This document shows positions 1 through 64,000 of a stretch of DNA of 64,000 nucleotides, piece by piece. Numbering within the stretch: the stretch's first letter is position 1; the number at the start of each line of letters is the position of its first letter. The notes below the pieces were generated by a model. That model made no database searches and was not told where the DNA came from. It saw only the letters and a list, made by a program, of their open reading frames with translations. The position numbers and the translations under genes were made by a program. Source of the stretch: an uncultured Bacteroidales bacterium (GTDB taxonomy: Bacteria > Bacteroidota > Bacteroidia > Bacteroidales > Paludibacteraceae); assembly GCA_902765485.1 (NCBI GenBank), contig CACWZZ010000016.1:41991-105990 (forward strand), written 5' to 3'.

Positions 1-2
1 AA

Positions 3-251
3 TTGTTCCGTAGAGTCTTTTATTATCAAGATATATTGCGATATCGTAAAACAGGAACTTCTTCTTACCTTATAGATGACAATAATAATTTCATTTCTAT
101 GGAGCCAATATGGAGAAAATATGCTTTAAGGTACAATATTGAGCCGATATTTCTCTTACAGATGAGTTGTATGGATGAGGATAGGATGAGAAAAAATTCA
201 GTCAATGTTAATAACTATGAAACATTCAAGCCAATACAAGCACTTGAATGA
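3..251 (+). CDS. hypothetical protein, C-terminal part (may continue left of window)
   Basis: ORF track; AT-rich, co-directional with the next three ORFs; no motif recognised. Confidence 0.3.
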   Translation: MFRRVFYYQDILRYRKTGTSSYLIDDNNNFISMEPIWRKYALRYNIEPIFLLQMSCMDEDRMRKNSVNVNNYETFKPIQALE

Positions 252-296
252 CAAATTTTCGAAAGTCACGCTGTATTTTTTTTATATTGAAAGATT

Positions 297-563
297 ATGA
301 CACCACAAGAAATCAACGACCAGCTTGAATTGCTGCGTCTTAAAGAACTCTTTATGTCGGATATTAAGATCCGAAGCAAAATGGCTCATCTCTTGAGTGA
401 AGAATGTGCCGCAGAAATTCCACCTTACAAGGAATTTTGTGAGTTTGCTCATTGCACTCCAGAGGTAGCCACAATGCTTACAAAAGTCACGCTCTATGAT
501 GTGATTCTTACTCCGGAAGAAATCGCAGCTGAACGAGAAAGATTAGAAAGGATGAAACAATGA
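297..563 (+). CDS. hypothetical protein (88 aa)
   Basis: ORF track; stop overlaps next start (ATGA at 560-563). Confidence 0.4.
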   Translation: MTPQEINDQLELLRLKELFMSDIKIRSKMAHLLSEECAAEIPPYKEFCEFAHCTPEVATMLTKVTLYDVILTPEEIAAERERLERMKQ

Positions 564-1213
564 TACACTACAATGACAAATATCTTCGATATATAGAATG
601 GGAGATACGGACTACTCATGATAATAGAATGGATATTGAGGATTATACCCAATGTGAGTGTCTACTTGAATTGCGCCAAGATATTCTTAATGAGCAAGCG
701 TTGGCAAACCAAAAATGTCTTATGCAGGATATTATAGCCTTTAATGATGCTCTGTATCTCGCTTTGCAAAAGATGTATGATCATGCGCATGAACTATACT
801 CTCGAATGTCCGCATTTCAGCCAAATGTGGAATTAGTAGCCAATTGTTTTTTGTCAAAAGAGTATCCTTCTCTTCACCCATTTCAAAATGATAGCAGGCA
901 AGAATTATGGGAGGCATTGTGTGATACCGGTTGGAACTCATTGTATGATACCGGTGTGACGCGCAGTTTATACCTTCCTCAAAACTTGGAGGTCTCTTTC
1001 GAAGAGTTCATCGGCATGGACTGTAAACCGGATAATTGGAATGAGCGGTTGGATCAAAACCTCACAAAGGACCTGCATCTTATCAATGCCTTCCATAATC
1101 TCTTCGACCATACCAACTTTGCACTAACAGATTTTATCTTCTGTCGAGAGTTTGACCTTGAGTACAGCATAAATTACACAGAAAAAACAACACATAAAAA
1201 TGAACAGTTATGA
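560..1213 (+). CDS. hypothetical protein (217 aa)
   Basis: ORF track; 4-nt overlaps with both neighbours suggest an operon; no motif recognised. Confidence 0.5.
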   Translation: MIHYNDKYLRYIEWEIRTTHDNRMDIEDYTQCECLLELRQDILNEQALANQKCLMQDIIAFNDALYLALQKMYDHAHELYSRMSAFQPNVELVANCFLSKEYPSLHPFQNDSRQELWEALCDTGWNSLYDTGVTRSLYLPQNLEVSFEEFIGMDCKPDNWNERLDQNLTKDLHLINAFHNLFDHTNFALTDFIFCREFDLEYSINYTEKTTHKNEQL

Positions 1214-2058
1214 AAACATTTGTAAGAAAACACTTCAAAGATGAGTATGGAGTTGAATTTTCCACTTGTGGCGACATTACCACACTCACACGTATGCCAT
1301 CGGGCTTAAAGGGAGAATATCGAATTCCGGATTTTGTGACTGACATCGGCGCATATGCCATAAATGGATGCAATGAGTTGACATCACTAATCATTCCGAA
1401 AACAGTATCGGTGATAGAAAAGAATAATTTTGAGTTGTGTGAACAACTGACTTCACTGGTCGTTGAGCAAGGAAATCCTATGTTTGACTCACGTGACAAC
1501 TGCAATGCTATCATTGTTACTGCGACTAACACACTGGTTCATGGTTGCAATAGTTCATCTATACCTGAAGGCATTGAGGTAATTGCAGACTCTGCCTTTT
1601 CTCAACGGCGTAATTTATCGCACATTTCTATTCCGGATAGCGTTGTGTATATTGGTGAATTCGCTTTTTTAGGATGTTTCTCTCTGGAAAGTGAAATAGC
1701 ATTACAAGGAATACGTCAAGTAACAAGAAGTTGTTTCGACGGGTGCAGCAATCTAAAAAAAATCACAATTGGCAGTGGTATAGAAGCCATAGAAACAAGT
1801 GCTTTTGCCGGTTGCTCTATGCTGTCCGAAGTGGTAATATCTGAGGGCACAAAGTATATAGAGACATGGACCTTTGCTAACTGTAATAACTTGGCGTCAA
1901 TCATCTTGCCGAAATCAATTGAACGCATTGAGCCCACAGCATTTGACAGATGCAATCGTATTGAACGCATACTCATTCCACAGGGCACCGTAGAATATTT
2001 TATGCGCTTCGACGCACTCAAACAATTTCGGCATCGCATATCAACTTTTCTTAAATAA
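1210..2058 (+). CDS. BspA-type leucine-rich repeat protein
   Basis: Repeated ~23-aa units of the form I-IP-sV--Ig--AF--C--L (e.g. ISIPDSVVYIGEFAFLGCFSL, ITIGSGIEAIETSAFAGCSML). Confidence 0.75.
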   Translation: MKTFVRKHFKDEYGVEFSTCGDITTLTRMPSGLKGEYRIPDFVTDIGAYAINGCNELTSLIIPKTVSVIEKNNFELCEQLTSLVVEQGNPMFDSRDNCNAIIVTATNTLVHGCNSSSIPEGIEVIADSAFSQRRNLSHISIPDSVVYIGEFAFLGCFSLESEIALQGIRQVTRSCFDGCSNLKKITIGSGIEAIETSAFAGCSMLSEVVISEGTKYIETWTFANCNNLASIILPKSIERIEPTAFDRCNRIERILIPQGTVEYFMRFDALKQFRHRISTFLK

Positions 2059-2059
2059 G

Positions 2060-2203
2060 GTTGACAGTTATTTAGGAAAAGTCAATCAGTACAACATCTG
2101 TCAAGCAATTTAGGATGGATGTCAACAAATTTAGTACAACTGTAAACTCTTTTAGGAAAGTGTAAACAGATTCCAGAAGAGTGACAAGTAATTTAGTTAA
2201 AAT
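2060..2203. repeat. seven phased ~19-23 bp iteron-like direct repeats (GTyAAC..TTTAGGAAA)
   Basis: Units start at 2060, 2081, 2100, 2121, 2142, 2162, 2181. Positions 2121-2203 recur at 30296-30378 with one mismatch. Confidence 0.8.
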
Positions 2204-2204
2204 A

Positions 2205-2500
2205 TGGCAAAACTGGCAAAACTGACATATAATTTTTTGTTATGACCGTTTTGACCTTTTTGACCGTTTCGCCCCAAACGGTCAATCCGGTCAATCCGGT
2301 CATGTTATTTTTTTGTATTGCACTTTCTGCACTTTTTGCACTTTCTATACTTTTTGACCATCAAAATGCAAATAGTGCAAATAGTGCAATGTCATTTTTT
2401 TGCCACTTTTGCCATTTCTGCCATGTCAAATTTTTTCTTCTTTTACCCCGAATCGGATTCGGGGGCTACTCAAATCGTTATATATTCTTGTATATTCTTA
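2205..2500. repeat. composite non-coding module of six tandem 9-mer word blocks plus hairpin (copy A)
   Basis: GGCAAAACT x2, GACCGTTTT x3, GGTCAATCC x2+, TGCACTTTC x3, TGCAAATAG x3, TGCCACTTT x3; hairpin at 2446-2464; inverted copy at 29967-30242. Confidence 0.85.
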
Positions 2501-2620
2501 ATCATCCGTTACCCATCGCCGACACTCTCTCCTGCCCCTGACCATCCTGTGCCTTGCCCCAAAAGAGCCGACAAATTTATGAAAAACGTAAGAAAACTTG
2601 CATATCTCACAAAAAAGTTG

Positions 2621-2628
2621 TACCTTTG
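2621..2628 (+). promoter_or_regulatory. Bacteroidota -7 promoter box (TACCTTTG)
   Basis: Matches TAnnTTTG; lies upstream of the XRE gene. Confidence 0.55.
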
Positions 2629-2649
2629 CGGCGAATTTTAACTATTATG

Positions 2650-2686
2650 GTATATAAATTAAGTAAAAAAGTACAAATTTATATAC
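2650..2686. promoter_or_regulatory. 11-bp inverted repeat, candidate operator
   Basis: GTATATAAATT ... AATTTATATAC with a 15-nt spacer, between the -7 box and the XRE start. Confidence 0.4.
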
Positions 2687-2742
2687 TATCGTAAGTATAA
2701 CCAGCACAGAAAGCAAGATTATCTACTATAATATATAGTATT

Positions 2743-2955
2743 ATGAGAACGGAAATTGCAACCACTGTCAAAGCCTTGCGGAAACAATATGGCTTAACAC
2801 AAGAGGAGGCGGCTCGCAAAGCAGGAGTAAGTCTGGCGTTCCTCCGAGAATTGGAGCAGGAAAAGACAACTGCCCGTATGGATACGGTTAATCAGTTGCT
2901 CAACCTCTTCAACTATTGTTTAACCGCTCAACCCAAAGATCATGCGCAAAGCTAA
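2743..2955 (+). CDS. XRE-family helix-turn-helix transcriptional regulator (70 aa)
   Basis: LRKQYGLTQEEAARKAGVSLAFLRELEQ is a typical HTH_3 signature. Confidence 0.8.
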   Translation: MRTEIATTVKALRKQYGLTQEEAARKAGVSLAFLRELEQEKTTARMDTVNQLLNLFNYCLTAQPKDHAQS

Positions 2956-2976
2956 ATGGGAAGAGATAATTGACAA

Positions 2977-4719
2977 CTACCACTTTTTCTGGCGGAAGAG
3001 GCCGCCGAGGAGGGAAAGGATAAGGTAGAAAGGATAGAGGAGCTCTAACAAGAGAGCCACGTACCACGCGGTGCGTGGTTCTTTATTTGTGGGTTGTGGT
3101 TGGTGGTTTGTAGTTTCTCTTTTGCGGATAAGACCGTACTCGATCGGGAATTTAATGAGGAGGACGAGGGGGCAGAGGAGTTGGAGAATGTTGGCTGCCA
3201 CGACCAGTGCGCCGCAACGGAGGATGTCCGGGTCGGTGTATTTAGGGGCTTTGCCTGCCCAGCGCATTCTCTGGCGGAAGAAAGCCTTCCACGTGGGAAC
3301 AGGACGAACGACGGCGGTGTAGTCGGGTTCGTCAATGACCGCTATCTTCATGCCTCGACGTTTCATGGCTTCCAAGAGGAACATATCGTCGCCGGACGGG
3401 ATCTCGGGATGCAGGTCGGGTTCGCATTCCAACCATGCTTCCCTGCGCACAATGAGGTTCGCGCCGGAACACATGACGGCATGACCACGTTTGGCAGTAC
3501 GCATGGTCAGTTCCTGTATGGCGGCGTATTCGGCTATTTGTAATTTTTCCAACAAGGAAGGGCTATCGCTTTCGCTCACCATCTTAAGTGGCAGAATTAC
3601 AAGATCGCTTTCAGGTCTGATCAAGACCTCGTGCCAGATGACATCGTCATCGTGGAGCCAGACGTATTCCGTTTGGGCGGCGTGGATGAGTTTGGAGAGG
3701 GCATGTTTCTTGCCCAAATTGTCATCATTGACGCCCCGGATCGGGGTAATATGGGTAACAAACCCGTCTGTAATGTCCGTAGTGGTCACGAAGTGGTCGC
3801 GGTATCGACTGCTAACCAAGTGCCAGAATTCTACAAACCGGGGGTAACTTTTGGCGATACATTCCTGTTCGGATTCAGATACGGGAAAATCTGCAGCCAT
3901 GAGTGCCATCGCCATTCGGTGGTCGGAGCGCACTTCGTGCTTTTGCACCGCCTCGATTCGGTCGGATTCTTTGAACCGCAAGCGCTCTGTGCCGGTGGCT
4001 TGGAGGGTTATGCCGAGGCGTTCGCAGGTCAGCGCGATCGCCGGATATAAATCAGGGCAGTTGGTAAACCCCACCCTAATCCTCCCCTCAAGGGGAGGGG
4101 AAAAGAGGGAGGGAGTTTTGGCTATGCGTGCTCCTTCGGGGGTGAAGGTTGTTTGGACGCCGAAATGGGCGGCGTAGAGGTCGGCTACTATGCGGTCGCC
4201 TTGGAGGCTGTCGGGTTTGAGTCCCTCTAACAGCAACTCGCCGCCATGGATGGCGATGTATTCGTACCAGAAGGCGGCGGAGGACCAGCATGGCTCTATA
4301 TCATCAGCCATGCATGGCTGATACATGGAGACCATGCGGCGGCTCATCGTGATATAGGGAGATTCGTTTTCGGCAACGGGGATATCTTCGCCGTGCAAGA
4401 TAAGAGCAGAAGTGGTTTGGGTTGTGGGTGCCCCTTTGCGCTCCATGAGCCGCGGGTCACCGGTAAGCGTGATCGGTGCGCCCGGGTAACATTTCTGCAG
4501 ATGAACTTCCAGAAAACGAAGGGCGGTACCATTATTCTTCAAATACAGCGTTAACGGCTCACCTTTCTTATACTCCCTCAACTGCTCCAACGCATCGTGG
4601 AGGACGATGACGTCATCCGGCATATCGCGAGAGACCCTCATCAGAGGGTCCCCGTGAATTGCCTGCAATAGAAGAATTCTATTGGCGATGGATTTCGATA
4701 TCGGAAGTTTAATTGACAT
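2977..4719 (-). CDS. EPSP-synthase-like domain (shortened) fused to an N-terminally short family-2 glycosyltransferase with C-terminal TM helices
   Basis: EPSPS motifs: LPISKSIANRILL, GTALRFL, KESDR, DHRMAMAL, KSYPRF. Then GT2 motifs: LHDDDV, GANLIVRR, QRMRWA. Start uncertain (4719 or 4794); the part of the ORF-track model above 4719 overlaps the upstream gene. Confidence 0.6.
   Translation of the reverse strand: MSIKLPISKSIANRILLLQAIHGDPLMRVSRDMPDDVIVLHDALEQLREYKKGEPLTLYLKNNGTALRFLEVHLQKCYPGAPITLTGDPRLMERKGAPTTQTTSALILHGEDIPVAENESPYITMSRRMVSMYQPCMADDIEPCWSSAAFWYEYIAIHGGELLLEGLKPDSLQGDRIVADLYAAHFGVQTTFTPEGARIAKTPSLFSPPLEGRIRVGFTNCPDLYPAIALTCERLGITLQATGTERLRFKESDRIEAVQKHEVRSDHRMAMALMAADFPVSESEQECIAKSYPRFVEFWHLVSSRYRDHFVTTTDITDGFVTHITPIRGVNDDNLGKKHALSKLIHAAQTEYVWLHDDDVIWHEVLIRPESDLVILPLKMVSESDSPSLLEKLQIAEYAAIQELTMRTAKRGHAVMCSGANLIVRREAWLECEPDLHPEIPSGDDMFLLEAMKRRGMKIAVIDEPDYTAVVRPVPTWKAFFRQRMRWAGKAPKYTDPDILRCGALVVAANILQLLCPLVLLIKFPIEYGLIRKRETTNHQPQPTNKEPRTAWYVALLLELLYPFYLILSLLGGLFRQKKW
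4068..4116. repeat. GC-rich hairpin mini-element, copy a (in-frame in a CDS)
   Basis: CCTCCCC-TCAA-GGGGAGG stem-loop at 4081-4098 with C-rich/G-rich flanks; encodes SPPLEGR. Confidence 0.6.
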
Positions 4720-6715
4720 CCGGCAGCGGACTGTAGTCGTGGCTGTAACGGAGATGTTGCTCGATATAGCCTTCCGTGAAATCGATCTTAACATCCGTGA
4801 TATTGCCCTCGGCATCGCGAACGGCAGTATAAACCGGATTGACGAAACCCTTGTACGGCGCAAGATTGAGTTTCTTATAGCGCTCCAGGATCTCTTTATG
4901 CAGGTCCTGGTCCACCTTAACCGCATATTTCTCCACGATCGCTTTGGCAGCAGGATAATCGCCTTCGGAGGTGATGCGCTGGATCTCAGCCAGCAGTTCG
5001 CCATAGAGGCGACGCAGCCCTTCGTAGTCGTTGATTTGCAGATAGTGCTTGCCGTCGCGCTCGATAATCTCCACCTCTTTGTTGGTCGCATGATCATAGA
5101 CCCATCCGGCGATCAGTTGGCGGTTGCGCATGTGCGCTTCCTCAATATCTTTACCCGGTTCGATACGCACAAGTTGGGTCATCAGACCGTTCATCATCTG
5201 CTGGTAATAACCGGCTTTGTACGCCTCCATATTGGGCAGCAGACCGAGTTCCACGAGTTTGGGATCCGCCAAATAATAGAGCCCGAAGAGGTCCGCGCGC
5301 GCTTCCTCGATCGTCGAAGCGTGCTCCTTGAGTGCATCCTTGGTCACACCTGGCAACAGCTTGCCGGAACCGTGTCCGACGCACTCATGGAGGTCCGTAT
5401 GGAGGTCACCGCAGGCCGCTCCGTACTGCTCATAGATAGCGCGGATCTCGTCGTCAATCATGAACTCCTCGTTGAAACCGTTACCCTTCGCAGCCTCGTT
5501 GTACGCGTGCATGAGGTTGTCAATGGTGACGGATTTGGAGCCGTACTCCTTGCGAATCCAGTTGGCGTTCGGCAGGTTGATGCCGATCGGCGTAGCGGGA
5601 TAGCAGTCTCCGGCAAGGATAGCCGCGGTAATAACCTTTGCGGTCACACCTTTGACTTCCTCTTTTTTGTATTTGGGATCGGTGGTCGAGTGGTCCTCAA
5701 ACCACTGCGCGTTGGAGGAGATGAGTTGGGTGCGCTTGGTAGCCGCAAGGTCCTTGAAGTTAACCATGGACTCCCATGTGCCGGTGATTCCGAGCGGGTC
5801 GGTGTACGTCTCCGTAAAACCGTTGACGTAGTCCACGCGGCTGTCGAGGTCGCGCACCCACGCGATACAATATTCATTGAAAGTCTTGAGGTCACCCGTT
5901 TCGTTGAACTCAATCATTTTCTCGATTGCCAGTTTCTGGGCGTCGTTTTCGGCATACTTCAGCGCTTCACGGAGCCAATAAACGATGTGTTCGAGCGCTT
6001 CTCCATAGAGACCACCCACTTTATAAACCTGCTCCTCGATCTCGCCGTTTGCGTTCTTGACAAGTTTGGAGTTCAGACCGATCCAGAGCGGCTCAGAGCT
6101 GTTGTCCTTATGAAGGGCATACCACTCCTCGGCTTCCGCTTGGGTCACGCCTTCGCCGTAGTAGTTGCCGGCAGAGTTGAGCACCAGATCCACGCCGTCC
6201 TGCGCGGTAGTGCGCTTCGCCATGATAGCCGGGTCGAACATCACCGGCAGGATCGCCTCATCGTATTGCACACCCGCTTTCTCGCAAGCGGCAACGAACC
6301 ACTCCTGGCTGAACTCCGGCAGGAACTTATCCTCGGAATAATGATGGTGAATACCATTGGAGAACCAGACGCGCTTGAGGTAACGCTCGAAGGCGGCGAA
6401 CTCGTCCGTATTCTTATCATACGGATAGTTCACATACAGGTTCTCCAACGCACGACGGATACGGAGATTGTAGCGTCCGTTCTGGTCAAACAAGATATCG
6501 CGTCCCCATAGAGCCGCTTCACTCAAGCAATAGATGAGCTGCTTCTGCTGCAGACTCAACGAATCGAACTCCGGCACGTCATAGCGCAGGATCTCCAGGT
6601 CATAAAACTTATCCACGTTGTATTGGAAGGAGGTTGTTTCTTTCGGCTGGCAAGCGGTGAACGCAAGAGACAAAAGAATGAATAATGAATAATGATTAAT
6701 TGATAATTTTTTCAT
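4709..6715 (-). CDS. peptidase family M49 (dipeptidyl-peptidase III-like) lipoprotein
   Basis: HECVGHGSGK plus EEARAD zinc motifs; MKKLSINHYSLFILLSLAFTAC lipobox from the ATG at 6715. Confidence 0.85.
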   Translation of the reverse strand: MKKLSINHYSLFILLSLAFTACQPKETTSFQYNVDKFYDLEILRYDVPEFDSLSLQQKQLIYCLSEAALWGRDILFDQNGRYNLRIRRALENLYVNYPYDKNTDEFAAFERYLKRVWFSNGIHHHYSEDKFLPEFSQEWFVAACEKAGVQYDEAILPVMFDPAIMAKRTTAQDGVDLVLNSAGNYYGEGVTQAEAEEWYALHKDNSSEPLWIGLNSKLVKNANGEIEEQVYKVGGLYGEALEHIVYWLREALKYAENDAQKLAIEKMIEFNETGDLKTFNEYCIAWVRDLDSRVDYVNGFTETYTDPLGITGTWESMVNFKDLAATKRTQLISSNAQWFEDHSTTDPKYKKEEVKGVTAKVITAAILAGDCYPATPIGINLPNANWIRKEYGSKSVTIDNLMHAYNEAAKGNGFNEEFMIDDEIRAIYEQYGAACGDLHTDLHECVGHGSGKLLPGVTKDALKEHASTIEEARADLFGLYYLADPKLVELGLLPNMEAYKAGYYQQMMNGLMTQLVRIEPGKDIEEAHMRNRQLIAGWVYDHATNKEVEIIERDGKHYLQINDYEGLRRLYGELLAEIQRITSEGDYPAAKAIVEKYAVKVDQDLHKEILERYKKLNLAPYKGFVNPVYTAVRDAEGNITDVKIDFTEGYIEQHLRYSHDYSPLPDVN

Positions 6716-6737
6716 ATCTCTAAATATAAATTGTGTG

Positions 6738-6745
6738 CAAAGATA
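6738..6745 (-). promoter_or_regulatory. -7 promoter box (TATCTTTG on minus strand)
   Basis: TAnnTTTG match 23 nt upstream of the M49 peptidase start. Confidence 0.55.
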
Positions 6746-6754
6746 CAACAAATA

Positions 6755-6786
6755 ATTCAAAATTCAAAATTCAAAAGTTCAAAATT
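6755..6786. repeat. tandem 7-mer word array (ATTCAAA x3-4)
   Basis: Read directly; lies just upstream of the -7 box of the M49 peptidase gene. Confidence 0.7.
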
Positions 6787-6850
6787 AAGCAAAACGCAAA
6801 AAAAATCGCCCCTAAGAGCGATTTTTTTGCACTTCGTATGTCCTTCGTAC

Positions 6851-7831
6851 TTATTTTACGCGGGAACCTTGTACATTATACATGATTCCATTGTACATCA
6901 GATAGAGTTGTCCGTTGCGGATCATTTTGGAAGCCTCGCCTGAAGGGAAGGGGGTATTCTCCAGACCCGTGACCAGCATGTCGGGATGCAGGTCTTCCGC
7001 TCCGGTGATCTCGGTACTCGTTTCACCGATCCATCCGCATACCTGTTGCACGGCGGTATAGACTTTGACGAAATGAATAGCCGGCAGGAAAACGGGATTG
7101 CCGCTGTTATCCACCGCCCATCGGATGCAGAACTGACATCCGTCAGTCTTATTGGGATGGTTATCGGCATAGCCGTAGTCATAGGTATAGAGGACGAAGG
7201 AGTGCTGTCCGTTCTCGCCCTCATCCACGGCATTGGGAGCCAGAAGCGAGCCGGTGAAAGTGAGTTCATCGGGTGCCCAAAGGGGGAAATAGTCCTGCTG
7301 ATGAAAACTATTACGCGGCACAACGCCAGATCCTCCCCTGTTGTCGGTCCAAGGGATGTCTGCGAGCCCATCCGGGCGGGTATAAGTGACGGCATAGCGG
7401 TGGACGGTAGCAGGCGAGTTATACTCGCTTCCCGCCAGTTCGTACCACGGGTCATCGGGCAGTCCGTTCCCATTGGCGTCATAGCTGACCATGACGATTC
7501 CGGGTTCGGCAGCTCCCCCTTTGCGGGATGTGTCCTTGGCATAGGAGGCATAAGACGCATTGCCGGTGATGCGGAAGTCATAGTCGTTTAGCGAGTTGGT
7601 AACCGGATGATCAAACCCGAATACGATATAGCCACCCCACGCACCAAGACAGACCATCCCGCCGGCGTTATTAGCGAGAGCCGCTTCGGCTTTGGCAGCC
7701 ATCGTCTCGGGCGTATCGTCCGTTGTAGCAGCCGGCATCGCGTTGGTGAACTGCCCAGGCGCGGGCATATATTCATACACCCGCGCCAAATAGGGCGAAA
7801 CGGCCAATAAGATAGTTAGTAACACATGCAT
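6851..7831 (-). CDS. secreted/cell-surface protein of unknown function with a conserved C-terminal tail
   Basis: N-terminal hydrophobic signal; starts 3 nt after the giant upstream gene; C-terminus MIRNGQLYLMYNGIMYNVQGSRVK. Confidence 0.7.
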   Translation of the reverse strand: MHVLLTILLAVSPYLARVYEYMPAPGQFTNAMPAATTDDTPETMAAKAEAALANNAGGMVCLGAWGGYIVFGFDHPVTNSLNDYDFRITGNASYASYAKDTSRKGGAAEPGIVMVSYDANGNGLPDDPWYELAGSEYNSPATVHRYAVTYTRPDGLADIPWTDNRGGSGVVPRNSFHQQDYFPLWAPDELTFTGSLLAPNAVDEGENGQHSFVLYTYDYGYADNHPNKTDGCQFCIRWAVDNSGNPVFLPAIHFVKVYTAVQQVCGWIGETSTEITGAEDLHPDMLVTGLENTPFPSGEASKMIRNGQLYLMYNGIMYNVQGSRVK

Positions 7832-7834
7832 GGC

Positions 7835-10800
7835 TTATCGTATTACGCGGCCGTTGAGGTCAAACATCCGTTCTCCACGGAGGATGAAGATCTGTCCGTC
7901 AAGGAGGAGTTTAGTGGTGATTGGTGAATGGTCATTGACGACTTGCTCCAAGTCCGTCGCAGGGGACGGTCTGGTACCACCGAAGTTATCGAGACAGAAA
8001 TAGGTCGGCGTAGTAAATCCATAAGCGTCCGACTTGGTAGTGAAGAGTTCAAACTCCAGCCGCGTGATAGCGCCCAGCGAAGAGAGGTCGAACCATCTCC
8101 AGGTATTGAGAGCGAAATGCTCGTCGGCATTCTCGGAGCGGTAGTCCGCGAGATAGAAGACCACCTCACCTGTTTTCTCCGATCCGTTGTATCCCTTCGC
8201 GGTAACAGACATATAGTCGCCTTGCGCAAAAGCGTCGCTGGCATAGTCGCCGTTAAGAATAGCGTCAAGGGTATAGACGGTGTTGGTGATATAGAATCCG
8301 GTGATCGTTTGCGGCTCTGCACTATTGGTGAGCAGAATCGGATCCATATAACCGGCGAACCAAACGGACGGGGCGGAATAATACGCTACGGCGTAGTTAT
8401 TGCCTTCGTACGCGCCTCCCGCAGCCGAGCGGAACTGGTCAATGTTATAATTGCCGGTAGCCTCTGTCGATTGGTCGGAGCAGATGGCATAACCCGTATA
8501 AGCCTTGTATGCCTTGTTCGGCGTGTTGCCAAAGGCGTACGTGCCGCTATAGAGGTTCGTCTCGGTATTATCTACCCAAGCCTCATCCACATCCTTGTGT
8601 CCGTTCTCAGCGAGGGTGTATTCCTCGAAAGTAGCCGCAGCTGCTGCTTTCTCCACCCATACATGAGCAGAAACGATTGCTTGCTGACCGAAGCAGTCGG
8701 TGACGGTACAAATATACTCGGTTGTTTGGCTCGCTGTGAGCGCGAGAGTCGCCTCCGTGCCGATAACGGCATTGCTGAAAGCGGTTCGCCAAGCGTAAGT
8801 GTACGGTTTGGCTTGCTCGTATTCGGTAGCAAGGGACGCGGTGAGCGTGAAAGCGGCTTCGGCTGCTACGGTCTGTTTGCCAATCGGGTTCAGCACTACC
8901 GGACGAAGCGTCCACGCAGTAGTGAAAGCTGTTTCCTGATATGCCGCAGCGGCTTCTCCCAGCGGCGAGAACAAGAGGACATATGCCTTGTAGCCGGTTT
9001 CCTCACTCAGACCGGTAGCGGTAAAGGTCACTTCGCCGTCCTTGACAAGCGAAATCTCCGTCGTAGCAGCTGCCAGCGCCTCGATAGCAGGAGCATCACT
9101 CTCTGCCGGTAGCACAATCACTTTGGCGGTTCCGTAATTATCCGCTTTAATGACGATATCGGCTTTGGTGTCCTGCGTATTGGCGGTCGGATAGCCTTCA
9201 GCCATTACCGGCACACGGAAGAGGTCGGCATCATACTCGTACGCACCGATGGTAGGCGCAGCGGCACGGGTCTTGCCGGTGATATCAGCCGGAACAGAAG
9301 TCATCACTTCGGCTGTAAGGAGATGTCCATCATTAGTCTCCTTCGGGATGAGAAGCGTAGCGGAAGCGAACGTAACGGCTTCGTTGAGGTTGCCGTCCGT
9401 GTCGGTGGCACCCACTGCGGTCTTCCAGTCAGCAAAAGTGCTGACAGTCGCAGTCGGCATACCGAAAGTCGCTTCCGGCGTATAGAGGATGTTATGACGG
9501 TACGCGATATTGGCAATAGCTCCGGCGTTCTTATAGCGCACGGCGTAACCTTTGTTCGTAGCCTGGAAGATATTGTTCACGAATACCGAACCGGCAGCCG
9601 GAGCAGTTTCAATATAGTACGTGGACGAAGCTGTTCCTGCTGAGTTCATCACCATCGTATTATGGGCGAACAAAAGCTTCGGCATATTGCTGCTTGTGTT
9701 GATGCAATACGATGCATATTCGGAACCGTTCTGCACGTTCACTACATTGTTCACCACCTGCAACAGGGTGTTCTCCTTATCCTGATAGTTGTTCGGACGA
9801 ATGTAAATCGCCTTGATGCTTTGGTTATCGGCAGCTGTTCCGGAATAGAAAATATCATTCTCTGCGATAGTGGAAGAGCCACCGAGCAGGATCCAATCAA
9901 TAGCGTTTGCGCTGCTGGATTTAGCTTGTGCGCGGAATGTATTACCGATAATTTGCAGATTGCTGACCGCATCTCCGTAAACCATTTGTTTGCCCTGGTT
10001 GCGGATAGTATTGCGGCTGATAAGCATATTCTGCTGTAACGGATCCGCTGCGGCTTTGTGTCCGGTTACGTGGAGACCCATATAACCGCCCTCCAGCACG
10101 CTGTTGGTGAGCGCAAAATCATTATTGAAATTGTTCTCGCCTGCGTCCACGAAAAGGAGATCCAGACGAGCCGTATATTCCGTCTTGGTCTCAGCATAAA
10201 TGCGGCAGCTGTCAATCGTCACATGCGTAGCGGCGTTGCGTACAACAACCACTGCCGGGTTCTGGTTGGAAGTATAAGTGGAGGTGAAGGAAAGACCTTT
10301 GAGGGTCACATAGTCGGCACCATCAATGGTGAAGACACCCTTCTCAGAGCTCAGCGTGTTGTTGTATTGGTAAGTCACATCGTTGTAGTTGCCGGAAAGC
10401 GAACGGATAGTAATGGTGTTCGCCGAACCGGCTCCGTTAATCTGAGGAATAGTGACTTGCTCGGTGTACGTACCCGGTTCGATAGCTATCTCTACCGCGC
10501 CGTCCATACCAATCGTACTGATAGCCTTGAGTGCTGCGGTCAGCGTAGCGTAATCCGCCATGGCACTTGCGCCGACACGGTAGAAACCATGCGCACCGCT
10601 GACCACGTTGATAGAGACAGCGGCAGCACTTTGCGGAGCAATCTTCTGCTCACCCAGAACAACCTGATCCAGCGTGAGTGACACTACGTTACCCACCTCG
10701 GCTGCTGCATCCACAGAACCGACGAACCAGAAGTAATAAACGCCCTTCTCGTCCATGACATAACTGTCTGTAAACTCATTCGCGGTAGAGAAAGTGGCGG

Positions 10801-13800
10801 AATGGCCGGTTGCGAATATATGGCGGTCAATGAGCAGGTCCGAAACCGTCTGCTCAAAGCCGGTGATGGTAAGCGGAGTGCGGTCACCGGAGACATATAC
10901 AGCTGCTTGCATCAGGCGGAGGTCACCCGTTCCTTTGGTAGCCTCAGCCGGTGCCAGCGGAGTAACGAGCACCGAATCAACCGCAAGATTGGTCAACAAG
11001 TGCTGACGCACCTCTACTTCAAATCCGCTCTTTTGGCTCGTCGGCATCTTGACATATACGGTGATGGATCCGTCTTCGGCACGCGAGATGACACTCTCGT
11101 TCGCCTCGGGTTTGGAGTACATGCCGTATTTTTTATCCGAGGCTGCCTCGGCATCATAGGCGTTGGCATAGTAGATATGGAACGGATCGCCGGAGAGATA
11201 AGCGATATCGAAGTCCTTGAATACCAACTCTACGGCATAGCCTTCGGTAGCCGGCACGAAGGTGATATAGCCCTCGAAATTAGAACTGTAGTTCTCGTCT
11301 GCACCGCCATCGTCATAGAACATCAGACTGTTCTCTCCGATGGTAACGGTGCCGTTATCGCCGGCTTGGAGGTATCGCACGTTCTTCACGGTGCGAGCAC
11401 CTTCTGGGTCACCGGCTGCGACAGCCTGCGTCTCGCCGCTCAGGGTGACGCTTTTCAGGGCGGCATCGACATCGGTCTCTACCATGGCATCGGCTTTGAT
11501 ATCGGCGGCAAGCACAAATGCATTGCCATATTCAGCGAGTGCAAGCGGTGTCTCAAGCGTCAAGGCTACTTGAGATGCTGCCAGAGCCTGTGCCAATACG
11601 TTTTCGCCTTGCAACAGATAGAGGGTTTCGATATTTTCTTCCGTTCCCTTCAGGTCAACCGTCAAAGCATTGAGGTTCAGGGCATTGAGTGTGCCAATTG
11701 TCCGAATATCCAGATTGAGTAGTGCGGCTTTTTGCTCACCCGTCTGCACTAATTTGGTCGAAGCCTGAGCTACAGCAATCGTATCCACCTGCATGGCTTG
11801 CAACTTGTATTCCTTCACCGTTGCGTGCCAGCCGTTGCCGGTATAATAAGAAGACGTGGTGTTCGGGTTGAAGACAATCGTCAAAGCGCCATCCGCTGCC
11901 GTAGAACGAATCTGCGTCGGTTTCTTGCCGTTGGAGTCCAACTCCCATAGTTTGTCGCCGCTCGTACCCTCGCCCGCGTAAACAATATATTTCGCGCGCG
12001 TACTATACGAAGAAGAGGCATAATAGACATCGAAGTCGGTATAGTCAATCTGGATTACATGACCTTCGGTAGCGGGTTTGAAGATTACCGTCTGGTCGCA
12101 TTGCTCCGCCTGATATTTGGAATTATAGTCGCTGACCACGGTGTGGGTATATGCCCAATTGCCAAGGATGGTGAAAGTCTGCGAACCGCAAGCCTGAACA
12201 GCCTTGTTCTCGATTGTCAGTTCGCCGCTCTGGTCTCCGAAATCCGTAACGGACGTGCCGTTGGTAAAAGTTATGCTCGCAATAGTGACGTTCACTTTTT
12301 CGTCGTTCTGTGCTAATCCGTTGATGTCACACACCAGCCAGAGGTAGTTTTCTCCCTCGCGGAAAGCAATGTCAGCGCTCTTGGTAATAGTCACCGCGTC
12401 GCCTGTCACATTCGCTTCGCCGAAGAGGCGGGAAGTGCTAAAACTATTTTCCTTGGTGTAATAGAGTTTAGCCTTCGAGATCTGACCGTAAGTGCCGTTG
12501 GTGTTCAGCGCGAGCGAAGCCATGGTGAGAGCCGGTTCGGTCTCAGCGGTTGTGATTTTAATAGAAGCCACTTGGGCATTCTCCGTTCCGGCAGAAACGG
12601 TGCCAATGTTTTTAGTCAGATTCACTGTGCTGACGGTCATAGCCTGCGGCACAAACTCGCTAACCACAGCCTCCCAACCGTCGCGCAGGTTGGAGTCATA
12701 GGAGATATTATTCTTATGGGTAATCGTCAGTTTGCCATCCGCTGCCGTGCTCTTGAGGACAATCGCGGTAGTGGTACTTGCCTCGGCTTGCGAGAGTTGC
12801 CAGAGCAAATCTGCATCGTTCGTGGAGTTGCCGTTATAGACCTTGATATAATCCACATAGCCGGTCGAGTTGGCGGCATAATCCGTATAGAAGACATTGA
12901 TGCTGTTGAAGGTCAGTTTGACTTTGCTGCCCTCTGTAGCGGGAGTGAACACCACCTTGCCGTCAAAACCCTTAACGACCTTGCCGTCCTTGCCGCCTTC
13001 GTCAAAGAACTGCGTCTCGCCGGAAATCGTGTAAGTAGCATCCTCAGCCATGAGGTACATAGCCTGCACGGTCATCGTAACCGGCGTAGCCGGAGTGAAA
13101 GTCGAGAACCCTCCCGCTGTGCTGAAACCGGTTATATTTACCGCTGCAGTGGCATTAAACGCCGCAGTAGAAAGGATATTGCCGCCGAGCGAGAATGAAT
13201 TATTTCCATTGCTCAGCGCGTAGCCTTCCGACAAAGTATAGGTATAAATCCCTTCGTCCTCCGTGATTGTGCCGGCAATCTCGCCCAGACCAGTTACCGA
13301 AACACCTGTACCGGCGTAGAGTTTTAGTGTTGTGGGATCAATCACAGCGGAGTTGGAGCAGGTGAACGTGATGGTTTGCAGCTTATCAGGCAAAGAATAA
13401 CCGGATGTTGTGATAGTCATACCGCTCATTCCTACATTAGTCTTTCCTGCCCATATTTCGCCATCGACAAAAGTGTTGTCGCCCGCTGCGGACTCAACGG
13501 TCATGGTCTCTAAAAGCACCTCTTCCACCGTAGCTTTCCAATAAGACTCTTTCGGGCTCGGATCTTTCGAATACAAGCAAACGGACAGACAGCCGTCTGC
13601 TGTCCCCGAGATATAGGTCGGCAGCGGATTAACCGCACCATCGCCGGGGATATAGGCAATTTGATTCGCATTTTCCACAAAACTGCCGGTAGGATTTCCA
13701 CTGGTCGGATATGAAATACTCGTCACATCAAACTGACCGTTGTAAATACGCATGTACACATCATACGAAGCGCTGTACTTGGTCAGGTTCAGTTCCTCAA

Positions 13801-14032
13801 AGGTGATTTTGATCGAATAGCCCTCAGTAGCTGGTTGGAAGATCACCGTTGAGAAAGCGGATTGTGTGAAATGTGTGTCTGCTCCCTTGAAATCATAAAA
13901 GGTCAGCGGAGCGTCTTTGGATACTACTTTCGTTTCGTACCCATACTGCGGCATCAGGTAATCCTCTGCCATAGCTGTGCTGCCCAGCCATCCTATGACT
14001 AAGAGCAGCAAAAAGAAGTACTTTTTTTTCAT
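7835..14032 (-). CDS. giant (2065 aa) cell-surface protein: 4 CUB-like modules, parallel beta-helix region, Ig-like region, DUF4465-like C-terminal domain
   Basis: Signal peptide MKKKYFFLLLLVIGWLGSTAMA. Four recurrences of F-P-ATEG--I-I/L-F. Beta-helix-like N--I-N-G repeats. C-terminal YFCLDNFGG region, then a 22-aa tail. Confidence 0.85.
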   Translation of the reverse strand: MKKKYFFLLLLVIGWLGSTAMAEDYLMPQYGYETKVVSKDAPLTFYDFKGADTHFTQSAFSTVIFQPATEGYSIKITFEELNLTKYSASYDVYMRIYNGQFDVTSISYPTSGNPTGSFVENANQIAYIPGDGAVNPLPTYISGTADGCLSVCLYSKDPSPKESYWKATVEEVLLETMTVESAAGDNTFVDGEIWAGKTNVGMSGMTITTSGYSLPDKLQTITFTCSNSAVIDPTTLKLYAGTGVSVTGLGEIAGTITEDEGIYTYTLSEGYALSNGNNSFSLGGNILSTAAFNATAAVNITGFSTAGGFSTFTPATPVTMTVQAMYLMAEDATYTISGETQFFDEGGKDGKVVKGFDGKVVFTPATEGSKVKLTFNSINVFYTDYAANSTGYVDYIKVYNGNSTNDADLLWQLSQAEASTTTAIVLKSTAADGKLTITHKNNISYDSNLRDGWEAVVSEFVPQAMTVSTVNLTKNIGTVSAGTENAQVASIKITTAETEPALTMASLALNTNGTYGQISKAKLYYTKENSFSTSRLFGEANVTGDAVTITKSADIAFREGENYLWLVCDINGLAQNDEKVNVTIASITFTNGTSVTDFGDQSGELTIENKAVQACGSQTFTILGNWAYTHTVVSDYNSKYQAEQCDQTVIFKPATEGHVIQIDYTDFDVYYASSSYSTRAKYIVYAGEGTSGDKLWELDSNGKKPTQIRSTAADGALTIVFNPNTTSSYYTGNGWHATVKEYKLQAMQVDTIAVAQASTKLVQTGEQKAALLNLDIRTIGTLNALNLNALTVDLKGTEENIETLYLLQGENVLAQALAASQVALTLETPLALAEYGNAFVLAADIKADAMVETDVDAALKSVTLSGETQAVAAGDPEGARTVKNVRYLQAGDNGTVTIGENSLMFYDDGGADENYSSNFEGYITFVPATEGYAVELVFKDFDIAYLSGDPFHIYYANAYDAEAASDKKYGMYSKPEANESVISRAEDGSITVYVKMPTSQKSGFEVEVRQHLLTNLAVDSVLVTPLAPAEATKGTGDLRLMQAAVYVSGDRTPLTITGFEQTVSDLLIDRHIFATGHSATFSTANEFTDSYVMDEKGVYYFWFVGSVDAAAEVGNVVSLTLDQVVLGEQKIAPQSAAAVSINVVSGAHGFYRVGASAMADYATLTAALKAISTIGMDGAVEIAIEPGTYTEQVTIPQINGAGSANTITIRSLSGNYNDVTYQYNNTLSSEKGVFTIDGADYVTLKGLSFTSTYTSNQNPAVVVVRNAATHVTIDSCRIYAETKTEYTARLDLLFVDAGENNFNNDFALTNSVLEGGYMGLHVTGHKAAADPLQQNMLISRNTIRNQGKQMVYGDAVSNLQIIGNTFRAQAKSSSANAIDWILLGGSSTIAENDIFYSGTAADNQSIKAIYIRPNNYQDKENTLLQVVNNVVNVQNGSEYASYCINTSSNMPKLLFAHNTMVMNSAGTASSTYYIETAPAAGSVFVNNIFQATNKGYAVRYKNAGAIANIAYRHNILYTPEATFGMPTATVSTFADWKTAVGATDTDGNLNEAVTFASATLLIPKETNDGHLLTAEVMTSVPADITGKTRAAAPTIGAYEYDADLFRVPVMAEGYPTANTQDTKADIVIKADNYGTAKVIVLPAESDAPAIEALAAATTEISLVKDGEVTFTATGLSEETGYKAYVLLFSPLGEAAAAYQETAFTTAWTLRPVVLNPIGKQTVAAEAAFTLTASLATEYEQAKPYTYAWRTAFSNAVIGTEATLALTASQTTEYICTVTDCFGQQAIVSAHVWVEKAAAAATFEEYTLAENGHKDVDEAWVDNTETNLYSGTYAFGNTPNKAYKAYTGYAICSDQSTEATGNYNIDQFRSAAGGAYEGNNYAVAYYSAPSVWFAGYMDPILLTNSAEPQTITGFYITNTVYTLDAILNGDYASDAFAQGDYMSVTAKGYNGSEKTGEVVFYLADYRSENADEHFALNTWRWFDLSSLGAITRLEFELFTTKSDAYGFTTPTYFCLDNFGGTRPSPATDLEQVVNDHSPITTKLLLDGQIFILRGERMFDLNGRVIR

Positions 14033-14119
14033 TGTATATTTTAATTAATTAGTAATAAGGAATATACGCGCATAGGCAAGTGCACCGACTGAAAAGCCGA
14101 TGTACTGCATACAAAACAA

Positions 14120-14335
14120 TATAAACAATAGTGATTGCTTCATCCGGTTCGCACTCTATTCCGCGAGAGTGATATGAACAGGGGAAAGCGGCATGTCTTC
14201 TGACTTGTCTCGTCCGTTAACGCCTTCTCGCCGACGCATCGGCAATGGCATGTTGGTTAAGGGACTGCGATTGAGACTTACAGCAGCGGGTCTGTACAGG
14301 ATTTACACCTGTTTCCATCTTAGCTTATGCGCGCA
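14120..14335 (-). promoter_or_regulatory. cobalamin (B12) riboswitch
   Basis: Minus-strand RNA contains GGAAACAGGTGTAAATCCTGTACAGACCCGCTGCTGTAA ... GCCATTG ... GAAGGC ... AGTCAGAAGACATGCC (B12 box). Lies in the 5' leader of the 2065-aa gene; aptamer ends are approximate. Confidence 0.85.
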
Positions 14336-14389
14336 TTTAAGCGCCATAAGAACCGTTTTCCTTTAGGGCATCCGTGTGGAGGTTCGGAA

Positions 14390-15292
14390 TTAGATTCTCT
14401 CAAGTACGGTGTGTACCAACTCTTTGATACGGGGTTTATAATCGGTGTTGGCAGCTTCGATCTTACGCTGTGCGATGACGCAGCAGACGGTCATAGCGCG
14501 GTGTCCCATGTGGAGTGCGAGTCCGGCGATACAGGAACCTTCCATCTCATAATTGGTGATCCGCTGACCCTCATAACGGAAAGCGGTGATCTTCTCGTTG
14601 ATGTCCGGCACAGCCAGATTCACGCGCAGAACACGACCTTGCGGACCGTAGAAACCGTTCGCAGCGATCGTGCAACCGCGCATCATATCGTCTTTGGCAA
14701 TGCGGTCCACAAGCTCCGGATTAGCGGCTACGACATACGGCACAGCTGCTTTTTTCGGGTAGCCGACGAAATCCACAAACGCTTTCTCGAAACCGAGGTC
14801 AGCGATCTTGTCGCGGTTCTCGTAGAACGCCAAGACGCCGTCGAAACCAATGGATTTCTGGCTTACCAGGAACGTACCCAGAGGAATATCCTCCTGCATA
14901 CCGCCGCACGTACCGATACGAACAATGTCCAACACGCGCTTCTCGGCTTTCTCCGTGCGGGTCGCAAAATCGATGTTTGCGAGCGCGTCGATCTCGTTCA
15001 TAACGATGTCGCAGTTGTCGGTACCGATACCCGTTGAGATACACGAGATACGTTTGCCGTGGAACTTACCGGTGATGGTGTGGAACTCGCGGCTCTGTAC
15101 GTCGCACTCGATCGATCCTTCGTCGAAGAAGGATGCTACCATATTTACTCGGTCCTGGTCACCCACAAGGATCACCTTGTCCGCCAAGAACTCCGGTTTG
15201 AGATGTAAATGAAATGCAGAACCATCCGCATTGATGATTAACTGCGAAGCTGGGAATGTTTTCATAGCAATGAATATTTTGTTGTTTTTCAA
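14390..15292 (-). CDS. nucleoside phosphorylase (PNP/UDP family)
   Basis: LINADGSAFHLHLKPEFLADKVILVGDQDRV and GTCGG/EMEG motifs; start may be the internal M at 15265. Confidence 0.8.
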   Translation of the reverse strand: MKNNKIFIAMKTFPASQLIINADGSAFHLHLKPEFLADKVILVGDQDRVNMVASFFDEGSIECDVQSREFHTITGKFHGKRISCISTGIGTDNCDIVMNEIDALANIDFATRTEKAEKRVLDIVRIGTCGGMQEDIPLGTFLVSQKSIGFDGVLAFYENRDKIADLGFEKAFVDFVGYPKKAAVPYVVAANPELVDRIAKDDMMRGCTIAANGFYGPQGRVLRVNLAVPDINEKITAFRYEGQRITNYEMEGSCIAGLALHMGHRAMTVCCVIAQRKIEAANTDYKPRIKELVHTVLERI

Positions 15293-15343
15293 TAATGGGA
15301 TCCCCGAAAATTTTAATTCTTGCGATCCATTTTCCGAACGCGA

Positions 15344-15655
15344 CTAGGCTTCGCCACCGGTGAAGGTCAGCGGCAGGGTGCTACCGTGTACAGGACCGCC
15401 TACCGGCTTGATCACACCGAATTTCTGCTCGTATTGAGCGATATTGTTTTGCAGAGCGCCTAAGATCTTCTTTGCCTGATCCGGAGTCACTACCACGCGC
15501 GAAACCACAGTAGCCTGCGGAATACCGGGCATGATCTGCGCGAAATCCAATACAAACTCCGTCGGAGTATGTGCTATCAATGCCAAATTGGCAAACACTC
15601 CTTGTGCTTTGTCAGGAGCGATGTTAATGTTCAATTGATTTTTTTCGTTAGCCAT
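15344..15655 (-). CDS. DUF3467-like protein
   Basis: NLALIAHTPTEFVLDFAQIMPG pattern and ~100-aa size. Confidence 0.7.
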   Translation of the reverse strand: MANEKNQLNINIAPDKAQGVFANLALIAHTPTEFVLDFAQIMPGIPQATVVSRVVVTPDQAKKILGALQNNIAQYEQKFGVIKPVGGPVHGSTLPLTFTGGEA

Positions 15656-15665
15656 ATTTGTTTAG

Positions 15666-15695
15666 TTGTTAAATTGTTAAACTGTTAAATTATTA
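15666..15695. repeat. tandem 8-mer word array (TTGTTAAA-like x3-4)
   Basis: Fills the spacer between the GT2 stop and the DUF3467-like start. Confidence 0.6.
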
Positions 15696-16880
15696 CCATT
15701 TAGCGCCGCTGCGTTTGGGCATCGTCAATATCCAAGCCGAGACGAGCGGCAAGGTGATGTCGAACCATAGGACGCTGAACATATTAAACCGCGGCAAGCC
15801 CATTCGCCGGGCAGACACATTCAAGACTGCGGTCTGCAGGATCCATCTCACGAGGAACAGCCCCACTGCCACCATAAACGGGATCGCAGGAAGTTCCGTA
15901 TATGATGTCGGGAAATAGATCACCATCATCAGTAGCGCCGTTGCGTAGAACAGTCCGCGGAGCATCGGCTCTATGCCCAGACGTATTTTCGTACTCTCTT
16001 TGTAAGCCGGAGAGACGGACAGATGGCGCCTCTTCTGCTGCCACCATTCCTTCAGCGTTTTCTTCGGAAGCGACCATGTGAAACTGTCTCTACTCAGCAC
16101 GACCGCTGTATTCGTTTTTGTCGCCACATGGTTGACAAACAGGTCGTCGTCCCCCGCAATCTTATTCATCAGATGGGTGAAACCGCCGGACTCAAAGAAC
16201 AGCCCTTTGCGGTACGCTAAATTCCGTCCCACGCCCATATACGGATGACCGCAAAGCGCTGCTCCCAAGTAATGCAACCCGTTAAATAACGTATCGTATC
16301 GCACCAAGCGGTTCACATGCCCTTTCTCCGCGAAGTAAGGGCTGAAACCCAAAACGATGTCTTTTGATGATTGAAAACCGCGCATCATTTCGCTGATCCA
16401 ACGATTGCTTTCTGGCACGCAGTCAGCATCGGTAAGGAGCAGGTACTCATATTTAGCCGCCTTGGCTGCCAGCGTCAGGGCTAATTTCTTGGTCGAACCC
16501 ACGCGTGCGCCGTACGGCACGAAAGTCAGATGCAGCCGCGGATCGCATACCATATATCGCTCAACCATAGCGCGCGTCTCGTCCTCCGATCCGTCATCCA
16601 CCACAATCACCTCGTACTCCGGATAGTCCTGAGTCAAAAGAACCGGCAGATATTGCGAGATATTATACGCCTCGTTATGCGCACAAAGGATAACCGAGAC
16701 AGGGGGCAACTCACTCTTGGTACTTGGTACTTGGTTCCCTTGTCCCTTCTTCCGGTCTCTCCTCATCTTCCTCGCCGGAGCACACATGTAGCGCGCGTAC
16801 CAATATACTTGCGCGACAAACAGCACTCCCAGCACACCGATGAGCACCCAGTCAACAATATCCAAATTCTCTACTATCAA
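15693..16880 (-). CDS. family-2 glycosyltransferase, membrane-associated
   Basis: VSVILCAHNEAYN, VVDDGSED, LLTDADC, QQKRRH motifs; TM helices at both ends. Confidence 0.8.
   Translation of the reverse strand: MIVENLDIVDWVLIGVLGVLFVAQVYWYARYMCAPARKMRRDRKKGQGNQVPSTKSELPPVSVILCAHNEAYNISQYLPVLLTQDYPEYEVIVVDDGSEDETRAMVERYMVCDPRLHLTFVPYGARVGSTKKLALTLAAKAAKYEYLLLTDADCVPESNRWISEMMRGFQSSKDIVLGFSPYFAEKGHVNRLVRYDTLFNGLHYLGAALCGHPYMGVGRNLAYRKGLFFESGGFTHLMNKIAGDDDLFVNHVATKTNTAVVLSRDSFTWSLPKKTLKEWWQQKRRHLSVSPAYKESTKIRLGIEPMLRGLFYATALLMMVIYFPTSYTELPAIPFMVAVGLFLVRWILQTAVLNVSARRMGLPRFNMFSVLWFDITLPLVSAWILTMPKRSGAKW
16718..16755. repeat. heptamer array GGTACTT-like, in-frame in the GT2 CDS
   Basis: The 17-mer CTTGGTACTTGGTACTT is identical to 27311-27327; encodes QVPSTKS. 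Confidence 0.7.
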
Positions 16881-16895
16881 CGCGATTTGTAATTT

Positions 16896-17984
16896 TTAAT
16901 CTTTAATTTGTACTTTATACACATGCGTACTGCTGCCGTCCTCTGCTTTGACCGTGATCACCCAAGGTGTTCCGTTGATCTCACCGGGTACAACCGTCAT
17001 CTCCTGGCTGTCCAGTCTGCGGCCGTTGAAACGCGCTTTCTCTCCCTTGATATTGGTCAGCGTACCGATGCCGCGGAAACCGGCAATCTGAATATCCGAA
17101 GAAGAAGCGCCGAGAGCGGACAGTTTGCAAACCTGTACTTTCTCTGTATCGGGATTGAATTCCTTCCATTCGTTGCCGTTGATGGTCAGTTTGTCAATCC
17201 GCGACGAGTAGATCAACTCGACATCGTCCACATACAGCGCATTGCCGTCGTACAGACCGTCATTTGCACGGAATGCCGGATAGTTACCCGCCGAGAAAAT
17301 GACATTGCACATCGTCGGCTTGCCGTTGCTCATGTACAGAATCGGCACTTTGATCTGAGTCCACTCGTCGTATTTGGCACGAGCGCGATACCAGCCTTCG
17401 GCAATCTGCTTTGCCGGTTCGTCCACACCGCACTCATTGCCGTCCGTAGCGCGACGGATATCGCTCTCCTCGTTGATGCGCTCCGTAGCCGTACAGCCGC
17501 CTTTCTTATTCTTGTACTGGTGGCTTTTCGACGTGCCCTGCCAAGCATAATAAAGCAAATGAAAATCTTCGTCATTCGTCTTGGGTCCCACGCGTTTCAC
17601 CCACACGCTCATCGTGTCCGGACGGTGTTTCCAAGCGATACCGCCTTCCGTTCCGGCGGTCGCGCCATTCACATTCAGACCCCTCAGATACTGCCATGGC
17701 ACACCCAGCGACAGGTAACCGGGACCCGTGGCGCCGATACCCAGTTTAGGTATTCCCACTGCGCGATCGGTCATATAAGCGCAATGACCCGTACGACCGG
17801 GCTTTTGATATAAAAAGGTAAACTTAAATCCGGCTTGGTTGACATTCGATCCATGCCATTCCGTCAACTGGACATCTCCGTTGAACTTACCTCCCCAACT
17901 CTCGAAATGCGGATCCGGCAACTGCTGTGCGTTCGCCGCACTAAACACCCCGAGAATACTCAACACTACTAATAATTTCTTCAT
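16896..17984 (-). CDS. secreted PCMD-like (putative carbohydrate metabolism domain) protein
   Basis: Signal peptide from M at 17984; family call rests on weak overall resemblance only. Confidence 0.5.
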   Translation of the reverse strand: MKKLLVVLSILGVFSAANAQQLPDPHFESWGGKFNGDVQLTEWHGSNVNQAGFKFTFLYQKPGRTGHCAYMTDRAVGIPKLGIGATGPGYLSLGVPWQYLRGLNVNGATAGTEGGIAWKHRPDTMSVWVKRVGPKTNDEDFHLLYYAWQGTSKSHQYKNKKGGCTATERINEESDIRRATDGNECGVDEPAKQIAEGWYRARAKYDEWTQIKVPILYMSNGKPTMCNVIFSAGNYPAFRANDGLYDGNALYVDDVELIYSSRIDKLTINGNEWKEFNPDTEKVQVCKLSALGASSSDIQIAGFRGIGTLTNIKGEKARFNGRRLDSQEMTVVPGEINGTPWVITVKAEDGSSTHVYKVQIKD

Positions 17985-18003
17985 ACATCGATAAATTTTG
18001 TGC

Positions 18004-18011
18004 AAAGTTAC
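18004..18011 (-). promoter_or_regulatory. -7 promoter box (TAACTTTG on minus strand)
   Basis: TAnnTTTG match 20 nt upstream of the 17984 start. Confidence 0.55.
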
Positions 18012-18042
18012 ACTTTTTTTTGCATATATGCAAACTTTTTAC

Positions 18043-18050
18043 TACTTTTG
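18043..18050 (+). promoter_or_regulatory. -7 promoter box (TACTTTTG)
   Basis: TAnnTTTG match upstream of aroC. Confidence 0.55.
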
Positions 18051-18060
18051 CAGCAAATTA

Positions 18061-18170
18061 TTCAATTATCGTGCCATAGGAATTCAATTATCGTGCCATA
18101 GGAATTCAATTATCGTGCCATAGGAATTCAATTATGGTGCCATAGGAATTCAATTATCATGCCATAGATA
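18061..18170 (+). repeat. 5 x 22-bp tandem repeat forming the whole aroC leader
   Basis: TTCAATTATCGTGCCATAGGAA repeated head-to-tail; copies 4 and 5 carry 1-3 substitutions; the last copy runs into the ATG. Confidence 0.9.
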
Positions 18171-19144
18171 TGAATGTATTCGGAGATAAATGGACATTTA
18201 CGAGCTTCGGCGAATCGCACGGAGCGGCAATAGGCGGCGTGCTGGACGGCGTTCCCGCAGGGCTGCATATTGATCTGGATCTGATCAACTACGAGTTAGA
18301 CCGCCGTGCAGCACGTAAACGACACGTAAACGACACGGAAACGACACGTAAACGAGACGTAAACGACACAGTAACGGAAGCAGCTTCTTACGGCACATCT
18401 ACCAGAGCTTTTCGTGAACCCGATGAGGTGGAATGGCTCTCCGGTGTCATGGATGGTGTCACTCTCGGCACTCCGATTGCTTTTATAATAAGAAACAAAG
18501 ATGCGCGGCCCGAAGACTACGAGTTTCTCAAACACTCGTACCGCGTCGGGCATGCCGATAAGACGTACGAACAGAAATACGGTATTCGTGACTACCGCGG
18601 AGGAGGCAGAGCCTCAGCCCGAGAGACCGCAGCAAGAGTGGTAGCCGGATGTATAGCAAAACAGCAACTGGCGGCTAAAGGAATCTCCATACAGGCTAAA
18701 CTCATTCAGGTAGGAGCAGAGACAGACCCCGCCAAATTCGCAGACACCATCGAGGCGTACCGGCAAGAAGGAGACTCTATCGGAGGCATCGTGGAATGCG
18801 TCATCGAAGGGCTTCCTGCCGGCACAGGTGAACCGATTTTCAATAAGTTACAAGCCGAACTCGCTTTTGCTATAATGTCCATCAATGCCTGCAAAGGATT
18901 CGAATACGGAACCGGTTTCGGCGGAGTGACGCAACCCGGTTCGGCTATCAACCATATCTCCGGCGGCATCGCAGGAGGAATCGCAGATGGTACTCCGGTC
19001 ACTTTCCGCTGCGTCTTCAAACCCACGCCTTCTACTCCCAAAGCAGGCGTAAAAGGAAGACACGACGCGTGTGTTGCCACTCGCGCCGTGCCTGTCGTGG
19101 AAGCGATGACCGCTATGGCTCTCGCTAACCTGGTTCTCTCTTAA
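18170..19144 (+). CDS. aroC: chorismate synthase (short form with a repeat-derived insertion)
   Basis: FGESHG, GIRDYRGGGRASARETAARV, GRHDACV motifs. Confidence 0.85.
   Translation: MNVFGDKWTFTSFGESHGAAIGGVLDGVPAGLHIDLDLINYELDRRAARKRHVNDTETTRKRDVNDTVTEAASYGTSTRAFREPDEVEWLSGVMDGVTLGTPIAFIIRNKDARPEDYEFLKHSYRVGHADKTYEQKYGIRDYRGGGRASARETAARVVAGCIAKQQLAAKGISIQAKLIQVGAETDPAKFADTIEAYRQEGDSIGGIVECVIEGLPAGTGEPIFNKLQAELAFAIMSINACKGFEYGTGFGGVTQPGSAINHISGGIAGGIADGTPVTFRCVFKPTPSTPKAGVKGRHDACVATRAVPVVEAMTAMALANLVLS
18311..18376 (+). repeat. 6 x 11-bp tandem repeat (ACACGTAAACG) in-frame in aroC
   Basis: 66 nt = 22 codons; encodes ARKRHVNDTETTRKRDVNDTVT after the conserved RR. Confidence 0.9.
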
Positions 19145-19224
19145 CGGACCTTGTTATATTGCTCTTCGCTCACCGGTTCCAACCATTCGTTGGTAGTAAC
19201 GCGGTTCAAAGGGTCGGTTTGGCT

Positions 19225-20604
19225 TTATTTATTTTTTAGGATAGCCACGCACTCTGCCGGATCATCCGTTCCGTTGAGACTTTGGTCCATGGGGCATTGA
19301 CCTGTCTTGTCTCGGTTGAGAATCATCTCCACTTCCTCTGCGGCAAAGACCTGAATACCCGCTTTCTCCAGCATCTCGCGTGCCGGTGTACAGATAAGGT
19401 TGGTATGGACCTGCTTGACGCCACCAACTGCCATGAGCGCCGCAGCCGCCTTGCCGATCATCTTGTCCGCCACTACGGCGCCTTGCAGACGTTGCGGTTC
19501 GTTCTCCAGCAGTTGCAGCAGGTCGTTCACGCCGTGCTGGGTGTATTCGGTCGTCAGTCCGGCGTTGCGGACAATCAGACTGATATGTTGCTCGTTGAGT
19601 CTCGCTAACATGTCTTCGCCATCGATAGAGACGAGTTGGTAATCACGCGAACCCAGACCGATCTTGGCAGCGTGCTCCAGAATATGGATACCATGTCTTG
19701 AGTTGATCCGCTCGATGAGTGCAGCCGCATCATCGCCCTCTTTGGACGGGTAATGGAAAACCAGATCCACGCAGGCTTGGTCAAGCGCCACGGGGTCGAG
19801 AGAGGCAAGAATACCTATATCGTTCATCTCCGGAGCCGCAGGATGGCTATCGCAGTCGCAGTCCACAGAGAGGTTATTGACCACGTTGATATACAAGATC
19901 CGTTCGCCGCAGCCGAAATAGTTATGTACAGCCTGCGCCGCAGCCGCCATGGACTCCAGGAAACCGTCTTGGTTAGCCGTGTGCGACCAGCACTCATTCA
20001 CATCCTCCGTCACGCCGGCAGAGTGGATATACGCCTTGCCCGCCGCCGAAGCCACACCGATAGACTGATTCTTGAGCACACCGCCGAAACCGCCCATGGC
20101 GTGACCCTTGAAATGGGCAAGGTTGATCATGAAGTCATAGTTCGCCAAATGCTTGCCCACGAGGTCATAATGGATCCACGTGCTGTCCTTCACCGGAATA
20201 CGCATGCTTCCCTCCTCGTCCATGAGATCCACGGACGCGATGTCAAGAAAACCATGGTCTTTGATGATTTGCCAATGCGCCTCGAAAGAGTTGCGTTTGC
20301 CCGGATAAGCGGTGTTGCACTCCACGATCGTTCCATTCACCTGATTAACCAACTGGCGAATGAGTTCGGGCTTGAGGTAGTTGTGTCCGCCTGCTTCACC
20401 CGTAGAGATCTTCACCGCCACGCGTCCCTCAGCAGGACGTTCGAGGGCTTCGTAGATACGCACCAAGGCAGCAGGCGAAATCTCCTGCGTCATGTACACA
20501 ACCGATTTGTCATTACCGGCTGTCGGCGGCTCCGCTGTAGCCTTCTTAGCGCAACCGGTAAGAGTGATAAGACTCATAAGAATAAGGATTACTTGTTTTT
20601 TCAT
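19225..20604 (-). CDS. lipoprotein with a DUF362-like domain and a DUF1893-like C-terminal domain
   Basis: Lipobox LTGC; VAVKISTGEAGGHNYLKP (DUF362-like); ADKMIGKAAAALM...NRDKTGQCPMD (DUF1893/TM1506-like). Confidence 0.7.
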   Translation of the reverse strand: MKKQVILILMSLITLTGCAKKATAEPPTAGNDKSVVYMTQEISPAALVRIYEALERPAEGRVAVKISTGEAGGHNYLKPELIRQLVNQVNGTIVECNTAYPGKRNSFEAHWQIIKDHGFLDIASVDLMDEEGSMRIPVKDSTWIHYDLVGKHLANYDFMINLAHFKGHAMGGFGGVLKNQSIGVASAAGKAYIHSAGVTEDVNECWSHTANQDGFLESMAAAAQAVHNYFGCGERILYINVVNNLSVDCDCDSHPAAPEMNDIGILASLDPVALDQACVDLVFHYPSKEGDDAAALIERINSRHGIHILEHAAKIGLGSRDYQLVSIDGEDMLARLNEQHISLIVRNAGLTTEYTQHGVNDLLQLLENEPQRLQGAVVADKMIGKAAAALMAVGGVKQVHTNLICTPAREMLEKAGIQVFAAEEVEMILNRDKTGQCPMDQSLNGTDDPAECVAILKNK

Positions 20605-20626
20605 AAATGTATATTTTTAGAGGTTG

Positions 20627-22528
20627 TTAAAATGCAAATCGAAGTCCTGCCATAACGGTTGTTTTGGGCATAGGGAAACCGGCATTGATCTCGTACTCGG
20701 TTCCCAAGATATTATCCGCCGTGAGGGTCACCCATAGTTCGCGCCATATACGCCCTGCGGCATGGGCGGACCAAAGACAGAAGTTTTGCTGATGCAGGTC
20801 TGACCCGGCTGACGGCTGATTGCTGATTTGGGTATAGAGACCGTGGATATACTGTACGTTCGTGCCTATACGGAAACGGTCATGGTGGTAGGCAAGGGAT
20901 ATATTCAGCTTATGCTCCGGTGCAGCCAGAACGGGGTTCGTCATGTAGAGGTAACTATAGTTGGCGCCAAGCATGAGTCCCTGCCAGACGCGGGCGGAGA
21001 ACTCCACTTCTGCGCCGGCATTCCTCAGTTCGCCGGTGTTCACGTTACGCGGCCTGCCGTCAATAGGTCGCGTCTCAATCATGTTCTTCGCATGCAAATA
21101 GAAAATGTTCGCGCCTATACGTATGCGCCCGTCGAGGAGGTATTGCTTGTAGGACAGCTCGTAGTTCCAGAGGCTGACCGCCTGCAGGCTGTCGTTCGCC
21201 GGTGCGTACATATAGAGTTCGCGGATGGTGGGGTTGCGGAAACCGCGAGAGACCACGGCTTTGAGTTGCGCGTCATGCGGCAGTAGGAAAGAGAGTCCCG
21301 CCTGCGGCGCATAATAGAATCCCGCGACGGAATGCCATCCCAAGCGCACGCCTGCGTCCAGCGAAAACCAAGAGACCACCTGTTGCCGGAAATCCACATA
21401 CCCTGCCAACTCATACTGGGTCTTGCGGATGATCTCTTTGGTGGTACTATTCGCCAGAATACGGTTCCACACATGTCCGCCGAAATGCTGGTAGTCGAAA
21501 CCGAAGGTAGTATGGTTGCCGCGGAAGAGCCGTACGGTCTGGTACGCACTTACGCCAAGCATAAGGTCGGTATGGTTATACTCGGTAGCCGGAGCAGGTT
21601 CAGAAGCCTTGTGCCCGTCGTTGATGCGGTGCTTGCCGCCCGAGTAATAAGCGCGGATGGCTCCTTCCGTTCGGTCATAGCGGTTCTCCGCCGAGAGGGT
21701 CGCCATGCCGCGAAGAATATGCTGGTGGCTGTCAAAGATAGGATCAGTCACCGTGCCTGGATTGGCAGTATTGAAATAGGCGATGTTACCCGTGGCTTGC
21801 AGCATCCAATGGGCGTTGATGTCGTAGCCCAGCCGTGCAAAACCGCTGTACTGCGAGAACGCCGTATTCTCCCTGTGTCCGCTCGTACGGACATAGTTGA
21901 AGCCCGCCGCCTCTGTCCATTTGCCACGACGGAGTTGGTTCGTTATTCCGGCATCCACCGAACCGAACGAACCGCCCTGCGCATGGAGGCGCGTGAGGAT
22001 CGTGTCGGCCTTGGGCCGGTGGGTAACGATATTGATGACGCCTCCCATGGCGTTGGAGCCGTAATAGAGGGACGCCGGACCACGGATGACCTCTACCCGC
22101 TCCGCCATCGAAGTCTGGTAGTTATCGGCTATCGGATGACCGTATAGCCCTGCGTATTGCGGCAGACCGTCAATGAGCACCAACACATCCGTATTAGGCT
22201 GTCCGCCTATGCCACGCACCTTGATGCCACCCGAACCGCCGGTGCTCACGCCGTAGCCTAACACGCCGCGCTGGGTGATAAAGAGTCCCGGTACCTGTTC
22301 GGTCAAGGTCGGCAGAATATTCGGCTGCTGTTTCTCCGTCAGGACTTCTTCGGTGACTACATTAACCGTCACCGGCAGTAACCGCGGATCAGTAGTCGTC
22401 CGTGTCCCGGTAGCCACTACTTCCTGCAACGGAATAGGTGGCAGTGTGTCTTGCACCTCGGTCGCCCAAAGAGGAAATGCAAAGAAGGTCAAAATGATGA
22501 TATGGAGTTTACAGCGTTTCATAGACAA
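20627..22528 (-). CDS. TonB-dependent receptor
   Basis: Plug motifs VEVIRGPASLYYGSNAMGGVINIVT; C-terminal aromatic residue (F). Confidence 0.85.
   Translation of the reverse strand: MSMKRCKLHIIILTFFAFPLWATEVQDTLPPIPLQEVVATGTRTTTDPRLLPVTVNVVTEEVLTEKQQPNILPTLTEQVPGLFITQRGVLGYGVSTGGSGGIKVRGIGGQPNTDVLVLIDGLPQYAGLYGHPIADNYQTSMAERVEVIRGPASLYYGSNAMGGVINIVTHRPKADTILTRLHAQGGSFGSVDAGITNQLRRGKWTEAAGFNYVRTSGHRENTAFSQYSGFARLGYDINAHWMLQATGNIAYFNTANPGTVTDPIFDSHQHILRGMATLSAENRYDRTEGAIRAYYSGGKHRINDGHKASEPAPATEYNHTDLMLGVSAYQTVRLFRGNHTTFGFDYQHFGGHVWNRILANSTTKEIIRKTQYELAGYVDFRQQVVSWFSLDAGVRLGWHSVAGFYYAPQAGLSFLLPHDAQLKAVVSRGFRNPTIRELYMYAPANDSLQAVSLWNYELSYKQYLLDGRIRIGANIFYLHAKNMIETRPIDGRPRNVNTGELRNAGAEVEFSARVWQGLMLGANYSYLYMTNPVLAAPEHKLNISLAYHHDRFRIGTNVQYIHGLYTQISNQPSAGSDLHQQNFCLWSAHAAGRIWRELWVTLTADNILGTEYEINAGFPMPKTTVMAGLRFAF
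20789..20829. repeat. 41-nt GCTGANN-type element in-frame in the TonB receptor CDS
   Basis: 37/41 identical to 25538-25578; encodes QPSAGSDLHQ. Confidence 0.8.
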
Positions 22529-23278
22529 TTATTTGGGCGTGACCATAATGGATAGTTCGTATAGCAGATAGAGCGGAATAGTGACGAGCATGAGCGTGAA
22601 CGCGTCGCCAGTAGGAGTGATGACTGCCGCGAGGATCATGAGTGTCACGAGTGCATGACGGCGGTATTGTTTGAGCCATGCGGCTTCCAGCAGTCCCGCT
22701 TTGCCCAGCGCCCATGCTACCATCGGCATCTCAAAAAGAATACCCATCAGCAGCGAAAGGATCAACAGCGTGGAGACATAGGAGTCCAGTGCAATCTGGT
22801 TCACTACCTCCGGCTGCACTTGGTATGTAGCCAGAAAACGGAAGGCGAAAGGAAAGATGACCAGATAGTTGAGTGCCACGCCGCAGAGGAAAAGCACCGT
22901 GCCGAAACCGATGATTCGTCCCGCTGCGCGTTTCTCATGAGGGTATAGCGCCGGAGAGAGGAAACCGTATAGTTGCCATAGCAGAAACGGAAAAGCAATC
23001 ACCAGACCTGCCAGCGCCGCCACCTGCATGTGAACCGTGAACTGGGCGGCTAATTGAGTGTTGATGAAGGAGACCAAAACCTCTCCCCAACCCTCCCCAC
23101 AAGGGAGGGAGCATAGCAAGCGATACGTGATAAAATCCGGATGGGCAGGAGCAAATAGAAAAGCAAAGAGTGCATCGCGGAAGCAGAACGCCGCTACCGC
23201 ACAGATACCCCACGCCACTACGCAACGGATTAACACACTGCGCAGTTCGTCCAGATGATCCCAAAACGATTCAGCCAT
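22529..23278 (-). CDS. tatC: twin-arginine translocase subunit TatC
   Basis: FWDHLDELR start, six-TM layout, SPALYPHEKR motif. Confidence 0.85.
   Translation of the reverse strand: MAESFWDHLDELRSVLIRCVVAWGICAVAAFCFRDALFAFLFAPAHPDFITYRLLCSLPCGEGWGEVLVSFINTQLAAQFTVHMQVAALAGLVIAFPFLLWQLYGFLSPALYPHEKRAAGRIIGFGTVLFLCGVALNYLVIFPFAFRFLATYQVQPEVVNQIALDSYVSTLLILSLLMGILFEMPMVAWALGKAGLLEAAWLKQYRRHALVTLMILAAVITPTGDAFTLMLVTIPLYLLYELSIMVTPK
23078..23111. repeat. GC-rich hairpin mini-element, copy b (in-frame in tatC)
   Basis: AACCTCTCCCCAACCCTCCCCACAAGGGAGGGAG; 31/34 identical to the reverse complement of 60421-60454. Confidence 0.8.
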
Positions 23279-23304
23279 CAGCTATCAGCCTTCAGCTTTC
23301 AGTT
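23268..23304. repeat. heptamer array (GCTGANN x5 on minus strand) spanning the tatA stop, spacer and tatC start
   Basis: Minus strand reads AAACTGA AAGCTGA AGGCTGA TAGCTGA TGGCTGA. Confidence 0.7.
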
Positions 23305-23468
23305 TTAGTTTCGTCTTTCTTCTCTTCCTCGTCGCCTTCTTTCATGCCGTCTTTGAAGGACTTAACGCCTTTGCCCAGACCCTTCATCAGTTCAGGAATT
23401 TTCTTGCCGCCGAAGAGCAGCAGAACGATAAGGGCAATAATAATGATTTCTGTAATACCAATATGCAT
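23292..23468 (-). CDS. tatA: twin-arginine translocase subunit TatA (58 aa; below the ORF-track cutoff)
   Basis: My own translation: [58 protein letters not shown]. Confidence 0.8.
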
Positions 23469-23493
23469 ATGATTACGAATTAAAAGTTACAAA

Positions 23494-24912
23494 TTATGAA
23501 TTGGCTTGTCGTAGTTGATCTACAAAGCGGTCGATGCGCTGCATCTCATGGGGGATGTCAATACGTTGCGGGCAGTGGGAGACGCAATGGTCGCAACCGA
23601 TACAATGATCCGCCTGACGGACGGATGGCACGGCGCGGTCATAGCCCACAAGGAAGGCACGGCGGTTGCGTTGGAACTCATTGGACGGACCGTCCGCAGC
23701 CGGCATCGTACCCTCCGCGATACACTTGTTATAGTGTGCAAAGATACCCGGTATATTCAGTCCGTACGGGCAGGGCATGCAATAGTTGCAGGCGGTGCAA
23801 GGGATGGCTTTCAGTTCGTAGATATCTCTGGCGAGCGTAAGAATCCACTGCTCTTCTTCCGCTGTGAGGGGAACCAAAGGCGAATAGGTTGAGACATTTT
23901 CTTTGAGGTGCTCCAGATAGGTCATACCGGAGAGGACGGTCAGTACGCCTTCGGGGTTGCCGGCAAAGCGGAACGCCCACGCGGCAGGCGAATAACGGCT
24001 GTCTTTCTCGCGCATCTTGGCGGTGATTGCGTCCGGCTGTTTGGCAAGACGACCACCTAACAGCGGCTCCATGATCACCACCGGAATACCGCGTTTGTGC
24101 AACTCCGCATAGAGGTAATCCGCATCGGTGTTGCGCTGGTTGATCTCGTTGGCGTAGTGCCAATCGAGGTAGTTCATTTCAATCTGCACGAAGTCCCAAT
24201 GGTACTTGCCTTCGTCGTGCCACTGAAGGAGGGTGTCGAAGACCTTCACATCACCGTGGTACGAGAAACCGAGATTGCGGATGCGCCCTTTCGCTTTCTG
24301 CTCCACCAGCCAATCAAGCATACCGTTCTCCATATACCTTCCGTAGAAAGCACCCATGCCGTCTCTGCCGCCTCCGCTCATGCCTATACCATGTAGCAAG
24401 AGGTAGTCCACGTAGTCGGTTTGCAGGTATTGGAGCGAACGCTCGAACATCGCTTTGGACTCCTTGGAGGACCATGTGTCGGGCGAGAAATTGGATAGTT
24501 TGGTAGCAATGAAATAGCTGTTCCGCGGATGGCGCGCAAGGGCAATACCGGTGCTCTGCTCCGAGAGACCCTGGCAGTACGCAGGCGAGGTGTCGAAATA
24601 ATTGACACCATGCGCGAGGGCGTAATCCACCATCTCATTCACCGCCTCCTGGTCAATCGGGGAATCGGGGTTCTCGCGCGCCGTGCCGCCTGCCTGAACC
24701 GGCAGACGCATCATACCGAAACCGAGTATCGACACGCGGTCACCCGTGTTGGGATTGACGCGTAAAGTCATGGAAGCCCCCTCCGTCTCCCCCACGAGGG
24801 GGAGAGATGCGTTTCGTTGTTCATTATTCTTGCAGGCGGTTGCCAGAACCGATGTAGCCGCTACGGCTGCTGCGCTATGTTTGATAAATTCTCTTCTGTC
24901 CATAATGATCAA
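23494..24912 (-). CDS. aldo/keto reductase with C-terminal 4Fe-4S domain, Tat signal and lipobox
   Basis: MDRREFIKHSAAAVAATSVLATAC twin-arginine signal; AKR core; CTACNYCMPC and CIGCDHCVSHC clusters. Confidence 0.8.
   Translation of the reverse strand: MIIMDRREFIKHSAAAVAATSVLATACKNNEQRNASLPLVGETEGASMTLRVNPNTGDRVSILGFGMMRLPVQAGGTARENPDSPIDQEAVNEMVDYALAHGVNYFDTSPAYCQGLSEQSTGIALARHPRNSYFIATKLSNFSPDTWSSKESKAMFERSLQYLQTDYVDYLLLHGIGMSGGGRDGMGAFYGRYMENGMLDWLVEQKAKGRIRNLGFSYHGDVKVFDTLLQWHDEGKYHWDFVQIEMNYLDWHYANEINQRNTDADYLYAELHKRGIPVVIMEPLLGGRLAKQPDAITAKMREKDSRYSPAAWAFRFAGNPEGVLTVLSGMTYLEHLKENVSTYSPLVPLTAEEEQWILTLARDIYELKAIPCTACNYCMPCPYGLNIPGIFAHYNKCIAEGTMPAADGPSNEFQRNRRAFLVGYDRAVPSVRQADHCIGCDHCVSHCPQRIDIPHEMQRIDRFVDQLRQANS
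24775..24806. repeat. GC-rich hairpin mini-element, copy c (in-frame in the AKR gene)
   Basis: TCTCCCCC-ACGA-GGGGGAGA stem-loop at 24785-24804; encodes LPLVGETEG just after the lipobox. Confidence 0.55.
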
Positions 24913-26393
24913 TTGATTTGGTGCATTTTATTGCCCTCTACATAGATGGCGCTGAACGGCCGTGCGGGGCAGAGGTGCTCGCATTTGCCGCAACCGATAC
25001 ATTTCTCGGTGTCAACGACAGGCACTTCGACTGTACGGCCGTTTATCTCCTTCTCTACCATCTGAATCGCCCAAGCCGGGCAGTGACGCGCACACGCGCC
25101 GCAATGGTCACCGTTGGTGACAGGAATGCAGTTTTGCTCAATCCAAACGGCGTGACCGATATGGATAGCAGTCTTCTCCTCTTTGGTAATGGGTTTGATA
25201 GCACCCGTCGGGCACACATGAGAGCAACGGGTACACTCCGGGCGGCAGTAGCCGCGCTCGAAAGACATCTCCGGTTGCATGAACCGCATCGGGTCGGTAG
25301 AGGGTCGCAACACGTTATTCGGACACGCGCTGACGCATAACTGGCAGGCTGTGCAATGCCGGTTCATGTTATACGCCGAGATAGATCCCGGAGGCGTGAC
25401 AGGCGTCTCGCGGTCGGGCACTTGTTTGTCCTCAATTACCGCCATGCCGCCGTCCACTTTGATCTTCGCTTGCGCCATCGCAGCCGCGCCTGTCGCCAGT
25501 ACTGCGCCCGTCACAAAAGCACGTTTGCTCATATCCGGCTGATGCAGGTCTGACCCGGCTGAATGCTGATGGCTGAATACCGAAGGCTTATAATGCAACG
25601 CATCGAAATGGCATACCTCCAAGCAATCGCCGCAGGCTACGCAACGGCTTGCATCCACTGTTCCTGCCTTGAAATCAATCGCCGATGCCTTACAGTTCTT
25701 CTCACAGAGCGAGCAGTTCTTGCATTTATCCTTATCCATCTGCACGCGCAGGAGTGAGAAACGGCTGAAGAAAGAGAGGATCGTGCCGACAGGACAGATG
25801 GTGTTGCAATAGGTTCGTCCGTTGCGCCATGCCAAGAAACCGAGCACGCCAAGCGTCAGCAACGCTACTATAAACGTAGTCACGCTGCGCATCCAGAGTT
25901 GTACTTCGTTGAATATATAACTGTCGTAATGACTCTCGAAAGCCGCCAGACCGTTGTTGAGCAGGTCGTACAGCGGACGGAAGAGCGAATTGACCACTCT
26001 GCCGTACGCCGAGTATGGCGCTAACAGCGTAGTCACGGGCGCAAAACCGATGATGAGGCAGAGGATGAACACCGCCAACACACCATAACGCAGCCATTTC
26101 TTCTCCGGCGAATGGCTGTAGCGGTTCTTCTTCGCTTTCTTGCCCATCCACCCAAAAATATCCTGCATCACACCCAGCGGACAGATGACCGAACAGTAGA
26201 TGCGTCCGAAAAGGAGCGTCACCACAATGAGGATCAGCAGCATGGCGTAGTCCAACGCCAGCAGAGCCGGAAGGAACTGGATCTTTGCCACCCACGCGAT
26301 GTGTTGGCTGAGCCCCCAACTGACACCAAGGAACAGCAGGTTGATCAGCACAAAACAGACCGTGGCGAGAGTTATTCGAATTTTGCGTAACAT
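24909..26393 (-). CDS. membrane polyferredoxin (NapH/NapG-like 4Fe-4S protein)
   Basis: N-terminal TM helices with CxxC pairs, then several CxxCxxCxxxCP clusters. Confidence 0.8.
   Translation of the reverse strand: MLRKIRITLATVCFVLINLLFLGVSWGLSQHIAWVAKIQFLPALLALDYAMLLILIVVTLLFGRIYCSVICPLGVMQDIFGWMGKKAKKNRYSHSPEKKWLRYGVLAVFILCLIIGFAPVTTLLAPYSAYGRVVNSLFRPLYDLLNNGLAAFESHYDSYIFNEVQLWMRSVTTFIVALLTLGVLGFLAWRNGRTYCNTICPVGTILSFFSRFSLLRVQMDKDKCKNCSLCEKNCKASAIDFKAGTVDASRCVACGDCLEVCHFDALHYKPSVFSHQHSAGSDLHQPDMSKRAFVTGAVLATGAAAMAQAKIKVDGGMAVIEDKQVPDRETPVTPPGSISAYNMNRHCTACQLCVSACPNNVLRPSTDPMRFMQPEMSFERGYCRPECTRCSHVCPTGAIKPITKEEKTAIHIGHAVWIEQNCIPVTNGDHCGACARHCPAWAIQMVEKEINGRTVEVPVVDTEKCIGCGKCEHLCPARPFSAIYVEGNKMHQIN
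25538..25578. repeat. 41-nt GCTGANN-type element in-frame in the polyferredoxin CDS
   Basis: 37/41 identical to 20789-20829; encodes HSAGSDLHQ. Confidence 0.8.
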
Positions 26394-26413
26394 AATTTAC
26401 GTTTCTAATTGGA

Positions 26414-27571
26414 TTATTTCAAGTTCTTACCAAAGAATTCAGCCAACGTGTCCCACGGAATGAGATTCTTTGACTCGCCATGTCCGGCAGGACCTGTAAA
26501 TCCACCATCATAGAGGTCGCAATGCGAGGCTCCGGGAATGATAAGCAGTTCTTTGTTCTCCGGCACTGGATTCGGAGCTACGACAGTTTTGTATCCTTCC
26601 GCCTTGCCGTCCACCATGTAATGGTACGCCGCTTCGCCGAAATAACGGCTGTGCGCCTTTTCGCCGTGCATGATCAGAACCGCGGAACGGATCTCGTTGA
26701 TGTAATAGAGGAAACGGCTGTTGGCGTACGCCTGCGTACCGATGACGCGCCAGCCGTCGTTGGAATTACCGCTGCGGGGATGATAGCCGCGCTCGGTCTT
26801 GTAGTAGTCGTAGTAATCCTTGACGAACTGCGGCGCATCGTCCGGCAGCGGGTCTATCACACCTCCTGCCATGGCTGCGGGGTCTTTCAGACGCTGTGCA
26901 GCCAGAGCTTCACGGGCTGCATGACGGCTTTCTTCTTTGTCCTCGGAATCGAAATAACCGTTTCCGGCGACACGGGTCATGTCATACATCGTGGAAGCCA
27001 CGGTAGCCTTGATACGTGTGTCAGCCGCAGCGGCGTTGAGCGCTATTCCGCCCCATCCGCATATACCGATGATACCAATACGGTTGGCGTCCACTTCCGG
27101 CTGTTTGGACAGAAAATCCACTGCCGCCATGAAATCTTCGGTGTTGATATCCGGCGAAGCCGTTCTGCGGGGTTCGCCGCTACTCTCGCCGGTGAAGGAA
27201 GGGTCAAAAGCAAGGGCAATAAATCCGCACTCCGCCATCTTCATGGCATAGAGACCCGAACTCTGCTCCTTGACTGCGCCGAAAGGACCGGACACCGCGA
27301 TAGCGGCACACTTGGTACTTGGTACTTCTAATCTCCCTTCGGTAGAACGATCTGCTTCGCCGTATGGGTTACTTAGTCCCTTCGGTTGGTATAAATCGCC
27401 GACGAGAGTAATGCCGTATTGGTTCTCAAACGTCACTTTCTTGTGGGTCACTTTTTCGGACAGCGGGAAGGTTTTATCCCATTCTTGAGTCAGTTGCATA
27501 GTTTGTTCATTGGGTTTGTTGCAGCCGATAAGCATAAGCGCAGCTGCAAGGAGTGTGAATAGTTTTCTCAT
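26414..27571 (-). CDS. alpha/beta hydrolase lipoprotein
   Basis: Lipobox LIGC; GICGWGG nucleophile-elbow-like motif; overall alpha/beta fold pattern. Confidence 0.75.
   Translation of the reverse strand: MRKLFTLLAAALMLIGCNKPNEQTMQLTQEWDKTFPLSEKVTHKKVTFENQYGITLVGDLYQPKGLSNPYGEADRSTEGRLEVPSTKCAAIAVSGPFGAVKEQSSGLYAMKMAECGFIALAFDPSFTGESSGEPRRTASPDINTEDFMAAVDFLSKQPEVDANRIGIIGICGWGGIALNAAAADTRIKATVASTMYDMTRVAGNGYFDSEDKEESRHAAREALAAQRLKDPAAMAGGVIDPLPDDAPQFVKDYYDYYKTERGYHPRSGNSNDGWRVIGTQAYANSRFLYYINEIRSAVLIMHGEKAHSRYFGEAAYHYMVDGKAEGYKTVVAPNPVPENKELLIIPGASHCDLYDGGFTGPAGHGESKNLIPWDTLAEFFGKNLK
27311..27388. repeat. low-complexity heptamer-type insertion in the hydrolase CDS
   Basis: Begins with the 17-mer shared with 16718-16734; internal TCCCTTCGG duplicated; encodes GLSNPYGEADRSTEGRLEVPSTK. 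Confidence 0.6.
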
Positions 27572-28083
27572 AACTTTGCTACCAAATCAATGATTTTCTG
27601 CTTGGTGGCATCGGTCTTCTGCTCGTCAATCTTGGCGGTTACGACGCCTGTGTTCTCTGCGTGCCAGTAGTTGCAGATGTCGCGGAACTCAGCTTTGGCT
27701 CCGTCATAGACGTTCGGCGAATAAGAGGAGCAGAGAAGTGCCATCTTCTTTACCTTAGCCGGTGCATTGACGCAGTACATTCGTTGAATAGGCGCTTGGA
27801 TCTGTGCGCAGAGGGTGAAATAATAGATCGGGGCAGCGAGTACCAGCACTTCTGCCTCTGCCATCAGCGGATAAAGCTCCTGCATGTCGTCTTTCTGGAT
27901 GCACGCACCGTTGCCTTTTCCGTGACAGTACTCGCACGCCAGACAGCCTGCGATATGTTTGCGCGACACATTGACGAGGGTTACCTTGTGACCAGCAGCC
28001 TCAGCTGCGTTCTTGTACTCTTCCGCCATCCAGGCGGTGTTGCCGTTCGCTCTCGGCGAAGCTTGAAGAATGAGGATGTTCAT
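27568..28083 (-). CDS. flavodoxin-like / iron-sulfur flavoprotein family protein
   Basis: MNILILQASPRANGNT ... CLACEYC ... APIYYF motifs; ATGA overlap with the next gene. Confidence 0.75.
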   Translation of the reverse strand: MNILILQASPRANGNTAWMAEEYKNAAEAAGHKVTLVNVSRKHIAGCLACEYCHGKGNGACIQKDDMQELYPLMAEAEVLVLAAPIYYFTLCAQIQAPIQRMYCVNAPAKVKKMALLCSSYSPNVYDGAKAEFRDICNYWHAENTGVVTAKIDEQKTDATKQKIIDLVAKL

Positions 28084-28123
28084 ATTGTTTGAAATAGTTT
28101 GATGTGTTTGCATAATTCGGGTG

Positions 28124-28131
28124 CAAAGGTA
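28124..28131 (-). promoter_or_regulatory. -7 promoter box (TACCTTTG on minus strand)
   Basis: Only recognisable promoter ahead of the eight-gene cluster 28083-19225. Confidence 0.55.
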
Positions 28132-28240
28132 CTACTTTTTTTTGAAATATACAAACACAAATTGCTGTTTTATTTGCACAAATTGCAGAAAAGTTTGCCT
28201 GATTTCCTGTAATTGCCGATTATTAAGAATCTTATTACAA

Positions 28241-29419
28241 TTAATATACAAAGCCGAACATCCAAAGTGGAATGATATTGCCTATTGCACGCTCCACATC
28301 ATCCTTCACTATAAACCCTTTCCCTTGTGGCACAGAGACTATTTGGGCTTGACCTTTTTTCCGTCCGCCGACCTCAAAAACATATTCTTCCACCTCAAAA
28401 TCAGCCACTTTGGAGGATGAGATAAAATATCTCTCTTGCAGCCATGCAAAGAAAATTGTCTCCCGGATATTGCCTATGTCTGCGTTATTGGGAGAGAGCG
28501 CATAGGCAAAATTGGGATTTTGCAGGTATATTTTCTCCACCTTTTCCAGAATCTTCATGCCTGCCGCTTTCTCGCGCAACGTAGCAATCAGCCCTGCCTT
28601 TTCCAAATACAACATGTATTGTGGCAAGGTATTCCGGCGGATATCCAAATCAGCCGATAACTTGGAGTAATTAGGTTTGAAAGGCACGCTTTGCGAGAGC
28701 ACATACATCAGTTTGCGCAACTTCTGCACCGAAGCAATCTCCATCTCCGCAAAAATAGGAATGTCTGTTTCTATCGTTTGCTTGATTATACCTTGTATCC
28801 TCAGATGATAATGATCTTCTTGGAAGAAAGGAAAGTAGCCTTCGTGCAAATACTGCGAGAACAACTGTAATGGGCGCAAATCCTTATACGGGAACTGCAC
28901 TTTGCCTGCCAATATGTCTTCCAAACTATATGCCGGAAGATTCAGTCCCTGCGAGATATTCACATATTCGCGGAATGAAAGCCCGGGCAGTTTGTACTCA
29001 ATCTTTCTGCGTGACAAATCGGCTCCGCCTTTCTCCAAGTCCAAGATGGAAGAGCCGGTATAAACCACATGCAGTTCCGGAAACTTGTCATAGATATTCT
29101 TGATCTCTTGTGACCATCCTTTGTATTTATGGATTTCGTCAATATACAGATATTTGCCTCCCTGTTGGTAGAATTGCTGCGCCAAACCGACTAAGGTATT
29201 TCGTGAGAAATACAAATCATCGGCAGTCACATACAAAGAGGACGGAACGGCATCGTTCAGTTTGATATGCTGCAACAGCAAAGTGGTCTTACCCACGCCT
29301 CGCGTACCCAGAATGGCAATCAGGCGGCTGTTCCAGTCGATCTCGTCATGCAGATAGCGAACAAAGCGCGTATCTACTCTGTCAATTAAGTCTCTGAATG
29401 ACAATAACAACTCTTCCAT
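28241..29419 (-). CDS. AAA+ ATPase with DUF4143-like C-terminal domain
   Basis: Walker A GTRGVGKTTLL, Walker B YLYIDEIH. Confidence 0.8.
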   Translation of the reverse strand: MEELLLSFRDLIDRVDTRFVRYLHDEIDWNSRLIAILGTRGVGKTTLLLQHIKLNDAVPSSLYVTADDLYFSRNTLVGLAQQFYQQGGKYLYIDEIHKYKGWSQEIKNIYDKFPELHVVYTGSSILDLEKGGADLSRRKIEYKLPGLSFREYVNISQGLNLPAYSLEDILAGKVQFPYKDLRPLQLFSQYLHEGYFPFFQEDHYHLRIQGIIKQTIETDIPIFAEMEIASVQKLRKLMYVLSQSVPFKPNYSKLSADLDIRRNTLPQYMLYLEKAGLIATLREKAAGMKILEKVEKIYLQNPNFAYALSPNNADIGNIRETIFFAWLQERYFISSSKVADFEVEEYVFEVGGRKKGQAQIVSVPQGKGFIVKDDVERAIGNIIPLWMFGFVY

Positions 29420-29585
29420 ATTGTGCTGTATTTAGATTGTTTTTTAGCATTGGCGTTGGCATTAATGGGGTCCCCGACACAAGCCGAAGCCGTGGGCTGT
29501 TTGTGGTGGGGAGAGCGTAGCGTAAGGCGAGTTTCCATTGAGCGGCAGAGCCGCGAGTCGTAACGAGCCTTAACGTAAGCGAGTG

Positions 29586-29593
29586 CAAAGGTA
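29586..29593 (-). promoter_or_regulatory. -7 promoter box (TACCTTTG on minus strand)
   Basis: TAnnTTTG match ~165 nt upstream of the ATPase start (long leader). Confidence 0.5.
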
Positions 29594-29966
29594 CAACTTT
29601 TTTCTGAATTGCGCAATAGAGTGAGCAATTTTTATGTATTTTTGTGCAATTTAGTGTGCATTTTTGTTCCGATGGCTTATATCTTTCGAGTTCTAATTAC
29701 TTGATACTGTCTATAAATTGTGCCAATATACAGATTAGGACAGGACCATCACGGGACCATGGTCCGAGAACGATTTCAGAAAAGTACAATCAAAACAAAA
29801 GCGACGCGTATTCAGGCAACCTCCCAAATGTTTCCGATTATTAAGATATGGGCGTTATACCAAAGTCAGCCCAAAGGCAGCATAAGGTCTGCTGATAAAG
29901 GGGTATTTGAACCGACATTGGACCGAGATAGGAAGGTAATTGGTTCGGTAATGGATAACTAATCAC

Positions 29967-30242
29967 TAAGAATATACAAGAATAACTAACGGTTTATCCG
30001 CCAAACTTGGCGGATGCAATAAAAAAATAACATGGCAGAAATGGCAAAAGTGGCAAAAAAATGATATTGCACTATTTGCACTATTTGCACTTTGATGAGC
30101 GAAAGTGCAAAAAGTGCAGAAAGTGCAAGACAAAAAAAATATATGACCGGATTGACCGAATTGACCGTTTGGGGTGAAACGGTCAAAAAGGTCAAAACGG
30201 TCAGAAAAAAAATGAATGTCAGTTTTGCCAGTTTTGCCAGTC
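29967..30242. repeat. composite 9-mer word module, copy B (inverted relative to 2205-2500)
   Basis: Its reverse complement reproduces all six 9-mer blocks in the same order, with a different hairpin (29997-30014) at the homologous position. Confidence 0.85.
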
Positions 30243-30295
30243 AAAAATTATCCAAAATTGCCCAAAATTAGAATAATTCTGTTATCAGGAGCGCT

Positions 30296-30418
30296 GTCAA
30301 CAAATTTAGTACAACTGTAAACTCTTTTAGGAAAGTGTAAACAGATTCCAGAAAAGTGACAAGTAATTTAGTTAAAATAAGTAAAAAACTGTCAACACTA
30401 TTTAGGAAAAGTCAGTTG
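30296..30418. repeat. iteron-like ~20-bp repeat array, copy B (direct relative to 2121-2203)
   Basis: 82/83 identity to 2121-2203, plus a further unit sharing TATTTAGGAAAAGTCA with 2068-2083. Confidence 0.85.
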
Positions 30419-30419
30419 T

Positions 30420-30821
30420 TTACTTATACAATACAAATGTCATAGCCTCTTGTTCCGGCATAGCGGTTATCGTGATAGCTATCGAATTCTTCTCTGCATT
30501 ATAGATGCCGTGATAGATTTCCTCTCCGGCCATATTCGTACCGTTTGCAGCCTTGATACAGATATCTTTGCCCGTCATATCCCACACCAAAAGATCACGT
30601 TTGGTGGGCTCAGTTGCCGGCGGAACCAGACTTTCATAGGTACATTTGAAGTTGGTGTGAAACGTGAACTGGGTATAAGCTGTCTTCTCATTTTCGGTAA
30701 CGGTGCAGCGATAAGTGTGACCTGCGATCGGCTGTGTGGCAGGATCGGCCTTCTTCTCACACGAAGTGAAACCCATTGTTACAGCGCAAAGCGCCATCAT
30801 TGCTACTAAAAACTTTTTCAT
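30420..30821 (-). CDS. lipoprotein, unknown function (133 aa)
   Basis: Signal plus lipobox MGFTSC. Confidence 0.6.
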   Translation of the reverse strand: MKKFLVAMMALCAVTMGFTSCEKKADPATQPIAGHTYRCTVTENEKTAYTQFTFHTNFKCTYESLVPPATEPTKRDLLVWDMTGKDICIKAANGTNMAGEEIYHGIYNAEKNSIAITITAMPEQEAMTFVLYK

Positions 30822-30854
30822 AATGATTGTTGTTTTATAGAGTTAATAAATCGA

Positions 30855-31256
30855 TTATTCATTCGGATTTTTGAGATTCAAAGTCAACGGCTTGTTTTTC
30901 TCACCTGTCTTTACCTTGAGAGGTTCAAAAGCTAAGCAATCATCGTTGGCATCAAAAACAGCAAAGTAAACTGTGATCGTTTCGTCAGCACCCACACTGC
31001 TCGGTGCAAAATCATCCGGCGATTTGAGCTCGAAATGAGCTACGCCGGCTGCGTTGGTCTTGACGGGAGCGTCTTTGTAATTCTGCTTGTAATACCCACC
31101 TCCCATATCGCCGTGAGCTACTGCCTTATAAACCTCGACTCCAGCCTGAGTCTTGCCGTCCTTCATCACTGTGACATCTACAGTTGCTTCCGTCTTAAAG
31201 CAACTGGTCATTACTACGGCTACCAAAGCCGCCAAAAGAATTTGAAACTTTTTCAT
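30855..31256 (-). CDS. lipoprotein, unknown function (133 aa)
   Basis: MKKFQILLAALVAVVMTSC from the ATG at 31256; the longer ORF-track model runs over the promoter. Confidence 0.6.
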   Translation of the reverse strand: MKKFQILLAALVAVVMTSCFKTEATVDVTVMKDGKTQAGVEVYKAVAHGDMGGGYYKQNYKDAPVKTNAAGVAHFELKSPDDFAPSSVGADETITVYFAVFDANDDCLAFEPLKVKTGEKNKPLTLNLKNPNE

Positions 31257-31300
31257 ATCAATTAGTTTTTGAGTTAATAGATTTGTCCTAAATCCGAGTG

Positions 31301-31308
31301 CAAAGGTA
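31301..31308 (-). promoter_or_regulatory. -7 promoter box (TACCTTTG on minus strand)
   Basis: TAnnTTTG match 45 nt upstream of 31256. Confidence 0.55.
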
Positions 31309-31598
31309 CAACATTTTTTTGACATACACAAAAAAAATGTGCACTTCGCGAAAAAAGTACACAATTTTTTCAATATTAAGACGTTTTGTCCGATTATTTT
31401 ACCACTACCGGCTCGTATTTCGGTACAAGCGCCTTCATTACACTCCATCCGATCAGGTAAGTGTGTTCTGCTGATAGAAAGAACCAGCCTGCTCGGAGGT
31501 GAAGCAGGCAAGAAAAGGCGTTTTGCTATAGATTCTTGAAGATAAGGGGCATGGCTTCGGGGGCTAAGGGGTTGGTAGGAAGCCTAATCGCGATCTTT

Positions 31599-32198
31599 TT
31601 ATTTATAGGTCACAGTCTCGCTGAGCGGCTTGCGACTGAAATGATTTGCATGGGGCTGCACACCCTCTGCCGCATATCCGCAGGGCATGATAAAGGAGGG
31701 TTTATGGTTTGCCGGCAACTCAAACGCAGCTGCTACTTCTGCCGGGTCGAACCATTTGACCCAGCAGGTGCCCAAGCCCAATTCCGTAGCTTCGAGCATC
31801 ATGTGTGTACCGACGATCGAACAGTCCATATTACCGGAGCTCTCGCCGTCTTTGGTCCAAGCCAGTTCCGTGTCATAGCAAACGAGGAAGACGACGGGTG
31901 CATGGTATGCGCAACGGGTCAGTTCGTTGATCTTGGCGATCGCTTCGGGAGACTGCAACACGTAGATATGTTGCGGCTGCACATTCTTCGCCGTGGGCGC
32001 CAAACGTCCCGCTTCCAGAATAGAGTCGATCTTGGCTTGTTCCACCGGCGTTTGGGCATACTCGCGCACCGCAAAGCGTGCACGCGCCAGGTCCATAAAA
32101 CCGTTTGCCATTTGGTCATTTACCATTTGTTCATTTTGAGGAGCGCAGGCAACGAGCATTGCTGCTGCCATAAAACAGAATAATTTGATTGCTTTCAT
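31599..32198 (-). CDS. nitroreductase family protein
   Basis: RFAVREY, RLAPTAKNVQP, GLGTCWV motifs. Confidence 0.8.
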   Translation of the reverse strand: MKAIKLFCFMAAAMLVACAPQNEQMVNDQMANGFMDLARARFAVREYAQTPVEQAKIDSILEAGRLAPTAKNVQPQHIYVLQSPEAIAKINELTRCAYHAPVVFLVCYDTELAWTKDGESSGNMDCSIVGTHMMLEATELGLGTCWVKWFDPAEVAAAFELPANHKPSFIMPCGYAAEGVQPHANHFSRKPLSETVTYK

Positions 32199-32207
32199 AA
32201 TATCAAT

Positions 32208-32780
32208 TTATTTTATTTCTTGTCCTAGTAAATCGTACGTCTTTCCTTTGTATTGGATATAGACCTGTCCGTTCTCAATGACCTTTGTACATGGTTTTTC
32301 GTCACTTTGTACATTTGGCGTAAGGTCTGTAGTCACCGCTTTCTCAAAACGCACGGAGACATTGCCCGTTCCGAGGGCTTCCGCCAAGCCCGAAGGATCG
32401 TCAATCTTGCCTATACGTGTGTAGGAATAAGAGCTGCTGAACGTCTCGTAGAACAGCACCACGCAGTTATTGCCATACAGCATCAGGTCGCCTGCCTGAA
32501 TCGTGCCGGGCCGGTAGCTGTCAGTCGGCAGGGATGAGTTCAGATAGTGGTATTTCTCGTTGCCGTTCAGTTCGTTCATCGTCACCGTCATCGGCAGCAG
32601 TTGCGCAAAGGCATTGCCTGTCTCGCTGTCCGCCAGCGTGGCGGCAAAGGTCTTTGTTCCAACAATCACATTGATTGACATAGCGGTATTTTCGTCATAA
32701 TACGCCACAAGGGTTTTGGCAGACCCTGTGGTGATGATTGCGCATAGTGCGCAGAGGATAGCTGATATACGTCTCATCAT
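32208..32780 (-). CDS. secreted cyclophilin-like-fold protein with a conserved C-terminal tail
   Basis: LPMTVTMNELNGNEKYHYL...GDLMLYGNNCVVLFY pattern; tail KVIENGQVYIQYKGKTYDLLGQEIK. Confidence 0.6.
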   Translation of the reverse strand: MMRRISAILCALCAIITTGSAKTLVAYYDENTAMSINVIVGTKTFAATLADSETGNAFAQLLPMTVTMNELNGNEKYHYLNSSLPTDSYRPGTIQAGDLMLYGNNCVVLFYETFSSSYSYTRIGKIDDPSGLAEALGTGNVSVRFEKAVTTDLTPNVQSDEKPCTKVIENGQVYIQYKGKTYDLLGQEIK

Positions 32781-32783
32781 CGG

Positions 32784-33329
32784 TCAGATAGCTTTGCCCA
32801 TGTTGTATGCCTCTTGCAGTTTGGCGTTGCCGCTTATCTCGCGCGGGTCGTTGACGCCGCCGCAGAACACGTGCCCTTTGAGGCTGCATTTCTCGTAGCA
32901 ATCAATCCATCCTTGCAGACCGCTCTCAGCGCGTTCGGGTACAAACGGTTCGTCCTCTGCAGCCGTGGTCAGCAGATAGATGTCACGGAACTTATAATCC
33001 TTCGGATACATGGCGTTCATGCGGTCGATGAGAGTCTTCATCTGACCCGACATCTCGTAATAATAGATCGGCGTCGCCCAGCAGATAACATCCGCATTGA
33101 GCACGGATTCCATGATTGCCGGCACGTCGTCCTTGAAGACGCACGCGCCTGTCTCCTGACATTTGAGACAACCGATACAGAACTTGATTTCCTTGCCGCG
33201 AAGCGAGATCAACTCCACTTCATGTCCGGCACTCTTGGCACCTTCCGCAAACTGCTCCGCCAGCGCGTGGCTGTTCGACCCCGCGCGCAGCGAGGTGGAT
33301 AAAATAACGACTTTCATATTGTTCATCAA
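32784..33329 (-). CDS. flavodoxin-like NAD(P)H-dependent oxidoreductase
   Basis: MKVVILSTSLRAGSNS ... CIGCLKC ... ATPIYYYEMSGQMK. Confidence 0.75.
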   Translation of the reverse strand: MMNNMKVVILSTSLRAGSNSHALAEQFAEGAKSAGHEVELISLRGKEIKFCIGCLKCQETGACVFKDDVPAIMESVLNADVICWATPIYYYEMSGQMKTLIDRMNAMYPKDYKFRDIYLLTTAAEDEPFVPERAESGLQGWIDCYEKCSLKGHVFCGGVNDPREISGNAKLQEAYNMGKAI

Positions 33330-33335
33330 TTACAA

Positions 33336-33521
33336 TTAGACAAAGGGATCATAGCGTCCGTCTTCCTCGTCCTTGCGAGGGAGGATGAGCAGATCGCCGA
33401 CGAGCTCATGAAGCGCATTGTAAGTGGCGCATAGATCTTCTAATGAACGCATCTCGCGTGTGTTATTGCGCATCTCCTCCACTAAGGCGACGACACGCTC
33501 TGCTTTTTCTTGGTCTGTCAT
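33336..33521 (-). CDS. hypothetical protein (61 aa)
   Basis: ORF track; 12 nt downstream of the MORN/DUF1963 gene. Confidence 0.35.
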   Translation of the reverse strand: MTDQEKAERVVALVEEMRNNTREMRSLEDLCATYNALHELVGDLLILPRKDEEDGRYDPFV

Positions 33522-33533
33522 CTATTTATTGCA

Positions 33534-34658
33534 TCAGAACGAGTGCAGATAGCACGCGATGTTATTAAACTGTAGCTCTTTCAAATCCTTGGGTCGGATG
33601 AGGAAGTTGAGCGTGCCGCAGTCAAAGAAGTTGAGCTGCCATTCGTCCACTTCGTCGAGTTGCAGGAAATTGATGTACTCCGGCATTTCTTCCCGCACTT
33701 CGTCTATATACGGCATGCCGAGCAGACGAATGCCATCTTCGTATGGGTCGGCACCTTCTTTGAAAGTGACTTGCTCTTCCGGCAGACCATACAACTCCTG
33801 TTGACCGTCCCGCTCCACATAGACTGTATGCGTGTCCAAATGCACACAGGCCTGCGCATCATAGTACATCACATGGAAGTATTTCTGCTCCCACCGACCC
33901 ATGCCGGCGCATTCGGATTCGAGGTGTCCAAGGAAATAATCTATCTCAGCAAAGACATAGATCATTCCCGAATGGGGCAGGAGATTCATCGGGTCATGCG
34001 GTGCCAGTTCTTCGCATCGGATCTGGCAGACGAAGAACATCGGATCCTCGTATGTCTCTCCTTTCTCGTTTGTTATCACGATCATGGGGTATTCCACTCC
34101 TTGCGGCAGGTCGGGTTTACCGCCGAACTTACTATGTCCTGTCAAGTCCCGGTCGGTCTTTTCGTGGATAAGACGGATGGAAGTGTTGCCCGCATGTTTA
34201 ATCTTCTCCCTGACCACCTCCAGAGCCGTAGCGCGAGCACGCGCTATGTCGTTCTTATTGGGGTATTGGTCTTTGTAGTCGCGCTTGGGTTTGACAGGCA
34301 TGTCGTTCTCCCATGTCCCTTCCCAATAGATGCACCAGCCGCGCAGATAGCGTTCATACGAACCCGGTGCGTGAACCGGATGAATCAAACGTCCGCAGCT
34401 GTCGTAGTCGCCTTCGCTATACCATTCATACTGCGTTTTGGAGTTTGGGAAATAACTGTCGCGGCATAGATAGCCTTCACCATGCCGAACTCCATGCACA
34501 AACTCACCCTCATATTTAAGATCCCGCGCGTCCGCGTTCTCGCTTTTGTCCGCGACATAAACCATCGTTCCTTTGCCATGCGGCAGACCTTGTGCGTCCA
34601 CCGGACCCTCGTAAGTACAATAGATAAATTTCAGTTCGTTCATACTTATATCTCCCAT
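33534..34658 (-). CDS. MORN-repeat plus DUF1963 (YwqG-like) domain protein
   Basis: YEGEFVHGVRHGEGY (MORN); SKFGGKPDLPQGVEYP ... FFVCQI ... LNFL (DUF1963-like). Confidence 0.65.
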   Translation of the reverse strand: MGDISMNELKFIYCTYEGPVDAQGLPHGKGTMVYVADKSENADARDLKYEGEFVHGVRHGEGYLCRDSYFPNSKTQYEWYSEGDYDSCGRLIHPVHAPGSYERYLRGWCIYWEGTWENDMPVKPKRDYKDQYPNKNDIARARATALEVVREKIKHAGNTSIRLIHEKTDRDLTGHSKFGGKPDLPQGVEYPMIVITNEKGETYEDPMFFVCQIRCEELAPHDPMNLLPHSGMIYVFAEIDYFLGHLESECAGMGRWEQKYFHVMYYDAQACVHLDTHTVYVERDGQQELYGLPEEQVTFKEGADPYEDGIRLLGMPYIDEVREEMPEYINFLQLDEVDEWQLNFFDCGTLNFLIRPKDLKELQFNNIACYLHSF

Positions 34659-34765
34659 GTTAATTCCAATGAATAATCGTCACCGAATGCGCACGACCTG
34701 ATAGCCATAGAAACCGACGAGTTCTAATTTGTGGCTAAAATGAGTAGTACGGGATACCACACACC

Positions 34766-34799
34766 GTTGCCGCCCTTGCCCATACGGGGTCGGGCGGCA
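34766..34799 (-). terminator. GC-rich stem-loop after the MFS transporter gene
   Basis: TTGCCGCCC / GGGCGGCAA 9-bp stem; no clear U-tract. Confidence 0.45.
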
Positions 34800-34814
34800 A
34801 GGTCTATCGAACGA

Positions 34815-36257
34815 TTATTTTATTTCCACCGGTTTATACCGTGGAACTAAAATCTTCATGACGCTCCAGCCGATCAGGTAAGCCACCGCGCAGATGCAGA
34901 ATACAATCATGTAAGCTGCCGGTTTGCCGGTGAAGCCTGCGAAAGCAAACGCGTCGCCTAATTGGGCTGCATGGTCGAAGAGCATACCCGAACCTTTGTT
35001 AATCAGGAACGAACCTACTCCGCCTGCCATCGCACCGATACCGGTGATTGTAGCGACAGCCGATTTCGGGAACATATCACCCGTGGTGGAGAAGATATTC
35101 GCGCTCCAGCTCTGGTGAGCGGCACCCACGATACCGATGATGATAGCTACTGCCCAAGGACCGTATATACCGCCTAACGGCTGTGCGAACAACGCGAAGA
35201 TCGGGAAGAACGCAAAGATCAGCATAGCACGCATACGACCTGCATACGGCTCCATGCCTTTCTTCTCTACGAAGATCTTAGGCAAGTATCCGCCGAACAG
35301 CGAAATCACTGTTACGATAGCGTACAGCGTGAAGATGAGCGCAATACCCTGCGGGTCGGAAGCCTTGATACCGAACTGGTCCTGGAAATAAGCCGGAGCC
35401 CAAAAGAGGAAGAACCACCAAACGCCGTCGGTCATGAACTTACCAAACGCAAACGACCAGGTCTGTTTGTGCTTGAAAGCCTCAGCGAAGCTCATCTGCT
35501 TCTCTTCCTTAGCCTCCTGCTTCGGAGCGTCTTTCTCGTCTTGGTGGATATACTCCAACTCTGCCTCATTCACATGCTTGCTCTCTTCCGGCTTGTCATA
35601 GACAAAGATCCAGACACCTGCCCAGAGGAAGCCCAGCGCACCGATGATGATGAACGCCCACTCCCAGCCCATGGACTTAGCCAGCAATGGAATAGTAGCC
35701 GGAGCAGCCAACGCACCTACAGACGCGCCTGCGTTGAACAGGGCGGTAGCGAACGCACGGTCTTTCTTCGGGAAATACTCAGCGGTCACTTTGATAGCTG
35801 CAGGGAAGTTACCCGCCTCACCAAGTCCCAAGATCAGACGGCAGGCAAGGAACAGCCATACACTCACCATGGATATTGAACTCACTATCGCACCGGTTGC
35901 ATTCAGCAAAGCAGCCTTGTCAGCAACACCTACGATCTGCTCGGTTACCCAACCGCACCCTGCGTGCATCACAGCGCCTAACGACCATACGATGATGGCA
36001 ATCAGGTAGCCCTTCTTCGTGCCCATCCAGTCGATGAACTTACCGGCAAAGAGGCAGAAGATAGCATACGCGATGGAGAACACACCGGTGATGGTTCCGT
36101 AGTCGGAGTCGGTCCAGTGGAACTCCGGCTGAATAAACTCTTTGAAGGTCAACGACAGAACCTGACGGTCCATGTAGTTAACCGTAGTGGCGAAGAAAAG
36201 CATCGCACACATGACCCAACGCCAGTTGGTCATGACAGCTTTTTTAACGTCATTCAT
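34815..36257 (-). CDS. MFS transporter (hexuronate-transporter-like by context)
   Basis: 12-TM MFS pattern, DRQVLS motif; follows kdgK-eda. Confidence 0.8.
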   Translation of the reverse strand: MNDVKKAVMTNWRWVMCAMLFFATTVNYMDRQVLSLTFKEFIQPEFHWTDSDYGTITGVFSIAYAIFCLFAGKFIDWMGTKKGYLIAIIVWSLGAVMHAGCGWVTEQIVGVADKAALLNATGAIVSSISMVSVWLFLACRLILGLGEAGNFPAAIKVTAEYFPKKDRAFATALFNAGASVGALAAPATIPLLAKSMGWEWAFIIIGALGFLWAGVWIFVYDKPEESKHVNEAELEYIHQDEKDAPKQEAKEEKQMSFAEAFKHKQTWSFAFGKFMTDGVWWFFLFWAPAYFQDQFGIKASDPQGIALIFTLYAIVTVISLFGGYLPKIFVEKKGMEPYAGRMRAMLIFAFFPIFALFAQPLGGIYGPWAVAIIIGIVGAAHQSWSANIFSTTGDMFPKSAVATITGIGAMAGGVGSFLINKGSGMLFDHAAQLGDAFAFAGFTGKPAAYMIVFCICAVAYLIGWSVMKILVPRYKPVEIK

Positions 36258-36275
36258 TCTTGTTTTTCATTAAAA

Positions 36276-36315
36276 GATTCGATATTTCGATAACTCGATT
36301 TCCCGATATATCGGA
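36276..36315. repeat. tandem 8-mer word array (NNNTCGAT x5) filling the eda-MFS spacer
   Basis: GATTCGAT ATTTCGAT AACTCGAT TTCCCGAT ATATCGGA. Confidence 0.8.
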
Positions 36316-36984
36316 TTATTTTTTACAATTAGCGATGATTTCAAAGCACTCTTTGCACTTTGCGGTTATGTAAGCCCAGTCGCCGGCTTTCACCTTGTCG
36401 CTCGGGAAGAGCTTGCTGCCCATGCCCACGCAGTAAACGCCTGCGGCGAACCATTTCTCCAGGTTCTCTTTCTCAGGAGCCACACCACCGGTAACCATGA
36501 TCTTTGACCATGGTATCGGAGCCATCAGACCTTTCACGAGGTTCGGTCCAACTACATCGCCCGGGAACACTTTCGTGAAGTCGCAACCAACCTCCTGAGC
36601 CGCACCGATCTCGCTCGGTGTGAGGCAGCCCGGACAGTAAGTCACGCAACGACGGTTGCAGACAACTGCGATATCTTTGTTGAACAGCGGACCAACTACG
36701 AAGTTAGCACCCAGTTGCAGATAGAGAGCAGCAGTCGGAGCATCTACAACGCTACCGATACCGAGTGCCAACTCCGGGCACTCTTTAGCCACCCACTTGC
36801 TCAACTCACCGAACACCTCGTGTGCGAAATCGCCGCGGTTGGTGAACTCGAAAGCGCGTACACCGCCCTCGTAGCAAGCCTTAATCACGTTCTTACAAAC
36901 TTCTACGTCCTTGTGATAGAACACAGGAACCATCGGTGCAGCGGCAATCTTCGCCATCACCTGAAATTTATCAAACTTTGCCAT
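36316..36984 (-). CDS. eda: KDPG / 4-hydroxy-2-oxoglutarate aldolase
   Basis: Eda-family length and motifs ([21 protein letters not shown]); pathway context. Confidence 0.85.
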
Positions 36985-37004
36985 AATTTTCCTTTCTTGT
37001 TAAA

Positions 37005-37045
37005 ACTTCGGTATATCGATTTATCGAAATATCGATATATCGGAT
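37005..37045. repeat. tandem 8-mer word array (TATCGANN x4-5) filling the kdgK-eda spacer
   Basis: TATCGATT TATCGAAA TATCGATA TATCGGAT. Confidence 0.8.
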
Positions 37046-38071
37046 TTATCTCTGAACACGACCATTCGCATTGCCTCCGGCAAGCGAGAGAACTTCGTCT
37101 TCAGAAACGAGGTTGTAGTCGCCGTTAATGGTGTGCTTCAGAGCCGAAGCAGCTACTGCGAACTCAAGAGCCGATGCCTGGTCGCCCGGATACTTGAGCA
37201 TACCGTGGATCAGACCGCCGGAGAACGAGTCACCACCACCTACGCGGTCGATGATCGGGTTGATCTCGTAACGCTTGGACTGGTAGAACTCCTTACCGTT
37301 GTAGATCATAGCCTTCCAGCCGTTGAAGGTAGCGCTGTAGCTCTCGCGCAGCGTCGAAACAACGTACTTGAAGCCGAACTCCTTCATCATCTGCTCGAAG
37401 ATGCCCTTGTAGCCCTCAGCGTTGGTCTCGCCGCCTTCTACATCTGCATCGGGCTTGAAACCGAGGCACAACTCTGCATCTTCCTCGTTGCCGATACAAA
37501 CATCCACATACTTCATCAACGGACGCATGATCGAGATAGCTTTCTCGCTGGTCCACAGTTTCTTACGGAAGTTCAGGTCAACGGAAACAGTTACACCGTG
37601 ACGTTTTGCAGCCTCGCAAGCCAATTTGGTGATCTCAGCAGCCTTGTCCGAGATAGCCGGAGTGATGCCGCTCCAGTGGAACCATGCTGCGCCTTCCATG
37701 ATCTTATCGAAGTCAAAGTCCTTTGGATCAGCCTCAGCGATAGCGCTGTGTGCACGGTCGTAAATCACTTTCGACGGACGCATCGAAGCACCGGTCTCAC
37801 AATAATACAGACCCACGCGGTCGCCGCCACGAACGATATAATCGTCTTTTACGCCATAACGACGCAGCGAGTTAACGGCAATCTGACCGATCTCGTGCTT
37901 CGGCAGTTTGGTTACCAGATAAGCCTCGTGGCCGTAGTTAGCGCACGAAATAGCCACGTTAGCCTCACCACCACCGGGAATAATTCTAAAGTGATCAGAC
38001 TGGATGAAACGGTCTTGTCCTTCAGGACTCAGGCGGAGCATAATCTCGCCCAACGTAATAATTTTAGCCAT
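37046..38071 (-). CDS. kdgK: 2-dehydro-3-deoxygluconokinase
   Basis: PfkB motifs GGGEANVA and VGGGDSFSGGLIHG. Confidence 0.85.
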   Translation of the reverse strand: MAKIITLGEIMLRLSPEGQDRFIQSDHFRIIPGGGEANVAISCANYGHEAYLVTKLPKHEIGQIAVNSLRRYGVKDDYIVRGGDRVGLYYCETGASMRPSKVIYDRAHSAIAEADPKDFDFDKIMEGAAWFHWSGITPAISDKAAEITKLACEAAKRHGVTVSVDLNFRKKLWTSEKAISIMRPLMKYVDVCIGNEEDAELCLGFKPDADVEGGETNAEGYKGIFEQMMKEFGFKYVVSTLRESYSATFNGWKAMIYNGKEFYQSKRYEINPIIDRVGGGDSFSGGLIHGMLKYPGDQASALEFAVAASALKHTINGDYNLVSEDEVLSLAGGNANGRVQR

Positions 38072-38173
38072 AGGTTAAATGAATTAAATTGGTTAATAAA
38101 TATTGTTAATTAGTTGTTGTTTGCTTTATTTGGTTTCGTTTGGTTTTCTGTTTTTATTTTTTGTGAGGATGAT

Positions 38174-38204
38174 TCTCCGTCTATTAGCCCCGAATTTTAT
38201 TCGG
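38174..38204. repeat. REP-like hairpin element, copy 1 (contains the stop codon of the Y1 gene)
   Basis: CTCCGTCTATTAGC + CCCGAAT-TTT-ATTCGGG. Confidence 0.7.
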
Positions 38205-39231
38205 GTTTGTTCAAAGCCTCGCATATTTCCTCTGCCATTTTATTCATCGCCACACACTCGGCTCTGGTCACATGCGGCTTGTCCGGATCATGCTGCCACG
38301 GCGATAGTATCAACATCCTTCCCTCTGCGACCGCCTCAAACAATCCCTCTGCAGGTTTGTAATACTCGCCAAATCCATTCTCCGCGATATAAATAATGGT
38401 ATGTTTCTCGCGCAGCAACACCTCCAATACCTCTTTCTCTTTCGGACTAATGAACGGCGACACCATCACAGTCCCTTTACGAGCCGCCAGCACACATCCG
38501 TTCATATACTCGCGTAGCCGTGTCGCGTCTCCATGCTGCTCAGCATCTTCCACCCAAATCCTCCGCACATGTACCGGCGAGAACTTCTCTGCCTGCAAAA
38601 TGCCTATATTCCCAATTCCGCTATATTTCTGTCCCGCTATCTCTATATCTCGCTGCACTCTGAAATATCCCGGCATCAACCTTTTCGTTGCTAACCTCTG
38701 CGGGTTCATCTGCACATAGCGGATCATCGTTTGTAGTTGTCCCTTGTGTGACATTGGACGCACAAACGGGCGCTCCGTGAAGATCGGAAATGGGAGGCCT
38801 CCATTCCCTTCTCTCGCATTATTTGCCATTCCCTCTCCGTCCATTAGCCCCGAATTTAATTCGGGATAAATCAACGGAGAATATGCCCGTCCTATTTTCT
38901 TAACGCCCTGCCACAAACTGCGGATTACATTATTTATACTTTGTGTCATCGGCTTGGTGACATAGTATATTACATGCAAGTGATCGGGCATCAAACAATG
39001 CTGTATTACCTTTATCTCCGGATAGTAATGATTGATGCGTAATGCTTCTTCTGTTATCCGGTCCCCAAGTTCTGTCCTTTCCACCGCCGCTTGTTTCGGA
39101 TCATTCTCCGGAATGACAAGCCTCCCCAACAAAGCCTCTCTGCTTGGCACAACCAGCGTAACATGGTAAATGCCGACACCTCTCCATGCCGTTCCCATTT
39201 CTTGCCATTTCCATGTCTCCTGTTCTGCCAT
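38197..39231 (-). CDS. RayT/IS200-like Y1 (HUH) transposase domain fused to a DprA/SLOG-like C-terminal domain
   Basis: HUH motif PDHLHVIYY; Y-motif IRYVQMNPQR. C-terminus aligns by eye to the DprA core (GNIGILQ, VHVRR, GTVMVSPF, TIIYIAENGF, GRMLILSP). Confidence 0.65.
   Translation of the reverse strand: MAEQETWKWQEMGTAWRGVGIYHVTLVVPSREALLGRLVIPENDPKQAAVERTELGDRITEEALRINHYYPEIKVIQHCLMPDHLHVIYYVTKPMTQSINNVIRSLWQGVKKIGRAYSPLIYPELNSGLMDGEGMANNAREGNGGLPFPIFTERPFVRPMSHKGQLQTMIRYVQMNPQRLATKRLMPGYFRVQRDIEIAGQKYSGIGNIGILQAEKFSPVHVRRIWVEDAEQHGDATRLREYMNGCVLAARKGTVMVSPFISPKEKEVLEVLLREKHTIIYIAENGFGEYYKPAEGLFEAVAEGRMLILSPWQHDPDKPHVTRAECVAMNKMAEEICEALNKPE
38835..38865. repeat. REP-like hairpin element, copy 2 (in-frame inside the Y1 gene)
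   Basis: CTCCGTCCATTAGC + CCCGAAT-TTA-ATTCGGG; encodes YPELNSGLMDGE. Confidence 0.7.
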
Positions 39232-39251
39232 TTTCTTTTAGTTTTCGAGTG

Positions 39252-39316
39252 GGGGTACAATTTGTACCCCTCGTCAATCTGTGCTTTTTTCTTAAGGTTG
39301 GGGACAAATTGTCCCC
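39252..39316. repeat. two related perfect palindromes upstream of the Y1 gene
   Basis: GGGGTACAA-T-TTGTACCCC (39252-39270) and GGGGACAA-A-TTGTCCCC (39300-39316). Confidence 0.8.
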
Positions 39317-39380
39317 TGGTCAGTTGGGTAGTAGTACTTAACCACTTCTGTTCCGTTTTTCATTGTTTTTTCTCTACTAC

Positions 39381-39455
39381 CGGCTTACGAGCGGCATACG
39401 AGACGGATACGAGACGATAACTATTAGCGATAACTTAGCGGTCTATCAGCCACTC
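39381..39455. repeat. degenerate 11-bp periodic array
   Basis: GGCTTACGAGC GGCATACGAGA CGGATACGAGA CGATAACTATT AGCGATAACTT AGCGGTCTATC. Confidence 0.55.
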
Positions 39456-39589
39456 TCGCGCCATTTCAATTTATCCTTATTTATGTTCAAACATATACCC
39501 CTCTATATAATAATCAAAATAAAGCCCAAATCTATCACCTCAAATGCAAGTTTTTAAGTTCTTTCATTGATTCTATACTATTCTGCCTA

Positions 39590-40855
39590 TTATTCGATTC
39601 TTCGCAAATAAGCATTGTTACTTTCTTTGAATATTTTGTTAATCTCATCATTTTCAAAGCCTATAATATTGAGCATGCAACATAATAAGATTTTTCTTAA
39701 TTTGTGATTTAAATAATATAATTCTATACCGTCTAAAACATTTTTCTTCTTTCCTGTTGGCAATAAATGTGAATAATGATGTCTTGAATCACAGATACAA
39801 TCTATGTCATGATCTGATAACTCTATAGCGGCAATGTCGGAAAACTTCTCTCTCAATTGAGTTAAAAGCTTTTTAAGACAAGGCTCGTCTTTTATGAAAC
39901 GATAGTAATAACCTTCCACCGCCTGAACCACTACCAGAAAATCCACGCTACTGAACACTCTGCGTCTACTCACACTATCTATCAAATGAGCACGAATTGG
40001 AAACAATTCCTTTTCTGCATACCATTTTTGTATTACCAAGGGAAACTTATCTTTTATAATGTCATACACAAATAAGTAATCCCAAAATCGTTCGCAATTA
40101 TTACTTCTTTCTTTCTCGCTGTCATCAAATATTTCTATAGTGTAGTTCTCTGTTGGATCTGTTTTTTTATCTTTATCAATAAGAAGCAACTTATCACATC
40201 GCACCGAAGTTAGAGTGGCAAAAGATAGAAATTGTTCGAAAAGAAAGACTTTCATATTTGCCTCACGAATCGAAACGGGGTTTGCGAATAAAAAGTTAAG
40301 TGAAGTCTTTTGCTCAAACTCAACTCGCATACCTGTTTTGCCAGTAGTAAAATTGGATTCTCCTGCAATTTTCAAATTACAACCTTCTTCTATCTGTACA
40401 ATTACATTATTTGCTTCTTTGATATCTGCACTACACGAATAACTTTGTTCGTTCCAATGCGCGTGCAGGCAATTCGGTTTAAACCAATATGTTAATTCGT
40501 CAATATATGCAGCAACATCGTAGTTACCTAATTCATTCAAAGACTTAATATGTTTCCCCACCGCAACGATTTGCCCTTTATATTCTGCAACAGCAAAAGG
40601 ACAACTTGTATTTACAGAAATAGACTCATAACAGTTAAATACACTTATTTTCTTCGATTCCGAAGAGACTCCCCAAATAACAGCATAATGAACACTATTT
40701 CTACTCACTAAATGATGTAAAGGATTGCTCTCGCCTAGAGCACCAATTGTCTCAAGGGTGATTTTCCCCTTTTCTACACTTAATGTCCCTGCTACTTGAT
40801 TGTCTGGCGCGTCAGGCAACCACCATAATCCTTTATAGTCGTTGGGCGTCTTCAT
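39590..40855 (-). CDS. ApeA-like protein: N-terminal ApeA-type beta-rich domain plus C-terminal HEPN (predicted RNase)
   Basis: N-terminus YKGLWWLPDAPDNQVAGTLSVEKGKITLETIG; C-terminal Rx4H motif DSRHHYSHL. Confidence 0.6.
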   Translation of the reverse strand: MKTPNDYKGLWWLPDAPDNQVAGTLSVEKGKITLETIGALGESNPLHHLVSRNSVHYAVIWGVSSESKKISVFNCYESISVNTSCPFAVAEYKGQIVAVGKHIKSLNELGNYDVAAYIDELTYWFKPNCLHAHWNEQSYSCSADIKEANNVIVQIEEGCNLKIAGESNFTTGKTGMRVEFEQKTSLNFLFANPVSIREANMKVFLFEQFLSFATLTSVRCDKLLLIDKDKKTDPTENYTIEIFDDSEKERSNNCERFWDYLFVYDIIKDKFPLVIQKWYAEKELFPIRAHLIDSVSRRRVFSSVDFLVVVQAVEGYYYRFIKDEPCLKKLLTQLREKFSDIAAIELSDHDIDCICDSRHHYSHLLPTGKKKNVLDGIELYYLNHKLRKILLCCMLNIIGFENDEINKIFKESNNAYLRRIE

Positions 40856-40955
40856 TAAACTTTATCAATTTTAACAAATCGTTTCCTTATACTTTCTGCA
40901 CATGTATTTAATTCTGATATATTTCGTTTATTTCATCTTTCAACGTGCTTTTAAT

Positions 40956-41750
40956 TTATACTTCTATTTTGTCAACTTTGAGCACCTTATTATACAATAT
41001 TGATTTCTTGAAATTTGCCGCCGGATATGCCTTCAAAATTCTTTCACGAATCAACTTTCTCTCGGCGTCGTATTTTGCTATCTCTATTTTAGAAGCGAGA
41101 TTTTCTTCAGACTTGTTTGCAGGATAATATGTAATGCGTTTTATCATATTAACATCAACCGGTACATTTAACACATTCTTATGTAGATTGTCATTGACTT
41201 TGCCAGGATTTCTAGGGATTATAAAAAATCTTACTTCATTTTCATATTTAAATGCATTTCTTTTTAATGACATAATCTTGATATACTGTTCCTCATTAAA
41301 ATTTTGGAAAAAATCTTGATAATGCGGACTAGATGTCGAATATAGATTGTCTATTTCAGCTTTTTTTAGATTATAATTTACTTTTGCTAGATATACATCA
41401 CACTCCTTTTCTTCTGCAAAAGAAAGTAAACTAGAGATAAAAACTTCTGTTTGAATTACAAGACGTAGCAAGGGGTCGTTATCCCTTTTGTATATTTTCC
41501 AAGAGGCTTCTTCATTTTGCAGATCCATTCTGGCGCAAAAACAATAGATCGTAGGCTGTCTATATCCATTTAACCCAGTGTAATCTGTGTTTAGATATTT
41601 GATCTCATATGGATCATACCAGAGCTCAGGAGAAACAAAACCAATTTGATGTGGCTCTTGTTCTAATATATTCAGTACACGACTTGTACATATATATTTA
41701 TATATGTATGCCGGAACTTTAGGTAAATCAATTAATTTTATCTCTTTCAT
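40956..41750 (-). CDS. DUF2971-like protein
   Basis: IYKYICTSRVLNILEQ..., FVSPELWYDPYE (cf. FNDPFE) and YENEVRFFI motifs. Confidence 0.6.
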   Translation of the reverse strand: MKEIKLIDLPKVPAYIYKYICTSRVLNILEQEPHQIGFVSPELWYDPYEIKYLNTDYTGLNGYRQPTIYCFCARMDLQNEEASWKIYKRDNDPLLRLVIQTEVFISSLLSFAEEKECDVYLAKVNYNLKKAEIDNLYSTSSPHYQDFFQNFNEEQYIKIMSLKRNAFKYENEVRFFIIPRNPGKVNDNLHKNVLNVPVDVNMIKRITYYPANKSEENLASKIEIAKYDAERKLIRERILKAYPAANFKKSILYNKVLKVDKIEV

Positions 41751-41859
41751 ATATATTAAGTTTTTAAGTGTCCTTATATCTTCTCCCTCTCATCCGTCTG
41801 TCTTCCATTAGTCTCCATCGGATGCTCATCGGGTGCTCACTATGACGACGCCGTAACAT

Positions 41860-42182
41860 CTACGGCACGATACCCTGCTTTCTCTTCTCGCTCAACTCAT
41901 GTTTGATATAATCGTACAGCCTCCCTTGTATAGGCTTGTTATATTTCCTTGCCTTCCGCACAGCCTCCTCATATCGTGCCTGCCATTCCGCCTTACGCAC
42001 CTCAGCTCAGCAAAAGCTTTTGCCGTTGGGTGTTCTGCTTTTGCTTTCTTTGTTTTCTTGCTCAACTCCGGCTTCGCGCACACGGCTGCCCATTCCCCGT
42101 TTCCGGGTATCCGCCGTGCATAATGTCTCTGATCCACATTTCCCTGCAAACTATCCACTATATTCACCCACTTCGCTTTCAT
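41860..42182 (-). pseudogene. small conserved-looking gene disrupted by a 5-bp tandem duplication
   Basis: GCTGAGCTGAGG at ~42005-42016 on the coding strand. Removing one GCTGA joins MKAKWVNIVD...AKAFAE to VRKAEWQARYEEAVRKARKYNKPIQGRLYDYIKHELSEKRKQGIVP*. Confidence 0.55.
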
Positions 42183-42193
42183 TTGATTTTCTT

Positions 42194-42784
42194 TTACTCA
42201 AAAAATGTTATGCTATTCATGTAATTCTCATATAACCCTTCTTTTAATTCTAAAATGGAAGGAGACAACTTTTTCACTATTTCTAAGTCATAATTCTTAT
42301 CTACATTTCCGCTTGATTCTAATATTTTATCTATAGCTCGATCAATATCTTCTCTTCCGAGAGATCTGCTTTTCTCCTTAAATGTTAATACTCTTTCCGT
42401 CTTAATCTTTTCTCCAGAAGTATCAAATATATCATACCCGTTTTGAAAAGGGTGTGCAGCACTATCCCTCCGATATATTATATAAATGCATTCATCATCT
42501 GAAAGTGTATCGCATATTTTGTTAAGACATGTAGTTACTTTTAATATATATTTATCCTTACCGAACTTTTGGGATATTTCTTCACTTTTCATTTTTAATA
42601 ATTCAGCAAGTTTAATATAAAATAATTGCTGATACCATCTATCATAGTTGCTACTTAAAGCCTCCGTTACACAAACAAAGTCTAATATCCATTGAATAAA
42701 CAAAAACCTTTCTGTAGGAATCTTACTCGCAACTTGATACTCTTTACCATAGTATATTTCTTCTATAGTTTTTCCTTTAACCAT
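42194..42784 (-). CDS. 196-aa protein with a HEPN-like Rx4H motif
   Basis: IYRRDSAAHPF in a mostly helical-looking protein, AbiV-like size; motif-level evidence only. Confidence 0.4.
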   Translation of the reverse strand: MVKGKTIEEIYYGKEYQVASKIPTERFLFIQWILDFVCVTEALSSNYDRWYQQLFYIKLAELLKMKSEEISQKFGKDKYILKVTTCLNKICDTLSDDECIYIIYRRDSAAHPFQNGYDIFDTSGEKIKTERVLTFKEKSRSLGREDIDRAIDKILESSGNVDKNYDLEIVKKLSPSILELKEGLYENYMNSITFFE

Positions 42785-42799
42785 TTTAACAAACCTTTA

Positions 42800-44704
42800 T
42801 TACACCTTTCTCTTATTGTTTCTTGATTTTTTGAGTATAGAATATCTCATATCTTCCGTTTTTTGCAGAACTCCATTCTTTACTAGATTTGACAAAATTG
42901 TTCTAATACTTTTTTCAGAACTATTGGGACGCAGTATAAGAGCTTTCTTGTAAATTTCTTCTCGTGCTATAGGTTCTTTCTCTTGTTTTAGTACTTCTAT
43001 TACTGCATCTTGAAGAGTACCTTTAAACTGTAATGATTCTTCTATTACATACAGAGATGTCCTTCCTATTGGCTTCAAACGGTTATCTTTACATACGTAG
43101 GTACGTATTTGCTTGCTATTTGAGAATGGATATTGCGGATATTCTTGTTTAAACGCAGCAAACATTTCTTCTATAGAAACAGGTTTGTCTTGTGCTTTAA
43201 CATATTCATACAGAAATTGACGAACATTAACTTTTTCTCCACTTTCCAAATCGCTATACCTTGAATCATCTGAATCTGATATGTTATACAACTTTTTTAA
43301 TAGATAGCCTAAGAACTCTTTTACATCCGGAACGAACTCATGTATTACACCATCTTGCCACAATGAGTTTTTAAAACAGAATCTTTTCCAATCTATGGCG
43401 AAATTTATACCCTTCTTTTCTATTTCTTTTCCTATTTGATATAAAGCTGTATAATAATCAAATTTTGTTAAGACAGAATTACATACAAAGAAGAAAGGAG
43501 TATTATAGTGTATTTCTCCACTTTCTTGATAAGATTGATGAAGCGTAACTATACTATTAGCATCAAGATATAATTCAGAAAAACAAAGTTCTGGATTGAG
43601 TAATCTACATAATATACAGAATCCGTCATACTCATATTGCAACTTTTCTTTTACCGCCAATTTCTCAAATTGTGTATTACTTTCTGTAAAAAAAGAGTTA
43701 TTTAAAAACGGGTAATAGTCCAACACTTCTTGCTTTGTGGTTTCTAACAAGTCATATATGCATGTGTCTAATTTGCAAAAAGTCTGGCGTAACAATTTGT
43801 TGACATATACAGGTAATTTATGAAGTTTGTCTCCTATTTCAGCAACTGACATAGGAGAAGAATAAAACCCAAAATATGAGTAGAATATGTCTAATGCACG
43901 TGGCGTAAAGAACATGAGTAGTATTTTTTCCAATACGAAGAAAACAGGAATTATACCATGTTCCTTTTTATATTTAAAAATAAATTCTATATCGTTAGAA
44001 TTCAGTAGGAAATAATATTTTATAAAAGAAGGGATTTGGTTATCTTCTAATGTAAGAATAAATTCCAACCTTTCAATAAACAATTTCTGAATTCTATACT
44101 CAGGTGAATTCTCTTTGCGAACATCTGTTATTATTGCGTAAATATTGGAATAATATTTCTCTATTCTTTCCAACTCTTTACCTCTTAAATTTTGAACATA
44201 TATATAATGATACAAATTTTTCTCTAGTACATCATCTAGTTGGTCTCCATATTTAGCCTTAATTTTGCATAGTAGAACCTTTTTATTTGCGAGGCTTTCA
44301 CAATTACGAATAAAACGTTCAATCAAATCCCTTGAACGCGGAGCAATTTCATAAGTATTATAAGCTGAAATTAATTGATTATAAGTTCTAATGGAATATT
44401 TTTTCAAAAAAGTCTGGACAGATGATGCCGATGTTCCCTCTATAACTGCTTCATCTAAAAAATATTCCCTGTATTCATTAATATTATCAATAGATAATGG
44501 ATAATTGACAACAATATTTTCCATAAACTCTATTATCTCTGTAGCGGTTTGTTTCCCACAATTAGTAGCAGAAAATATAGTTTCCTTGCTTGTCAAATAA
44601 ACAAGCGTGCAAAAAGCATTATCTAGTTTTAATAATTCAAGAACATTTTTTGCACGAGTAGATAACTGCTTAAATTTTGCTATGTAATATTGCTGCAATG
44701 TCAT
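42800..44704 (-). CDS. 634-aa multi-HTH protein: alpha-CTD-like HhH, sigma-70 region-4-like HTH, two HARE-HTH-like winged helices
   Basis: LSTRAKNVLELL...NCGKQTATEI; RALDIFYSYFGFYSSPMSVAEIGDKLHKLPVYVNKLLRQTFCKL; VSIEEMFAAFKQEYP...; PIAREEIYKKALILRPNSSEKSIRTILSNLVKNGVL. Confidence 0.5.
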   Translation of the reverse strand: MTLQQYYIAKFKQLSTRAKNVLELLKLDNAFCTLVYLTSKETIFSATNCGKQTATEIIEFMENIVVNYPLSIDNINEYREYFLDEAVIEGTSASSVQTFLKKYSIRTYNQLISAYNTYEIAPRSRDLIERFIRNCESLANKKVLLCKIKAKYGDQLDDVLEKNLYHYIYVQNLRGKELERIEKYYSNIYAIITDVRKENSPEYRIQKLFIERLEFILTLEDNQIPSFIKYYFLLNSNDIEFIFKYKKEHGIIPVFFVLEKILLMFFTPRALDIFYSYFGFYSSPMSVAEIGDKLHKLPVYVNKLLRQTFCKLDTCIYDLLETTKQEVLDYYPFLNNSFFTESNTQFEKLAVKEKLQYEYDGFCILCRLLNPELCFSELYLDANSIVTLHQSYQESGEIHYNTPFFFVCNSVLTKFDYYTALYQIGKEIEKKGINFAIDWKRFCFKNSLWQDGVIHEFVPDVKEFLGYLLKKLYNISDSDDSRYSDLESGEKVNVRQFLYEYVKAQDKPVSIEEMFAAFKQEYPQYPFSNSKQIRTYVCKDNRLKPIGRTSLYVIEESLQFKGTLQDAVIEVLKQEKEPIAREEIYKKALILRPNSSEKSIRTILSNLVKNGVLQKTEDMRYSILKKSRNNKRKV

Positions 44705-44904
44705 AAATAGACTTGTAAATCTTTATTTTCTTCAATAATTATTCCTTTCTTCTCTCGTTCTCTCAATACCTCCATCCACAACTCAATCTGTCGTGCGGTG
44801 GTTGTGGTTCTTTTGACAATATCCTTTTCAGTTCCTCCATATCCGGCATGGTCTTGTCGGTTACAACCGCTAAATCTTGATTGTGGCACTATCTGCAATT
44901 GCAA
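44701..44904 (-). CDS. small ORF (67 aa) translationally coupled to the 634-aa gene
   Basis: ATGA overlap at 44701-44704; no motif recognised; true start may be internal. Confidence 0.3.
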   Translation of the reverse strand: MQLQIVPQSRFSGCNRQDHAGYGGTEKDIVKRTTTTARQIELWMEVLREREKKGIIIEENKDLQVYL

Positions 44905-44921
44905 TTGTCGGTCCTTTTTTT

Positions 44922-44949
44922 AGATTTTCCAATCGCGATAGGAAAATCT
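44922..44949. promoter_or_regulatory. 28-bp near-perfect palindrome, candidate operator of the island's first gene
   Basis: AGATTTTCC-A-ATCGCGAT-A-GGAAAATCT, 18 nt upstream of the 67-aa ORF. Confidence 0.4.
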
Positions 44950-45010
44950 ATACTCAAAATATTTATTCAGATCTGCCATAAATAACGTGCAAATCTACAC
45001 GTTAACCACT

Positions 45011-45045
45011 CCCCGCTCACCCCTCGTTTTGAGAGGCAAGCGGGG
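45011..45045 (-). terminator. nested GC-rich stem-loop after uxaC
   Basis: CCCCGCT...AGCGGGG with inner CCTC-GTTTT-GAGG; resembles the in-CDS hairpin family. Confidence 0.45.
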
Positions 45046-45057
45046 ATGCGTAGTCAT

Positions 45058-46476
45058 TTAGAACTTGAAGTAGTTCTTCGCGTTGTTGTAGCAGATGTCT
45101 TCGACCATCTGTTGAACGCGGGCTTTCTCATAACCGGTGTACGGGATCATACCGTTCTCGATGTCGTTACCGAGGACGTTACAGAGTGTGCGGCGGAAGT
45201 ACTCGTGACGCGGGTAGCTCAGGAACGAACGGCTGTCGGTCAGCATACCTACCATGCGGCTCAAGAGACCGAGGTTACTCAAAGCCATCATCTGCTTCTC
45301 CATACCGTCCTTCTGATCGAGGAACCACCAGCCCGAACCGAACTGAATCTTACCAGGAACGGAACCGTCCTGGAAGTTACCCAACATAGTGGCAATCACT
45401 TCGTTTGCGCACGGGTTGAGGTTGTAGAGAATGGTCTTTGCGAGGTGTCCTTCGCTGTTCATCTCGTCGAGGAAATGGCTCATCGCTTTTGCGGTTGTGA
45501 ACTCGCCGATGGAGTCGAAACCGGTGTCTGCGCCGAGTTGAGCGAACATCTTGGAGTTATTGTTACGGATAGCGCCGTAGTGGTATTGCTGGGTCCAACC
45601 TGAAGCGTAGTCCATCTCAGCCTGCGCGTGCAGGTAAGCGTGCTTGTACTGGCGGATCTCATAAACGCTCAACTCCTTGCCGGCGAGAGCTTTCCGGAAG
45701 ATCTCATTGATCTCTGCGTCGGTGTACGGCTCGTCGTAGAACTCCTCGATACCGTGGTCGGAGAGACGGCAACCCATCGACTCAAAGAAGTCATGGCGTT
45801 TCTGGAGAGCGTCCACCATGTCCGCAAAGTTGCGAATCTCAACACCGGCAACCTTAGCCAGTTTCTCGATATAGGCTTTCCAAGTAGCGGCTTCGATGTT
45901 CATACCTGCGTCCGGACGCCAAGTCGGCAACATACGTACCTCTGCGGTCGGGTCTTCTTTCACCATCTTGTGCCACTCGAGGCTGTCAGCCGGGTCGTCA
46001 GTCGTGCAGACAAGTTCTACATGGTAGTGCTTCATCAGTCCGCGCGGACAGAACTTCGGGTCGTTGGCAATCAGGTCGTTACACTTGTCATAGATAGCGC
46101 GTGCAGTCTCCGGGTTCAAACGCTCCTCGATACCGAAAGCGGTCTTGAGCTCCAGATGGGTCCAGTGGTACAACGGGTTGCGGAAAGTGTACGGAACGGT
46201 CTCCGCCCATTTCTCGAACTTCTCCCAGTCGGTAGTATCCTTGCCGGTACAGAAACGCTCGTCCACACCGTTGGAACGCATAGCGCGCCATTTGTAGTGG
46301 TCGCCCATGAGCCAGATCTGTGCAATCGACTCAAAACGTTTGTTTTCGGCAACCATCTGGGGAATAAGGTGACAGTGATAATCGATAATCGGCATCTTAG
46401 CAGCATGCTCGTGATACAGTTCCTGCGCGGTCTCTGTCTGCAGCAGGAAGTCTTTGTCCATGAAAGGCTTGATCAT
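45058..46476 (-). CDS. uxaC: glucuronate isomerase
   Basis: Full-length UxaC pattern (MPIIDYHCHL, NPLYHWTHLEL, SRSFLSYPRHEYFRR). Confidence 0.9.
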   Translation of the reverse strand: MIKPFMDKDFLLQTETAQELYHEHAAKMPIIDYHCHLIPQMVAENKRFESIAQIWLMGDHYKWRAMRSNGVDERFCTGKDTTDWEKFEKWAETVPYTFRNPLYHWTHLELKTAFGIEERLNPETARAIYDKCNDLIANDPKFCPRGLMKHYHVELVCTTDDPADSLEWHKMVKEDPTAEVRMLPTWRPDAGMNIEAATWKAYIEKLAKVAGVEIRNFADMVDALQKRHDFFESMGCRLSDHGIEEFYDEPYTDAEINEIFRKALAGKELSVYEIRQYKHAYLHAQAEMDYASGWTQQYHYGAIRNNNSKMFAQLGADTGFDSIGEFTTAKAMSHFLDEMNSEGHLAKTILYNLNPCANEVIATMLGNFQDGSVPGKIQFGSGWWFLDQKDGMEKQMMALSNLGLLSRMVGMLTDSRSFLSYPRHEYFRRTLCNVLGNDIENGMIPYTGYEKARVQQMVEDICYNNAKNYFKF

Positions 46477-46547
46477 AATTGTTAGATTTTATTATGTTAA
46501 ATGATGTTGTTTTTCGCTCCTTTATGCCTTGCATAAAATTACGGCTG

Positions 46548-46555
46548 CAAAGGTA
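46548..46555 (-). promoter_or_regulatory. -7 promoter box (TACCTTTG on minus strand)
   Basis: TAnnTTTG match 72 nt upstream of uxaC. Confidence 0.55.
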
Positions 46556-46609
46556 CTACTTTTTTTGCAAACAAATGTGGAAAAATTGACATAAAAATTA
46601 CACATTCTC

Positions 46610-48181
46610 TCAACTCTCCGTTACGGAAGTGTGTTGACCTTTATAATGACGCTGCAATTCGGTTAATTCTTCCTCCGGTTTATATTCCTTGTACCCGCAT
46701 TCAGGGCAGTAGTAATTGCGATGGTACAACCGGACATGGTATAGCACGGAGTAGTCGGCATACTGAGTGGTCGTACGGCTATGATTGCGTTCGTCCTCGC
46801 GCCTATGCGTAGTAGAACCGTCGCTCCATTTGGTCGTCACATCCGTCCATGTCTTCCACCGCTCGGTATGCGAACTGATGGCTTTGGACTCCGGACGCCA
46901 TTCGTCGTACTCGCGCTGGAACGTACGGCTGTGGAACTCTATCGTCTCCATCCGTTTGCAATCCGGGCAGCGGGTATGCGGAGCTGTTGACAGCATACGG
47001 ACGGAATACAGATAAGCGCAATATCCGGCAAACGGAATCACCGGCAGGAAGAGCCACAGACATCCCCATACCGCCATCAGCGCAGTCCAGATATAAGTTG
47101 CCACAACTGCTACAACAGCAAAGAGAATCGCTACTATATTATCCGGCAGATGATAATACGTGAACCGCCAATAGAGCGCCGCCTCCATGAGCAAAGTCAC
47201 CAATGTAAAGCCCACGAAGATCCATATCAGACCCAATACGATCCAAAAGAAAAGCCCCACATAGGAGAGAATCGGAATATCGCCCCATTCGATCTCTGCT
47301 TTCGCACTATAATTCTCATCGTCGCCGTGAATCCAGTCATAACGCATCGAGCTCTCAATCATAGCAGCGAAGAAATCCACATCTACGATAGTCCCCAGCA
47401 GCGGCATCCATTTGACTATCCAGCGATTATTGCCTTTGGCATGGCTGTCCTCAAACGCATAAGTGACCGCCACGCTGTCGGCTCCGTAAACCACCATCGG
47501 ATTGCGGAACTTGCCATCCGAATCAATGACCTCGATATTCGGATAATACGCCAGAAAACCTTTCTTGGTCTTGTCTATCAGCCATGCCGGACGATAGCGC
47601 GCGTCGTTCTCCGCCAACTTATGACCGATATAGAGCCGCTCGAATTTGGCTTTGGTCATATAGTAATCGCCTTTCTTATCCAGCCGCTTTTTGCTCAGGC
47701 TGTCCGGCAGCACAGGACGCACCTCGTCCAGATGTACTTTCTTCTTCTCCCCGCGCGCGTTAACTATATTATAATATAAGGTGCCTTTTGCGCCCTTTTT
47801 CTTGCCCTTCTCGCGGAAGAGGCTCTTCACTTGCACCGGCTGACTGTCGCTTCCGTTCTCCATCATCATCGGGAAACCCATCTCCGCCGCAGCCAGCAGT
47901 CCGCGTTCGCCCTCTTTCGTTTGCACCAACAGACCATACGGATGATGTCTCGTTCCGGCTACGACTCCCAGATAATCAACCGTATCACCTTTCTTAATCT
48001 TGCCGATCGTCTCGTCATCGCCGGCAATCATAGATACCAGCGGCACGTTGCGGTCCACCACTATTTTCATGGGTTTATCCGGAAAACTCTTGTTTAGTAA
48101 AATACGCTGTCCGATGAAGATAACAGACAACACAACAATACCTGCGATTGTTGCAGCTTGGGGTAGTTTAAAGCGTTTCAT
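46610..48181 (-). CDS. membrane protein with C-terminal zinc-ribbon pairs, unknown function
   Basis: Start at MKRFKLPQAATIAGIVVLSVIF; central TM block; CPDC...CPEC. Confidence 0.55.
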   Translation of the reverse strand: MKRFKLPQAATIAGIVVLSVIFIGQRILLNKSFPDKPMKIVVDRNVPLVSMIAGDDETIGKIKKGDTVDYLGVVAGTRHHPYGLLVQTKEGERGLLAAAEMGFPMMMENGSDSQPVQVKSLFREKGKKKGAKGTLYYNIVNARGEKKKVHLDEVRPVLPDSLSKKRLDKKGDYYMTKAKFERLYIGHKLAENDARYRPAWLIDKTKKGFLAYYPNIEVIDSDGKFRNPMVVYGADSVAVTYAFEDSHAKGNNRWIVKWMPLLGTIVDVDFFAAMIESSMRYDWIHGDDENYSAKAEIEWGDIPILSYVGLFFWIVLGLIWIFVGFTLVTLLMEAALYWRFTYYHLPDNIVAILFAVVAVVATYIWTALMAVWGCLWLFLPVIPFAGYCAYLYSVRMLSTAPHTRCPDCKRMETIEFHSRTFQREYDEWRPESKAISSHTERWKTWTDVTTKWSDGSTTHRREDERNHSRTTTQYADYSVLYHVRLYHRNYYCPECGYKEYKPEEELTELQRHYKGQHTSVTES

Positions 48182-48206
48182 GTGAGATAAGAATTTAAAT
48201 TTTGGG

Positions 48207-48214
48207 CAAAAGTA
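48207..48214 (-). promoter_or_regulatory. -7 promoter box (TACTTTTG on minus strand)
   Basis: 26 nt upstream of the 48181 start. Confidence 0.5.
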
Positions 48215-48246
48215 GTAAAAAATTTTGATATGTGCAATTTTTTTAG

Positions 48247-48254
48247 TATCTTTG
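48247..48254 (+). promoter_or_regulatory. -7 promoter box (TATCTTTG)
   Basis: 18 nt upstream of the 48272 start. Confidence 0.55.
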
Positions 48255-48271
48255 CGCTCGATTTTCACAAA

Positions 48272-49264
48272 ATGGCGAGTTTATCAGACATACGTCACCC
48301 CGTTGAGGCTGGTTGGAAGCGATACGAGAAGGCGCTCCGCGAGACCATGCAATCGGACGAGCAGATCCAGCAGAAAGTGCTGGATTATATCGTTGCGCGT
48401 GCCGGCAAACAACTGCGTCCGCTGATCGTACTGCTCTCTGCGCAGATATGCAACCCCATTACCGACAAGACCCTTCGTTCGGCTGTCGCTCTGGAGATGT
48501 TGCACAATGCCAGCTTGGTGCATGACGATGTGGTGGATAGTTCGGGCACCCGCCGCGGACAGCCTGCCGTGCATACCCAGTGGAGCAACAAGGTCGCCAT
48601 TCTCACGGGCGACTACATGCTGGCAAAAGTGATCGGGCTGGTAGCCGAAGTGCGCAATATCCGTATTTTGGAACTCGTCTCGCAGTTAGGCCGCAGCCTC
48701 TCCGGCGGCGAGATGCTCCAGCTCCACGTCGGGCAATCAATGTGGATCGACGAAGAGCGATACCTGAAGGTCATCGACCAGAAGACCGCACAACTCTTCC
48801 AAGCCTGCGCTGAGATAGGCGCAGAGTCTGCCGGTTGCACCACGAGGCAACGAACCGCCCTCCGCCAGTTCGGACGATTGCTGGGACTTTGTTTCCAGAT
48901 CAAAGATGATATCTTCGATTATAGCGACTTGGAGGAGATCGGCAAGCCGACCATGAGTGACCTGCGTGATGGCAAAGTGACCCTGCCACTCATCATCGCG
49001 CTCCGCCGTGCGCCGCAACCCGAAGCGGATCACATCCGGTCATTGGGAGAACGGCTGGCAGCTAATGAGTTAGGCTCCGAGACCGAGAAAGCGCTGCAGG
49101 AGATCAAGTCCTTTGTGCTGCGGTTCAAAGGCGACGAATACGCCGTGCAGCAGATGATTGAGTATAAAAAACAAGCCACAGAAGCCTTACAGGTCTTCCG
49201 TGACTCAGCGGAAAAGAAGAGTCTGATTGACTTACTCGACTACTCCATCAATCGCGTTCAGTAA
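48272..49264 (+). CDS. polyprenyl diphosphate synthase
   Basis: LVHDDVVD and KDDIFD aspartate-rich motifs. Confidence 0.85.
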   Translation: MASLSDIRHPVEAGWKRYEKALRETMQSDEQIQQKVLDYIVARAGKQLRPLIVLLSAQICNPITDKTLRSAVALEMLHNASLVHDDVVDSSGTRRGQPAVHTQWSNKVAILTGDYMLAKVIGLVAEVRNIRILELVSQLGRSLSGGEMLQLHVGQSMWIDEERYLKVIDQKTAQLFQACAEIGAESAGCTTRQRTALRQFGRLLGLCFQIKDDIFDYSDLEEIGKPTMSDLRDGKVTLPLIIALRRAPQPEADHIRSLGERLAANELGSETEKALQEIKSFVLRFKGDEYAVQQMIEYKKQATEALQVFRDSAEKKSLIDLLDYSINRVQ

Positions 49265-49897
49265 CTGCTCTCTGACAGCGGAATGTTGCTCTCCGATCGC
49301 TTCAATCACCTCTTTCATAAACGCACCGACCAATAGTTGGCGCGCTTTTTCTTTATCAATACCGCGCTGCTGCATATAGAAAAGCGCACTCTCGTCCAAC
49401 TGACCTGTAGAAGCGCCATGCGTAGCCTGCACATCATCGGCATAGATTTCCAACTGCGGCTGCGTACGCATCTCGGCGGTTTCGGAGAGCAGTAAGTTAC
49501 GGTTAGTCTGGTGCGCCTCCACTTTCTGGGCGTCCGGCGCGATCTTCAGATCGCCGATAAACCGTCCGCGGGCTTGGTCCTCCAGCACGAATTTCAGCAA
49601 CTGGTTCGACTTGCCGCCCCCCACGGCATGCTTCACGTGCGTCTCGGTCGTCACGTGCGCCTCACCCTGCAAATGCGCCAGCGCGTAGATCTCCGTTTCG
49701 CAGCCTTCTCCGATTTGCTCAACAACGATATTATTTGATATCTCAATATCTCGATCTCCCGATGTCCCGTCCGGAATGTTCAGCACATGAATCTTCAGCG
49801 TCGAACCTGCCTCCTGCACGAAATGCAGATCCAGTCCGGGCTCATTCAGATAGACCTGTTCGAACCGCTCACCACTATGAATAATTATCTCACTCAT
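49232..49897 (-). CDS. short SufB/SufD-family Fe-S assembly protein (221 aa)
   Basis: QTNRNLLLS...[23 protein letters not shown] motif; about half the usual SufD length; 33-nt convergent overlap with the preceding gene. Confidence 0.7.
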
Positions 49898-50643
49898 AGG
49901 CTCAACCCTTCATACCCCTTCTCTTCCAGCTCCAACGCCAAACTCTTGTCACCCGTCTTGACGATCTTGCCGTCCGCCAATACATGCACAAAATCCGGCA
50001 CGATATAGTCCAGCAGACGCTGATAGTGGGTGATGACGATGGAGGCGTTCTCGGGTGTCTTGAGACGGTTGACACCTTCCGCTACGATACGCAGCGCATC
50101 GATATCCAAACCGCTATCCGTCTCGTCCAAGATCGACAGACACGGCTCTAACATCGCCATCTGGAAGATCTCGTTTTTCTTCTTCTCGCCGCCGCTGAAA
50201 CCTTCATTGACCGAGCGGTTATTCAGTTTGTCCGGCAACTCCAGCATCTTTTTCTTCTCCCGCATCAATGCAAGGAACTCCCGCGGCGAAAGCGGTTCTT
50301 TGCCTTCGTACTCACGCTTGGCGTTGATTGCCGTACGCATAAAATTGGTCATGCTCACGCCCGGTATCTCCACGGGATACTGAAAACTAAGGAACACACC
50401 TGCGCGTGCGCGAATCTCCGGCTCCATCGCCAGCAAGTTCTGTCCCTTCAGATACACTTTGCCGCGCGTCACCTCGTATGCCGGATTACCCGTCAGTACA
50501 GCGCTCAGCGTCGATTTGCCGGCACCGTTCGGACCCATAATGGCATGCACCTCGCCCTCGTTAATGGTCAGGTTCACACCCTTTAATATCTCCTTGCCGC
50601 CGATGGAGGCATGGAGATCTTTTATCTCTAATAACTTACTCAT
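49894..50643 (-). CDS. sufC: Fe-S cluster assembly ATPase SufC
   Basis: Walker [10 protein letters not shown], signature [11 protein letters not shown], Walker [11 protein letters not shown]. Confidence 0.9.
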
Positions 50644-50645
50644 TC

Positions 50646-50685
50646 TCCTAATTTACTAATTCTCTAATTCACTAACTCTCTGACT
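50646..50685. repeat. tandem 8-mer word array (NNCTAATT x4-5)
   Basis: TCCTAATT TACTAATT CTCTAATT CACTAACT CTCTGACT; overlaps the last codons (ESES*) of the DUF2130-like gene. Confidence 0.75.
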
Positions 50686-51862
50686 CGCCTTTCGCTTCCT
50701 CGAATTTCGCCTGCATAGTGGGGTTGCCTGCGGTCAGACGTTTGATCGTCACTTCCTGCAGTTTCTTATCCGCCAGACTCAAATTGTCACCCGACTTGAC
50801 GAGGTTCTCACGCACTTTCTGCAGATGTGCAATCGTCTTGTCTATCTCGTCGATTGCATCCGCGAAACGCTCATTCGCCAGCCGCACATTGCGACCGAAA
50901 GCGTCCTTGAACGTCATCAGTTTCTCTTCAAAATTGGTTACGTCCACCTGCTGCGCCTTCACGATTGCCAACTCGCGCTTGGCGTCCAGACTCTTCTTGT
51001 TGGTCTGGCAAAGAAGCGTAATAATCGGCACAAAGAACTGCGGACGAATGACGTACATCTTCTCATACCGGTGGCACATATCCACGATGCCGCCGTTGTA
51101 GAGCTCACTGTCCGGCTCCAGCATTGATACCAAGATCGCGTACTCGCATCCTTTCTTTCGTCGGTCGGCATCCAGTTTCGCCAAAAAGTCCTCGTTCTTA
51201 TGCTTCGTCGCCGTCTCGTCGGCTTCGTTCTTCATCTCGAACATAATGGAAATGTACTCCACCTTGTCCTCCGAATAGTCGCGGAAGACGAAATCGCCTT
51301 TCGTGCCTTCTACCACCTCGTTGTCCTTCTCGAAATAGGCGTACGGGAAAAGGGAACGGATCCGTGCGAACTCGGTCGCACAGTGCTGCTCCAGCGTCTC
51401 GCCCACCATCTTCGTGGACATGCGGGTCTTGAGATCCTTGTAGTACTCCACCTGCGCCTGCATCGCTTTCAACTGCGCGTCCATCTGGCTGCGGAGAGTA
51501 GCCAACTCCTGCTCTTTCTTGGCATATTCGGTCAGCGCTTTCTGGCGCAACTCCATCACCGCCAACTGCTTCTGCTGCTCCGCCTGCGCTATCTGCGCCT
51601 GCAGACTCTGTATCTGGGTCTGCAACGCCTGCACCTGTTGTGCAAACTGCTGGTCGCGACGCAACTGCGCCGCCTGTTGCTCCGCTGCCTGACGAGCCTG
51701 ATCCGCCTGCTGTTGCGCCTTGTGACTCTGCTCCAACTCATGTACTCGACGCGCCAGCTCACTCTCGAACTCCGCGTTCTTCACCTGACTCAGCAGCGCT
51801 GCATACTCGCTCTCATCTACCGTAAACACATTCCCGCACTTCGGGCATTTCAATTCTTTCAT
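50672..51862 (-). CDS. DUF2130-like protein (N-terminal zinc ribbon, Q-rich coiled coil)
   Basis: MKELKCPKCGNVFTVDESEY start. Confidence 0.7.
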   Translation of the reverse strand: MKELKCPKCGNVFTVDESEYAALLSQVKNAEFESELARRVHELEQSHKAQQQADQARQAAEQQAAQLRRDQQFAQQVQALQTQIQSLQAQIAQAEQQKQLAVMELRQKALTEYAKKEQELATLRSQMDAQLKAMQAQVEYYKDLKTRMSTKMVGETLEQHCATEFARIRSLFPYAYFEKDNEVVEGTKGDFVFRDYSEDKVEYISIMFEMKNEADETATKHKNEDFLAKLDADRRKKGCEYAILVSMLEPDSELYNGGIVDMCHRYEKMYVIRPQFFVPIITLLCQTNKKSLDAKRELAIVKAQQVDVTNFEEKLMTFKDAFGRNVRLANERFADAIDEIDKTIAHLQKVRENLVKSGDNLSLADKKLQEVTIKRLTAGNPTMQAKFEEAKGESES

Positions 51863-51879
51863 CCTTGCACAGTTTTAAT

Positions 51880-52566
51880 CTATAATAGCCTCAGTTGCTT
51901 GCGTCTCTCTTTCCAGTCCGGGAAGCGTTCGGTCATGAGCGCTTTGAACGCCGGACCGTGGTTCTGCACCGACAGATGGGTCAGCTCATGCACTACCACA
52001 TATTCAACACATTCGCGCGGCACGCGGGCTAACTCCAAATTAAACAGCAACTTCCTCTTGCGTGCGATGCAACTGCCCCATTCGCTTTTCATGCGCCGCG
52101 TGCTCCATTCGACAGGCGCTTCGCCGATGCGGACCAGCCATTCATTGACCATTTGTTCCAAAACCGGATGCAGTTGCGCCCGATACCATTCGTATAAGAT
52201 TGCCTCGCGGCGTTCTGCCGTGGTCTGCGGACGGCAACGCAGAATAATTTGGTCTCCTTCTATCGCCACTTCGTGAGTACCGGACGAGACTGACTCCACC
52301 TGCAGCGTATAACGCTTTCCGAAAAAGAGATGCTGCTCACCGGAGACATATTCGCGGGATTTGTTCCGCGGACGCGCCAGCACTTTCTCGCGACTGCGAC
52401 ATATCCATTGCCATTTCTGCACCAGAAAATCCCGCACTTCGCGTTCGCTGATATAGAACGGTACGCTCATCCGAACACGCCCATCCGGCGGGTACACCGC
52501 CAGCCGCATCCCGCGGATCATTTTCCGCTCCACCTCCACATCAATATCCTCGATCCGGATGGTCAT
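51880..52566 (-). CDS. YgjP-like (DUF45) metal-dependent hydrolase
   Basis: WGSC and HELTHL motifs; ATGA overlap with the upstream peptidase gene supports the 52566 start. Confidence 0.75.
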   Translation of the reverse strand: MTIRIEDIDVEVERKMIRGMRLAVYPPDGRVRMSVPFYISEREVRDFLVQKWQWICRSREKVLARPRNKSREYVSGEQHLFFGKRYTLQVESVSSGTHEVAIEGDQIILRCRPQTTAERREAILYEWYRAQLHPVLEQMVNEWLVRIGEAPVEWSTRRMKSEWGSCIARKRKLLFNLELARVPRECVEYVVVHELTHLSVQNHGPAFKALMTERFPDWKERRKQLRLL

Positions 52567-53546
52567 AGCACGCTCATGACCACTTCGCCGACTGCCTGAA
52601 GGGTCGAGCGGGAGATATTGGACATATCGTCGTTGCGCGTATGCCACCAGTGCGGGAAGCCCGTCGCATTGCGGATGTCATAATGAATCACATCCACGCA
52701 CGGAATACCGGCGATATAATTGATGTAATAATGGTCGTCCGTGATAGGGTACGACTGCTGGTTGGAGAACATCGCGCCGTAACCCAGCTGCTGCGCCGAA
52801 CGCCAGATCTGCTGCTGGTAATTCTGCGCGTAATTGGTGGAATACATCTCCAGCGGGAAGACCGCATCGGGCGCTCCGACCATGTCCAGAACAATACCGA
52901 ATGAATAACTGACAGCTGATGGCTGACGGCTGTAATTGGTAGCCCATAACTGCGAACCGAGACACCAGGTGTCTTCGCGCTCTGCACCGGTATAAACACG
53001 CGGCGTGCCCATATCCTCGCAGTCAAAGAAGATAATATCCACCGGAGTGGTGAAAGTCGAATCCGCTATCTTCATGCCTAATTGGCGCGCCACCTCCAGC
53101 AGCACAGCTACACCCGAAGCACCGTCATTGGCTCCTGGGACATTATAAAAACGATCGTTGTAATCCTCTTCCTCGTCGCACCAAGGACGCGTGTCGTAAT
53201 GTGCACCTAATAATATACGCGGGCGCGTAGCCGTCTCGGGCGTATAGAAATGCCCGATGATATTATAGATCTGCTGGCTCTCTCCGCGGTAATCAGGCAT
53301 GAATCCTTTTTGCAACTCCACCTCTGCGCCGCAAGCTCTCAACTGCTCGATCAGCCACACTGCACATTGCATGTGAGCCGCTCCGTTCGGTACGCGCGGA
53401 CCGAAAGAAAGCTGTTTCTCGACATACGCGTATGCACTGTCGGACGAGAAAGACGGACGGGACACAACGGCTTGCTTTTTGCCGCAAGCAGACAAGAGGC
53501 AGGCAATGCCTGCCACCAGTCCTATGATATATACTTTACCTTTCAA
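52563..53546 (-). CDS. M28-family peptidase / glutaminyl-cyclase-like lipoprotein
   Basis: Lipobox LSAC; GAHYDTR, GANDGASGVA, FFDCED motifs. Confidence 0.8.
   Translation of the reverse strand: MKGKVYIIGLVAGIACLLSACGKKQAVVSRPSFSSDSAYAYVEKQLSFGPRVPNGAAHMQCAVWLIEQLRACGAEVELQKGFMPDYRGESQQIYNIIGHFYTPETATRPRILLGAHYDTRPWCDEEEDYNDRFYNVPGANDGASGVAVLLEVARQLGMKIADSTFTTPVDIIFFDCEDMGTPRVYTGAEREDTWCLGSQLWATNYSRQPSAVSYSFGIVLDMVGAPDAVFPLEMYSTNYAQNYQQQIWRSAQQLGYGAMFSNQQSYPITDDHYYINYIAGIPCVDVIHYDIRNATGFPHWWHTRNDDMSNISRSTLQAVGEVVMSVL
52909..52932. repeat. GCTGANN-type heptamer run in-frame in the M28 CDS
   Basis: CTGACAGCTGATGGCTGACGGCTG; encodes RQPSAVS. Confidence 0.55.
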
Positions 53547-53571
53547 TTTTGAATTTTAAATTTTTAATTTC

Positions 53572-54531
53572 TTACCGTACATTGGTTTCGCTAACAGAGG
53601 TGTGATTTTGAATTGCACGGATGGTGTGAGCGATCGACGAAGCAAGAGAAACGATATGCAACTTGGAGCATTTCGCCGTGTCGATCGGCAGCGAATCGGT
53701 ACATACCAACTCCTCCAGCGGACTATCCTCTATTTTCTCACATGCATTGCCGCTGAGCACACCGTGGGTAACTACCGCGCGAACAGATTTCGCACCTCCT
53801 GCCACCATCACTTCGGCTGCTTTGCACAACGTACCGGCCGTGTCCGCGATGTCGTCAAAAATGACTACATCTTTACCATATATATCACCCAACACACGAA
53901 TCTCGGACACTTTGTTGAAATCCGGACGGTTCTTATAACAAATCACCATCGGCACTTCGCGATCGGTCAGCACGTGCAGTTTCTTCGCAAAATTAGATGC
54001 GCGTTTCGAACCACCCACGTCCGGAGACGCAACAATCAGTTTCTTCAGGTTCATCCCTGCCACATACGGAGCCAGCACATTCGAGCCGTAGATATGGTCC
54101 ACAGGAATATCAAAGAATCCCTGAATCTGGTCGGCATGCAGATCAACGGTGATCACACGGTCTGCGCCTGCCGTCTGCAGCATGTTCGCTACCAGCTTGG
54201 CGCCGATGGACACACGCGGTTTGTCCTTGCGGTCCTGACGTGCCCAACCGAAATAAGGAATCACAGCCACCACCTTGTACGCACTGGCACGCTTCGCCGC
54301 ATCGATCATCAGCAGCAACTCCATCAGATTGTCGCTGGAAGGACAAGTGGGTTGCACCAAATAAACCGACTGACCGCGGACGGACTCCTCAAAATAGGTA
54401 CAGAACTCTCCATCCGAGAAACGATCCAGATGGATTTTACCGAGCTGGCACCCCAGTTCGTCGCAAATACCGCGGGCAAGACTCTCACCCTTGGAACCTG
54501 CAAAGATTTTAAACTGATTAGACTCTTCCAT
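53572..54531 (-). CDS. prs: ribose-phosphate pyrophosphokinase
   Basis: RFSDGE, YFGWARQDRK, VVIFDDIADTAGT motifs. Confidence 0.9.
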   Translation of the reverse strand: MEESNQFKIFAGSKGESLARGICDELGCQLGKIHLDRFSDGEFCTYFEESVRGQSVYLVQPTCPSSDNLMELLLMIDAAKRASAYKVVAVIPYFGWARQDRKDKPRVSIGAKLVANMLQTAGADRVITVDLHADQIQGFFDIPVDHIYGSNVLAPYVAGMNLKKLIVASPDVGGSKRASNFAKKLHVLTDREVPMVICYKNRPDFNKVSEIRVLGDIYGKDVVIFDDIADTAGTLCKAAEVMVAGGAKSVRAVVTHGVLSGNACEKIEDSPLEELVCTDSLPIDTAKCSKLHIVSLASSIAHTIRAIQNHTSVSETNVR

Positions 54532-54826
54532 TTCTTCTCTTGGGTTGCGTATTTTCTGCCGGATTCATTAGCGCCATAAAGGCTGGCGAGTCGCAGGTCA
54601 GTTTGCCGTTCGAAAGGCGAATAATATCCTCGCGAACACGCGCTATACCCGATTCCTGATCCTTATTCCACACCATATTGCGCTGCCGCATGCAGAGAGC
54701 GATATAAATCTCCAATGCCTCACGGTCGCCACCCGCCGGCAGCGAAGATGCGTAAGCCACCATGTCCTGTACGATACGACCGTAATTGCGCATCCGGATA
54801 GGAGCTGAGTTTCGATTTAGTTCCAT
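54518..54826 (-). CDS. DUF4290-like protein
   Basis: RNYGRIVQDMV pattern; TAATG stop/start overlap with the upstream gene supports the 54826 start. Confidence 0.6.
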   Translation of the reverse strand: MELNRNSAPIRMRNYGRIVQDMVAYASSLPAGGDREALEIYIALCMRQRNMVWNKDQESGIARVREDIIRLSNGKLTCDSPAFMALMNPAENTQPKRRNGRV

Positions 54827-55887
54827 TATTTTTGTCGAATTAGATAAATCATTGTGGGATAGTGGTCTCCATAACCGTTCTGCCATACACCACCTTTGGT
54901 CGTACGTAACGGTGTGCCTTTGTCCTTCCCTTCCTGTACAGTCAGGAACGGCTTATTGAAGATCTGAGCCTTCCAATAAGTCCATTTGCCGGACTCCAAC
55001 TTCTCGTTCATCAGCGGCTCGTTGATAATGATCTGGTCAAACAGGTTCCACGAACCGTTGTATGCCAGCGAACCGATTCCGCGGTCCAGCATCTGCCACA
55101 TCGTATTGAAATAGCCTTGCGGCTCCACTTCCTCGCGATACTTGCGAGCTTTCAGCACATCCTTGCAGGAATGGTTATACGGATCGTCATTCAGGTCACC
55201 CATAATCACAATCTTCGCTTTCGGCTCTTTCAAATAGATAGAATCGCAGATCGACTTGCACAGCATAGCGGCTGTGTCACGCCCCGGACGGGAAGATAAC
55301 TCTCCGCCGTAACGGCTCGGCCAGTGGTTAACGATCACATGGATCTTCTCCGGCTTGCCTTCACCCATCAGATAACCCGACACGCACAGCTGCAAACGGG
55401 TCTTGATCTCTCCGCCGTCCGCATAATGGGCTTTCAACTCAAACCCATTTACTTTAGAAGGCTTGAACAGAACCGAGTCATACAGGAATCCCACATCCAC
55501 ACCACGGCGGTCGGGACCTTCTAACAAGATCGGTTTCAGTCTCCGGCCGTACTTGCTGTTCGCCTCCGCACAGAGGTCATACAGACACCCTATATTCTCC
55601 ACCTCGGCTACACCGACGCACGTTGCACCGCGAGGATCGATATCGGTTCCTAACTGAGACACGGCGTAAGCCATGTTCTTGACCTTGTTCTCATATTTGA
55701 GAGAAGTCCATTTCATTCCGCCGTCCGGCAGATACTCGTAGTCATTCTTACCCTCGTCATGAATGGTGTCGAAGAGGTTCTCCAGGTTGTAGAAAGCAAT
55801 ACAGCGAACCATCTGTCCCTCATCTGCGAAAGCTCGGGCGGAAACAAGCATCAACAATGCAGCCACCCAAAGAAGTGTGCGTTTCAT
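54826..55887 (-). CDS. endonuclease/exonuclease/phosphatase family protein (secreted)
   Basis: Signal peptide; FYNLENLFD; NHWPSR; GDLND motifs. Confidence 0.75.
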   Translation of the reverse strand: MKRTLLWVAALLMLVSARAFADEGQMVRCIAFYNLENLFDTIHDEGKNDYEYLPDGGMKWTSLKYENKVKNMAYAVSQLGTDIDPRGATCVGVAEVENIGCLYDLCAEANSKYGRRLKPILLEGPDRRGVDVGFLYDSVLFKPSKVNGFELKAHYADGGEIKTRLQLCVSGYLMGEGKPEKIHVIVNHWPSRYGGELSSRPGRDTAAMLCKSICDSIYLKEPKAKIVIMGDLNDDPYNHSCKDVLKARKYREEVEPQGYFNTMWQMLDRGIGSLAYNGSWNLFDQIIINEPLMNEKLESGKWTYWKAQIFNKPFLTVQEGKDKGTPLRTTKGGVWQNGYGDHYPTMIYLIRQK

Positions 55888-55922
55888 AGAATATATTTTT
55901 TAGTTATTTTCAAAATCCGCCA

Positions 55923-55930
55923 CAAAGGTA
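55923..55930 (-). promoter_or_regulatory. -7 promoter box (TACCTTTG on minus strand)
   Basis: 36 nt upstream of 55887. Confidence 0.55.
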
Positions 55931-56003
55931 CTGCTTTTTTTTAATATACACAATATTTTCAAGAAAATTTTACTAATTTCTTGCGTATTCCAAAAAAATG
56001 TAG

Positions 56004-56011
56004 TACCTTTG
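56004..56011 (+). promoter_or_regulatory. -7 promoter box (TACCTTTG)
   Basis: 21 nt upstream of the tRNA 5' end. Confidence 0.55.
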
Positions 56012-56031
56012 CACCCGATTTCCTGGTGAAA

Positions 56032-56117
56032 GCCGCGATGTTGGAATAGGTAGACAAGAAAGACTTAAAATCTTTTGCCCAGTGATGGGCGTGCCGGTTC
56101 GACCCCGGCTCGCGGTA
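56032..56117 (+). tRNA. tRNA-Leu (anticodon TAA), type II with long variable arm; CCA not encoded
   Basis: Hand fold. Acceptor GCCGCGA/TCGCGGT; D-loop GGAATAGGTAGA; anticodon stem AAAGA/TCTTT with loop CTTAAAA; variable arm GCCCA-GTGA-TGGGC; T-arm GCCGG-TTCGACC-CCGGC. Confidence 0.85.
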
Positions 56118-56173
56118 CCGAGCGGGGTATGACACACGTCATAACCCGCTTTTTGTTTGAAAAACAACACAAT

Positions 56174-57277
56174 ATGAAACGTATTCCTTTTTTATGTATT
56201 GCTGTCAGTCTCATTCTGACGAGTTGCTACCACTCCACCGACACCGCCCGAGGATCATGGGCGAAAGGAGGAGACCTTAGTTGGCTGAGCGAAATGGAGC
56301 ACGACTCCGTCCTCTTCCGAGACGAAACAGGAGCCGAACGCGAGTGCATGCAGCTGCTCCGCGAAGCAGGCATGAACGCCGTACGTCTCCGTGTCTGGGT
56401 AAACCACTCCACCGGATGGAGCAACAAAGAGGACATGCTCACCCTCGCTACTCGTGCCGCCAAACAGGGACTCCGACTCATGATCGATATCCATTATTCG
56501 GATTTCTTCGCCGACCCGCAGCATCAGACGATCCCCGCGGCTTGGCAGAACTACGACTACGACCAACTCTGCGAAGCCGTGCGCGAACACACACTCGACG
56601 TACTCTATGCGCTCAAGGAAAAAGGAATCAAACCCGAATGGGTACAAATAGGAAACGAGACCCCGAACGGAATGCTTTGGCCTGTTGGGCAACTGGTGTT
56701 CGAAGACAACAACGCCAACGGCTGCTGGGACCGCTACGCGGGATTTACAGCCGTCGGATACAAAGCCGCCAAAGAAGCCTTCCCGGACATTCAGGTCATC
56801 GTGCATGTGGACAACGCCTATATGTACCGCGACTGGTTCTGGCGCGCTATGAAAGAACATGGCGGTCTCTGGGACATGATCGGACTCTCACACTACCCGA
56901 TGATGGAAGCGTGGTGCCATAAGTCATGGCCCGAAATGAACGACCTTGCGGAGACCAACGTCCGCCAGCTGATCCGCGAATTCCATTGCCCGGTAATGAT
57001 CAGCGAAGTGGGTATGATGAATTACGGCGAAGGACCGATCTACGACAGCATCGAAACACTCTCCAATACTGTCATGGCCGATTTCGTGCAACGAATGGAG
57101 CGAATCGACTCCTGCATGGGTATCTTCTATTGGGAACCCGAAGTCTATGGTGGCTGGCGGCCGGCGGAATACATCCCTCTCGGATGGGGGGGATACGACA
57201 TGGGATCGTTCACGCCCGAAGGCAAACCCTCCAAAGCCTTCCGCACGCTCCTCAACAGCCAAAGCGAGTATAATTGA
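56174..57277 (+). CDS. GH53 arabinogalactan endo-beta-1,4-galactanase lipoprotein
   Basis: Lipobox LTSC; GGDLSW, RLRVWVN, IGNETPNG, ISEVG motifs; the longer ORF-track model overlaps the tRNA. Confidence 0.85.
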   Translation: MKRIPFLCIAVSLILTSCYHSTDTARGSWAKGGDLSWLSEMEHDSVLFRDETGAERECMQLLREAGMNAVRLRVWVNHSTGWSNKEDMLTLATRAAKQGLRLMIDIHYSDFFADPQHQTIPAAWQNYDYDQLCEAVREHTLDVLYALKEKGIKPEWVQIGNETPNGMLWPVGQLVFEDNNANGCWDRYAGFTAVGYKAAKEAFPDIQVIVHVDNAYMYRDWFWRAMKEHGGLWDMIGLSHYPMMEAWCHKSWPEMNDLAETNVRQLIREFHCPVMISEVGMMNYGEGPIYDSIETLSNTVMADFVQRMERIDSCMGIFYWEPEVYGGWRPAEYIPLGWGGYDMGSFTPEGKPSKAFRTLLNSQSEYN

Positions 57278-57305
57278 CCTACAAACTACAAAACCACCAA
57301 TAATT

Positions 57306-58004
57306 ATGTATTACACTATGATCGCAGCCGCTGTGCTGCCTGCCATCTTCTTAGGGCTGTATATCTGGCGCAAAGACCCGAATCCGGAACCATTCAGCTG
57401 GCTCTTCCGCGCTTTCCTCGCCGGAGTATTCATCTGCCTTCCCGTTGCGTCTATTGAGCAATATATCAGCTATTTGCTCTTCGGAGAAGGAAACCCCACC
57501 ACCCTTTTCGGCTCTACTACGATGGCGTTTTTCGTTGCTGCCGCTCCGGAAGAAGGAGCCAAACTGCTGGCGCTCTGGCTGCTGTTAAGAAAAAACCCGC
57601 ATTTCGACGAAGACTTCGACTGCATCGTCTATTCCGTCTTTATCAGCCTGGGTTTTGCTACGCTGGAGAACATCGGATACGTGCTCATGAGCGGAGAAGC
57701 TTGGATGGGCACAGCAATTATGCGGGCGCTACTCGCTGTCCCGGGACACTATGCCTTCGCTATTATGATGGGATATTACTACGCTATCTACCATTTCGTG
57801 GATCCCTCTCCCAAGAATGCAGCCAAAGTGTTCCTCGTCCCCTTCATAGCACACGGCGTATATGATGCCATCGCCATGAGCGGAGACGTCAACCCTATTG
57901 CCGCATCTGTTTGCACACTGGTGCTGATATATTTCTGTATCAAACTGCAACGCGAAGCGAGCCGCAAAGTAAGTCATCTGATCAGCATCAATAAACAGAG
58001 GTGA
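57306..58004 (+). CDS. PrsW-family intramembrane metalloprotease
   Basis: APEEGAKLL and GFATLENIGY motifs; multi-TM. Confidence 0.8.
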   Translation: MYYTMIAAAVLPAIFLGLYIWRKDPNPEPFSWLFRAFLAGVFICLPVASIEQYISYLLFGEGNPTTLFGSTTMAFFVAAAPEEGAKLLALWLLLRKNPHFDEDFDCIVYSVFISLGFATLENIGYVLMSGEAWMGTAIMRALLAVPGHYAFAIMMGYYYAIYHFVDPSPKNAAKVFLVPFIAHGVYDAIAMSGDVNPIAASVCTLVLIYFCIKLQREASRKVSHLISINKQR

Positions 58005-58759
58005 TCAAAACGCCGGAACAAATAGCATTGGAGAAACAGCGCGAGCGGCTCACCAAACGCTTTCACAAAGCTTGTGCAGACTATGGGCTGATTGCCGACG
58101 GCGACCATATACTGATCGGTCTCAGCGGAGGAAAAGACTCTCTTCTGCTGACCGAATTACTGGGTCGCCGCGCACAGATCTATGTTCCGCGATTCAAAGT
58201 AACAGCCCTTCATGTGCGCGTCAGAGAGCGGGATTACCACACCGACCTCAGTTACCTGCAGTCCTTCTGCGACGAAGCGAAAGTGCCGCTCCTCGTAAGA
58301 GACGTTGAAATTTCCTCTCCCCGAAACGAGTCTCACTCTTCTCCTTGTTTTCTCTGCTCATGGTTTCGACGCAAAGAACTCTTCAACGTGGCGCAAGAGA
58401 TCGGCTGCAACAAGATCGCTTTCGGACACCACCGCGACGACATAGCCCAGACGTTGCTCATGAACCTCATCTTCCAAGGCGCATTTGCCACCATGCCGCC
58501 TATGCTGCAGATGGACAAGATGCCGCTCCAACTCATCCGGCCGCTATGTCTCATTGACGAAGCGGACATCATCTCCTATGCCGCTATGCGCAGCTACCGG
58601 AAGCAGACCAAACTATGTCCGTTCGAACATGTCAGTTCGCGCGAGAAAGTCAAAACGCTGCTCGACCAAATCAAAGCACTCAATCCCGAAGCGCTCGACT
58701 CGATCTACGGCGCTTTGACCAACATCAAAACGGACTACCTTCCGAACTGTAAATTGTAA
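58001..58759 (+). CDS. PP-loop ATPase (TtcA-like tRNA thiolation enzyme)
   Basis: LSGGKDS PP-loop; CxxC pairs; GTG start overlapping the previous stop. Confidence 0.8.
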   Translation: MIKTPEQIALEKQRERLTKRFHKACADYGLIADGDHILIGLSGGKDSLLLTELLGRRAQIYVPRFKVTALHVRVRERDYHTDLSYLQSFCDEAKVPLLVRDVEISSPRNESHSSPCFLCSWFRRKELFNVAQEIGCNKIAFGHHRDDIAQTLLMNLIFQGAFATMPPMLQMDKMPLQLIRPLCLIDEADIISYAAMRSYRKQTKLCPFEHVSSREKVKTLLDQIKALNPEALDSIYGALTNIKTDYLPNCKL

Positions 58760-58818
58760 ATCTTCAAATCCTCAAATCCTCAAATCATCAAATCCTCAAA
58801 TCATCAAATCATCAAATC
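58755..58818. repeat. 8 x 8-bp tandem word array (TCAAATCN)
   Basis: Starts inside the TtcA-like stop codon region and ends 5 nt before the next ATG. Confidence 0.9.
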
Positions 58819-58823
58819 TCTTT

Positions 58824-59195
58824 ATGAACGCATTATACACCATTCTCCTTCTCCTCGCGTCCAATGTATTTATGACGCTTGCCTGGTATGGCCACCTCAA
58901 ACTCCAACAAACAGGTTTCTTCACCAACGCCACACCGCTGATTTTCGTCATTCTCCTCTCGTGGGGAATAGCTTTCTTCGAATACTGTCTCCAAGTGCCC
59001 GCAAACCGCATAGGGTTTGAGGGGAACGGCGGTCCGTTCTCCTTAATGCAACTCAAAGTGATTCAGGAAGTAATCACGCTGATGGTCTTTGTGCTCTTCT
59101 CCGCAGTAGCATTCCACATGCCCCTGCGCTGGAACCATTTCGTAGCCTGCCTGTTCCTAATCGCCGCAGTCTATTTCGTCTTCGGCTTCAAATAA
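58824..59195 (+). CDS. DMT-superfamily small membrane protein (DUF486-like)
   Basis: FMTLAWYGHLK motif; 4 TM; 123 aa. Confidence 0.8.
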   Translation: MNALYTILLLLASNVFMTLAWYGHLKLQQTGFFTNATPLIFVILLSWGIAFFEYCLQVPANRIGFEGNGGPFSLMQLKVIQEVITLMVFVLFSAVAFHMPLRWNHFVACLFLIAAVYFVFGFK

Positions 59196-59228
59196 GCTGT
59201 CAGCCTTCAGCATTCAGCTATCAGTCTC
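59196..59228. repeat. GCTGANN-type heptamer array covering the Sir2 C-terminus
   Basis: Minus strand reads CTGATA GCTGAAT GCTGAAG GCTGACA; encodes ..LIAEC*. Confidence 0.65.
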
Positions 59229-59905
59229 TCAACCAACTCCGGCACACCCTCGGTGGCTTTTTTCCGTATATGCGTGATACGGTCTGCCCACATACCAAAC
59301 TCCGGCTGACCGGGATCTACAAAATAAATCGGACAATTCTTCGGCGCATAGTGAATTAAAGAAGCCGCAGGATAAACATTCAGACTCGTTCCCACAACGA
59401 CCATGATATCTGCTTCCGATGCGATACGACAGGCTTCGTCGAAATAAGGGACACCTTCTCCAAAAAACACAATATACGGTCGCAACAGCGATCCATCCGG
59501 ATGACGATCGCCGTAATGTTGCTCCCATCCCTCCAAAGGAACCGTAGCCGTCTCATTATTCTCCGAACGTAACTTCGTGATCTCCCCATGCAAATGCACT
59601 ACGTCCGTTGCTCCCGCGCGCTCATGCAGATCGTCTATATTCTGCGTAATGATCCGTGTTCCAGGCACAGCCTGCTGCAACTTCGCTATCGCTATATGCG
59701 CCGCATTAGGCTTCGCCGCCAGCGCGTCCTTACGCCGCGCATTATAGAAATCGACACACAGCTGCGGATTGCGAAGCCATGCCTCGTGCGTACACACATC
59801 CTCGATGCGGTATTTCTCCCATAACCCGTCCGAGTCCCTGAACGTACCCAGACCACTCTCGGCGCTCACTCCGGCTCCGGTGAAAACAACGATCTTCTTA
59901 CTCAT
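59207..59905 (-). CDS. cobB: NAD-dependent protein deacylase (Sir2 family)
   Basis: FTGAGVSAESGLGTFR, QNIDDLHE, HG motifs. Confidence 0.85.
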   Translation of the reverse strand: MSKKIVVFTGAGVSAESGLGTFRDSDGLWEKYRIEDVCTHEAWLRNPQLCVDFYNARRKDALAAKPNAAHIAIAKLQQAVPGTRIITQNIDDLHERAGATDVVHLHGEITKLRSENNETATVPLEGWEQHYGDRHPDGSLLRPYIVFFGEGVPYFDEACRIASEADIMVVVGTSLNVYPAASLIHYAPKNCPIYFVDPGQPEFGMWADRITHIRKKATEGVPELVERLIAEC

Positions 59906-59940
59906 AGTATTTATTAACTTTCAACTAGACGACTTCTTTC

Positions 59941-59968
59941 AACTTTCAACTTTCAACTTTCAACTCTC
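59941..59968. repeat. 4 x 7-bp tandem word array (AACTTTC), plus an isolated copy at 59916-59922
   Basis: Contains the stop and last codons (VES*) of the NlpC/P60 gene; lies upstream of the Sir2 start. Confidence 0.85.
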
Positions 59969-60786
59969 CTAATTGCTACTAAATGATGCGAATATGACCC
60001 CGTCTCAGCGTTAAAAATACCGTTGAAATCGAGCTTTTCTACTTTCACGCGCCCAGAGCAATGGATCACCCGCTCGCTATCTATCGCAACCCCCACATGG
60101 CTGATTTTTCCATCCTCATGATCGAAGAAAACCAAATCACCTGCCTTCACATGCTTGAGATCGGAAATCTTCCTGCCTTGCGTTGCTTGCTCACTTGCAT
60201 TACGCTTCAACTCCTTGCCGAAAAGACTCATGACGACCTGCGTAAACCCGGAGCAGTCCATTCCCATCGCATTCTTGCCGCCCCACAGATACGGAATATT
60301 GAGAAAGAAACGTACTGCCTGAAGCAGATTTTGTTCGTTCAAATCGAGACTTTTTGCTATTACCATACCGGGATCGATACGAAAACCGACACCCAGCACT
60401 TCAAACCGCCCGATCTTTATCTCCCTCCCTTGAGCGGAGGGCTGGGGAGAGGTTATAGTATACTTCGCGAGCCTTGTTCCGGCGGTCAGAGGAATGGTCT
60501 GTCCGTTGTTCTCACTCACGGCGTACACCATCGGCATTGCCACTATAGCGGAGGAACCGGTATATGCCTCGTGATAAGACTTATACTCCGCTGGAGACAT
60601 CTTCGTTACCATCTTGGCATCGACCCATCCTTCCTGTCCGTCAATGTGCAATTTCACCCGATTCCATCGGTCTTTTTCTTCCAGCACATCGAATGTCTCG
60701 CCGAACAGAATCTGGGTATTCTGCTCCGCTCCCTCGCTTGCCTCCGCCCGCACAGGAATGACACTATATAACGAAATCGCCTTCAA
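59953..60786 (-). CDS. NlpC/P60 (C40) peptidase with N-terminal SH3-like domains
   Basis: GMDCSGF catalytic Cys, HVGV His; apparent TTG start. Confidence 0.8.
   Translation of the reverse strand: MKAISLYSVIPVRAEASEGAEQNTQILFGETFDVLEEKDRWNRVKLHIDGQEGWVDAKMVTKMSPAEYKSYHEAYTGSSAIVAMPMVYAVSENNGQTIPLTAGTRLAKYTITSPQPSAQGREIKIGRFEVLGVGFRIDPGMVIAKSLDLNEQNLLQAVRFFLNIPYLWGGKNAMGMDCSGFTQVVMSLFGKELKRNASEQATQGRKISDLKHVKAGDLVFFDHEDGKISHVGVAIDSERVIHCSGRVKVEKLDFNGIFNAETGSYSHHLVAIRRVES
60421..60454. repeat. GC-rich hairpin mini-element, copy d (in-frame in the NlpC/P60 gene)
   Basis: Reverse complement AACCTCTCCCCAGCCCTCCGCTCAAGGGAGGGAG is 31/34 identical to 23078-23111; encodes TSPQPSAQGRE. Confidence 0.8.
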
Positions 60787-60855
60787 TGCTCAATTCTCAA
60801 AATTTGACTTGTCAAATAATCGTGCCCTTCGGGCTAAGAATTCTCAACTCTCAAT

Positions 60856-62457
60856 TTACCACACCTCTTGGGGGTGTTCGTTGTTCGTTTTGGGGTAGTC
60901 AATCGAGTAATGCAGACCACGGCTCTCTTTGCGCTCTATCGCCTGACGGGTGATCAGATAGCCCACATTGATCATATTGCGCAACTCGCAAATCTCCTTG
61001 GTCGCCTTCACGCGCTTGAACAGATCCTCGGTCTCTTCATACAGCACATCGAGCCTCTCCCACGCGCGACGCAGACGCACGTCCGAACGCACAATACCGA
61101 CGTATGTGGACATGATCTGTCCCACTTCTTTGACGTCCTGTGCAATCAAAACGCGCTCCTCAATACTCATTGTACCCTCATCGTTCCATGCAGGAATTTT
61201 CTCGTTGAAATCGTAGTTTTCTATCACAGATAGACTATGTTTGGCTGCCGCATCGGCATATACTACCGCCTCAATGAGCGAGTTGGACGCCAAGCGGTTT
61301 CCGCCATGCAGACCCGTGCATGAACATTCGCCTACTGCATACAGCCGACGGATAGATGATTGACCATCCAGATCCACCTTGATACCGCCGCACATATAGT
61401 GCGCACACGGAGCTACCGGGATGTAGTCCTTGGTGATGTCAATGCCTATCGAGAGACACTTGGCATAGATATTGGGGAAATGGTGTTTGGTCTCCTCCGG
61501 ATCCTTATGTGTCACGTCCAGACAGACATGGTCGATGGCATGAATCTTCATCTCGTTATCGATCGCGCGCGCCACAATATCACGCGGCGCAAGACTCAGA
61601 CGCGGATCGTATTTCTGCATAAACTCCTCGCCGTTCGGCAGCCTTAAAATACCTCCGTAACCGCGCATCGCTTCGGTGATCAGATACGCAGGATGGGTCT
61701 CGGCGGGATTGAACAGACTCGTCGGGTGGAACTGCACAAACTCCATATCCTTGACCTGCCCTTTCGCTCGATAAACCATCGCTATTCCGTCGCCCGTAGC
61801 GATCTCCGGATTAGTCGTCGTGGCATAGACAGCTCCCGTTCCGCCGGTCGCCATCAGCGTGATACGGCTCAGATACGTATCGATCTTCTGCGTCTCGGGA
61901 TTCAGGATATACGCGCCGTAGCACTCGATATCCGGTGTCCGTCTCGTCACACGCACACCCAGATGGTGCTGCGTAATGATCTCTACCGCAAAATGGTTCT
62001 CGAGCACTTCGATATACGGATTGTTGCGTACCGCCTCCATCAGTCCGCGCTGAATCTCAAAACCCGTGTCGTCCGCATGGTGCAGAATACGGAACTCCGA
62101 GTGGCCTCCTTCACGGTGAAGGTCAAACGAACCGTCGTCTTTCTTATCGAAATTAACGCCCCAGTTGACGAGTTCTTCTATTCCCCGCGGCGCATTGCGC
62201 ACCACTTGCTCCACTGCCGCCGGATCGCTCAGCCAGTCGCCGGCTACCATCGTGTCATGGATATGTTTGTCGAAATCATCCACCAACAAGTTGGTGACAG
62301 ATGCAATGCCGCCTTGCGCTTTCGCCGTATTGGCTTCATCCAGCGTCGTCTTGCAGCATAGGGCGATGCGGTATTTCTCCGTGCGGGCTACTTTGAGCGC
62401 AAAACTCATTCCCGCTACGCCGCCGCCGATAATTAAAAAATCGTATTTCTTTGTCAT
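60856..62457 (-). CDS. nadB: L-aspartate oxidase
   Basis: FLIIGGGVAGMS FAD fold, HYMCGGI, RGLHY motifs. Confidence 0.9.
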   Translation of the reverse strand: MTKKYDFLIIGGGVAGMSFALKVARTEKYRIALCCKTTLDEANTAKAQGGIASVTNLLVDDFDKHIHDTMVAGDWLSDPAAVEQVVRNAPRGIEELVNWGVNFDKKDDGSFDLHREGGHSEFRILHHADDTGFEIQRGLMEAVRNNPYIEVLENHFAVEIITQHHLGVRVTRRTPDIECYGAYILNPETQKIDTYLSRITLMATGGTGAVYATTTNPEIATGDGIAMVYRAKGQVKDMEFVQFHPTSLFNPAETHPAYLITEAMRGYGGILRLPNGEEFMQKYDPRLSLAPRDIVARAIDNEMKIHAIDHVCLDVTHKDPEETKHHFPNIYAKCLSIGIDITKDYIPVAPCAHYMCGGIKVDLDGQSSIRRLYAVGECSCTGLHGGNRLASNSLIEAVVYADAAAKHSLSVIENYDFNEKIPAWNDEGTMSIEERVLIAQDVKEVGQIMSTYVGIVRSDVRLRRAWERLDVLYEETEDLFKRVKATKEICELRNMINVGYLITRQAIERKESRGLHYSIDYPKTNNEHPQEVW

Positions 62458-62469
62458 AGTATATTTTTT

Positions 62470-62517
62470 ACTAGGATCCTAGGACACTAGAAACCTAGGA
62501 GTCCTAGACCTCTATTG
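62470..62517. repeat. tandem 8-mer word array (CCTAGGNN-like x5-6) filling the comF-nadB spacer
   Basis: ACTAGGAT CCTAGGAC ACTAGAAA CCTAGGAG TCCTAGAC. Confidence 0.8.
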
Positions 62518-63219
62518 CGCCTTGCACAACGCAAAGACACTTATTTTTGCGCCTCGGAAGAGACGCATGGCGCGAATGCAACTTCTCGCGGTTTCACCGG
62601 TAGTAATCAGGTCGTCCACCAGCAAGATATGCTTGTGGTACATCTGCTCCGGATGGTTCACCGCAAAAGCGTCCGCCACATTATGTTTTCGCCCCTCGCC
62701 GCTCTGCAACGCCTGCTTGGGTGTATTCCGGATACGGGTCACATGGCTTGTATCCACCGGAATACCGGTGTAGTCGCTTATCCCTCGGGCGATGTATTCC
62801 GACTGGTTATAGCCCCTCTCTCTCAGTCGCTTCGGATGCAGCGGCATAGGCACAATTACCTCGATTTCATCGAAGAAATCCGTGTCCTGCATCTCCATCG
62901 CAGCCTGCTTTCCCAAGTGGTATCCGATGAGCGGCTGATCCGCATATTTCATCTTATGCACCAGCTGCTGAATCGGATGATCTTTCTCGTAGAAGAGGAA
63001 CGCCGCAGCGCGTTTCAGATGCATGGCTTTGGCAGCAGCAACCATGTCGTGTGTCGCACCAACCAAAGCCATCTCCGTACTATTCTGATAGATCGACGCC
63101 TGCTCCGTCCGAGGCAAAGCCGCGATACACTCCTCGCAGAGACAAACTCCTTGCTCCCCGATGTACCGCTCGCACATAGGGCAGACACGGGGATAGAAGA
63201 GGCTACTAAAGAGTGACAC
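62512..63219 (-). CDS. comF: ComF-family phosphoribosyltransferase-domain protein
   Basis: N-terminal CPMC...CEEC zinc finger; ILLVDDLITTGET PRTase motif. Confidence 0.8.
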   Translation of the reverse strand: MSLFSSLFYPRVCPMCERYIGEQGVCLCEECIAALPRTEQASIYQNSTEMALVGATHDMVAAAKAMHLKRAAAFLFYEKDHPIQQLVHKMKYADQPLIGYHLGKQAAMEMQDTDFFDEIEVIVPMPLHPKRLRERGYNQSEYIARGISDYTGIPVDTSHVTRIRNTPKQALQSGEGRKHNVADAFAVNHPEQMYHKHILLVDDLITTGETARSCIRAMRLFRGAKISVFALCKAQ

Positions 63220-64000
63220 CGTTCTTAAAGATCGCTATCTCGTGGTAGCCGTTCTTCTCGTTGTTCGTCTTCGTGCCGTTTGCCACAGCGATCACGAACT
63301 CCGCAAAGCGTTTAGCCACGTCCTCCATCGGCTCGCCCTCAGCGATCACACCGGCGTTGAAATCGATCCAATTGGGTTTGTTCTTCGCCAGATTCGAATT
63401 GGTGGAGATCTTCATTGTCGGTACATACGTACCGAACGGCGTACCGCGACCGGTGGTAAAGAGCACCATGTGACATCCGGACGAAGCCAAAGCCGTTGAA
63501 GCCACGAGGTCGTTGCCCGGAGCAGAAAGAAGGTTCAAACCCTTTACTTGCAACCGCTCACCGTATGGCAGCACGCCGCGAACGAGCGACTTGCCGCATT
63601 TCTGGGTGCAACCCAGCGCTTTGTCCTCAAGCGTCGATATACCTCCGGCTTTGTTACCCGGACTCGGATTCTCACCCACCGGCTCTCCGTGACTCAGGAA
63701 ATAATCCTTGAAATCGTTGATCAGCGCAACGGTCTGGTCGAACAACTCTCTGTTCGCGCAACGGTCCATCAGGATCGTCTCGGCGCCGAACATCTCCGGC
63801 ACTTCGGTCAGCACGGTCGTACCGCCTTGCGCCACAAGCCAGTCACTCAACATACCCAACAGCGGGTTCGCAGTAATACCGCTGAAACCGTCACTTCCGC
63901 CACATTTGAGACCCACGCGCAACTCGCTCAACGGAACCGCCACACGTTTGTCGTGCTGGGTCTTGGTGTACAACTCGCGCAGGATCGGCATGCAGTACTC
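63206..64000 (-). CDS. uxaA: altronate dehydratase (UxaA), C-terminal part; continues right of the window
   Basis: GGSDGFSGITANP, EVPEMFGAE, FTTGRGTP motifs; reading frame is open to position 64000. Confidence 0.85.
   Translation of the reverse strand, partial: EYCMPILRELYTKTQHDKRVAVPLSELRVGLKCGGSDGFSGITANPLLGMLSDWLVAQGGTTVLTEVPEMFGAETILMDRCANRELFDQTVALINDFKDYFLSHGEPVGENPSPGNKAGGISTLEDKALGCTQKCGKSLVRGVLPYGERLQVKGLNLLSAPGNDLVASTALASSGCHMVLFTTGRGTPFGTYVPTMKISTNSNLAKNKPNWIDFNAGVIAEGEPMEDVAKRFAEFVIAVANGTKTNNEKNGYHEIAIFKNGVTL

Follow-up and report, generated by a model that had tools for sequence, protein, structure and literature searches.

The window analysed here, a 64,000-nucleotide stretch of DNA from an uncultured Bacteroidales bacterium, contains at positions 2205-2500 a module that an earlier note described as non-coding and built from six different tandem 9-mer words with overall dyad symmetry, recognising in it no described class of element. 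The locus raises the question of what kind of element is put together in this way, and by what means its copies are kept and changed.

Tandem Repeats Finder (TRF) bore out the six blocks within 2205-2500 as six adjacent period-9 arrays (2205-2224, 2239-2269, 2279-2302, 2319-2346, 2367-2389 and 2397-2424), but only three words are involved, the remaining blocks being their reverse complements. In the predicted fold of this copy, hereafter copy A, block 1 pairs with block 6, of which it had been said to be roughly the reverse complement, block 2 pairs with block 3 and block 4 with block 5. The hairpin GACCGTTT-CGCCCC-AAACGGTC noted from blocks 2 and 3 is present on direct reading, as are the perfect hairpin at 2446-2464 and the TTCTTGTATATTCTTA tail. 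The 4/5 pairing was absent from the earlier description, and the dyad symmetry is a nested one: hairpins 2/3 and 4/5 each stand alone and are enclosed by the outer stem 1/6, after which the GC hairpin and the conserved tail follow. The 301-nt stretch 2200-2500 was predicted to fold into a three-way junction on either strand (z = -13 and -12 relative to dinucleotide shuffles), and single hairpin units folded as single-stranded DNA at about -20 kcal/mol (z = -5.5 to -7.3, varying with unit and strand).

For searches with these units a covariance model was built from five units of four word types, in which only 18 outer base pairs were used because the first alignment had placed the GCACT units one base out of register. 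All parts of copy A lie on the + strand. A U block of seven direct repeats of about 20-21 nt (TGTCAAC..TTTAGGA; 2060..2204) lies upstream of the 9-mer part as an optional module in its own right. Block 1 (2205..2228), delimited by TRF and by its fold pairing with block 6, consists of two copies of TGGCAAAAC plus TGACAT and is the 5' arm of the outer stem. The GACCG hairpin unit (2231..2314), which matched the model at 84.5 bits and folded as single-stranded DNA at -20.5 kcal/mol (z -7.3), has the lead AATTTTTTGTTA, arms at 2243-2269 and 2276-2302, the loop CGCCCC at 2270-2275 and the trailer TGTTATTTTTTT. It is followed by the GCACT hairpin unit (2316..2401; 39.6 bits, fold z -7.1), with arms at 2319-2354 and 2362-2388 and the trailer ATGTCATTTTTTT, and by block 6 (2401..2428; TRF and fold), which reads TGCCACTTT TGCCATTTC TGCCAT plus GTCA and is the 3' arm of the outer stem. 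The optional GC hairpin CCCCGAAT-CGG-ATTCGGGG (2446..2464; -8.4 kcal/mol) and the tail CGTTATATATTCTTGTATATTCTTAATCATCCGTTACCCATCGCCGA (2476..2522), which cross-species alignment resolved into three to four direct repeats of about 10 nt (nnATTCTTAG), complete the element.

A mirror-image set of arrays found by TRF on the opposite strand at 30032-30241 constitutes copy B. Its parts on the - strand are block 1 (30220..30241; TRF), the GACCG hairpin unit (30132..30215; 73.9 bits), the GCACT hairpin unit (30055..30140; model match G000:C16:72045-72130, 50.5 bits), block 6 (30032..30059; TRF) and the tail (29945..29991; inverted repeat I3 and tail search). The slot of the optional hairpin is occupied by an alternative GC hairpin, ATCCGCCAAGTTTGGCGGAT (29996..30015, - strand), the same as in the copies at C24 and C1:48700. 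The U block of copy B (30287..30387, + strand; direct repeat D3, 93 %) has the same genomic orientation as that of copy A and is therefore inverted relative to the copy B units.

Open reading frames of 99 and 107 amino acids can be called across the module, as an unrecognised coding sequence would require, but the ATG at 2242 which opens the 99-amino-acid frame is CTG in most copies, and neither start codon nor reading frame is kept across copies. A coding sequence was ruled out on these grounds, and the non-coding status claimed for the module stands. The lengths of the T-runs also vary between copies. An assembly artefact, which had been named as a possible refutation, was excluded by the presence of the copy A locus in two independent assemblies (an ENA assembly and a Logan contig) and of the family in metagenome-assembled genomes (MAGs) from several studies. 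The 9-mer copy number is unequal in the two assemblies of this locus; the ENA assembly has three block-1 repeats and two extra U repeats relative to the window, and block 1 has three copies in the sister species too. That artefact or overlooked coding sequence should explain the module is thus hardly conceivable. No Rfam family matched even at permissive thresholds, the search yielding only sub-threshold miRNA-hairpin noise (best 27.6 bits against a gathering score of 50). Searches of phage and plasmid collections returned nothing matching, and IMG/VR contained no unit match, just two chance matches to the tail pattern. The module is no known RNA or IS family, no ORF and no assembly artefact.

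The genome to which the window belongs (G000) is a 2.1-Mb MAG, 83 % complete. A search by BLAST and covariance model, as had been proposed for establishing copy number, placed about 14 element loci in it, all intergenic. The module is thus not unique, and the supposed two copies belong to a family of exchangeable hairpin units that extends across the genus. When the whole genome was scanned at lag 9, 81 arrays were obtained, and since 13 of the 16 clusters with at least two arrays belong to the 9-mer hairpin family, the module is more than a chance arrangement. The order of modules is fixed (U block, block 1, GACCG unit, GCACT unit, block 6, GC hairpin, tail) and their presence varies. The GACCG unit occurs in 13 of the 14 loci; the U block, which has only three occurrences in this genome (C2 once, C16 twice), block 1, the GCACT unit, block 6 and the GC hairpin are all optional. 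Block 6 is present without block 1 in seven other copies, and the hairpin slot is filled by one of three hairpin kinds, depending on the copy. The tail has a single orientation in this genome and always follows the units.

The unit was found with the covariance model in 54 of 151 genomes of the same genus, in none of 143 genomes from 32 other genera of the family and in none of 149 genomes from other families of the order; among the genomes searched it is restricted to one genus. The carriers are Paludibacteraceae or uncultured Bacteroidales MAGs from ruminant guts, obtained in several studies. Relatives within the genus have the same architecture with other words and the same fixed-order mosaic of present and absent modules, which is the arrangement that defines a BIME. 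The tail is the part of the element with the best sequence conservation across the genus.

The grammar of the family was drawn from about 130 parsed units. A unit is about 85 nt long and polar, and runs from a T-rich lead, (c)TAAAAATTTGC or AATTTTTTGTTC, through three 9-mers, a C-rich loop and three complementary 9-mers to TGTCA, or more generally TG(T/C)(C/A)A, and about seven T. The 9-mers of the 5' arm have the form TG-nnnn-xx-T, where xx is two pyrimidines, and those of the 3' arm the form A-yy-nnnn-CA. The loop has 6-8 nt and is mostly C-rich, reaching up to about 100 nt when it contains other repeats or half-units, and units with different words are chained in fixed order or nested inside one another's loops. 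A related loop insert of about 90 nt (CTTACAAAA...CTATCAAAAAGATAG), conserved between species, was seen at L148 (G068), L156 (G023), L158 (G099) and L168 (G072), and in G017 as many as ten 11-nt TTAAACCACCT repeats lie within a unit loop. Some ten words are found again in several species, the shared ones being TGACCG, TGACCA, TGTCAG, TGAGAA, TGAGAC, TGGCAC, TGACAC, TGGCAA, TGGCAT, TGCACT and TGGCGA.

Covariance analysis, suggested earlier for the case that more than ten copies exist, was carried out, and the arms covary. Positions 3-6 of the 9-mer change together in the two arms (e.g. CG 46 / AU 37; CG 67 / GC 17), TG/CA is nearly invariant, one pair being without any variation and the others kept in about 87-93 % of rows, and positions 7-8 form a pyrimidine mismatch that is conserved, with no pairing in 45-76 of 85 rows. 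These pair counts describe an arm of three helices of about 7 bp split by fixed 2x2 pyrimidine mismatches. The covariation score was 0.393, compared with 0.136 in shuffles (0/500 reached 0.393) and at most 0.078 with a slid partner, in an alignment that was fitted to the structure and whose 89 rows include the weaker opposite-strand match of many units. The sense strand of a unit always scored far above the antisense strand, and its unpaired parts are pyrimidine-rich (T.T 142 and T.C/C.T 73, against 27 A.A). On neither strand do G.U pairs (34) outnumber A.C (41), so that no RNA strand is marked.

Such arrays could also be bound by sequence-specific DNA-binding proteins, much as operators, centromeres or iterons are, each word being read by its own protein and the tail and U block serving as further binding arrays. 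Ribbon-helix-helix proteins bind 7-9-bp sub-sites in direct plus inverted order, and the strict 9-bp period, the three direct and three inverted copies with their nearly invariant TG/CA, the small vocabulary of words kept across species and the direct repeats of about 10 bp in the tail and about 20-21 bp in the U block would all suit this explanation. A symmetric duplex site does not, however, predict the strand asymmetry observed: the two arms have T-rich spacers on one and the same strand rather than in mirror arrangement, and the lead, trailer and loops are strand-asymmetric as well. Up to three words occur per element, words are swapped at the same locus in sister species, and the neighbours are unrelated housekeeping genes with no recurrent regulator; an adjacent gene for Rep, ParB/ParR or a regulator was not found recurring at the loci. 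Protein-binding arrays therefore seem an unlikely explanation. The covariation of the hairpins, the fixed mismatch and the strand polarity favour a single strand that folds back on itself over a symmetric duplex site.

Twelve of the 14 copies in the window's own genome lie just downstream of a co-oriented gene. Among 92 loci of the genus, classified on crude, heuristic ORF calls, 30 were in sense and 37 in antisense orientation within co-directional gene pairs, 17 lay between convergent and eight between divergent genes. A rule that units never lie between divergent genes was true for the first 39 loci and was dropped when the larger set was available. With homologous loci collapsed, the median distance from the last unit to the next start codon was 325 nt at 25 sense loci, and that from the lead to the next start codon was 46.5 nt at 20 antisense loci; the difference was significant after subtraction of 110 nt for the tail (Mann-Whitney p = 3e-4), and part of it may come from uncounted tail-side modules. 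The GC skew in these contigs is too noisy for any replication-strand bias to be read. Neighbouring genes are unrelated and none is recurrent; they include those for an LRR protein, an XRE HTH protein, an EPSPS-GT2 fusion and an AAA_14 ATPase, among others. A mobile-element context was considered and rejected, the flanking genes being ordinary; one recurrent island locus lies beside a DUF3987 gene, and most loci do not.

The position of the copies behind genes, the run of 7-8 T after each hairpin, the long spacers after sense copies and the canonical Bacteroidetes-type promoters (TAnnTTTG) between the tail and the next gene in both window copies suggest the possibility that the units are tandem intrinsic terminators, which mainly end the transcript of the upstream gene. 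An intrinsic terminator has a GC-rich stem with the U-tract within 0-2 nt, but here the T-run starts 5 nt past the stem, and a consensus scan of 1900-2800 found no terminator. Single arms, block 6 for instance, persist where the partner is missing, the 37 antisense loci lie inside co-directional gene pairs, and both the triplicated words and the conserved tail would be left unexplained. Termination as the main function is accordingly doubtful, and a terminator role of the units is only hinted at by their sequence.

In other species, a conserved 26-nt leader, AGAAAGAAACTAAATAGCGAAGATAG, is all that separates the unit lead from the ATG in at least seven different genes of sugar-nucleotide or glycan loci (L073, L077, L110, L173, L181, L182 and L075/L051). 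A search for it covered the window's own genome, where it is absent, and five regions of 14-20 kb from other species; each of the three matches obtained was next to units. The Bacteroidetes promoter consists of a -7 motif TAnnTTTG with TTTG at -33. A promoter within the lead itself was rejected, TAAAAATTTG being one base off TAnnTTTG with no -33 TTTG at the right spacing. The repeat family D2 of the window (28118-28164, 29580-29626, 31295-31341, 46542-46588 and 55917-55963) is a Bacteroidetes-type promoter (TTTG...TAnnTTTG, here GTACCTTTGCA) with an A/T-rich spacer, and not a mobile repeat. Other short repeats were noticed near the start of the ORF at 18170, namely a 22-nt tandem repeat, ATTCAATTATCGTGCCATAGGA, in 4.9 copies at 18060-18167 and an 11-nt repeat, CACGTAAACGA, in 5.6 copies at 18312-18374. 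The same genome has a second 9-mer family, (T/A)AACTAG(A/T)nn, with 3-10 tandem copies in short gaps within gene strings (for example G000:C6:50216-50275, C2:51941-51998, C9:57330-57369, C11:4854-4897 and C5:2352-2386); its arrays usually stop a few bases before a start codon and resemble the TAACTGA repeats of PMC4679880.

How the elements change was followed by comparison with a sister species (G108), whose flanking sequences are 92-97 % identical to those of G000. Eight G108 element loci were traced by BLAST with their flanks. Seven matched places in G000 that also carry the element, and the eighth had no counterpart in the G000 assembly; among the seven traceable loci no empty site was found. 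At the two loci compared residue by residue the element is kept in both species, with other internal units in each. The C26 locus contains one GCACT unit in G108 and, in G000, GACCG, block 6 and a GC hairpin, with an identical tail; at the C25 locus, G108 has three block 1 copies, GACCG and block 6, and G000 has GACCG and GCACT. Element loci thus persist between sister species while their internal units change. At the locus beside the DUF3987 gene the word likewise varies by species (TGACCG, TGACCA, TGTCAG or TGCACT). The GACCG unit at G000:C17:23693-23776 has the loop GGGGCG in place of CGCCCC with the arms unchanged, and the same state is kept in G108 on contig C4 (L092 3049-3132); such a flip is expected exactly from recombination between the inverted arms. 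Gene order is broken at the element loci in G116, a more distant genome, and exact boundaries are unreadable there. Several copies sit where gene content differs between G000 and G108. The AAA_14/DUF4143 ATPase gene at 28241-29419 (- strand) and about 500 nt after the tail of copy B are absent at the orthologous place in G108, where an FMN-reductase region comes directly after the tail, and G108 has extra segments of 1.2-2.5 kb beside both window copies.

Transposition was considered as the source of the copies: in that case the units would be REPIN- or MITE-like, and an HUH/Y1 (RayT-type) or other transposase with its gene at another place in the genome would actively mobilise them in the form of single-stranded hairpins. 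The hairpins with their conserved flanks, and the fact that some unit loops enclose further units or half-units, are consistent with this. A candidate enzyme is present in the window, a RayT-like protein of 344 amino acids (38197-39231, - strand) with DHLH, WQ and YVQMNP motifs in the order that is the signature of class-2 TnpA-REP (RAYT) enzymes (Table 1, PMC6006769); it had no Pfam or PDB match. The RayT-like family is represented by four copies in G000 and was found in 85 of the 151 genomes of the genus, where it co-occurs with the units at an odds ratio of about 3.3. The RayT-like genes carry a different hairpin, however, being flanked and interrupted by CCCGAAT...ATTCGGG hairpins and not by 9-mer units. 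Hairpins flanking and inside the gene have been reported for subclass 2.4 (PMC6006769). The GC hairpin of the type at 2446-2464 also flanks and interrupts these genes, at 38174-38214, at 38834-38874 and inside the C18 paralogue. Fourteen genomes, two of them 100 % complete, have units and no RayT-like homologue, the GTAG or CGTC foot is absent from the units, and the seven G108 loci with G000 counterparts showed no presence/absence polymorphism. A MITE has terminal inverted repeats that match a parent IS, target-site duplications, and filled as opposed to empty sites. No terminal inverted repeats were found here; in the window's own genome, lead and tail are unrelated, the tail has one orientation and no tail pair surrounds any gene. 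Active transposition is on this evidence distinctly improbable. Recombination or template switching is preferred, since no inverted ends, no partner gene and, among the sister-species loci that could be traced, no empty site were found, yet units are swapped quickly and a loop has flipped.

We therefore favour, with confidence only slightly above even, a genus-specific, non-coding and non-autonomous mosaic hairpin repeat of the REP/BIME-like kind, which is reshuffled by recombination and has possible orientation-dependent effects on transcripts. The units would fold back as single-stranded DNA or RNA, and dispersed copies would be homogenised and reshuffled through recombination, template switching and slippage between them, with no dedicated transposase. 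Any effect on the cell would probably resemble that of REP/BIME sequences, in the form of stable hairpins at gene boundaries: in sense orientation, where U-runs follow the hairpins, units may mark or help to form the 3' ends of transcripts, and in antisense orientation they would be read through inside operons. Against this explanation count the antisense loci in co-directional pairs, the eight between divergent genes, the 5-nt gap before the T-run with no terminator in the scan of 1900-2800, and G.U pairs that do not exceed A.C; pure drift with recombination is also not an obvious cause of the 9-nt period, the nearly invariant TG/CA and the fixed mismatch. A less conventional possibility, and an improbable one in our judgement, is that the units are substrates of an undescribed reader of a hairpin 'code', be it a recombinase or nuclease that recognises structure or a group of proteins each binding its own word, which exchanges whole units between loci. 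If this were so, recognition would depend on the near-invariant TG/CA ends, on the pyrimidine mismatches at fixed positions and on the register of 9 nt, and unit exchange would create variable cassettes at gene boundaries, including the conserved 26-nt leader directly before start codons in glycan-synthesis loci of related species.

The favoured explanation, a recombining mosaic hairpin repeat, does not leave the module outside every described class, as had been stated before; in kind it joins the dispersed mosaic palindromic repeats (REP/BIME, BrickBuilt-type and short tandem-word repeats). It is not homologous to any of these, and it fails the defining sequence features of REP/BIME and BrickBuilt. 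Like the REP, BIME and REPIN sequences of Proteobacteria, the units are dispersed, extragenic, imperfect palindromes in fixed order with linker motifs, found at gene ends and inside operons, restricted to a lineage and with conserved mismatches in the hairpins. They differ in having hairpins of about 65 nt made from triplicated 9-mers with arms of 27 nt each, rather than 20-40-nt stems, in having feet that read TTTGCA|TG and CA|TGTCA instead of GTAG or CGTC, in their many word variants with fully covarying arms, in the conserved non-palindromic tail and in their low number (about 14 loci per genome), and the RayT-like genes of the genome carry another hairpin. A comparable, REP/BIME-like TGCACTTT nonamer hairpin exists in other Bacteroidales genomes. 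A REP is an imperfect palindrome of 20-40 nt whose foot bears the conserved tetranucleotide GTAG or CGTC (PMC3733652); REPs have been proposed to act as terminators or mRNA stabilisers (PMC3733652; bioRxiv 10.64898/2026.03.23.713779), and reported to combine both roles (bioRxiv 10.64898/2026.03.23.713779). BrickBuilt of Porphyromonas gingivalis is a MITE/minisatellite with one 23-nt direct tandem repeat and small inverted-repeat ends (PMC4596501). With BrickBuilt (about 19 copies) the element shares a Bacteroidales host, a layout of leader, internal tandem repeats and tail, a narrow host range and a consistently intergenic position, whereas its 9-mer triplets are inverted and form hairpins, several words occur per element and inverted ends are missing.

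Among short tandem-word repeats, the cyanobacterial STRRs are heptamers. The TAACTGA repeats are intergenic direct repeats (PMC4679880). Both resemble the present element as short words in few tandem copies in intergenic DNA, often beside start codons and common to related species, but they are direct 7-mers without an obligatory inverted partner, whereas here the period is 9 and the inverted triplet covaries. Integron attC sites are arrayed with cassettes and have an R''/L''...L'/R' organisation with RYYYAAC and GTTRRRY cores. They are likewise imperfect palindromes of similar length, often downstream of genes, in which structure including fixed unpaired positions is kept and sequence varies, but the units lack both cores, end in TGnnnn...nnnnCA and abut without cassettes, and no integrase link was seen. 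Integron-like cassette arrays were ruled out, as at most two adjacent gaps carried units in five 14-20-kb regions.

The element is thus a real, genus-wide family with a well-defined grammar, and varies a kind of palindromic repeat already known in other bacteria. Gut and rumen communities are dominated by Bacteroidales, whose intergenic repeats are to our knowledge almost undescribed. In practice such repeats break short-read assemblies and yield spurious ORF calls. The grammar of this family is unusually clean, with a 9-nt register, near-invariant ends, a fixed mismatch and a few covarying words, and its units turn over rapidly at conserved loci. Three questions about palindromic repeats thereby become tractable: by what route they multiply and are kept alike when no transposase is obvious, whether transcription at gene boundaries is tuned by them and, as several copies lie at gene-content differences between sister species, whether they seed rearrangements.

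Follow-up and report, generated by a model that had tools for sequence, protein, structure and literature searches.

In-frame residence of a BoxC/PIT/TMECO-class repeat within unrelated genes of a rumen Paludibacteraceae genome

Four GC-rich hairpins that lie within genes of the analysed window, a stretch of 64,000 nucleotides, are copies of a dispersed repeat of about 36-38 nt that belongs to the BoxC/PIT/TMECO class, also called the "intrastrand triplex motif". The repeat class itself is known; what is new for it is the residence in frame within working genes. We give a probability of roughly 0.7 to the reading that this BoxC-class repeat spreads as selfish DNA, is tolerated in frame where it falls inside genes, and is likely to represent the ends or the relatives of a small cassette that encodes a DUF559 nuclease. 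BoxC-type repeats are widespread. To our knowledge, their origin has been a puzzle for around 30 years, and neither their spread nor their function is understood.

Table 1. Repeat copies, their host genes and two further features of the window
Feature	Positions	Strand	Match or basis
Copy A	4065..4119	+	R1 match 4065-4105(+), 34.5 bits, E=1e-6; weak overlapping minus-strand match
EPSP-synthase-like domain fused to family-2 glycosyltransferase, host of copy A	2977..4716	-	PF00275 (E=8e-20), PF13641 (E=2e-15)
Copy B	23076..23115	+	R1 55.6 bits, E=9e-12
tatC, host of copy B	22529..23278	-	ORF list
Copy C	24772..24810	+	R1 33.6 bits, E=2e-6
Tat-signal aldo/keto reductase with C-terminal Fe-S domain, host of copy C	23494..24912	-	ORF list
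Copy D	60417..60456	-	R1 51.6 bits, E=8e-11
SH3 + NlpC/P60 peptidase, host of copy D	59953..60786	-	PF00877 (E=3e-21), SH3 domains
GC-rich hairpin downstream of uxaC, not a member	45011..45045	+	R1 7 bits, E=4.2
RAYT-like + DprA-like protein	38197-39231		

The window comes from a 2.1-Mb Paludibacteraceae MAG from the rumen (the source genome, G000; assembled share 83%). R1, a covariance model that was trained on copies from across this genome and then run over the window, found exactly four copies (A to D), and these are the same four hairpins that a preliminary description of the window had located. That description had also taken the putative terminator of uxaC for a related hairpin, which we cannot follow: its score is negligible (Table 1) and its stem is a different one (CCCCGCT…AGCGGGG), so it is an unrelated GC hairpin. 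In an Rfam scan of the window the elements matched no family, the sole match being a cobalamin riboswitch. Genome-wide, the preliminary description had left room for the outcome that no further copies exist beyond chance; counted as non-overlapping nhmmer matches, there are 114 in the source genome, around 54 per Mb. Hairpins of this type number 141 against 15 in the reversed genome, and class-II triplex candidates with 7-nt blocks number 95 against none in each of three shuffled genomes, far beyond chance. The second loop was 3 nt long in 70 of those 95 candidates.

Regarding the architecture, the G-rich strand carries in order a C-rich stem of 7-8 nt, a loop of 4-5 nt, the G-rich stem, a linker of 3 nt and a second G-rich block, the mirror image of the first. 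The earlier reading went no further than a C-rich arm plus a hairpin and overlooked that arm and stem covary as mirror images. This relation is clear in the mirror test, where 109 of the 145 non-C stem positions were matched by T or A at a linker length of 3, the only peak, against 14-37 at the other offsets. We also tried the arm as a direct repeat of the stem, and this was rejected (47/145 versus 109/145). There are at least six asymmetric stem types, each with its matching mirror arm; CTCCCCC/GGGGGAG/GGAGGGGG is an asymmetric subfamily. The hairpin pairing reached 98.4%, with both sides changed in 5 of 7 pairs, and the three blocks covary: in the third strand, each of the four positions tested is changed on both sides (37 cells), a value that none of 500 shuffles attained. 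The triples observed were C.C-G, T.T-A and A.T-A on the C strand and G.G-C, A.A-T and T.A-T on the G strand, so the third block fits antiparallel G.G-C, A.A-T and T.A-T triples. Given this covariation and the published CD and NMR data on the E. coli relative, a single-stranded copy could fold into the hairpin with the third block lying antiparallel in its major groove. The energies that we report for hairpins come from nearest-neighbour folding, and triplex pairing lies outside that folding model. The linker is variable (CGA, CGG, CGT, CGC, CAA, CTG, CAG and others). A G-quadruplex was rejected as the conserved feature, since a canonical G4 motif occurs in only 28 of the 114 copies; it is also disfavoured by the subfamilies with a T near the block end, which still follow the mirror rule.

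The preliminary description had considered the family undescribed. This was wrong, because both the architecture and the sequence correspond to the published BoxC/PIT/TMECO repeats (Bachellier in the 1990s and Hoyne & Maher 2000, both as cited by Holder et al. 2015, PMC4666352). Holder et al. set out the TMECO pattern, whose two loops measure 3-6 and 3 nt, and demonstrated the triplex by CD and NMR; DMS footprinting failed to reveal the fold in vivo (PMC4666352). The block order is the same in the repeat of the source genome, from the C-rich stem through a loop of 3-6 nt, the G-rich stem and a loop of 3 nt to the second G-rich block, and so are the types of triples, the length of about 37 nt and the use of both orientations. 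Furthermore, both sometimes form inverted pairs of two different types, both have no transposase nearby, and the loci of both are unusually variable between close relatives. One copy of the source genome is 88% identical over 34 nt to the E. coli copy CCCTCACCCCGACCCTCTCCCACAGGGAGAGGGAG of the ilvC-ppiC spacer, with the CGA linker and the AG tail in both, and 88% identity over 32-34 nt was found in 3,648 E. coli genomes. Nevertheless, the blocks measure 7-8 nt here and 9 nt in TMECO, and the strict pattern CCCTCNCCC N3-6 GGGNGAGGG N3 GGGNGAGGG, with its 9-nt blocks, has no match in the source genome; therefore the likeness to E. coli could have arisen by convergence towards a design capable of forming a triplex instead of by common descent. 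TMECO is known from 262 proteobacterial genomes (PMC4666352), whereas the present host is a Bacteroidota MAG; the density is around 54 per Mb here and around 5 per Mb in E. coli K-12. The E. coli copies are "always located intergenically" (PMC4666352), whereas 54 of our 114 copies (47%) lie deep within ORFs and in frame. The bracketing of a DUF559 gene by the repeats in relatives, described below, is another difference from the E. coli elements.

In 53 of the 54 deep copies the frame of the host was the best coding frame on both flanks. The in-gene copies use all six combinations of orientation and frame, and an explanation by a protein motif was rejected for this reason. Five of the six frames of the repeat are free of stop codons. 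As the reading frames are intact, we infer that the in-gene copies are translated into loops rich in Pro, Gly, Ser and Glu; …YTITSPQPSAQGREIKIGR… is an example of a junction peptide. The four hosts in the window are unrelated, and the preliminary description had correctly placed the copies in frame within their long ORFs and correctly read the peptides SPPLEGR, LPCGEGWGEV, LPLVGETEG and SPQPSAQGRE. It was also right in that copy B matches copy D, taken as its reverse complement, at 31 of 34 positions, and that the two have opposite orientations relative to their minus-strand hosts. Orthologues that encode the same peptides from unrelated DNA, which would have spoken against the repeat, were not found. 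The preliminary description had all four copies add loops to their hosts; against the orthologues a clean net gain is seen for copy D only, and copies A, B and C, placed in loops or linkers of varying length in all orthologues, bring no net length in comparison with distant relatives.

Copy A consists of the blocks AACCCCACCCT / AAT / CCTCCCC-TCAA-GGGGAGG, for which the hairpin fold was computed, followed after GGGGAGG by an extra G-rich tail, GGAAAAGAGGGAGGGAG, that is able to pair with the first arm. Its C-rich strand is the plus strand; in the minus-strand host the G-rich strand therefore serves as sense strand. The copy is common to the genomes G104, G043 and G274, and in G377 the site holds a differently arranged copy with the same total length. 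The orthologue alignment places it in a loop of highly variable length. The listed ORF of this host extends to 5097 and is over-extended at its 5' end, the true start being near residue 127: the first 126 codons or so overlap the upstream gene, the coding sequence there is not conserved, and relatives have stop codons within residues 1-126. The EPSP-synthase-like and glycosyltransferase domains are two separate genes in G003 and G015.

Copy B has its third-strand block CCTCTCCC at 23080-23087, the linker CAA at 23088-23090, the stem CCCTCCC at 23091-23097, the loop CACAA at 23098-23102 and the stem GGGAGGG at 23103-23109, with the tail AG. Its hairpin folds with -8.1 kcal/mol (z=-3.4), and the copy is kept in G104 and G377, where the changes are confined to the loop. 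LPCGEGWGEV is its peptide and sits in the first variable loop of TatC. Both length and sequence of this loop vary among 22 orthologues, and the loop of the source genome is no longer than most.

Copy C belongs to the subfamily GCCCCCTC / CGT / CTCCCCC-ACGA-GGGGGAG. It lies in a linker, with the signal peptide and lipobox (…ATACKNN) before it and the mature domain (MTLRVNPNTGDRVS…) after it; in the orthologue alignment this linker is similar in length and unrelated in sequence in every species. The copy is common to G104 and G377, and the site carries tandem CATTTGGT/CATTTACC repeats instead in G397 and G274.

Copy D has the C-rich strand as the sense strand of its host. On the plus strand it shows CCCTCCC at 60423-60429, the loop TTGAG at 60430-60434 and CGGAGGG at 60435-60441, with one mismatch in the stem, then the linker CTG at 60442-60444 and the third block GGGAGAGG at 60445-60452. 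The comparison with G005, G064 and G035 shows an insertion of 42 nt (14 aa). It is common to G397, G043 and G274, with the loop inverted in G397, and the site has other sequence in G104, G377 and G279. In the AlphaFold model of the NlpC/P60 protein (mean pLDDT 88, local pLDDT around 72 at this segment) the residues 113-124 or so form a coil between the strands 110-112 and 125-130, and the peptide of copy D is thus modelled as a surface loop.

Comparing filled and unfilled orthologous sites, the length difference was a multiple of three in all 13 coding cases read, and 55 nt in the single intergenic case. The differences range from -9 to +75 nt, and a fixed insertion length is absent. No target-site duplication and no common target motif was seen at any filled/empty pair examined; with these irregular lengths, a simple cut-and-paste insertion is therefore unsupported. 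The same two observations would suit an explanation without any mobile element, in which loops and linkers are hypervariable indel hot spots where slippage produces low-complexity C/G-rich DNA time and again and gene conversion homogenises it, and other species do carry ACCAAGTAC-type, CAGCGGTCTTACAG-type and 8-mer tandems at the same sites. We consider this explanation very improbable. Slippage gives direct repeats and not a hairpin plus a mirror arm at a fixed 3-nt linker, around 114 copies have shared ends and loop motif against none in shuffles, near-identical copies are found in E. coli, and a nuclease gene, for which clean empty sites exist, has a repeat on either side.

Among 100 genomes of the same rumen Paludibacteraceae genus, 80 have matches to the repeat, and the copy number is very uneven, from 0 to at least 65 among species. 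G377 and the source genome have 9 of 27 sites in common. At 21 sites compared with G104, the closest relative, 13 have the same copy, 5 have a different subfamily at the same site and 3 lack the copy; relatives also carry copies that are missing from the source genome. The repeat behaves as selfish DNA, and turnover between sister species is high, as copies are gained, lost or exchanged. Several copies, among them A, B and C, are common to species 75-95% identical, and therefore many copies are old and vertically inherited and not recently mobile.

Such persistence could also mean that the repeats are structural DNA signals of benefit to the host (for example recombination or replication pause sites, supercoiling sinks or G-quadruplex switches) which selection maintains and whose residence in genes is a side effect. 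In species no more than 75-80% identical, some copies do occupy one and the same site with their stems intact, the three-block design shows strong conservation between subfamilies as well as between species, and Holder et al. relate these motifs to genomic instability and local genomic variability (PMC4666352). We regard this as unlikely, however, given the range of copy number within one genus, the 18 of 27 sites that are not in common with a sister species 85-93% identical, the lack of any rule of orientation or position relative to genes, and the scarcity of canonical G4 motifs. Moreover, earlier work on the E. coli relatives saw no promoter or terminator activity, as far as it is related in PMC4666352.

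Other known systems share some of these traits with the repeat. Yeast mitochondria have mobile GC clusters, short GC-rich palindromes that have spread within the genome and are tolerated in frame in the protein-coding gene var1; they belong to an organellar genome and to another sequence family, and a triplex-type third arm is absent from them. The preliminary description had drawn the parallel with the Rickettsia palindromic elements (RPEs), of around 100-150 bp and in frame in protein genes (Ogata et al. 2000, as reported in PMC10969869 and PMC3733652). The parallel is sound as to behaviour: both are palindromic DNA repeats in frame in many unrelated and apparently functional genes, with a large intragenic fraction, tolerant surface regions thought to host them and no transposase known. 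However, an RPE family gives one conserved peptide in one frame, whereas the peptides here differ with frame and orientation, and the present repeat has around 36 nt and a mirror third arm, and shows no similarity in sequence to the RPEs tested.

REP and REPIN elements are likewise short GC-rich stem-loops of high copy number in species-specific families, with frequent inverted pairs and some copies within genes, as Di Nocera et al. 2013 reported for REPs inside ORFs of other species (PMC3733652). The repeats might then be moved by a RAYT-like HUH tyrosine transposase, for which the RAYT-like + DprA-like protein of the window (Table 1) and its two paralogues are the candidates. HUH-like and Y motifs are present in this protein of 344 aa, which also matches NF047646, the REP-associated tyrosine transposase, weakly (E=6e-4, 19.8 bits); the source genome has three paralogues, this one included. 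We find this origin improbable: the NF047646 score is far below the 80-bit cut-off, PF01797 has no match in the source genome, and the RAYT-like genes go with another hairpin, CCCCGAAT-N4-ATTCGGGG, which has 8 copies, one at the 3' end of the gene and one inside. In the source genome no RAYT gene was found flanked by cognate repeats, and the C-rich repeats flank none of the RAYT-like genes. Nor do these copies have a constant tetranucleotide, GTAG or CGTC, at the base of their stem-loop, because the linker varies, and CGTC occurs in a minority only. Finally, the definition of REPs has no covarying third block, which the present repeat has.

A better candidate for a mobilising enzyme appears in the relatives. 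MITEs are recognised by a longer partner that has the same inverted ends and encodes an enzyme able to cut DNA, and for this there is a candidate in relatives and none in the source genome. It is a cassette of around 0.48 kb in which two inward-facing repeats surround a gene for a DUF559 nuclease of 125 aa (Vsr-like PD-(D/E)XK). DUF559 is carried by 33 of the 100 genomes of the genus, and 11 of 25 DUF559 loci have inward-facing repeats on both sides within around 100 nt. The source genome shows clean empty sites for two of these cassettes. In relatives, the right-hand repeat forms an in-frame new N-terminus of MurD-like and MurG proteins. DUF559 was present in 7 of the 9 high-copy genomes versus 18 of the 91 others, a test that ignores the kinship of the genomes, and the high-copy genomes G068 and G081 are without a good DUF559 gene. 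Profile searches and tblastn with the proteins of relatives found no DUF559 gene or remnant in the source assembly (83%), and our literature search found no paper tying DUF559 to BoxC-type repeats. That the DUF559 nuclease mobilises or converts the repeats is a possibility to which we give somewhat less than even odds.

According to the selfish reading, in-gene copies would persist where they land in tolerant surface loops or linkers and where the net change in length is a multiple of three, and the survivors would simply be translated into Pro/Gly/Ser/Glu-rich loops. The repeats would most likely be the ends, and the non-autonomous relatives, of the 0.48-kb cassette. A more specific proposal, which we put forward tentatively, is that they are the recognition ends and the solo derivatives of a minimal cassette encoding only the DUF559 (Vsr-like) nuclease, which would recognise the folded hairpin-plus-triplex DNA and trigger a homing-like repair. 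Such a repair would explain different subfamilies at exactly one site in sister genomes, as well as unrelated repeats at these very sites in other species. Evolution would have shaped the element for read-through, being free of stops and supplying a start codon, and this would let it live within genes and tight operons.

For annotation, this is worth taking into account, as the repeats account for odd Pro/Gly-rich inserts and N-terminal extensions in the proteins of rumen Bacteroidales MAGs. The DUF559 gene, bracketed by repeats and with clean empty sites, is a concrete candidate for the mobilising enzyme. Judging from the sequences, about half of the roughly 114 copies would be translated parts of housekeeping proteins, for example TatC and relatives of MurD and MurG, and therefore the repeat would keep supplying proteins with new loops and with differences in length from one sister species to another.

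A hairpin scan of the source genome (2.12 Mb in 41 contigs, 49.5% GC, 83% complete) found 141 polypyrimidine-arm hairpins versus 15 in the reversed-genome control, and nhmmer gave 114 non-overlapping copies of one repeat, in about eight subfamilies, with the C-rich-strand consensus AA-CCCC(A/T)CCC-CGA-CCCTCCC-CTCAA-GGGAGGG-AG. In a genus survey 80 of 100 genomes had matches (0 to at least 65 per genome), and in the rest of the phylum matches were sparse. A covariance model built from the genome-wide copies recovered exactly four in the window (E 1e-6 to 9e-12), namely the hairpins of the preliminary description, all present at the positions given there and each within a long ORF. When copy D is reverse-complemented it matches copy B at all but 3 of 34 positions; as had been claimed, the two copies are oppositely oriented relative to their minus-strand hosts. 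However, the hairpin proposed as the uxaC terminator, previously counted as a relative, scored only 7 bits (E=4) and is therefore unrelated.

Domain matches back the EPSP-synthase-like/GT2 and SH3-NlpC/P60 host identities. The 706-aa ORF hosting copy A is over-extended at its 5' end: its opening ~126 codons coincide with part of the upstream peptidase gene, and relatives have stop codons there. Its EPSPS-like and GT2 parts form a single ORF in the source genome and in the genome G010, and separate genes in G003 and G015.

Coordinates of the repeat copies and other features (C, contigs of the source genome, the window being C16:41991-105990; L, fetched loci)
Feature	Position	Strand	Remark
Copy A	window 4065-4119	+	in EPSP-synthase-like/GT2 gene
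Copy B	window 23076-23115	+	in tatC
Copy C	window 24772-24810	+	in Tat-signal aldo/keto reductase gene
Copy D	window 60417-60456	-	in SH3-NlpC/P60 peptidase gene
Putative uxaC terminator hairpin	window 45011-45045
Copy A host ORF	window 2977-5097	-	706 aa
Upstream peptidase gene	window 4709-6760
Cobalamin riboswitch	window 14173-14372	-	RF00174, 99 bits
RAYT-like ORF	window 38197-39231	-	344 aa
RAYT-associated hairpins	window 38183-38210, 38845-38870		CCCCGAAT-N4-ATTCGGGG
AT-centred palindromes	window 39240-39320		GGGGTACAAATTGTACCCC and GGGGACAAATTGTCCCC, just upstream of RAYT-like gene
Copies with nested insert	C7:86966, C9:86710, C9:56524, C11:53386, C13:82263, C14:5431, C19:3705, C22:3587, C24:14281		GAAGAGCTCTGCTCGATCGGACTGCCGGTGGCCGTCCGTAGAAC…
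Replaced site D	L108/L109
Sites replaced in G377	C3:82927, C3:83314
Sites replaced in G274/G397	C7:83160, C7:86620, C9:53022
Replaced linker site	window 24772-24810 orthologues		aldo/keto reductase
Empty cassette sites	C5:41783-41794, C5:44393-44397		outside window

The sequence family had been suspected to be new, but its design is already known as the BoxC/PIT/TMECO repeat of E. coli, with the pattern CCCTCNCCC-N3-6-GGGNGAGGG-N3-GGGNGAGGG, proved by CD and NMR to be a class II purine-motif intrastrand triplex (Tm 70-82 °C), tied to local genomic variability and without an associated transposase (Holder et al. 2015, PMC4666352). With a copy from the source genome as query, 88%-identical matches were found in 3,648 E. 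coli genomes, for instance CCCTCACCCCGACCCTCTCCCACAGGGAGAGGGAG in the ilvC-ppiC interval. The strict 9-nt-block pattern has no match in the source genome; its 7-nt-block version has 95, versus 0 in shuffled genomes.

Regarding the structure, the 5' C-rich arm is the mirror image of the stem arm across a gap of exactly 3 nt. At this offset the mirror position has T or A for 109 of the 145 non-C stem positions, against 14-37 at other offsets and 47 under a direct-repeat model, and the mutual information among columns falls on the mirror diagonal. The hairpin is 98.4% paired, with five of seven pairs changed on both sides; all four third-strand positions tested also change on both sides, and none of 500 shuffles matched the observed value. 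These covariation statistics are inflated by relatedness among copies, and the real evidence that the three blocks covary is the independent subfamilies: at least six asymmetric stem types (CCCTCTC, CCTCCCC, CTCCCCC, TCCCCCC, CTCTCCC and CCCCTCC) each have the matching mirror arm, both in the source genome and in relatives. The triples on the G-rich strand, G.G-C, A.A-T and T.A-T, are the whole antiparallel purine-motif repertoire, and a G4 motif occurs in only 28 of the 114 copies. The 7-nt-block version probably folds as a triplex.

Two variants were also seen. In the copy D orthologue of the relative G397 (locus L110) the loop is inverted, TTGAG for CTCAA, with both stems and the mirror arm retained, which suggests that a hairpin or cruciform forms in vivo. 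In nine copies of the source genome a nested insert of ~50 nt separates the G-rich stem from the third block, and orthologous copies of G104 and G274 contain the same insert. This could be another small element, targeting the repeat, or a BIME-like mosaic.

Whereas the 23 copies of E. coli K-12 are 'always located intergenically' (PMC4666352), 54 of the 114 copies here are deep ones, with over 50 aa separating them from the ORF start and over 30 aa from its end (random expectation 66%). A further 10 lie within 30 aa of an ORF end (7% expected), 12 cross an ORF boundary (4%) and 19 are intergenic (12%); the 19 within 50 aa of an ORF start (11%) are uncertain cases, because the genes were called with a crude custom ORF finder. 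Ranking the six coding frames on both flanks put the host frame first for 53 of these 54 deep copies. The sense strand is G-rich in 31 and C-rich in 23, and all six frames are represented, so the in-frame, two-orientation residence first proposed holds genome-wide and the likeness to Rickettsia palindromic elements was right as to behaviour. Five of the six frames lack stop codons; the sixth contains TGA, from the loop TTGAG, and only subfamilies whose loop differs use it. We infer that the in-gene copies are translated.

The idea that the four segments are insertions held for copy D only, a clean insertion of 42 nt (14 aa) versus orthologues at ~70% identity; copies A, B and C sit in variable-length loops or linkers and add no net length versus distant orthologues. 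In an AlphaFold model of its host (mean pLDDT 88) copy D is predicted as lower-confidence coil between two strands. It is common to G397, G043 and G274 (79% identity), and its site has a different sequence in the closest relatives, G104 and G377 (87-88%), which both carry copies A, B and C; the G377 version of copy A has another arrangement of equal total length.

Copies turn over strongly among sister species. We compared about 27 sites of the source genome with syntenic DNA of sister species, the relatives being Paludibacteraceae/Bacteroidales MAGs from rumen and hindgut. G377 (85-93% identity) has the repeat at 9 sites and lacks it at 18; among 21 sites G104 (88-97%) has the same copy at 13, a different subfamily at 5 and none at 3. 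Relatives also carry copies absent from the source genome. The 13 in-gene differences between filled and unfilled sites (75, 24, 21, 15, 42, 42, 54, 33, 9, 0, -3, -3 and -9) are all divisible by three; one intergenic case is 55. At several sites of other species unrelated short repeats stand in exactly the same in-gene place: ACCAAGTAC-type heptamer runs, CAGCGGTCTTACAG-type runs and tandem CATTTGGT/CATTTACC 8-mers, which in the aldo/keto reductase linker encode DQMVN repeats. No target-site duplication was seen at the compared sites.

As for what moves the repeats, the window has an ORF with HUH-like and Y motifs that weakly matches the REP-associated tyrosine transposase (RAYT) model NF047646 (E=6e-4) and has no match in Pfam. 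It is an unlikely mover: every one of its three paralogues in the source genome (~57% identity) is accompanied by a CCCCGAAT-N4-ATTCGGGG hairpin, which occurs in 8 copies genome-wide and is unrelated to the C-rich repeats.

A DUF559 nuclease is the better candidate. DUF559 belongs to a Vsr-like PD-(D/E)XK clade along with a group I intron homing endonuclease (PMC3424549), and no paper in the literature searched connects it with BoxC-type repeats. The 83% complete source assembly yielded no DUF559 gene; 33 of 100 genus genomes have one. At 11 of 25 fetched loci the 125-126-aa ORF has a repeat within ~100 nt on either side, the two facing inward and belonging to different subfamilies; 6 further loci have a repeat on one side only. 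Counting genomes without regard to kinship, the median is 8 repeats in DUF559-positive versus 2 in negative genomes, and DUF559 is present in 7 of 9 high-copy genomes versus 18 of 91 others. The 0.48-kb cassette of repeat, 125-aa gene and inverted repeat is present in G064, G050, G078 and G043 (L355, L356, L358, L360), and two sites for such cassettes are cleanly empty in the source genome, one where a murD-like gene begins and one where murG begins. At these positions in the relatives the cassette replaces the start codon and brings a new ATG; therefore, in G064, G050 and G043 the right-hand repeat, read in frame, becomes the new N-terminus of the MurD-like or MurG protein. DUF559 may be what mobilises the repeats.

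Follow-up and report, generated by a model that had tools for sequence, protein, structure and literature searches.

A cobalamin riboswitch ahead of a giant BtuJ-type protein and a BtuH-type partner in an uncultured Paludibacteraceae bacterium

Results

The locus lies within a window (the whole stretch of DNA analysed) of 64,000 nt and is read from the minus strand throughout. Its features are:

14173-14372 (-): cobalamin riboswitch aptamer, RF00174, 99 bits over the full model (1-189)
14152-14171 (-): conserved hairpin immediately 3' of the aptamer, CACTCT-CGCGGAAT-AGAGTG, with an invariant CGNGG loop
7835-14032 (-): gene 1, open reading frame of P0001, a predicted exported multi-domain protein of 2065 aa
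13967-14032 (-): P0001 signal peptide, signal-peptidase-I type, MKKKYFFLLLLVIGWLGSTAMA/EDY, read from the sequence
13067-13960 (-): module 1, CUB-like (aa 25-175) and BNR_assoc_N-like (aa 176-322); profile cross-hits, AF2, Foldseek
12218-13066 (-): module 2, CUB-like (aa 323-465) and BNR_assoc_N-like (aa 466-605); Pfam, profile cross-hits, AF2, Foldseek
11378-12217 (-): module 3, CUB-like (aa 606-745) and BNR_assoc_N-like (aa 746-885); profile cross-hits, E down to 1e-25
10613-11377 (-): module 4, CUB-like (aa 886-1012) and BNR_assoc_N-like (aa 1013-1140); Pfam, profile cross-hits
9482-10594 (-): right-handed beta-helix, about aa 1147-1517; second AF2 model, Foldseek
8654-9187 (-): two Ig/FN3-like domains, about aa 1616-1793; AF2 secondary structure, Foldseek matches to FN3 and Ig domains
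7982-8512 (-): DUF4465 (BtuJ-type) domain, predicted to bind B12, aa 1841-2017; PF14717, E 1.5e-42
7838-7915 (-): P0001 sorting tail of 27 aa, KLLLDGQIFILRGERMFDLNGRVIR; tail HMM, E 8e-7
6851-7831 (-): gene 2, P0002, a predicted stand-alone BtuH-type B12-binding protein of 326 aa; homology to 8BLW_B and 7BIZ_A
6986-7798 (-): BtuH domain of P0002, aa 12-282; 8BLW_B and 7BIZ_A matches
6854-6934 (-): P0002 sorting tail, aa 300-326; tail HMM, E 8e-13
6799-6828 (-): terminator-like hairpin closing the unit, 13 pairs followed by a T-run

Both open reading frames are intact and co-oriented, the second following directly behind the giant gene, in the same reading frame and after a gap of 3 nt. They correspond to the two-gene unit that the initial annotation had placed behind a riboswitch, and domain searches of the unit proteins agree with its statement that no BtuB or BtuFCD gene lies inside. 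The host is an uncultured Paludibacteraceae bacterium from the rumen or gut.

By its signal peptide, which has no lipobox cysteine, P0001 is a predicted Sec-exported, non-lipoprotein chain; its mature N-terminus, EDxLMPQ, is conserved among its relatives. Full-length relatives, at 34-98% identity, occur in Paludibacteraceae and Prevotella. From N- to C-terminus, P0001 consists of four modules, each CUB-like and then sialidase-N-domain-like, followed by the beta-helix, two Ig-like domains, the DUF4465 domain and the 27-aa tail. Pfam recognizes BNR_assoc_N in module 2 (aa 479-591, E 1.9e-13) and CUB in module 4 (best stretch aa 926-1006, E 8.6e-7), and the family profile HMM of each module matches the three others (E 1e-6 to 1e-25). 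These cross-hits agree with an AF2 model of the modules (pLDDT 91.4) and with its Foldseek matches, which are multi-CUB proteins and sialidase N-terminal domains, on the four CUB-like modules first read from the sequence. The beta-helix noted at the same time is seen in the second AF2 model as regular short strands, with pLDDT mostly 80-95; the region has no Pfam match, and its Foldseek matches are beta-helix proteins such as YbhC (3GRH).

The first half of each module adopts a CUB fold as in the eukaryotic multi-CUB proteins neuropilin, PCPE-1, MASP/C1r/C1s and enteropeptidase (Foldseek TM 0.76 to the TSG-6 CUB, E ~1e-9 to multi-CUB chains), although sequence identity to these is just ~8-12%. 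Cubilin, a multi-CUB receptor for intrinsic factor-B12, is not among the fold matches listed for the modules, and the B12 parallel between it and the giant would be only an analogy.

The C-terminal domain had been described as DUF4465-like, and the match to PF14717 spans profile positions 2-176 of 176, i.e., the full-length domain. Its sequence is related to PDB 9HMU (E 7e-25) and to BtuJ1 (E 3e-14), and its model superimposes on the B12-bound structures 9HMU, 9QPM and 9FCT with Foldseek TM scores of 0.68-0.72. In the alignment, Tyr1920 and Tyr2011 of P0001 correspond to Tyr146 and Tyr245, the signature B12-binding tyrosines of BtuJ1 (PMC13398666). The initial assignment of DUF4465 to a BtuH module has to be corrected: DUF4465 is the BtuJ fold (BT1491/BT1957; PDB 9FCT, 9QPM, 9I2L, 9HMU; PMC13398666), and the real BtuH-type domain of this unit is the 326-aa protein. 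The P0001 domain resembles BtuJ1 (BT1491) and BtuJ2 (BT1957) in Pfam family, fold (TM ~0.7), both tyrosines and the HI-loop motif TPxYF, and shares with them riboswitch control and a proposed extracellular capture role. However, the known BtuJs, at ~230-300 aa, are lipoproteins with one domain and an SPII signal, whereas in P0001 the domain takes up 9% of the 2065 aa, at the C-terminal end of a chain that has an SPI signal and a sorting tail but lacks a lipobox cysteine. Its gene is also unlinked to btuB, and an ordinary small lipoprotein BtuJ is kept in the transporter operon on another contig (C6).

P0002 aligns with BtuH1 (BT1488), BtuH2 (BT1956; 7BIZ) and BtuGH (BT1490; 8BLW chain B) across their whole B12-binding globular domain, matching residues 393-660 of 8BLW_B (E 3e-79) and residues 222-491 of BtuH2 7BIZ_A (E 6e-46). 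Relative to the B12-binding reference for BtuH2 (PMC8941943), His476 and Trp577 are conserved; Tyr510 and Trp511 map to a loop with alignment gaps and show no clear conservation. Like BtuH1, P0002 has no N-terminal Ig-like domains; unlike the BtuH proteins, it carries the 27-aa tail, has a gene that directly follows, in frame, the one for the giant BtuJ-type protein and, as with P0001, is not a lipoprotein. The initial annotation called it secreted, which is likely, but the case is weaker than for P0001 because its hydrophobic N-terminus is unusually short (MHVLLTILLA/VSPY).

The 27-aa tail is common to 72 open reading frames of the genome and stands at the very C-terminus in 68; 11 of the tail-bearing genes adjoin sprA. 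The genome encodes the type IX secretion (T9SS) proteins SprA and PorM. In place of the tail, orthologues of P0001 and P0002 have a standard T9SS sorting CTD. The tail resembles the type-A sorting CTD (PF18962/TIGR04183) in its place at the extreme C-terminus of ~70 signal-peptide proteins, but it differs in length (~27 vs ~75 aa) and shows no profile homology to that CTD (HHalign probability 4.8%); neither PF18962 nor the NCBIfam sorting models match P0001 or P0002.

The well-formed B12 riboswitch claimed initially scores 99 bits with RF00174 (gathering score 31.5, E 1.6e-23) and covers all model positions, 1-189 of 189; only its end required revision, since the aptamer extends 37 nt beyond the earlier coordinate of 14335, to 14372. 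It lies 140 nt upstream of the start of the two-gene unit. The CACTCT/AGAGTG hairpin is probably part of the expression platform, judging from two-sided changes in five of its six pairs (seven distinct leaders compared) and from paired cells of 90.5%, versus 26-45% in slid controls. This hairpin is present in 11 of 13 leaders, 24-48 nt past the B12 box; a scan of the leader identified no intrinsic terminator and no start-codon-sequestering helix.

Elsewhere in the genome, a standard operon on contig C6 encodes BtuB1 (E 4e-124), BtuG-H (BtuGH, E 7e-85), a small BtuJ and BtuF, with a probable AdoCbl-type riboswitch in its leader that is sub-threshold (38.6 bits vs 50). The genome also encodes a permease of the BtuC type and a B12-dependent methylmalonyl-CoA mutase, and the corrin-synthesis proteins CbiC, CobS and CbiB were not found in this assembly, which is only 83% complete. 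The unit had been presented as controlled by the riboswitch in place of a transporter: it does lack one, but the oddity was overstated, given the BtuB1-BtuGH-BtuJ-BtuF operon on C6. A riboswitch-controlled, accessory-only unit, btuK1-btuK2-btuH1, is already known in B. thetaiotaomicron (PMC13616437).

Discussion

Based on the above data, we propose that the two genes probably form an accessory unit for cobamide capture, which would be shut down once B12 is sufficient in the cell. We read it as accessory because the transporter operon lies elsewhere, no corrin-synthesis genes were found and the genome encodes a B12-dependent mutase. When cobamides are scarce, the riboswitch would permit production of P0001 and P0002, and their 27-aa tails would direct them to the surface of the cell or into the medium via type IX secretion or an equivalent route. 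Outside, the BtuJ and BtuH domains would bind cobamides and hand them over to BtuG-BtuB, a step modelled on the relay proposed for B. thetaiotaomicron. If anchoring is C-terminal, as in type-A T9SS cargo, the BtuJ domain would be membrane-proximal with the CUB modules pointing outward. The scaffold may serve in adhesion, docking or binding, or extend the reach of the protein. The initial idea of an unusually large multi-domain B12-capture protein draws support from homology, the fold, signature residues and the conserved context; such a protein adds to the B12-scavenging system known from gut bacteria, in a form that the papers searched do not describe.

In every one of the 17 related loci whose leader could be read on fetched DNA, the riboswitch lies upstream, and most loci have the BtuH-type partner adjacent to the giant. 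Five of the 17 (L012, L023, L026, L027, L028) have a scaffold that lacks DUF4465 and still carry a strong riboswitch; therefore, the BtuJ domain is not the sole reason for B12 control. These scaffold-only genes, composed of modules, beta-helix and a T9SS CTD, have intact frames, and one product (P0122) was found on 20 contigs; in another genome (G073), a scaffold gene adjoins a small BtuJ gene, each with its own riboswitch. It is possible, though we doubt it, that the scaffold does the main work, its CUB-like/BNR-like modules or its beta-helix having a B12-linked activity of their own as a new corrinoid-binding array, a B12-starvation adhesin for corrinoid-rich cells or particles, or a corrinoid-freeing enzyme, with the BtuJ domain as an optional addition; if anchoring is C-terminal, the modules would face outward, which would suit such a role. 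However, the modules look like generic domains of the CUB and sialidase N-terminal kinds, with no known B12 binder among the fold matches listed, and their mosaic, fast-diverging make-up fits a variable surface arm better than a conserved ligand-binding pocket. DUF4465 is missing from only ~10% of the scaffold clusters with a beta-helix, and scaffold-only genomes still encode a separate BtuJ that could act with the scaffold. A very improbable reading is that the giant is a glycan-binding or adhesion protein of an ordinary kind, that the riboswitch really serves the BtuH-type gene, and that gene order links the giant to the riboswitch by accident. CUB-like, sialidase-N-domain-like and beta-helix parts are indeed typical of adhesins and carbohydrate-active surface proteins, more distant proteins with only the BNR-like repeat in common are clearly different proteins, and the BtuH-type gene comes first behind the riboswitch in several loci. 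Yet the riboswitch is retained at loci devoid of any BtuH-type gene (L006, L022, L012, L023, L026, L028), none of the 17 scaffold genes has neither riboswitch nor btu neighbour, and Prevotella-type loci place the giant within BtuB-BtuG-BtuH-giant(-BtuF-BtuC) operons. Of the 131 scaffold representatives with a length of 1500 aa or more, 103 are moreover fused to DUF4465, and the B12-binding tyrosines are intact in P0001.

A further alternative is that the riboswitch no longer effectively controls the unit in this particular lineage. Only 17 nt separate the stop codon of a PNP-like gene (14390) from the aptamer, and the 55-nt segment holding a terminator and a TAnnTTTG promoter in a 93%-identical relative is absent here, a junction seen in two independent assemblies; no TAnnTTTG box occurs within 2.5 kb upstream on the same strand. 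Because this segment was lost, the unit might be expressed by read-through from the PNP-like gene whatever the B12 level. We consider this improbable, as the aptamer, the hairpin and the entire 140-nt leader are preserved, with identical or nearly identical counterparts in promoter-bearing relatives, both reading frames are intact, and a transcript-internal riboswitch can still gate downstream genes.

The closest precedent for an accessory cobamide-capture unit of this kind is cobamide locus 1 of B. thetaiotaomicron, in which riboswitch-btuK1-btuK2-btuH1 is followed by riboswitch-btuB1-btuGH-btuJ1 (PMC13616437). Both genomes have two units behind separate riboswitches, one of accessory surface proteins only and one with the transporter, and BtuB1, BtuGH and BtuJ of the C6 operon correspond one to one to the genes of the second unit. 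In contrast to that locus, the two units here lie on different contigs, the transporter-side riboswitch is a sub-threshold match of the AdoCbl type, and the accessory unit has, in place of BtuK, a giant scaffold-BtuJ fusion.

A cobalamin riboswitch leads a two-gene unit

The initial annotation had placed a B12 riboswitch in front of a two-gene unit without BtuB or BtuFCD genes. This description is borne out by the Rfam cobalamin model RF00174, which matches over its full length (model positions 1-189 of 189) and scores 99 bits (E 1.6e-23; gathering cut-off 31.5), by the open reading frames behind it, and by Pfam and NCBIfam searches, in which no BtuB or BtuFCD gene appears within the unit. The riboswitch is the sole Rfam match in the whole window. 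The elements of the unit are:

14173-14372, minus strand: RF00174 cobalamin riboswitch
14171-14152, minus strand: hairpin directly 3' of the aptamer, with an invariant CGNGG loop
7835-14032, minus strand: open reading frame of the giant protein P0001, 2065 aa
6851-7831, minus strand: open reading frame of P0002, 326 aa, starting 3 nt after P0001
6828-6799, minus strand: hairpin of 13 pairs with a T-run, 3' of P0002

The 3' end of the aptamer lies 140 nt from the P0001 ATG, and the two genes are co-oriented. The riboswitch leader, the two reading frames and the closing hairpin thus define a bounded unit, flanked on its downstream side by a peptidase M49 gene and on its upstream side by a PNP/UDP-type phosphorylase gene. 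P0001 and P0002 share a reading frame, with only TAA GCC before the P0002 ATG (7829-7837). Tandem TTTTGAA heptamers follow the terminator-like hairpin (6740-6800), within the leader of the peptidase M49 gene.

Two predicted B12-binding domains of different type

P0001 carries a BtuJ-type domain predicted to bind B12. PF14717 (DUF4465) matches residues 1841-2017 with 146.4 bits against a cut-off of 25 (E 1.5e-42, profile positions 2-176 of 176), as had been anticipated for the C-terminal region. The accompanying equation of DUF4465 with BtuH has to be corrected, since in the literature DUF4465 corresponds to BtuJ1 (BT1491) and BtuJ2 (BT1957), and B12 binding has been demonstrated for eight divergent members (PMC13398666; PMC13616437); the BtuH-type domain of the unit is P0002. 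The best Foldseek matches of the AlphaFold model of residues 1140-2065 (mean pLDDT 79.9) are B12-bound DUF4465 structures, with TM scores over the DUF4465 region of 0.72 (9HMU), 0.71 (BtuJ1, 9QPM), 0.68 (9FCT) and 0.56 (BtuJ2, 9I2L); 4JQR also matches, at 0.71. An augmented beta-jellyroll fold is predicted there, at a pLDDT of only about 60-85. Two BtuJ1 tyrosines define the conserved binding core, Tyr146 of the DE-loop helix and Tyr245 of the HI loop with its motif G/N-TPAYF (PMC13398666); Tyr1920 (TNTVYTLDAI) and Tyr2011 (TTPTYF) of P0001 align with these two residues, respectively.

P0002 is the true BtuH-type domain of the unit, and on sequence grounds a predicted binder. Its residues 12-282 match residues 393-660 of 8BLW chain B (E 3e-79), in which a BtuH domain is fused to BtuG1 and is the part matched, and residues 16-281 match residues 222-491 of BtuH2 (7BIZ_A, E 6e-46); the similarity spans the whole C-terminal globular domain. 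Four BtuH2 residues, His476, Tyr510, Trp511 and Trp577, hydrogen-bond B12 (PMC8941943). His476 (NSFHQQDY) and Trp577 (VCGWIGETSTE) are kept in P0002, and Tyr510/Trp511 fall in a gapped loop of the alignment, opposite Gln-His, or Ser-Phe if the gap is shifted. Like BtuH1 (BT1488), P0002 is without N-terminal Ig-like domains. Its N-terminus is hydrophobic and signal-like, and unusually short compared with its relatives.

A probable extra capture unit in a putative cobamide user

Competition for B12 and related cobamides shapes gut and rumen communities. In the draft genome that contains the window (2.1 Mb, 41 contigs, estimated 83% complete), the riboswitch described here is the only RF00174 match. 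A standard uptake operon lies on another contig, C6, and contains:

BtuB1-like receptor, matching 8BLW_A (E 4e-124)
BtuG propeller fused to a BtuH domain, matching 8BLW_B (E 7e-85)
Small BtuJ with a lipoprotein signal and lipobox cysteine
BtuF-like lipoprotein with a lipobox cysteine

Directly upstream of the BtuB1-like gene, at positions 13941-14080 (minus strand) of locus L002 on this contig, the AdoCbl riboswitch model RF01482 matches over its full length but below threshold (38.6 bits vs 50); it probably represents a divergent second cobalamin riboswitch that scores under the gathering cut-off. The genome also encodes a BtuC-type permease and a B12-dependent methylmalonyl-CoA mutase, and CbiC, CobS and CbiB were not found in the 83% complete draft. 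With the mutase, permease and btu operon present and these three proteins not found, the organism appears to depend on cobamides that it has to obtain by scavenging. The proposal that the riboswitch controls a surface protein instead of a transporter therefore holds only for the unit itself: it contains no BtuB or BtuFCD, but given the standard operon on C6, it is best read as an extra capture unit and not as a transporter replacement. In Bacteroides thetaiotaomicron locus 1, a riboswitch-controlled btuK1-btuK2-btuH1 unit lies beside a riboswitch-controlled btuB1-btuGH-btuJ1 unit, which follows the same logic of an accessory riboswitch unit besides a riboswitch-led transporter unit (PMC13616437).

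Architecture of the giant protein

BLASTP of P0001 against itself detects no internal repeats, and NCBIfam gives no match for P0001 or P0002. The repeats become visible only with family profile HMMs, which resolve residues 25-1140 into four tandem two-part modules, each made of a CUB-like half and a BNR_assoc_N-like half that cross-hit their counterparts (E 1e-6 to 1e-25). Pfam itself reports BNR_assoc_N at residues 479-591 and a weak CUB match: PF00431 reaches 29.7 bits vs 21.4 over the whole of P0001, with no single stretch passing alone. The AlphaFold model of residues 23-610 has a mean pLDDT of 91.4. Its module first half retrieves multi-CUB proteins with Foldseek (enteropeptidase, neuropilin a1a2, PCPE-1, MASP-1, C1r/C1s; E 2e-9 to 1e-5) and superimposes on the TSG-6 CUB domain with a TM score of 0.76 and an rmsd of 3.5; the second half retrieves the N-terminal domains of the Bacteroidales sialidases 4FJ6, 4Q6K and 6MYV. 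Between the modules and DUF4465, the model of the C-terminal part shows:

About residues 1147-1517: right-handed beta-helix
About residues 1616-1793: two Ig/FN3-like domains

We refer to the four modules and the beta-helix together as the scaffold.

A C-terminal tail as a candidate sorting signal

The known Bacteroides relay of BtuJ, BtuH, BtuK, BtuG and BtuB consists of small lipoproteins. P0001 differs from B. thetaiotaomicron BtuJ1 and BtuJ2, which are single-domain SPII lipoproteins, in its length of 2065 aa, its C-terminal tail and its signal peptide of the signal-peptidase-I type (…STAMA|EDY), which is without a lipobox cysteine, unlike those of the small BtuJ and BtuF encoded on C6. The tail is a 27-aa ending common to P0001 (7838-7915) and P0002 (6854-6934), with the approximate consensus K-V-L-R-D-G-Q-L-Y-I-x-R-N-G-K-T-Y-N-A-Q-G-A-E-V-K; in the model of P0001 it forms three short strands at low confidence. 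An iterated HMM finds it in 72 crudely called open reading frames of the genome, 68 of them with the tail at most 3 residues from the C-terminus. These 68 span 92 to 3454 aa, mostly with signal peptides, and 59 begin with a hydrophobic N-terminal run. The window holds a third carrier:

32208-32780, minus strand: cyclophilin-like protein (PF18050) ending in the tail

An uninterrupted row of eleven genes with the tail is found about 4 kb from sprA. Type IX secretion (T9SS) machinery is encoded in the genome: an open frame of 2589 aa matches SprA_N (E 6e-187), and a GldM/PorM domain is also detected (E 1e-15). Only two reading frames of the genome pass the cut-off of PF18962, and neither P0001 nor P0002 matches PF18962 or TIGR04183 in Pfam and NCBIfam. 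A comparison of the tail with the type-A T9SS C-terminal domain (CTD) detected no homology, the HHalign profile-profile probability being 4.8%, with no Pfam or NCBIfam match.

What argues for a sorting role is the position of the tail. Orthologues of the giant and of its BtuH partner end at this point in the tail, in a standard type-A CTD or in a short Prevotella-type ending; the standard CTD is found in the giants P0062, P0060, P0067, P0104, P0112, P0119 and P0122, at loci L026-L031 as well, and in the BtuH partners of L016 and L018. Because orthologues swap the tail for a CTD, the two may be equivalent sorting signals, and we infer that P0001 and P0002 are exported via the T9SS route. Type-A T9SS cargo is anchored by its C-terminus in Porphyromonas gingivalis. 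If P0001 were anchored in the same way, its BtuJ domain would sit beside the outer membrane with the CUB modules pointing outward. Paludibacteraceae and Prevotella would deploy the same two binding domains otherwise than Bacteroides does, as cargo with C-terminal sorting signals, and one of the two domains closes a chain that exceeds 2000 residues. The tail of about 70 proteins may be an unrecognised sorting signal, which bears on the prediction of secretion in uncultured bacteria.

The riboswitch is conserved at the related loci examined

In metagenome-assembled genomes of Paludibacteraceae recovered from rumen and gut samples, full-length relatives share 43-98% identity with P0001; in Prevotella the figure is about 34%. 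The scaffold is present in 10 of 120 other Paludibacteraceae genomes searched (5 of 33 genera), and an exhaustive search with a profile of modules 1 and 2 returns 391 clusters at 50% identity (E up to 1e-30). Among the matches listed, 103 of 131 scaffold representatives of at least 1500 aa contain DUF4465. The only annotation given to this large family is 'DUF4465 domain-containing protein', and we found no paper describing it. Our literature search retrieved no relevant paper on DUF4465 with T9SS, or on type IX secretion with a cobalamin riboswitch, and the BtuJ papers make no mention of multidomain or T9SS forms. Judged from sequence, then, the binding domains and the riboswitch are the known elements here, and the giant architecture, the putative sorting by a C-terminal tail and the B12-linked scaffold appear to be new.

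RF00174 lies directly upstream in all 17 loci whose transcription-unit start falls on the fetched DNA (the window, L004, L005, L006, L012, L014, L016, L018, L019, L021, L022, L023, L026, L027, L028, L030 and L031); these include close kin and amount to roughly ten distinct lineages. A BtuH-type partner gene adjoins the giant in most loci, before or after it. In Prevotella-type loci the giant stands within BtuB-BtuG-BtuH-giant operons, followed in one case by BtuF and BtuC: at L010, the BtuB-BtuG-BtuH-giant-BtuF-BtuC operon encodes a 2557-aa giant with three tandem DUF4465 domains (9560-11503).

The identity of P0001 to its relatives (L014, L021, L022 and others) is strongly mosaic per domain. 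The L014 giant is 92% identical in CUB2, 76% in DUF4465 and 35% in the beta-helix, and that of L021 is 72% identical in the beta-helix and 34% in CUB1. This mosaic suggests module exchange by recombination within the family. At L030 (genome G110), the frame of the giant homologue breaks in the beta-helix region (about 5440-5530) and resumes in another frame, which could be a true frameshift or a mistake in the assembly.

Scaffold genes without DUF4465 keep the riboswitch

In five loci (L012, L023, L026, L027 and L028), the giant combines the four modules with the beta-helix and a T9SS CTD but lacks both the Ig-like region and DUF4465. L012 and L023 are near-identical, and two of the five come from the same genus as the genome studied here. 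All five keep a strong riboswitch (93-109 bits), and each genome has one small DUF4465 gene elsewhere. At L027 (genome G073), two riboswitches lie 6 kb apart, at 758-950 and 6882-7088, with the scaffold-only giant after the first and, as its immediate downstream neighbour, the small DUF4465 gene after the second, an arrangement that is effectively a split form of the scaffold-DUF4465 fusion. Scaffold-only forms might be thought common; they make up about 10% of beta-helix clusters (8 of ~110 representatives among those listed), which tempers that impression.

A riboswitch tied to the DUF4465 domain is rejected by these loci, where scaffold-only genes carry the riboswitch too; the scaffold is therefore the part that is always under a B12 riboswitch. 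This constant link to the riboswitch is the main reason for supposing that the scaffold does more than hold the BtuJ domain. It is possible, though we consider it rather unlikely, that the arm of four modules and beta-helix is itself a new B12-linked device, more than a spacer. One form of such a device would be a novel array for binding corrinoids. Another would be an adhesin or enzyme induced by starvation, through which the cell reaches sources of corrinoids, for example producer cells, feed particles or carrier proteins. The BtuJ domain would in that case be left with membrane-side hand-off alone. An arm of this kind would explain the strong riboswitch on scaffold genes without DUF4465. 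A scaffold that keeps the riboswitch without the binding domain poses a testable question, namely what the CUB/beta-helix arm contributes to B12 acquisition.

Leader and promoter loss

The stem of the CGNGG hairpin, which is present in 11 of 13 leaders, covaries: both sides are changed in 5 of 6 pairs, and 90.5% of cells are paired vs 26-45% in slid controls. No pairing partner of the hairpin was found: a kissing interaction of its loop with the aptamer L5 loop is not supported, since the complementarity varies from 3 to 7 nt among 10 leaders. Neither an intrinsic terminator nor a helix sequestering the start codon stood out in the 140-nt leader (z-score -1.07). We assume, from knowledge of the riboswitch class and from the Bacteroides btu loci (PMC13616437), that cobamide would repress the unit.

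Relatives have a terminator and a Bacteroidetes -7 box (TAnnTTTG) ahead of the aptamer, in the interval that separates it from the upstream gene. In the window, the junction of the PNP-like gene with the aptamer (14373-14392) is without a 55-nt terminator and TAnnTTTG segment that is present in the 93%-identical relative L005, and two independent assemblies (L024 and L025) show exactly this deletion. With this segment absent, the riboswitch is embedded in a string of same-strand genes, and the 2.5 kb upstream of the unit contain no TAnnTTTG box on the same strand. The unit is probably read through from four same-strand upstream genes, and the riboswitch would then gate it from inside the transcript. 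Farther upstream, five tandem copies of the 23-nt unit TTCCTATGGCACGATAATTGAAT occupy 18006-18169, in the divergent intergenic region between the minus-strand gene at 16896-18005 and the chorismate synthase gene.
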